Origin: Naegleria gruberi
Lineage: Eukaryota
Assembly: GCA_000004985.1 (NCBI GenBank)
Contig: GG738942.1
Length of the DNA: 44,269 bases
Reading direction: 5' to 3' (one strand)
Position numbers and translations under genes: made by a program. Shown piece after piece: positions 1-44,269 of the stretch. Numbering within the stretch: the first letter of the stretch is position 1; each line of letters opens with the position of its first letter. The notes beneath the pieces are model-generated. The model made no database searches. It saw only the letters and a list, made by a program, of their open reading frames with translations, and had not been told where the DNA came from.

Positions 1-8749: not shown

Positions 8750-10999
8750 ATGAAACGAAAAGCAGGATTGCAACAGCTTCAGTCTGTTTCTAAGAGATTG
8801 GCCATTAATGGTAAATATTCAACTACTCACAACAAAGTTACTTCATTCGAAACTTCTGTTATTGGAAACAGGGAGCATAATGTTGAAAGTGATTTTATTC
8901 AAAAGGTGTATGATTGCATTGATATTGGAAATGGCGATTTTCATGTCAACTCCGATAGCAATATAGATAATACCTCCCTTAATGAACCCAATGAATCATC
9001 ATTTCAAAGAAATATATTTAGTGAGGAAGAGTATCAATTTTTAAGAGATTATTATCAAGATAATGATTGTTGTTCTAGAAAAGATGAAGATATTTTAAGC
9101 AACCACTCATTTACAAGTATTGAAAAGGTTGTTAACAATACGAAACTAGATGAATTGATGAAAAAACTATTAAGATTTGCAGTAAAAGCAAAGCTTACTG
9201 AGACATGTTTATCACAAGCCTTAGAATTATTCAAGGAATCATTTTCATCGTTTGGTATGATTTCAAGTTCAGATTTAGAACACTTTACCTTAAAAGGTTT
9301 CTATCAATATTTTTATATTAATCAAAAAACAAGACTCATACGATATTGTATGAAATGTAAAGAATATGAGAAAAATCAAAGTACATCCGCTTGTAGTTGT
9401 GGTAAGAAATGGAAAGAGTTACCAACCTATTGTTATTTAAGACCTCTAAAGTTCCAAATGGATGAGAGATTATTCTGGAATCCCTCTTTCAGAAATCAAT
9501 TTCAACAAGATATCAAAGAGATCAATGATAAAGATATTATTTCAGATCGTGTTCATGGATCAGTATATCAGAAATATCACCGTAAGGAATATGATGATGG
9601 TAAAACTGATTGCATAACCTTCTTTGGAGATTCTGTAAGCCCTTTTGGAACCAACACACATTCTTTCTATCAAGTTTCGTTCAATTTTACAGAAATGAAA
9701 CCCCATTATAGAAAAAAACAATCCAACAACTTTTTATGGTTTATGGTACCCAGAAAACCCGATCATGAAGAGATTAAGTTATTTTTGAAAATACTAATGG
9801 ATGATTTGAATCATTTTAATTCATTATCCAATCGGAAAATTCGCCTTGAAAGAATTGTATGTGATCTTCCAGCAAGATCTGAAATACTATTTTTCAAACA
9901 ATCTGGAGAGTATTTTTGTCATCTTTGTTTGATTAAGGGTGAAAGTGTAGAAATCAATACAACTAAGCAAACAAGGTATCCTTTATCAGTAGACCCACTT
10001 ACTGACCACTTTACACCACCTGCATACAGAACAAATGGGTATTGGAAAAAACAAAAATCTGATAATTTGGATCAAGGTATGAAATCAAAATCTCCAATTT
10101 TAAATCAAGATTGGAAGCCAACTCCCTCTCTAATATGTTGCTATGATTCTATGCATGTATTGTATGAAGGAATATTGCAGGATATGATGGCCATGATTCC
10201 AGTTTCTTATTGGGAGAAATTCGATCTCCTCTTCCTTAAACAAAAATATCCTTCATTTCTTCACAAACATCCTAGAAAAACAACTAATGGACAAACAATG
10301 AATAGTTTGAAAGCCATTGAAGTATATATGATAACTCATTATTATTTGGAATTATTTACTTGTATAGAAAATTATCAAGCAATTGAAAGAGAAGTTAATC
10401 TTATTCGCAGATTTGTTAATATCATAGATTCATTGACAGATTCATTCATATCTTCTGAATTGGATTCTATTGAACTTGAGCTTCTGCAGGTGTTAAAGGA
10501 TTATCAAGATATTGTCTCCGTAAAGAAGGCAACTCCAAATTTTCATATTTGCACTGAACTTGTTACATGCTGTAGATTATACGGCCCTTTGGCAATGAAT
10601 TCTGCCTTTATTGGAGAAGGACTTAATTTCACTCTTTCAAAAACATACGTCTGTTCCAATTCAGCAAGATATTCCATTATGTATTTTGATATGTGTCAAT
10701 TATGTGATCTTCTTGATCTGAATGAACACTTAAATTCAGGACAATGTGTTGTTGGCCACTATGTAGTGAGTAAGAAACGAGATGTTTTGATGGATACAAA
10801 AACAAAGAAGGTTTATCAGGTAGCGTCCTTTTCCGATGACTATAATTCTATACAGCTTGCAGCTATTGATGATCCAGAACGAATCATTGAGATATCAAGG
10901 AAAAAAGCATTTAAAATGCTTCCGTGTGTTGTTCTTGACTTTCCAAATAGGCCTAAAAAGTATATTCCAGTTCATTACAACACATATCAATACATTTAA
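8750..10999 (+). CDS. CACTA/EnSpm-superfamily transposase (TNP2 / Transposase_21-like, related to Plavaka/KDZ), intact 749-aa ORF. Either a mobile-element gene or a domesticated copy.
   Basis: Family-diagnostic blocks read from the translation. (1) N-terminal Cys-rich block YCMKCKEYEKNQSTSACSCGKKW...YCYLRPLKFQMDERLFWNPSFRNQ, which fits the transposase-associated pattern CP.C...C..C...R..P..PRLqrlF. (2) FFGDSVSPFGTNTHSFYQVSFNFTEMKPHYRKKQSNNFLWFMVPRKPDHEEIKLFLKILMDDLNHF, which fits TNP2 DG.NPF...HS.WPV...NLPP..R.K...i.L..liPGpk.P....d.YL.PLvdEL..LW. (3) DLPARSEILFFKQSGEYFCHLC, which fits DfPAygnlsGws.kG..aCp.C. (4) YDSMHVLYEGILQDMMAMIPVSYW, which fits d.MH...lnv...l...W. There are no internal stops. 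No CACTA-type TIRs were found flanking the ORF. Confidence 0.75.
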   Translation: MKRKAGLQQLQSVSKRLAINGKYSTTHNKVTSFETSVIGNREHNVESDFIQKVYDCIDIGNGDFHVNSDSNIDNTSLNEPNESSFQRNIFSEEEYQFLRDYYQDNDCCSRKDEDILSNHSFTSIEKVVNNTKLDELMKKLLRFAVKAKLTETCLSQALELFKESFSSFGMISSSDLEHFTLKGFYQYFYINQKTRLIRYCMKCKEYEKNQSTSACSCGKKWKELPTYCYLRPLKFQMDERLFWNPSFRNQFQQDIKEINDKDIISDRVHGSVYQKYHRKEYDDGKTDCITFFGDSVSPFGTNTHSFYQVSFNFTEMKPHYRKKQSNNFLWFMVPRKPDHEEIKLFLKILMDDLNHFNSLSNRKIRLERIVCDLPARSEILFFKQSGEYFCHLCLIKGESVEINTTKQTRYPLSVDPLTDHFTPPAYRTNGYWKKQKSDNLDQGMKSKSPILNQDWKPTPSLICCYDSMHVLYEGILQDMMAMIPVSYWEKFDLLFLKQKYPSFLHKHPRKTTNGQTMNSLKAIEVYMITHYYLELFTCIENYQAIEREVNLIRRFVNIIDSLTDSFISSELDSIELELLQVLKDYQDIVSVKKATPNFHICTELVTCCRLYGPLAMNSAFIGEGLNFTLSKTYVCSNSARYSIMYFDMCQLCDLLDLNEHLNSGQCVVGHYVVSKKRDVLMDTKTKKVYQVASFSDDYNSIQLAAIDDPERIIEISRKKAFKMLPCVVLDFPNRPKKYIPVHYNTYQYI

Positions 11000-11224
11000 T
11001 ACAGAGTTTATTAATTTCTTGACTATGCGAAATTTCACATTGTTTGAAAAAATTTACAAGTCAGAACATTTTGTTGGGCATTTCGCTCGGAGCGCAAAAA
11101 TCCATTAACAAAAAATCGTTAAAAGTCAAGCCAGCATTTGCGAAAAGGGTTTAGCGGGTATGTTAAAATAAATAAAACAAGCCAGAAACAAAATGACTCA
11201 ACATAAATCCCAAACTGGTCGCCA

Positions 11225-11327
11225 AAATAACTCCCAAACAAGTAGCCAAATTAAATATCAAAATAACTCCCAAACAAGTAGTCAAATTAAATCTCAAAAT
11301 AACCCCCCTAGTAGTCAAACCCCACAA
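11225..11327. repeat. 36-bp tandem repeat, about 2.8 copies, abutting an N run
   Basis: aaataactcccaaacaagtagccaaattaaatatca / aaataactcccaaacaagtagtcaaattaaatctca / aaataacccccctagtagtcaaacccc... Confidence 0.6.
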
Positions 11328-11377
11328 NNNNNNNNNNNNNNNNNNNNNNNNNNNNNNNNNNNNNNNNNNNNNNNNNN
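11328..11377. other. N run (50 nt), a gap of unknown true size. It must hide about 80 codons of the carbonic anhydrase C-terminus.
   Basis: The beta-CA frame ends ...[18 protein letters not shown] at the N run. The expected C-terminal helices are absent on the far side. Confidence 0.9.
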
Positions 11378-12537
11378 GCATCAACTTCTGCCTTGTGGAG
11401 ACGATAAACATCCTTAATATTTCTCAACCAGTGGTCAATTAAACCCAAATGCTTATTTGTCAAAGCAGCCATAACACCACCACAACGAGTGTGGCCCATA
11501 ACAATGACGTGTTTAACTTGCAAAACTTCAACAGCATATTGTAAAACTGACATGGCATTAACATCAGTATTGACAACCAAGTTGGCAACATTTCTGTGAA
11601 TGAAAATTTGACCTGGTTGGGTCTTGGTCAATTGATCAGGAGGTACACGACTATCACTGCAACCAATTAACATGTAATCTGGTTTTTGAACATCCTTGAT
11701 TCTATTGAAAAAGTCAGGATCAGAACCCAACTTGTCTGAAACAAATTCCTTATTGTTATTCAACAACTTTTCATAACTTTGTTGAGCAACAAGTTCTTCT
11801 TCAGTGAATTCTTCTTCGAATTGAATAGGTACATTAATACCAGCTGGTTTCTTTTGTAATAAACCTTCAATGGTGTAAGAAACATTAGGATCTGATGGTT
11901 CTGGACGAGAGAGATTTTGATTATTAGCAGCACTAAGTTGACTATAATCAATTTGATGGGAACAACCTGCTTCACCCAATGATGAAGTAGATGATTTCTT
12001 CTTAATACTAATACCAGAGACTTTCTTCTTTGTGTTATGAGAGGATCCCGAATTGAATTCTGATTCATCACCAGAAAGAGTATTTGGTGATACATCATTA
12101 ACAGTCAAGTGTTGTGCTTGTTGATGATTTCCACCACAACATTGGCCATTATGTTCGTGATGATGTTGTTCTTGTTGTTGATCTGCAGAAGAAGACATGA
12201 TTGTAGTTATAATTGTATGATGGCAAGAATCTTCGGAAGATGTTGTTTGCAAACGAGTGGAAGCTCCTCTTGGAAAGTGTGTTGTTGTCGAGTAGTTGTA
12301 GTAATACTTGTTATTGCTGTTATTGATAATATTGTTTATCAATACTGATGATAATGTTGTGGATGTTTGATTTTTCTTATTGTTTAAAAGAATCGGAAGC
12401 CTATTTTGAATAGTCAAGATATTTCTCTTGCTACCAACAGCAGCAGCAGAACTAACAACATTGGTGCGTGTTGTGTTTGATGTTGTTGAAGCAAGCAAGG
12501 AAGAAAAAGAAGCGCGGGATTGTTTGAAATTTTTCAT
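11378..12537 (-). CDS. Beta-class carbonic anhydrase (Nce103-like) with a ~300-aa S/T/N/Q-rich low-complexity N-terminal extension; 3' end truncated by the gap
   Basis: Catalytic signatures ...[19 protein letters not shown]...[11 protein letters not shown]...[18 protein letters not shown]...[13 protein letters not shown] (CxDSR and HxxCGG zinc ligands of beta-CAs). The start is placed at ATG 12537 ([50 protein letters not shown], presequence-like). The track ORF runs further upstream to 12822 but only via a non-ATG start. The extension contains a [25 protein letters not shown] cluster. Confidence 0.8.
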
Positions 12538-12929
12538 GCTATGTAATATTGTGCGAATAAATTGAAAGTTGTTGTTATAGCTTGTAATCTTGAGGTCGTC
12601 TGCAATTGACTTGATTTTTTTGAATTGAATTTCGAAATTAGAGGAATAAGGAGTGAGAATGTTGTGTTGGTATTTAAGAAGATTAAATTGACATTCTAAT
12701 AAATGGCGTAAGGTAATGCGTAAGGTATGGACATGCTGCAATTGAAGTGAAGATTCACTTGGAAAAAAAATAAAGTACGGAAAGAATGCAAATGCGGACC
12801 AAGGAATCCGTAGTGTGAACAAATATAAAAGGGTTGGAGTATTTTATTTGGAACAAGCGCAGGATCATTACTGTAAAATGAGATATTGGGCAGGTATGAA
12901 AAATGGTGAATTGAACAATCAGATGCTGT

Positions 12930-13595
12930 TTATTGTTGGGCATAGCAATTGGATGCCTTTGCAATTTGCAATAATTTTTCAATAGTATTGGATGAATTGA
13001 CCAATTCATTGTAAGCAATATCACCAACTTGTTGATTAATATCACCTTCAGAAATGGCCAACAAGTTAACAATCTTTGCCATTGCCATTCTATGAATCAA
13101 GACAAATATAAAATCACATGGACCTCTCAAATTATCAACTGTAGCAGCTCTCAATGAACAATCATCACCATAGGTAAGATTTTGAATGTCAGGTAATTGT
13201 TGCAATTGCAAAGATGAGAATAATCCAGAAAGTTGTTGTTCCATTTGAGTCATGTTTGCATTCAATTCTTGTAAAAGTGAAACTAATTGAGAATTGGAGG
13301 AATATTTGGAAATGGCTGATTGAGTGAGTGAGGCACCTTGTTTTTGGGAAGCTAGCATGATATTGAGCCAAAGAGCTGTAACATTGGCAGTGTCACTTTC
13401 AAGATAGGCTTGAAGAATTATTTCTGCTGGAAAGACTACTGACATGCTGGTGCTGCAATTCAATGGAAGTTTGATATCATTGGATTGATTGGAAGAGGTT
13501 GAGCTTGTTTGATCAGTACCTTGTTGTTGTTGTTGTTGGCAGGAAACAAGGATGGCTCCAAGAAGGAGACATGTTGCAATGAGAATTATTTTCAT
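12930..13595 (-). CDS. Secreted four-cysteine glycoprotein, paralog 1 (about 221 aa from the ATG); family not recognised
   Basis: Signal peptide MKIILIATCLLLGAILVSC, then a Q/S/T-rich linker. Conserved core shared with the adjacent gene: KLPLNCSTSMSVVFP.E..LQ, N-glycosylation sequons (NCS, NVT, NMT), GDDCSLRAATVDNLRGPCDFIFVLIHRMAMAK and IAYNEL. Start taken at the ATG (M9 of the track ORF, which begins at a TTG). Confidence 0.65.
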   Translation of the reverse strand: MKIILIATCLLLGAILVSCQQQQQQGTDQTSSTSSNQSNDIKLPLNCSTSMSVVFPAEIILQAYLESDTANVTALWLNIMLASQKQGASLTQSAISKYSSNSQLVSLLQELNANMTQMEQQLSGLFSSLQLQQLPDIQNLTYGDDCSLRAATVDNLRGPCDFIFVLIHRMAMAKIVNLLAISEGDINQQVGDIAYNELVNSSNTIEKLLQIAKASNCYAQQ

Positions 13596-13727
13596 TTTCT
13601 TGTGTGTTTCGAATAGCAAGTCAAAGTTTGAGAATTTATTTGGATTTCAAACCATACTCAAAATGAACAATGTGCAAAAACACCAAGTTTCAAAATAGAA
13701 AATACCATAAATAATGTTAAAAAAGAG

Positions 13728-14441
13728 TTACAATTGGAACTTTATATTCGAAACTCCTTGTTTCTCCTTACAAAACTTCTTACAAAGTTTGATAACATTG
13801 TAAACTTTTGGATAACTGCAAAAGTGTACCAATTGTCTTGAAGAAATAATCAATTCATTGTAAGCAATAGAAACAACTCTTTGGTCAACTCCGTTCAATG
13901 CCATAACCATAAGATTCATGGTTTTGGTCATGGACATACGATGAATTGAAATGAAGAGAAAATCGCATGGACCTCGAATGGAATCTAATGGAACTGCCCT
14001 TAGAGAACAATCATTTCCATAGACTAGTGCTTGCATTTCATTCATTGTAGGTAAATTAAGAGTGGTAAGTAATTCTTCTAGTTTAATTTTGGTTTCGGTT
14101 GCATTATTTTTCATTTCTTGCATTAAGGAGAGGAATTCTTGATTCGAATTTTGAGAGTTTAATCCAAATTCTGCCAATTCGATTCCTTCCCTTTTCGAGG
14201 CGATCATGAAATTTATCCAAAGAGAAGTAAAGTTGCTATTCGAATGTTTTTCATGTAAGAAAGATTGCAATAACAATTCAGTTGGAAACACAACTGACAT
14301 GCTAGTACTACAATTCAATGGAAGTTTTACATCTTCAACTTTCGAATAATTCTCAAAGTTTGAAGTGTTTCCAGAAACCTTTCGAATAGTTACAAATAAA
14401 CAGAACAAACCAACAATGAAGGGAATGAATACTCGTTGCAT
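13728..14441 (-). CDS. Secreted four-cysteine glycoprotein, paralog 2 (237 aa); tandem duplicate of 12930-13595
   Basis: MQRVFIPFIVGLFCLFVTIRKVSG signal-anchor-like N-terminus; VKLPLNCSTSMSVVFPTELLLQ ... GNDCSLRAVPLDSIRGPCDFLFISIHRMSMTK ... IAYNEL. About 35-40% identity to paralog 1 with conserved Cys spacing; same strand, 108 bp apart. Confidence 0.65.
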   Translation of the reverse strand: MQRVFIPFIVGLFCLFVTIRKVSGNTSNFENYSKVEDVKLPLNCSTSMSVVFPTELLLQSFLHEKHSNSNFTSLWINFMIASKREGIELAEFGLNSQNSNQEFLSLMQEMKNNATETKIKLEELLTTLNLPTMNEMQALVYGNDCSLRAVPLDSIRGPCDFLFISIHRMSMTKTMNLMVMALNGVDQRVVSIAYNELIISSRQLVHFCSYPKVYNVIKLCKKFCKEKQGVSNIKFQL

Positions 14442-14695
14442 TTTCTTGTAAAATAGAAATTCATCTTCTCATAGAATTAAGTTTTCAGATGATGAATATG
14501 TTCAATTATCAATTTTTATCAATTTACTAAATTGATAATTTTTCACTTACAGATCTTGTGAAAAGTTGTTTGAGAAAGATGGGTGAAGATTTTGCTCAAA
14601 TCAAAAACCGTAGTGTGAAAAAACCAATTCACTTGTCATCAAGTAAAATTCCTGTCATACTTCAACGTCAAAAATCAACAAAAAAAATACACCAA

Positions 14696-14776
14696 ATGTC
14701 TCACTACACCAACAAAAGCCAAGCAACCGTTCATGATAAGAATGGTTTACCAGTCTACGGTTTAGACAAGGAATTA
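14696..14776 (+). CDS. Calponin/transgelin (Scp1-like) actin-binding protein, exon 1
   Basis: ATG in an A-rich context (caaaATGtc). Exon ends ...GLPVYGLDKEL, followed by GTAAGT at 14777. Intron 14777-14821 (45 nt: gtaagtttctttctcttcccaacctaaactaaaactatacgaaag, with a branch-like ctaaac). Confidence 0.7.
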
Positions 14777-14821
14777 GTAAGTTTCTTTCTCTTCCCAACC
14801 TAAACTAAAACTATACGAAAG

Positions 14822-15673
14822 GCCAAAAAACAAGCAGGAAAACACGATCCACAGAAAGAAAAAGAAGTCAGACAATGGATCGAAGCAGTCACTGGCACCA
14901 AATTCTCCTCCAACGACTTTCAAGAATCACTCAAAGATGGCGTTTTATTGTGTAAACTTGCCAACAAGATTAAACCAGGAATTGTGAAAACCATCAACTC
15001 TGGTAAGATGCCATTCATGTGTATGGAGAATATTGGTTATTTCTTGAAGGCAGCTGCAGAATTAGGTTTAGATACTCATAACACATTTATGAGTGTTGAT
15101 TTATATGAGGGAAAAAACATTCCACTCGTAATTATGGCCTTATATAGTTTTGGATCAGTTGTTCAGAAGAGAGTTGGATATAATTTACCTACTTTGGGAT
15201 TGAAGATTTCTGATAAGAAGGAAATTGAATTTACTGAAAGACAATTGAGACAAGCAAATGCTGAAGTTGGTCAACAATTTGGAGCTGCTTCAGTTAAACA
15301 TGATACTGGAAGATCAATCTCAAAGGAGGTTGTTAAAGTGAATAACACTGGTGATTCAAGAGTTTTCTCACAACAAACAGGAGGATCTGTCAAACACGAC
15401 ACTGGTCGTTCCATTTCACATGAAGTTGTAAAGGTAAATAATACTGGAGATTCTAGAGTCTTCTCTCAACAAACTGGTGGGTCAATCAAGCACGACACTG
15501 GTCGTTCCATCTCGAATGAAGTTGTTAAAATCAAACCATCAACTTCAACATCAAGCAAATCAAGTTCTGGATCAAATTTGGATGAATTGGAAAAGCTTGG
15601 TAATTTAAGAGACAAGGGAATTATCACTGAAAGAGAATTCCAACTCAAGAAGAAACAACTTTTAGGATTGTAA
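14822..15673 (+). CDS. Calponin/transgelin (Scp1-like) protein, exon 2: CH domain, three calponin-like repeats and a SHOCT-like C-terminal motif
   Basis: The spliced product reads ...DKEL|AKKQAGKHDPQKEKEVRQWIEAVTGTKFSSNDFQESLKDGVLLCKLANKIKPGIVKTINSGKMPFMCMENIGYFLKAAAELGLDTHNTFMSVDLYEGKNIPLVIMALYSF... This is the classic transgelin/calponin N-terminus and CH domain (WIE..G..F...LKDGvvLCkL.N). Then come 3 x VKHDTGRSISxEVVKVNNTGDSRVFSQQTGGS, and the protein ends SNLDELEKLGNLRDKGIITEREFQLKKKQLLGL. Confidence 0.8.
   Translation, partial: AKKQAGKHDPQKEKEVRQWIEAVTGTKFSSNDFQESLKDGVLLCKLANKIKPGIVKTINSGKMPFMCMENIGYFLKAAAELGLDTHNTFMSVDLYEGKNIPLVIMALYSFGSVVQKRVGYNLPTLGLKISDKKEIEFTERQLRQANAEVGQQFGAASVKHDTGRSISKEVVKVNNTGDSRVFSQQTGGSVKHDTGRSISHEVVKVNNTGDSRVFSQQTGGSIKHDTGRSISNEVVKIKPSTSTSSKSSSGSNLDELEKLGNLRDKGIITEREFQLKKKQLLGL
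15293..15545 (+). repeat. In-frame 96-bp tandem repeat, about 2.6 copies, encoding calponin-like (CLIK) repeats
   Basis: Units start at 15293, 15389 and 15485 and encode VKHDTGRSIS(K/H/N)EVVKVNNTGDSRVFSQQTGGS. Confidence 0.75.
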
Positions 15674-16114
15674 TTTTACAAATCTCAAAATTTTTCTAAC
15701 TGTGTGAAAACTATAAATTGTATATTATTCTAAATATTGGATTTGCTCATAAAATTTTTAATCAATTCAATCATGGATAGCATTCATCTCATCTTCCCAA
15801 AGTTGAGATTCTAATCGTGAAGAATTGTTCCATGGAAATGGTACAAGTTCACAAAATTAATTCACAATTGTTTTGAAGCAAATCAAACAGGTTTCCATTG
15901 TAACTTGCAGATAGATTGTTAGAGTTTGGAATCCAATACATTACAAGCAACAATACACAAACTCAAAAATCTCCAAAACAATTTTGTTTGTGCGTTCCAA
16001 ACGTGCCAAAAATAATTCAAAAATATTTGCTCCTCTGCTAGAAAGGCGATACAAAAAAACAGCACAACACCTCCTACTAACATGAGTCTATTCTTTGATG
16101 CTTCCTTCTTCGAT

Positions 16115-28100: not shown

Positions 28101-31100
28101 NNNNNNNNNNNNNNNNNNNNNNNNNNNNNNNNNNNNNNNNNNNNNNNNNNNNNNNNNNNNNNNNNNNNNNNNNNNNNNNNNNNNNNNNNNNNNNNNNNNN
28201 NNNNNNNNNNNNNNNNNNNNNNNNNNNNNNNNNNNNNNNNNNNNNNNNNNNNNNNNNNNNNNNNNNNNNNNNNNNNNNNNNNNNNNNNNNNNNNNNNNNN
28301 NNNNNNNNNNNNNNNNNNNNNNNNNNNNNNNNNNNNNNNNNNNNNNNNNNNNNNNNNNNNNNNNNNNNNNNNNNNNNNNNNNNNNNNNNNNNNNNNNNNN
28401 NNNNNNNNNNNNNNNNNNNNNNNNNNNNNNNNNNNNNNNNNNNNNNNNNNNNNNNNNNNNNNNNNNNNNNNNNNNNNNNNNNNNNNNNNNNNNNNNNNNN
28501 NNNNNNNNNNNNNNNNNNNNNNNNNNNNNNNNNNNNNNNNNNNNNNNNNNNNNNNNNNNNNNNNNNNNNNNNNNNNNNNNNNNNNNNNNNNNNNNNNNNN
28601 NNNNNNNNNNNNNNNNNNNNNNNNNNNNNNNNNNNNNNNNNNNNNNNNNNNNNNNNNNNNNNNNNNNNNNNNNNNNNNNNNNNNNNNNNNNNNNNNNNNN
28701 NNNNNNNNNNNNNNNNNNNNNNNNNNNNNNNNNNNNNNNNNNNNNNNNNNNNNNNNNNNNNNNNNNNNNNNNNNNNNNNNNNNNNNNNNNNNNNNNNNNN
28801 NNNNNNNNNNNNNNNNNNNNNNNNNNNNNNNNNNNNNNNNNNNNNNNNNNNNNNNNNNNNNNNNNNNNNNNNNNNNNNNNNNNNNNNNNNNNNNNNNNNN
28901 NNNNNNNNNNNNNNNNNNNNNNNNNNNNNNNNNNNNNNNNNNNNNNNNNNNNNNNNNNNNNNNNNNNNNNNNNNNNNNNNNNNNNNNNNNNNNNNNNNNN
29001 NNNNNNNNNNNNNNNNNNNNNNNNNNNNNNNNNNNNNNNNNNNNNNNNNNNNNNNNNNNNNNNNNNNNNNNNNNNNNNNNNNNNNNNNNNNNNNNNNNNN
29101 NNNNNNNNNNNNNNNNNNNNNNNNNNNNNNNNNNNNNNNNNNNNNNNNNNNNNNNNNNNNNNNNNNNNNNNNNNNNNNNNNNNNNNNNNNNNNNNNNNNN
29201 NNNNNNNNNNNNNNNNNNNNNNNNNNNNNNNNNNNNNNNNNNNNNNNNNNNNNNNNNNNNNNNNNNNNNNNNNNNNNNNNNNNNNNNNNNNNNNNNNNNN
29301 NNNNNNNNNNNNNNNNNNNNNNNNNNNNNNNNNNNNNNNNNNNNNNNNNNNNNNNNNNNNNNNNNNNNNNNNNNNNNNNNNNNNNNNNNNNNNNNNNNNN
29401 NNNNNNNNNNNNNNNNNNNNNNNNNNNNNNNNNNNNNNNNNNNNNNNNNNNNNNNNNNNNNNNNNNNNNNNNNNNNNNNNNNNNNNNNNNNNNNNNNNNN
29501 NNNNNNNNNNNNNNNNNNNNNNNNNNNNNNNNNNNNNNNNNNNNNNNNNNNNNNNNNNNNNNNNNNNNNNNNNNNNNNNNNNNNNNNNNNNNNNNNNNNN
29601 NNNNNNNNNNNNNNNNNNNNNNNNNNNNNNNNNNNNNNNNNNNNNNNNNNNNNNNNNNNNNNNNNNNNNNNNNNNNNNNNNNNNNNNNNNNNNNNNNNNN
29701 NNNNNNNNNNNNNNNNNNNNNNNNNNNNNNNNNNNNNNNNNNNNNNNNNNNNNNNNNNNNNNNNNNNNNNNNNNNNNNNNNNNNNNNNNNNNNNNNNNNN
29801 NNNNNNNNNNNNNNNNNNNNNNNNNNNNNNNNNNNNNNNNNNNNNNNNNNNNNNNNNNNNNNNNNNNNNNNNNNNNNNNNNNNNNNNNNNNNNNNNNNNN
29901 NNNNNNNNNNNNNNNNNNNNNNNNNNNNNNNNNNNNNNNNNNNNNNNNNNNNNNNNNNNNNNNNNNNNNNNNNNNNNNNNNNNNNNNNNNNNNNNNNNNN
30001 NNNNNNNNNNNNNNNNNNNNNNNNNNNNNNNNNNNNNNNNNNNNNNNNNNNNNNNNNNNNNNNNNNNNNNNNNNNNNNNNNNNNNNNNNNNNNNNNNNNN
30101 NNNNNNNNNNNNNNNNNNNNNNNNNNNNNNNNNNNNNNNNNNNNNNNNNNNNNNNNNNNNNNNNNNNNNNNNNNNNNNNNNNNNNNNNNNNNNNNNNNNN
30201 NNNNNNNNNNNNNNNNNNNNNNNNNNNNNNNNNNNNNNNNNNNNNNNNNNNNNNNNNNNNNNNNNNNNNNNNNNNNNNNNNNNNNNNNNNNNNNNNNNNN
30301 NNNNNNNNNNNNNNNNNNNNNNNNNNNNNNNNNNNNNNNNNNNNNNNNNNNNNNNNNNNNNNNNNNNNNNNNNNNNNNNNNNNNNNNNNNNNNNNNNNNN
30401 NNNNNNNNNNNNNNNNNNNNNNNNNNNNNNNNNNNNNNNNNNNNNNNNNNNNNNNNNNNNNNNNNNNNNNNNNNNNNNNNNNNNNNNNNNNNNNNNNNNN
30501 NNNNNNNNNNNNNNNNNNNNNNNNNNNNNNNNNNNNNNNNNNNNNNNNNNNNNNNNNNNNNNNNNNNNNNNNNNNNNNNNNNNNNNNNNNNNNNNNNNNN
30601 NNNNNNNNNNNNNNNNNNNNNNNNNNNNNNNNNNNNNNNNNNNNNNNNNNNNNNNNNNNNNNNNNNNNNNNNNNNNNNNNNNNNNNNNNNNNNNNNNNNN
30701 NNNNNNNNNNNNNNNNNNNNNNNNNNNNNNNNNNNNNNNNNNNNNNNNNNNNNNNNNNNNNNNNNNNNNNNNNNNNNNNNNNNNNNNNNNNNNNNNNNNN
30801 NNNNNNNNNNNNNNNNNNNNNNNNNNNNNNNNNNNNNNNNNNNNNNNNNNNNNNNNNNNNNNNNNNNNNNNNNNNNNNNNNNNNNNNNNNNNNNNNNNNN
30901 NNNNNNNNNNNNNNNNNNNNNNNNNNNNNNNNNNNNNNNNNNNNNNNNNNNNNNNNNNNNNNNNNNNNNNNNNNNNNNNNNNNNNNNNNNNNNNNNNNNN
31001 NNNNNNNNNNNNNNNNNNNNNNNNNNNNNNNNNNNNNNNNNNNNNNNNNNNNNNNNNNNNNNNNNNNNNNNNNNNNNNNNNNNNNNNNNNNNNNNNNNNN

Positions 31101-34100
31101 NNNNNNNNNNNNNNNNNNNNNNNNNNNNNNNNNNNNNNNNNNNNNNNNNNNNNNNNNNNNNNNNNNNNNNNNNNNNNNNNNNNNNNNNNNNNNNNNNNNN
31201 NNNNNNNNNNNNNNNNNNNNNNNNNNNNNNNNNNNNNNNNNNNNNNNNNNNNNNNNNNNNNNNNNNNNNNNNNNNNNNNNNNNNNNNNNNNNNNNNNNNN
31301 NNNNNNNNNNNNNNNNNNNNNNNNNNNNNNNNNNNNNNNNNNNNNNNNNNNNNNNNNNNNNNNNNNNNNNNNNNNNNNNNNNNNNNNNNNNNNNNNNNNN
31401 NNNNNNNNNNNNNNNNNNNNNNNNNNNNNNNNNNNNNNNNNNNNNNNNNNNNNNNNNNNNNNNNNNNNNNNNNNNNNNNNNNNNNNNNNNNNNNNNNNNN
31501 NNNNNNNNNNNNNNNNNNNNNNNNNNNNNNNNNNNNNNNNNNNNNNNNNNNNNNNNNNNNNNNNNNNNNNNNNNNNNNNNNNNNNNNNNNNNNNNNNNNN
31601 NNNNNNNNNNNNNNNNNNNNNNNNNNNNNNNNNNNNNNNNNNNNNNNNNNNNNNNNNNNNNNNNNNNNNNNNNNNNNNNNNNNNNNNNNNNNNNNNNNNN
31701 NNNNNNNNNNNNNNNNNNNNNNNNNNNNNNNNNNNNNNNNNNNNNNNNNNNNNNNNNNNNNNNNNNNNNNNNNNNNNNNNNNNNNNNNNNNNNNNNNNNN
31801 NNNNNNNNNNNNNNNNNNNNNNNNNNNNNNNNNNNNNNNNNNNNNNNNNNNNNNNNNNNNNNNNNNNNNNNNNNNNNNNNNNNNNNNNNNNNNNNNNNNN
31901 NNNNNNNNNNNNNNNNNNNNNNNNNNNNNNNNNNNNNNNNNNNNNNNNNNNNNNNNNNNNNNNNNNNNNNNNNNNNNNNNNNNNNNNNNNNNNNNNNNNN
32001 NNNNNNNNNNNNNNNNNNNNNNNNNNNNNNNNNNNNNNNNNNNNNNNNNNNNNNNNNNNNNNNNNNNNNNNNNNNNNNNNNNNNNNNNNNNNNNNNNNNN
32101 NNNNNNNNNNNNNNNNNNNNNNNNNNNNNNNNNNNNNNNNNNNNNNNNNNNNNNNNNNNNNNNNNNNNNNNNNNNNNNNNNNNNNNNNNNNNNNNNNNNN
32201 NNNNNNNNNNNNNNNNNNNNNNNNNNNNNNNNNNNNNNNNNNNNNNNNNNNNNNNNNNNNNNNNNNNNNNNNNNNNNNNNNNNNNNNNNNNNNNNNNNNN
32301 NNNNNNNNNNNNNNNNNNNNNNNNNNNNNNNNNNNNNNNNNNNNNNNNNNNNNNNNNNNNNNNNNNNNNNNNNNNNNNNNNNNNNNNNNNNNNNNNNNNN
32401 NNNNNNNNNNNNNNNNNNNNNNNNNNNNNNNNNNNNNNNNNNNNNNNNNNNNNNNNNNNNNNNNNNNNNNNNNNNNNNNNNNNNNNNNNNNNNNNNNNNN
32501 NNNNNNNNNNNNNNNNNNNNNNNNNNNNNNNNNNNNNNNNNNNNNNNNNNNNNNNNNNNNNNNNNNNNNNNNNNNNNNNNNNNNNNNNNNNNNNNNNNNN
32601 NNNNNNNNNNNNNNNNNNNNNNNNNNNNNNNNNNNNNNNNNNNNNNNNNNNNNNNNNNNNNNNNNNNNNNNNNNNNNNNNNNNNNNNNNNNNNNNNNNNN
32701 NNNNNNNNNNNNNNNNNNNNNNNNNNNNNNNNNNNNNNNNNNNNNNNNNNNNNNNNNNNNNNNNNNNNNNNNNNNNNNNNNNNNNNNNNNNNNNNNNNNN
32801 NNNNNNNNNNNNNNNNNNNNNNNNNNNNNNNNNNNNNNNNNNNNNNNNNNNNNNNNNNNNNNNNNNNNNNNNNNNNNNNNNNNNNNNNNNNNNNNNNNNN
32901 NNNNNNNNNNNNNNNNNNNNNNNNNNNNNNNNNNNNNNNNNNNNNNNNNNNNNNNNNNNNNNNNNNNNNNNNNNNNNNNNNNNNNNNNNNNNNNNNNNNN
33001 NNNNNNNNNNNNNNNNNNNNNNNNNNNNNNNNNNNNNNNNNNNNNNNNNNNNNNNNNNNNNNNNNNNNNNNNNNNNNNNNNNNNNNNNNNNNNNNNNNNN
33101 NNNNNNNNNNNNNNNNNNNNNNNNNNNNNNNNNNNNNNNNNNNNNNNNNNNNNNNNNNNNNNNNNNNNNNNNNNNNNNNNNNNNNNNNNNNNNNNNNNNN
33201 NNNNNNNNNNNNNNNNNNNNNNNNNNNNNNNNNNNNNNNNNNNNNNNNNNNNNNNNNNNNNNNNNNNNNNNNNNNNNNNNNNNNNNNNNNNNNNNNNNNN
33301 NNNNNNNNNNNNNNNNNNNNNNNNNNNNNNNNNNNNNNNNNNNNNNNNNNNNNNNNNNNNNNNNNNNNNNNNNNNNNNNNNNNNNNNNNNNNNNNNNNNN
33401 NNNNNNNNNNNNNNNNNNNNNNNNNNNNNNNNNNNNNNNNNNNNNNNNNNNNNNNNNNNNNNNNNNNNNNNNNNNNNNNNNNNNNNNNNNNNNNNNNNNN
33501 NNNNNNNNNNNNNNNNNNNNNNNNNNNNNNNNNNNNNNNNNNNNNNNNNNNNNNNNNNNNNNNNNNNNNNNNNNNNNNNNNNNNNNNNNNNNNNNNNNNN
33601 NNNNNNNNNNNNNNNNNNNNNNNNNNNNNNNNNNNNNNNNNNNNNNNNNNNNNNNNNNNNNNNNNNNNNNNNNNNNNNNNNNNNNNNNNNNNNNNNNNNN
33701 NNNNNNNNNNNNNNNNNNNNNNNNNNNNNNNNNNNNNNNNNNNNNNNNNNNNNNNNNNNNNNNNNNNNNNNNNNNNNNNNNNNNNNNNNNNNNNNNNNNN
33801 NNNNNNNNNNNNNNNNNNNNNNNNNNNNNNNNNNNNNNNNNNNNNNNNNNNNNNNNNNNNNNNNNNNNNNNNNNNNNNNNNNNNNNNNNNNNNNNNNNNN
33901 NNNNNNNNNNNNNNNNNNNNNNNNNNNNNNNNNNNNNNNNNNNNNNNNNNNNNNNNNNNNNNNNNNNNNNNNNNNNNNNNNNNNNNNNNNNNNNNNNNNN
34001 NNNNNNNNNNNNNNNNNNNNNNNNNNNNNNNNNNNNNNNNNNNNNNNNNNNNNNNNNNNNNNNNNNNNNNNNNNNNNNNNNNNNNNNNNNNNNNNNNNNN

Positions 34101-36037
34101 NNNNNNNNNNNNNNNNNNNNNNNNNNNNNNNNNNNNNNNNNNNNNNNNNNNNNNNNNNNNNNNNNNNNNNNNNNNNNNNNNNNNNNNNNNNNNNNNNNNN
34201 NNNNNNNNNNNNNNNNNNNNNNNNNNNNNNNNNNNNNNNNNNNNNNNNNNNNNNNNNNNNNNNNNNNNNNNNNNNNNNNNNNNNNNNNNNNNNNNNNNNN
34301 NNNNNNNNNNNNNNNNNNNNNNNNNNNNNNNNNNNNNNNNNNNNNNNNNNNNNNNNNNNNNNNNNNNNNNNNNNNNNNNNNNNNNNNNNNNNNNNNNNNN
34401 NNNNNNNNNNNNNNNNNNNNNNNNNNNNNNNNNNNNNNNNNNNNNNNNNNNNNNNNNNNNNNNNNNNNNNNNNNNNNNNNNNNNNNNNNNNNNNNNNNNN
34501 NNNNNNNNNNNNNNNNNNNNNNNNNNNNNNNNNNNNNNNNNNNNNNNNNNNNNNNNNNNNNNNNNNNNNNNNNNNNNNNNNNNNNNNNNNNNNNNNNNNN
34601 NNNNNNNNNNNNNNNNNNNNNNNNNNNNNNNNNNNNNNNNNNNNNNNNNNNNNNNNNNNNNNNNNNNNNNNNNNNNNNNNNNNNNNNNNNNNNNNNNNNN
34701 NNNNNNNNNNNNNNNNNNNNNNNNNNNNNNNNNNNNNNNNNNNNNNNNNNNNNNNNNNNNNNNNNNNNNNNNNNNNNNNNNNNNNNNNNNNNNNNNNNNN
34801 NNNNNNNNNNNNNNNNNNNNNNNNNNNNNNNNNNNNNNNNNNNNNNNNNNNNNNNNNNNNNNNNNNNNNNNNNNNNNNNNNNNNNNNNNNNNNNNNNNNN
34901 NNNNNNNNNNNNNNNNNNNNNNNNNNNNNNNNNNNNNNNNNNNNNNNNNNNNNNNNNNNNNNNNNNNNNNNNNNNNNNNNNNNNNNNNNNNNNNNNNNNN
35001 NNNNNNNNNNNNNNNNNNNNNNNNNNNNNNNNNNNNNNNNNNNNNNNNNNNNNNNNNNNNNNNNNNNNNNNNNNNNNNNNNNNNNNNNNNNNNNNNNNNN
35101 NNNNNNNNNNNNNNNNNNNNNNNNNNNNNNNNNNNNNNNNNNNNNNNNNNNNNNNNNNNNNNNNNNNNNNNNNNNNNNNNNNNNNNNNNNNNNNNNNNNN
35201 NNNNNNNNNNNNNNNNNNNNNNNNNNNNNNNNNNNNNNNNNNNNNNNNNNNNNNNNNNNNNNNNNNNNNNNNNNNNNNNNNNNNNNNNNNNNNNNNNNNN
35301 NNNNNNNNNNNNNNNNNNNNNNNNNNNNNNNNNNNNNNNNNNNNNNNNNNNNNNNNNNNNNNNNNNNNNNNNNNNNNNNNNNNNNNNNNNNNNNNNNNNN
35401 NNNNNNNNNNNNNNNNNNNNNNNNNNNNNNNNNNNNNNNNNNNNNNNNNNNNNNNNNNNNNNNNNNNNNNNNNNNNNNNNNNNNNNNNNNNNNNNNNNNN
35501 NNNNNNNNNNNNNNNNNNNNNNNNNNNNNNNNNNNNNNNNNNNNNNNNNNNNNNNNNNNNNNNNNNNNNNNNNNNNNNNNNNNNNNNNNNNNNNNNNNNN
35601 NNNNNNNNNNNNNNNNNNNNNNNNNNNNNNNNNNNNNNNNNNNNNNNNNNNNNNNNNNNNNNNNNNNNNNNNNNNNNNNNNNNNNNNNNNNNNNNNNNNN
35701 NNNNNNNNNNNNNNNNNNNNNNNNNNNNNNNNNNNNNNNNNNNNNNNNNNNNNNNNNNNNNNNNNNNNNNNNNNNNNNNNNNNNNNNNNNNNNNNNNNNN
35801 NNNNNNNNNNNNNNNNNNNNNNNNNNNNNNNNNNNNNNNNNNNNNNNNNNNNNNNNNNNNNNNNNNNNNNNNNNNNNNNNNNNNNNNNNNNNNNNNNNNN
35901 NNNNNNNNNNNNNNNNNNNNNNNNNNNNNNNNNNNNNNNNNNNNNNNNNNNNNNNNNNNNNNNNNNNNNNNNNNNNNNNNNNNNNNNNNNNNNNNNNNNN
36001 NNNNNNNNNNNNNNNNNNNNNNNNNNNNNNNNNNNNN
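16115..36037. other. N run of 19,923 nt, a scaffold gap. It hides the C-terminus of the dephospho-CoA kinase gene and whatever lies 3' of the calponin gene.
   Basis: Unbroken n characters. An ATG at 16082 (MSLFFDASFFD) opens a frame into it. The minus-strand DPCK exon 3 runs into it from the other side. Confidence 0.95.
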
Positions 36038-36435
36038 CTGATCCAATGTTAAATTATGAGTATCCAAGTAGGTCACTTCAATTGGATTATGTGGAATGAC
36101 ATTATCATTATAGTGAGCTAATTTTTCAAGCACAACAGATGCAATTGCTTGTGAATTGATTCTTTGTTTTGCTTCCTCAATGGTCAATTGATTTCTACTG
36201 CAGAGTCTTTGAATTCTCTCCTCTGTATTACTCACATCAATGACCCAAACTTTATCAATTCCTTGTTGCCATTCAGCATCGACTAGAACTGCTGATTCAA
36301 TTAGGCAGACAACCTTCTCATTGATGGCTTCTTGTTCAGCCTTGGAGATTTCCACATTGATTAATCGTTTAACTTCTGGCCATACAATATCTGTGAGTTT
36401 CTTCATCAATTCCGAATTTCCAAATACTACCCTCC
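36038..36435 (-). CDS. CAB5: Dephospho-CoA kinase (CoaE/CAB5), exon 3; C-terminus truncated by the N run
   Basis: GRVVFGNSELMKKLTDIVWPEVKRLINVEISK...VWVIDVSNTEERIQRLCSRNQLTIEEAKQRINSQ... aligns to DPCK (yeast Cab5 REALGKWVFSHKEDLQALNGITHPAIR; E. coli RRALRERIFANPEE...HPLI). I chose the acceptor AAAUAG|GG at 36436 over GGGUAG|UA at 36427 because it restores the conserved GR/GK residues with no alignment gap. Confidence 0.75.
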
Positions 36436-36560
36436 CTATTTGTTGTTATTAATCATTATTCAATAATCCAATATTAAATTATTAAATTATTAAATTAATT
36501 ATTAAATAATTATTTTGATCATGTATACAGAGGTGAGAATAGATTATATAATATAATTAC

Positions 36561-36830
36561 CTAACATTCTTCTATTAATTTGTTGTTGTTCATCCAGAAG
36601 AGAAGCCTCCTCTCCTACAATTTGCTTCACTAGAGGAGTAAAAACCTCAACAACCTGTTTATAACATTCAGTGCCAACACTATAGGCTTTCCAACCCAAT
36701 TCATCAGTAGGAATAACATGGAAGAATATCTTGTGGTGCTCTGATGGTGATTGTGAGTGTAATTGTTCATATTCCTTGATGAGTTCGCCCAGATAGGATA
36801 CGACAGTACTCTTTCCAGAGCAAATACCTC
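36561..36830 (-). CDS. CAB5: Dephospho-CoA kinase, exon 2
   Basis: G|GICSGKSTVVSYLGEL...HVIPTDELGWKAYSVGTECYKQVVEVF...ASLLDEQQQINRRML. The P-loop continues from exon 1. Flanked by intron 1 (36902-36831, GTATGT...AACACAG) and intron 2 (36560-36436, GTAATT...AAATAG). Phase-1 junctions on both sides keep the frame. Confidence 0.75.
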
Positions 36831-36902
36831 CTGTGTTGTTTTATTACGTAATATAACGTTGTTGATGAAGATGATAAATACATCAGCAATAATAACACAT
36901 AC

Positions 36903-36945
36903 CTGTTAATCCAACAGATTTCAATCTTTTAGGCTGACTCGACAT
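36903..36945 (-). CDS. CAB5: Dephospho-CoA kinase, exon 1 (MSSQPKRLKSVGLTG)
   Basis: ATG at 36945-36943, then MSSQPKRLKSVGLTG|gtatgtg. Joining to exon 2 gives GLTGGICSGKST, the DPCK Walker A motif. Confidence 0.75.
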
Positions 36946-37136
36946 TTTGTTTTTTTCTTCTATGATTATTATCAATAGTTCATGAACTTTTGTTCCGCAC
37001 ACTACTAGTTAAAAGTTCTCTCTCATCATGTTTTACCATTAATAATTTAATAAATAATAAATTGTAAAGTATGATGATGAGGTAATTGCCACCAATAAGC
37101 AAGATTTTGGTTTTGATGAAATCATAAGAACAAAAA
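36946..37136. promoter_or_regulatory. 191-bp divergent intergenic region shared by the DPCK (-) and BET2 (+) start codons; presumed bidirectional promoter
   Basis: Opposed ATGs at 36945 and 37137 with AT-rich sequence between them. Confidence 0.45.
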
Positions 37137-37920
37137 ATGAGTCAACAACAAACATCACCATCATCTTCAGTACAAGAATTTGCCAAACATGCACACATTG
37201 ATTATATTCAACATTTAGAGGAGAAGGAACAAACAACCTTCGAGTATTGTGTTACGGAACATTTGAGAATGTCGGGAATGTATTGGGGATTAACAGGTAT
37301 GGATTTGATGAGTGAATCATCGAAAATGAATAGAGAACATATTTTGCAATTTATTAGAGATAGTTATCATGCTGATGTTGGTGGGTTTGCTGGAGCTCCT
37401 AATCATGATGCTCATATTTTGTATACATTATCAGCAGTTCAATTATTGGTTCTCTTGACAAGTAATATTGAAGAGTTTTTAACTCTTGAACAAATTGAAA
37501 AAATTGGTGAATTTATTGGATCTTTACAAAAGGAAGATGGTAGTTTTTCAGGAGATAAATGGGGAGAAATTGACACAAGATTTAGTTATTGTGCACTCAA
37601 TTGTTTAGCATTATTGGGTCTTCTTGAAACTTGTTCAAATTATAGAGGTGACAAGATCAATAATAAGAAATATATCAATGTAGAAAAAACTGTAGATTAT
37701 GTACTTTCATGCCAAAACTTTGATGGAGGATTTGGTGTTTGTCCTGGAGCTGAATCACATGCTGGACAAATTTTTACTTGTGTTGGTGCCTTGTCAATTG
37801 CCAAAGCATTGGATAGATTTGATCATGATACTCTTTCATGGTGGTTGTGTGAAAGACAATGCGAAAATGGAGGTCTCAATGGTAGACCAGAAAAACTTTC
37901 AGATGTCTGTTACTCGTGGT
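37137..37920 (+). CDS. BET2: Rab geranylgeranyltransferase (GGTase-II) beta subunit, N-terminal 261 aa; the rest is in the N run
   Basis: ...HIDYIQHLEEKEQTTFEYCVTEHLRMSGMYWGLTGMDLM...HDAHILYTLSAVQLL...SLQKEDGSFSGDKWGEIDTRFSYCALNCLALLG...VLSCQNFDGGFGVCPGAESHAGQIFTCVGALSIA...WWLCERQCENGGLNGRPEKLSDVCYSW. This is collinear with yeast Bet2/RABGGTB prenyltransferase beta repeats (FEYWLTEHLRLNGIYWGLTAL...LQKEDGSFQGDRFGEVDTRF...[56 protein letters not shown]). Confidence 0.9.
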
Positions 37921-40900
37921 NNNNNNNNNNNNNNNNNNNNNNNNNNNNNNNNNNNNNNNNNNNNNNNNNNNNNNNNNNNNNNNNNNNNNNNNNNNNNNNN
38001 NNNNNNNNNNNNNNNNNNNNNNNNNNNNNNNNNNNNNNNNNNNNNNNNNNNNNNNNNNNNNNNNNNNNNNNNNNNNNNNNNNNNNNNNNNNNNNNNNNNN
38101 NNNNNNNNNNNNNNNNNNNNNNNNNNNNNNNNNNNNNNNNNNNNNNNNNNNNNNNNNNNNNNNNNNNNNNNNNNNNNNNNNNNNNNNNNNNNNNNNNNNN
38201 NNNNNNNNNNNNNNNNNNNNNNNNNNNNNNNNNNNNNNNNNNNNNNNNNNNNNNNNNNNNNNNNNNNNNNNNNNNNNNNNNNNNNNNNNNNNNNNNNNNN
38301 NNNNNNNNNNNNNNNNNNNNNNNNNNNNNNNNNNNNNNNNNNNNNNNNNNNNNNNNNNNNNNNNNNNNNNNNNNNNNNNNNNNNNNNNNNNNNNNNNNNN
38401 NNNNNNNNNNNNNNNNNNNNNNNNNNNNNNNNNNNNNNNNNNNNNNNNNNNNNNNNNNNNNNNNNNNNNNNNNNNNNNNNNNNNNNNNNNNNNNNNNNNN
38501 NNNNNNNNNNNNNNNNNNNNNNNNNNNNNNNNNNNNNNNNNNNNNNNNNNNNNNNNNNNNNNNNNNNNNNNNNNNNNNNNNNNNNNNNNNNNNNNNNNNN
38601 NNNNNNNNNNNNNNNNNNNNNNNNNNNNNNNNNNNNNNNNNNNNNNNNNNNNNNNNNNNNNNNNNNNNNNNNNNNNNNNNNNNNNNNNNNNNNNNNNNNN
38701 NNNNNNNNNNNNNNNNNNNNNNNNNNNNNNNNNNNNNNNNNNNNNNNNNNNNNNNNNNNNNNNNNNNNNNNNNNNNNNNNNNNNNNNNNNNNNNNNNNNN
38801 NNNNNNNNNNNNNNNNNNNNNNNNNNNNNNNNNNNNNNNNNNNNNNNNNNNNNNNNNNNNNNNNNNNNNNNNNNNNNNNNNNNNNNNNNNNNNNNNNNNN
38901 NNNNNNNNNNNNNNNNNNNNNNNNNNNNNNNNNNNNNNNNNNNNNNNNNNNNNNNNNNNNNNNNNNNNNNNNNNNNNNNNNNNNNNNNNNNNNNNNNNNN
39001 NNNNNNNNNNNNNNNNNNNNNNNNNNNNNNNNNNNNNNNNNNNNNNNNNNNNNNNNNNNNNNNNNNNNNNNNNNNNNNNNNNNNNNNNNNNNNNNNNNNN
39101 NNNNNNNNNNNNNNNNNNNNNNNNNNNNNNNNNNNNNNNNNNNNNNNNNNNNNNNNNNNNNNNNNNNNNNNNNNNNNNNNNNNNNNNNNNNNNNNNNNNN
39201 NNNNNNNNNNNNNNNNNNNNNNNNNNNNNNNNNNNNNNNNNNNNNNNNNNNNNNNNNNNNNNNNNNNNNNNNNNNNNNNNNNNNNNNNNNNNNNNNNNNN
39301 NNNNNNNNNNNNNNNNNNNNNNNNNNNNNNNNNNNNNNNNNNNNNNNNNNNNNNNNNNNNNNNNNNNNNNNNNNNNNNNNNNNNNNNNNNNNNNNNNNNN
39401 NNNNNNNNNNNNNNNNNNNNNNNNNNNNNNNNNNNNNNNNNNNNNNNNNNNNNNNNNNNNNNNNNNNNNNNNNNNNNNNNNNNNNNNNNNNNNNNNNNNN
39501 NNNNNNNNNNNNNNNNNNNNNNNNNNNNNNNNNNNNNNNNNNNNNNNNNNNNNNNNNNNNNNNNNNNNNNNNNNNNNNNNNNNNNNNNNNNNNNNNNNNN
39601 NNNNNNNNNNNNNNNNNNNNNNNNNNNNNNNNNNNNNNNNNNNNNNNNNNNNNNNNNNNNNNNNNNNNNNNNNNNNNNNNNNNNNNNNNNNNNNNNNNNN
39701 NNNNNNNNNNNNNNNNNNNNNNNNNNNNNNNNNNNNNNNNNNNNNNNNNNNNNNNNNNNNNNNNNNNNNNNNNNNNNNNNNNNNNNNNNNNNNNNNNNNN
39801 NNNNNNNNNNNNNNNNNNNNNNNNNNNNNNNNNNNNNNNNNNNNNNNNNNNNNNNNNNNNNNNNNNNNNNNNNNNNNNNNNNNNNNNNNNNNNNNNNNNN
39901 NNNNNNNNNNNNNNNNNNNNNNNNNNNNNNNNNNNNNNNNNNNNNNNNNNNNNNNNNNNNNNNNNNNNNNNNNNNNNNNNNNNNNNNNNNNNNNNNNNNN
40001 NNNNNNNNNNNNNNNNNNNNNNNNNNNNNNNNNNNNNNNNNNNNNNNNNNNNNNNNNNNNNNNNNNNNNNNNNNNNNNNNNNNNNNNNNNNNNNNNNNNN
40101 NNNNNNNNNNNNNNNNNNNNNNNNNNNNNNNNNNNNNNNNNNNNNNNNNNNNNNNNNNNNNNNNNNNNNNNNNNNNNNNNNNNNNNNNNNNNNNNNNNNN
40201 NNNNNNNNNNNNNNNNNNNNNNNNNNNNNNNNNNNNNNNNNNNNNNNNNNNNNNNNNNNNNNNNNNNNNNNNNNNNNNNNNNNNNNNNNNNNNNNNNNNN
40301 NNNNNNNNNNNNNNNNNNNNNNNNNNNNNNNNNNNNNNNNNNNNNNNNNNNNNNNNNNNNNNNNNNNNNNNNNNNNNNNNNNNNNNNNNNNNNNNNNNNN
40401 NNNNNNNNNNNNNNNNNNNNNNNNNNNNNNNNNNNNNNNNNNNNNNNNNNNNNNNNNNNNNNNNNNNNNNNNNNNNNNNNNNNNNNNNNNNNNNNNNNNN
40501 NNNNNNNNNNNNNNNNNNNNNNNNNNNNNNNNNNNNNNNNNNNNNNNNNNNNNNNNNNNNNNNNNNNNNNNNNNNNNNNNNNNNNNNNNNNNNNNNNNNN
40601 NNNNNNNNNNNNNNNNNNNNNNNNNNNNNNNNNNNNNNNNNNNNNNNNNNNNNNNNNNNNNNNNNNNNNNNNNNNNNNNNNNNNNNNNNNNNNNNNNNNN
40701 NNNNNNNNNNNNNNNNNNNNNNNNNNNNNNNNNNNNNNNNNNNNNNNNNNNNNNNNNNNNNNNNNNNNNNNNNNNNNNNNNNNNNNNNNNNNNNNNNNNN
40801 NNNNNNNNNNNNNNNNNNNNNNNNNNNNNNNNNNNNNNNNNNNNNNNNNNNNNNNNNNNNNNNNNNNNNNNNNNNNNNNNNNNNNNNNNNNNNNNNNNNN

Positions 40901-44269: not shown

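Follow-up and report, generated by a model that had tools for sequence, protein, structure and literature searches.

A long, stop-free reading frame that resembles a DNA transposase may belong to a mobile element, may have been domesticated by its host, or may be the residue of an element that no longer moves. Here, we asked which of these applies to a 749-codon frame in a 44,269-nt stretch of the Naegleria gruberi contig GG738942.1 (hereafter, the window). The frame (8750..10999, + strand) is intronless and runs from ATG to TAA without stops, as the initial annotation had recorded when it offered two readings, namely, a domesticated single-copy transposase or an element with its ends further out. 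We find that the latter holds, with the ends at 6114 and 11158: the frame encodes the transposase of a complete cut-and-paste element, an ordinary mobile element, and domestication is unsupported. In all likelihood, the segment between these ends represents an autonomous class II transposon with its structure intact, from a Naegleria-wide CMC/CMCT lineage, to which Transib and RAG1 are more distantly related.

The boundaries are set by the inverted pair CCCGCTAAA, which the earlier inspection of the readable flanks had missed. The left repeat occupies 6114..6122 (+) and the right one 11150..11158 (−), where the + strand reads TTTAGCGGG. The pair is perfect over 9 bp, the match being limited to this length, and is the only exact inverted pair of this sequence anywhere in the window, delimiting a transposon of 5,045 bp (6114..11158, unstranded) with the termini CCCGC(T)...(A)GCGGG. 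Extending the inverted repeat by the adjacent A/T was considered and dropped, these bases being inconsistent from copy to copy. The element sits in the short spacer separating two convergent host genes, one NmrA-like on the left (stop at 6019) and one beta-carbonic-anhydrase-like on the right (− strand, stop near 11308), beyond which the right flank enters an N run (11328-11377), as reported previously. A single copy is visible within the window, 27 kb of which is N. It is flanked by CA on the left and TA on the right, so that a 2-bp target duplication is not intact.

Inside the ends, 9 of the 10 TT[G/A]ACG sites of the element lie within the terminal 500 bp (binomial P ~8e-9). The left subterminal region (6123..6480, unstranded) contains TTGACG and TTAACG in both orientations together with an imperfect palindrome of 47 nt (6292-6338 / 6367-6413), and the right one (11060..11149, unstranded) contains TTAACG-type and GCGAAAA motifs. 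The A-rich motifs that had been proposed as candidate subterminal repeats (about 6170-6400 and 11090-11130) are real and fall within these clusters. Comparable clustering is found in the first 210-280 bp of two related element families of Naegleria lovaniensis. Further inwards, AT-rich direct repeats of ~166 bp (6598..6940, unstranded; 6618-6714 and 6784-6880 are 87% identical) are non-coding and probably represent the 3′ untranslated region or spacer of the adjacent gene, ORF1; tblastx against the sister elements detected no conserved reading frame in them, and tblastx between families revealed no third gene conserved within the left arm (1-2.8 kb).

ORF1 (7155..8638, − strand, ~490 aa) had been described as a divergent host-like gene 110 bp from the transposase. 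The arrangement is as stated, with ORF1 starting at 8638 and a spacer of 111 bp (8639..8749, unstranded), but the gene is the element's own. A 50-N gap (7786-7835) splits the frame into readable parts of 290 aa and 205 aa. The protein has a conserved N-terminal domain, a coiled coil and a tail rich in Lys. Colinear homologues are present in four other elements, namely, those at loci L014 (42.5% identity, E 3e-62) and L013 (E 2e-11), N. lovaniensis family 1 (E 7.5e-6) and, for the C-terminal part, family 2 (E 9e-7); ORF1 is conserved across these five element lineages, always beside the transposase. No homologues outside these elements were detected in Pfam, PDB sequences or the database search, nor was a recognisable DNA-binding domain found in ORF1. 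Except as speculation, we dropped a role for ORF1 as a bZIP protein that binds TGACG-like repeats, because weak bZIP/DivIC matches cover the coiled coil only. The equivalent spacers measure 171 bp in N. lovaniensis, 116 bp in L013 and 134 bp in L014, and the 111-bp spacer is presumed to be a bidirectional promoter.

Placement of the transposase required indirect routes. No Pfam model, including those that the initial annotation had named (Transposase_21, DUF4218, Transpos_assoc and KDZ), matches the window protein, even at E up to 10. A paralogue from N. lovaniensis with 45% identity (P0158) reaches 27.7 bits against Transposase_21 (E 1.9e-6), below the gathering cut-off of 28.6 bits, and a paralogue from N. 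gruberi (P0008) reaches 16.2 bits. A word-indexed homologue search with the window protein returned a single match, from N. lovaniensis, and a profile search returned 646 matches at E up to 1e-3. We aligned 50 sequences, namely, the window protein, two further proteins from Naegleria and 47 remote relatives. Of these, 45 match both Transposase_21 and DUF1258; reciprocally, an HMM built from the 47 remote relatives, with the Naegleria sequences excluded, scores the window protein at 165 bits. With homology that is both transitive and reciprocal, the transposase belongs by its sequence, as a divergent member, to the CMC (CACTA/EnSpm-Mirage-Chapaev) group.

Membership in the KDZ (Kyakuja-Dileera-Zisupton) or Plavaka groups, instead of CMC proper, would be a different placement, and the initial annotation had listed KDZ among its options. 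Two of the 50 aligned sequences show weak Plavaka matches (E 0.0011), and PlavakaA elements also make 2-bp duplications (PMC12730594), whereas the KDZ model is matched by none of the 50 (four Pfam families are matched in all, none of them KDZ) against the 45 that match Transposase_21 and DUF1258. Furthermore, KDZ duplications are 7-8 bp long (PMC12730594) compared to 2 bp in the N. lovaniensis sister families, and Plavaka termini are TGT..ACA or CATCA..TGATG, unlike CCCGC. We consider such a placement highly improbable and retain the assignment to CMC.

The catalytic core conforms to the same assignment. The family displays the motif order D...D-C(2)C...MH...H(3)H...E, in which D294 (9629-9631), D372 (9863-9865), C390 (9917-9919), C393 (9926-9928), H599 (10544-10546) and E623 (10616-10618) are invariant in all 50 aligned sequences; H469 (10154-10156) supplies the His of the MH motif. 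These residues belong to an RNase H-like DDE core of the RAG1/Transib-type fold, with a zinc-binding insertion (9605..10669, +). Upstream of the core lies a zinc-ribbon-like Cys cluster, C200/C203/C215/C217 (9347..9400, +), at least 94% conserved in the alignment, for which the family profile gave a weak eL43-type zinc-ribbon signal against PDB sequences; downstream is a beta-rich C-terminal domain (aa 660-745; 10727..10984, +), possibly an SH3/Tudor-like barrel. The family blocks considered readable in the initial annotation are so only in part: the Cys cluster, D294..P298-F299..H304-S305, R321, D372-L-P-A...C390..C393 and D466-S-M-H469 are in place, but 'WPV' and 'NLPP' are missing, the window protein reading ...SFYQVSFNFTEMKPHYR, with degenerate WP and NELPP blocks. 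At position 603 (10556-10558), the second His of the family, present in 47 sequences, is replaced by E or D in all three Naegleria proteins, and by Glu in the window protein.

The relatives of the element are multi-copy. In N. lovaniensis, the same architecture recurs in two families at no fewer than 11 non-syntenic sites, all in different gene neighbourhoods and each with a divergent ORF1/transposase pair. Family 1 is represented at 9 loci, with full-length copies of 5.9 kb that are 99.5-99.9% identical, and partial and deletion-derivative copies that are 98.2-99.8% identical over the retained parts; the 2 loci of family 2 (7.1 kb) match each other at 100% over 7,060 bp. The ends of both families read CCCGC...GCGGG, the first 5-6 bases of the left ends being shared with the window element, and the inferred left end of L013 is CCCGC too. 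The window element agrees with these multi-copy elements in gene order, in its ends and in the distances from the ends to the reading frames, the right repeat lying 159 bp past the transposase stop codon compared to ~107-190 bp for the N. lovaniensis counterpart. Duplications of 2 bp flank 6 of 10 N. lovaniensis copies (P ~3e-5) and are lacking from the other 4, imperfect duplications being seen even among copies that are >99% identical; target duplications of 3 bp or more were rejected, 2 bp being the sole fit in these families. An estimate of dN/dS would have little to draw on, with synonymous sites saturated at 46% amino-acid identity and with N. lovaniensis copies that are too alike one another.

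These observations bear on the possibility that the gene is an exapted single-copy transposase, selected by the host and no longer mobile. Such a history would account for a single copy in the window with an intact frame, for the missing target duplication, and for the His-to-Glu change in the zinc motif and the degenerate WP and NELPP blocks. It is at odds with terminal inverted repeats that are still perfect and subterminal repeats that are still clustered, with the company of ORF1 in five lineages, and with nearest relatives that occur in N. lovaniensis as multiple near-identical copies at non-syntenic sites. The N. lovaniensis orthologue of NmrA has no element within 10 kb; the right flank at that locus is non-syntenic, so that it is not a strict empty site. 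The N. gruberi reference places protein P0016, 98.9% identical to the window protein over 93 aa, on a scaffold of 158.6 kb, and P0164, the NmrA orthologue, on one of 326.8 kb, which suggests a different or additional location and likewise speaks against domestication. Accordingly, the earlier reading of the frame as a domesticated gene is abandoned as very unlikely.

Somewhat less remote, although still unlikely, is an old immobile relic that looks complete but has lost activity, for instance because His became Glu or the target site was damaged, with decay yet to come. The broken target duplication, the agreement of the inverted repeats over 9 bp only, and the several fragmentary, diverged relatives in N. 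gruberi (40-67% identity) all fit this scenario. Conversely, two long frames (749 and ~490 aa) have stayed stop-free in DNA of ~30% G+C, and every invariant catalytic residue is retained. The multi-copy N. lovaniensis family, evidently amplified recently, has Asp at position 603, so that E603 of the window protein need not mean inactivation; imperfect duplications, as noted, also accompany nearly identical copies. We prefer an intact, apparently functional element.

How does this element relate to described systems? With CACTA/En-Spm (Transposase_21, tnp2; plants, fungi and animals), it shares the order of the DDE motifs, profile-level homology of the transposase, and a plan of two genes, clustered subterminal repeats and short terminal inverted repeats. 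It departs from the canonical form in the termini, CCCGC(T) instead of CACTA/CAC, and, judging by the N. lovaniensis sister families, in a duplication of 2 bp instead of 3 bp; the genes diverge from a ~110-bp spacer, whereas in maize En/Spm the two products derive from alternatively spliced transcripts of one unit. In addition, the window protein falls under the Pfam threshold, and the ORF1 sequence is unrelated to any described accessory protein. The original CACTA/EnSpm call therefore stands for the CMC group as a whole and fails for canonical CACTA ends and the 3-bp duplication. The 45 aligned sequences that match DUF1258, the Pfam family of nematode proteins that we take to be linked to Mirage, along with Transposase_21 provide a resemblance to Mirage/Chapaev. 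Short duplications (2-4 bp) occur in these CMC lineages, that of Mirage being 2 bp. Chapaev elements, by comparison, have 3-4 bp duplications, invariable CAC...GTG termini, not found in the Naegleria elements, and the motifs C(2)C, LH and H(4)H (PMC4079192). Across CMCT, duplications are 2-5 bp and the termini are 5′-CA...TG-3′ 'in most cases' (PMC12730594); the window element and both N. lovaniensis families lack such termini, unlike most CMCT lineages.

More distantly, the Cys-x2-Cys motif ~18 residues after the second Asp and the His motif ~20-24 residues ahead of the Glu recall RAG1, ProtoRAG and Transib. The zinc site of RAG1 is formed by C727/C730/H937/H942, and the target duplication of Transib and ProtoRAG is 5 bp. 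The Naegleria elements differ from Transib and ProtoRAG in both their ends and duplication length, and from RAG1 in that the family profile yields no RAG1 match among PDB sequences and the window element has no RAG2-like partner.

By extension from these systems, a plausible mechanism can be outlined. The divergent spacer would drive both genes. The transposase, with its RNase H-like core (D294, D372, E623) split by the insertion domain, would coordinate zinc through C390/C393 and H599/E603, as in RAG1, and its N-terminal zinc ribbon and helical region may recognise the element ends. It would bind the CCCGCT termini, excise the element and reinsert it with a 2-bp staggered cut. ORF1, as a lineage-specific accessory protein, may bind the TT[G/A]ACG subterminal repeats and help to pair the ends, by analogy with TnpA of En/Spm.

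Elements of this kind have been glimpsed before. In N. lovaniensis, RepeatModeler assigned 38 matches spanning 69.8 kb to 'CMC-EnSpm' (Liechti et al. 2018, PMC6125883, Table 3), very probably the families reconstructed here from loci L001-L011. These loci contain ~60 kb of element sequence, and more copies exist; the masked total is about the size expected for two families and agrees with this identification. The published repeats consist of an automated class label and totals, lacking boundaries, genes, termini and N. gruberi data. Naegleria genomes are repeat-poor (2.5-5%; PMC6125883). They are also compact.

The window element leaves the understanding of how such transposons work unchanged; its usefulness rests on being a fully delimited, apparently functional autonomous DNA transposon. 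Annotation can be corrected, given that the N. gruberi reference models the 98.9%-identical stretch as 100 aa only and that the accessory gene resembles a host gene. Tentatively, the Naegleria elements (the window element, the two N. lovaniensis families, L013, L014 and the diverged N. gruberi fragments) might constitute a distinct, unnamed CMCT lineage, a proposal that we regard as possible rather than probable. If true, it would rank with Plavaka, ESTA and Lanisha within CMCT and would be characterized by termini of CCCGC where others have CA...TG, target duplications of 2 bp, a Tudor/SH3-like barrel at the C-terminus, an acidic residue in place of the second His that binds zinc, and a divergently transcribed accessory protein, without known relatives, that recognises the TT[G/A]ACG subterminal repeats. 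In practical terms, the element is a candidate insertional-mutagenesis tool or strain marker for the genus to which the pathogen N. fowleri belongs, and it offers a deep-branching excavate representative of the CACTA/Transib/RAG1 transposases, with a natural variant of the zinc site.

The 749-codon ORF at 8750-10999 (+ strand), intact from ATG to TAA and lying in sequence of ~30-33% G+C, had been called a CACTA/EnSpm (Transposase_21-like) transposase in the initial annotation. A Pfam scan of this ORF, including the models proposed there (Transposase_21, Transpos_assoc, DUF4218, and KDZ), gave no relevant hit although the E threshold was relaxed to 10, and by the annotation's own rule the family call would fail. 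A word-indexed search recovered a single relative, an N. lovaniensis hypothetical protein of 751 aa (46% identity), and a profile of these two sequences, searched against 1.84 billion representatives, yielded 646 matches at E up to 1e-3, 152 of them at E up to 1e-10. The window ORF was then aligned with two further Naegleria proteins and 47 remote matches of full length; of these 50 sequences, 45 matched Transposase_21 (best 5e-17) and DUF1258 (best 3e-18) in Pfam, 9 matched DUF4218, 2 weakly matched Plavaka, and none matched KDZ. The window ORF scores 165 bits against an HMM derived from the 47 non-Naegleria sequences alone. Of its closer paralogues, P0158 from N. lovaniensis reaches 27.7 bits against Transposase_21 (cut-off, 28.6) and P0008 from N. 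gruberi attains E of 0.006 against the Pfam model. The deeper searches thus rescue the family call despite the empty Pfam scan, and the call is right in the broad sense of the CMC (CACTA/EnSpm-Mirage-Chapaev) group.

Most of the motif blocks previously read in the protein are present, i.e., the Cys cluster C200/C203/C215/C217, D294...P298-F299...H304-S305...R321, D372-L-P-A...C390xxC393, and D466-S-M-H469, but the core lacks its 'WPV' and 'NLPP' stretches, the protein reading SFYQVSFNFTEMKPHYR there. Eight residues (D294, D372, C390, C393, H469, N597, H599, and E623) do not vary among the 50 sequences, with the family motif order D...D-C(2)C...MH...H(3)H...E. Position 603 (E603 in the window, codon 10556-10558, + strand) corresponds to the second His of H(3)H, the zinc motif. 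It is occupied by His in 47 sequences and by Glu or Asp only in the three from Naegleria, a lineage-specific substitution at a presumed metal ligand. The AlphaFold2 model based on the 50-sequence alignment (pLDDT 81.4, pTM 0.78) places D294 on strand 286-296, D372 immediately after strand 363-371, and E623 within helix 620-636, a predicted RNase H-like arrangement; a Tudor/SH3-like barrel is probable at the C-terminus.

The decisive evidence for an element is the genomic context in N. lovaniensis. The same 751-aa protein is found on three contigs whose neighbouring genes are unrelated, and six further loci encode variants of at least 90% identity (family 1). The full-length copies of this family are 99.5-99.9% identical across a 5.9-kb block, with left end CCCGCTACTCGCGG and right end CCATGAGAAGCGGG, in which there is always a divergent gene separated from the transposase start by 171 bp; partial copies and a deletion derivative, itself present in three copies, are 98.2-99.8% identical over the retained sequence. 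Family 2, which encodes P0158, is 7.1 kb long and matches family 1 in layout and in its CCCGC...GCGGG ends; its two copies are 100% identical over 7,060 bp. The flanking dinucleotide is duplicated in 6 of the 10 N. lovaniensis copies (AA, TG, GA, TC, TT, and AT; P ~3e-5, computed with the window's base composition). A target duplication longer than 2 bp did not fit these copies. One family 2 copy (L010) carries a 422-bp MITE-like insertion (8509-8930; ends TATGGCGGCGCA... / ...GCGCCGCCATA) nested in its right subterminal region and absent from the otherwise identical L011. At another locus (L003, 12352-18837), the sequence between the right end of the element and the end of the contig forms a 6.5-kb palindrome (99.6% identity) in which genes for an ATPase and a short-chain dehydrogenase are mirrored, and another element terminus, in inverted orientation, begins at the contig end; two element copies may flank a genuine inverted duplication here, or the palindrome may be an artefact of long-read sequencing.

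The window contains two copies of CCCGCTAAA and no more, one at 6114-6122 (+) and the other at 11150-11158 (-), both positions agreeing with expectation from the sister elements, so that the whole element spans 6114-11158 (5,045 bp). Terminal inverted repeats are present, although none of CACTA type had initially been noticed in the readable flanks, and the suggestion that the ends lie further out proved correct. The element is flanked by CA and TA, i.e., the duplication is not intact at this copy. TTGACG/TTAACG sites cluster in approximately the first 360 bp and last 100 bp, with 9 of 10 sites within the terminal 500 bp (P ~8e-9), and cluster similarly in both N. lovaniensis families, which confirms the candidate subterminal repeats proposed previously (A-rich motifs at 6170-6400 and 11090-11130). 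An AT-rich direct repeat pair of ~166 bp (6598-6940; 6618-6714 and 6784-6880 being 87% identical) sits between the left subterminal repeats and the ORF1 stop. Just beyond the right end, three 36-bp tandem units (CAAAATAACTCCCAAACAAGTAG...) at 11199-11294 precede the 50-N gap noted earlier, located at 11328-11377, and the carbonic-anhydrase-like gene. Four long N runs (953-2009, 4029-5084, 16115-36037, and 37921-42812) together occupy ~27 kb of the 44-kb window, and further element copies or neighbouring genes inside them would be invisible.

The closely spaced divergent gene, ORF1 (7155-8638, - strand), is interrupted solely by a 50-N gap and starts 111 bp upstream of the transposase ORF. Previously described as host-like, ORF1 is homologous to and colinear with the divergent ORF1 of four other elements, namely, family 1 (E 7.5e-6), family 2 (C-terminal part, E 9e-7), L013, a 5,050-bp contig of GCA_050043615.1 (E 2e-11), and L014, a metagenome contig (ENA ERZ929261; 42.5% identity, E 3e-62), and is thus the element's own accessory gene. 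The same divergent pair with the transposase occurs on the short L013 contig, from another assembly, and on the environmental L014 contig; at L013 position 214, CCCGC is followed by TTAACG-type repeats. ORF1 matches no Pfam domain or PDB sequence and lacks homologues beyond element ORF1s, and no third conserved gene was found in the element. Solely from its position and the element's anatomy, we infer that ORF1 may be TnpA-like, binding the subterminal repeats.

The alternative offered initially, that this is a domesticated gene rather than a mobile element, is wrong: the element ends are retained, the accessory gene travels along with the transposase, and the relatives are multi-copy and non-syntenic, which, taken together, disfavour domestication. 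The left-hand NmrA-like neighbour shares 98% identity with a protein of N. gruberi; its orthologue in N. lovaniensis has no element within 10 kb, but the right flank there is non-syntenic, so the locus is not a strict empty site. Transposase residues 480-572 are 98.9% identical to NAEGRDRAFT_75874, an N. gruberi gene model of 100 aa, so that the reference annotation misses most of the gene. These two identities assign the window to N. gruberi itself or to a strain very near it. The 100-aa model is recorded on a 158.6-kb scaffold and the N. gruberi NmrA-like protein on a 326.8-kb one, a hint that the insertion site there may be another or an extra one. N. gruberi further contains several diverged transposase fragments (40-67% identity); the models P0011 and P0014 (adjacent), P0013, P0161, P0162, and P0008 are fragments of diverged relatives.

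A search of the published papers found none describing the structure of these elements. RepeatModeler matches labelled 'CMC-EnSpm' number 38 (69,762 bp) in the paper on the N. lovaniensis genome (Table 3, PMC6125883), about the size expected for the reconstructed families; the class is thus already on record in the genus, without description. Unlike canonical CACTA elements, these have CCCGC termini, a 2-bp duplication (in N. lovaniensis), a divergent two-gene layout, an acidic residue in place of the second zinc His and, probably, the C-terminal barrel. Window 6114-11158 is a real, well-delimited, structurally intact two-gene CMC-type DNA transposon, the mobility of this copy being putative.
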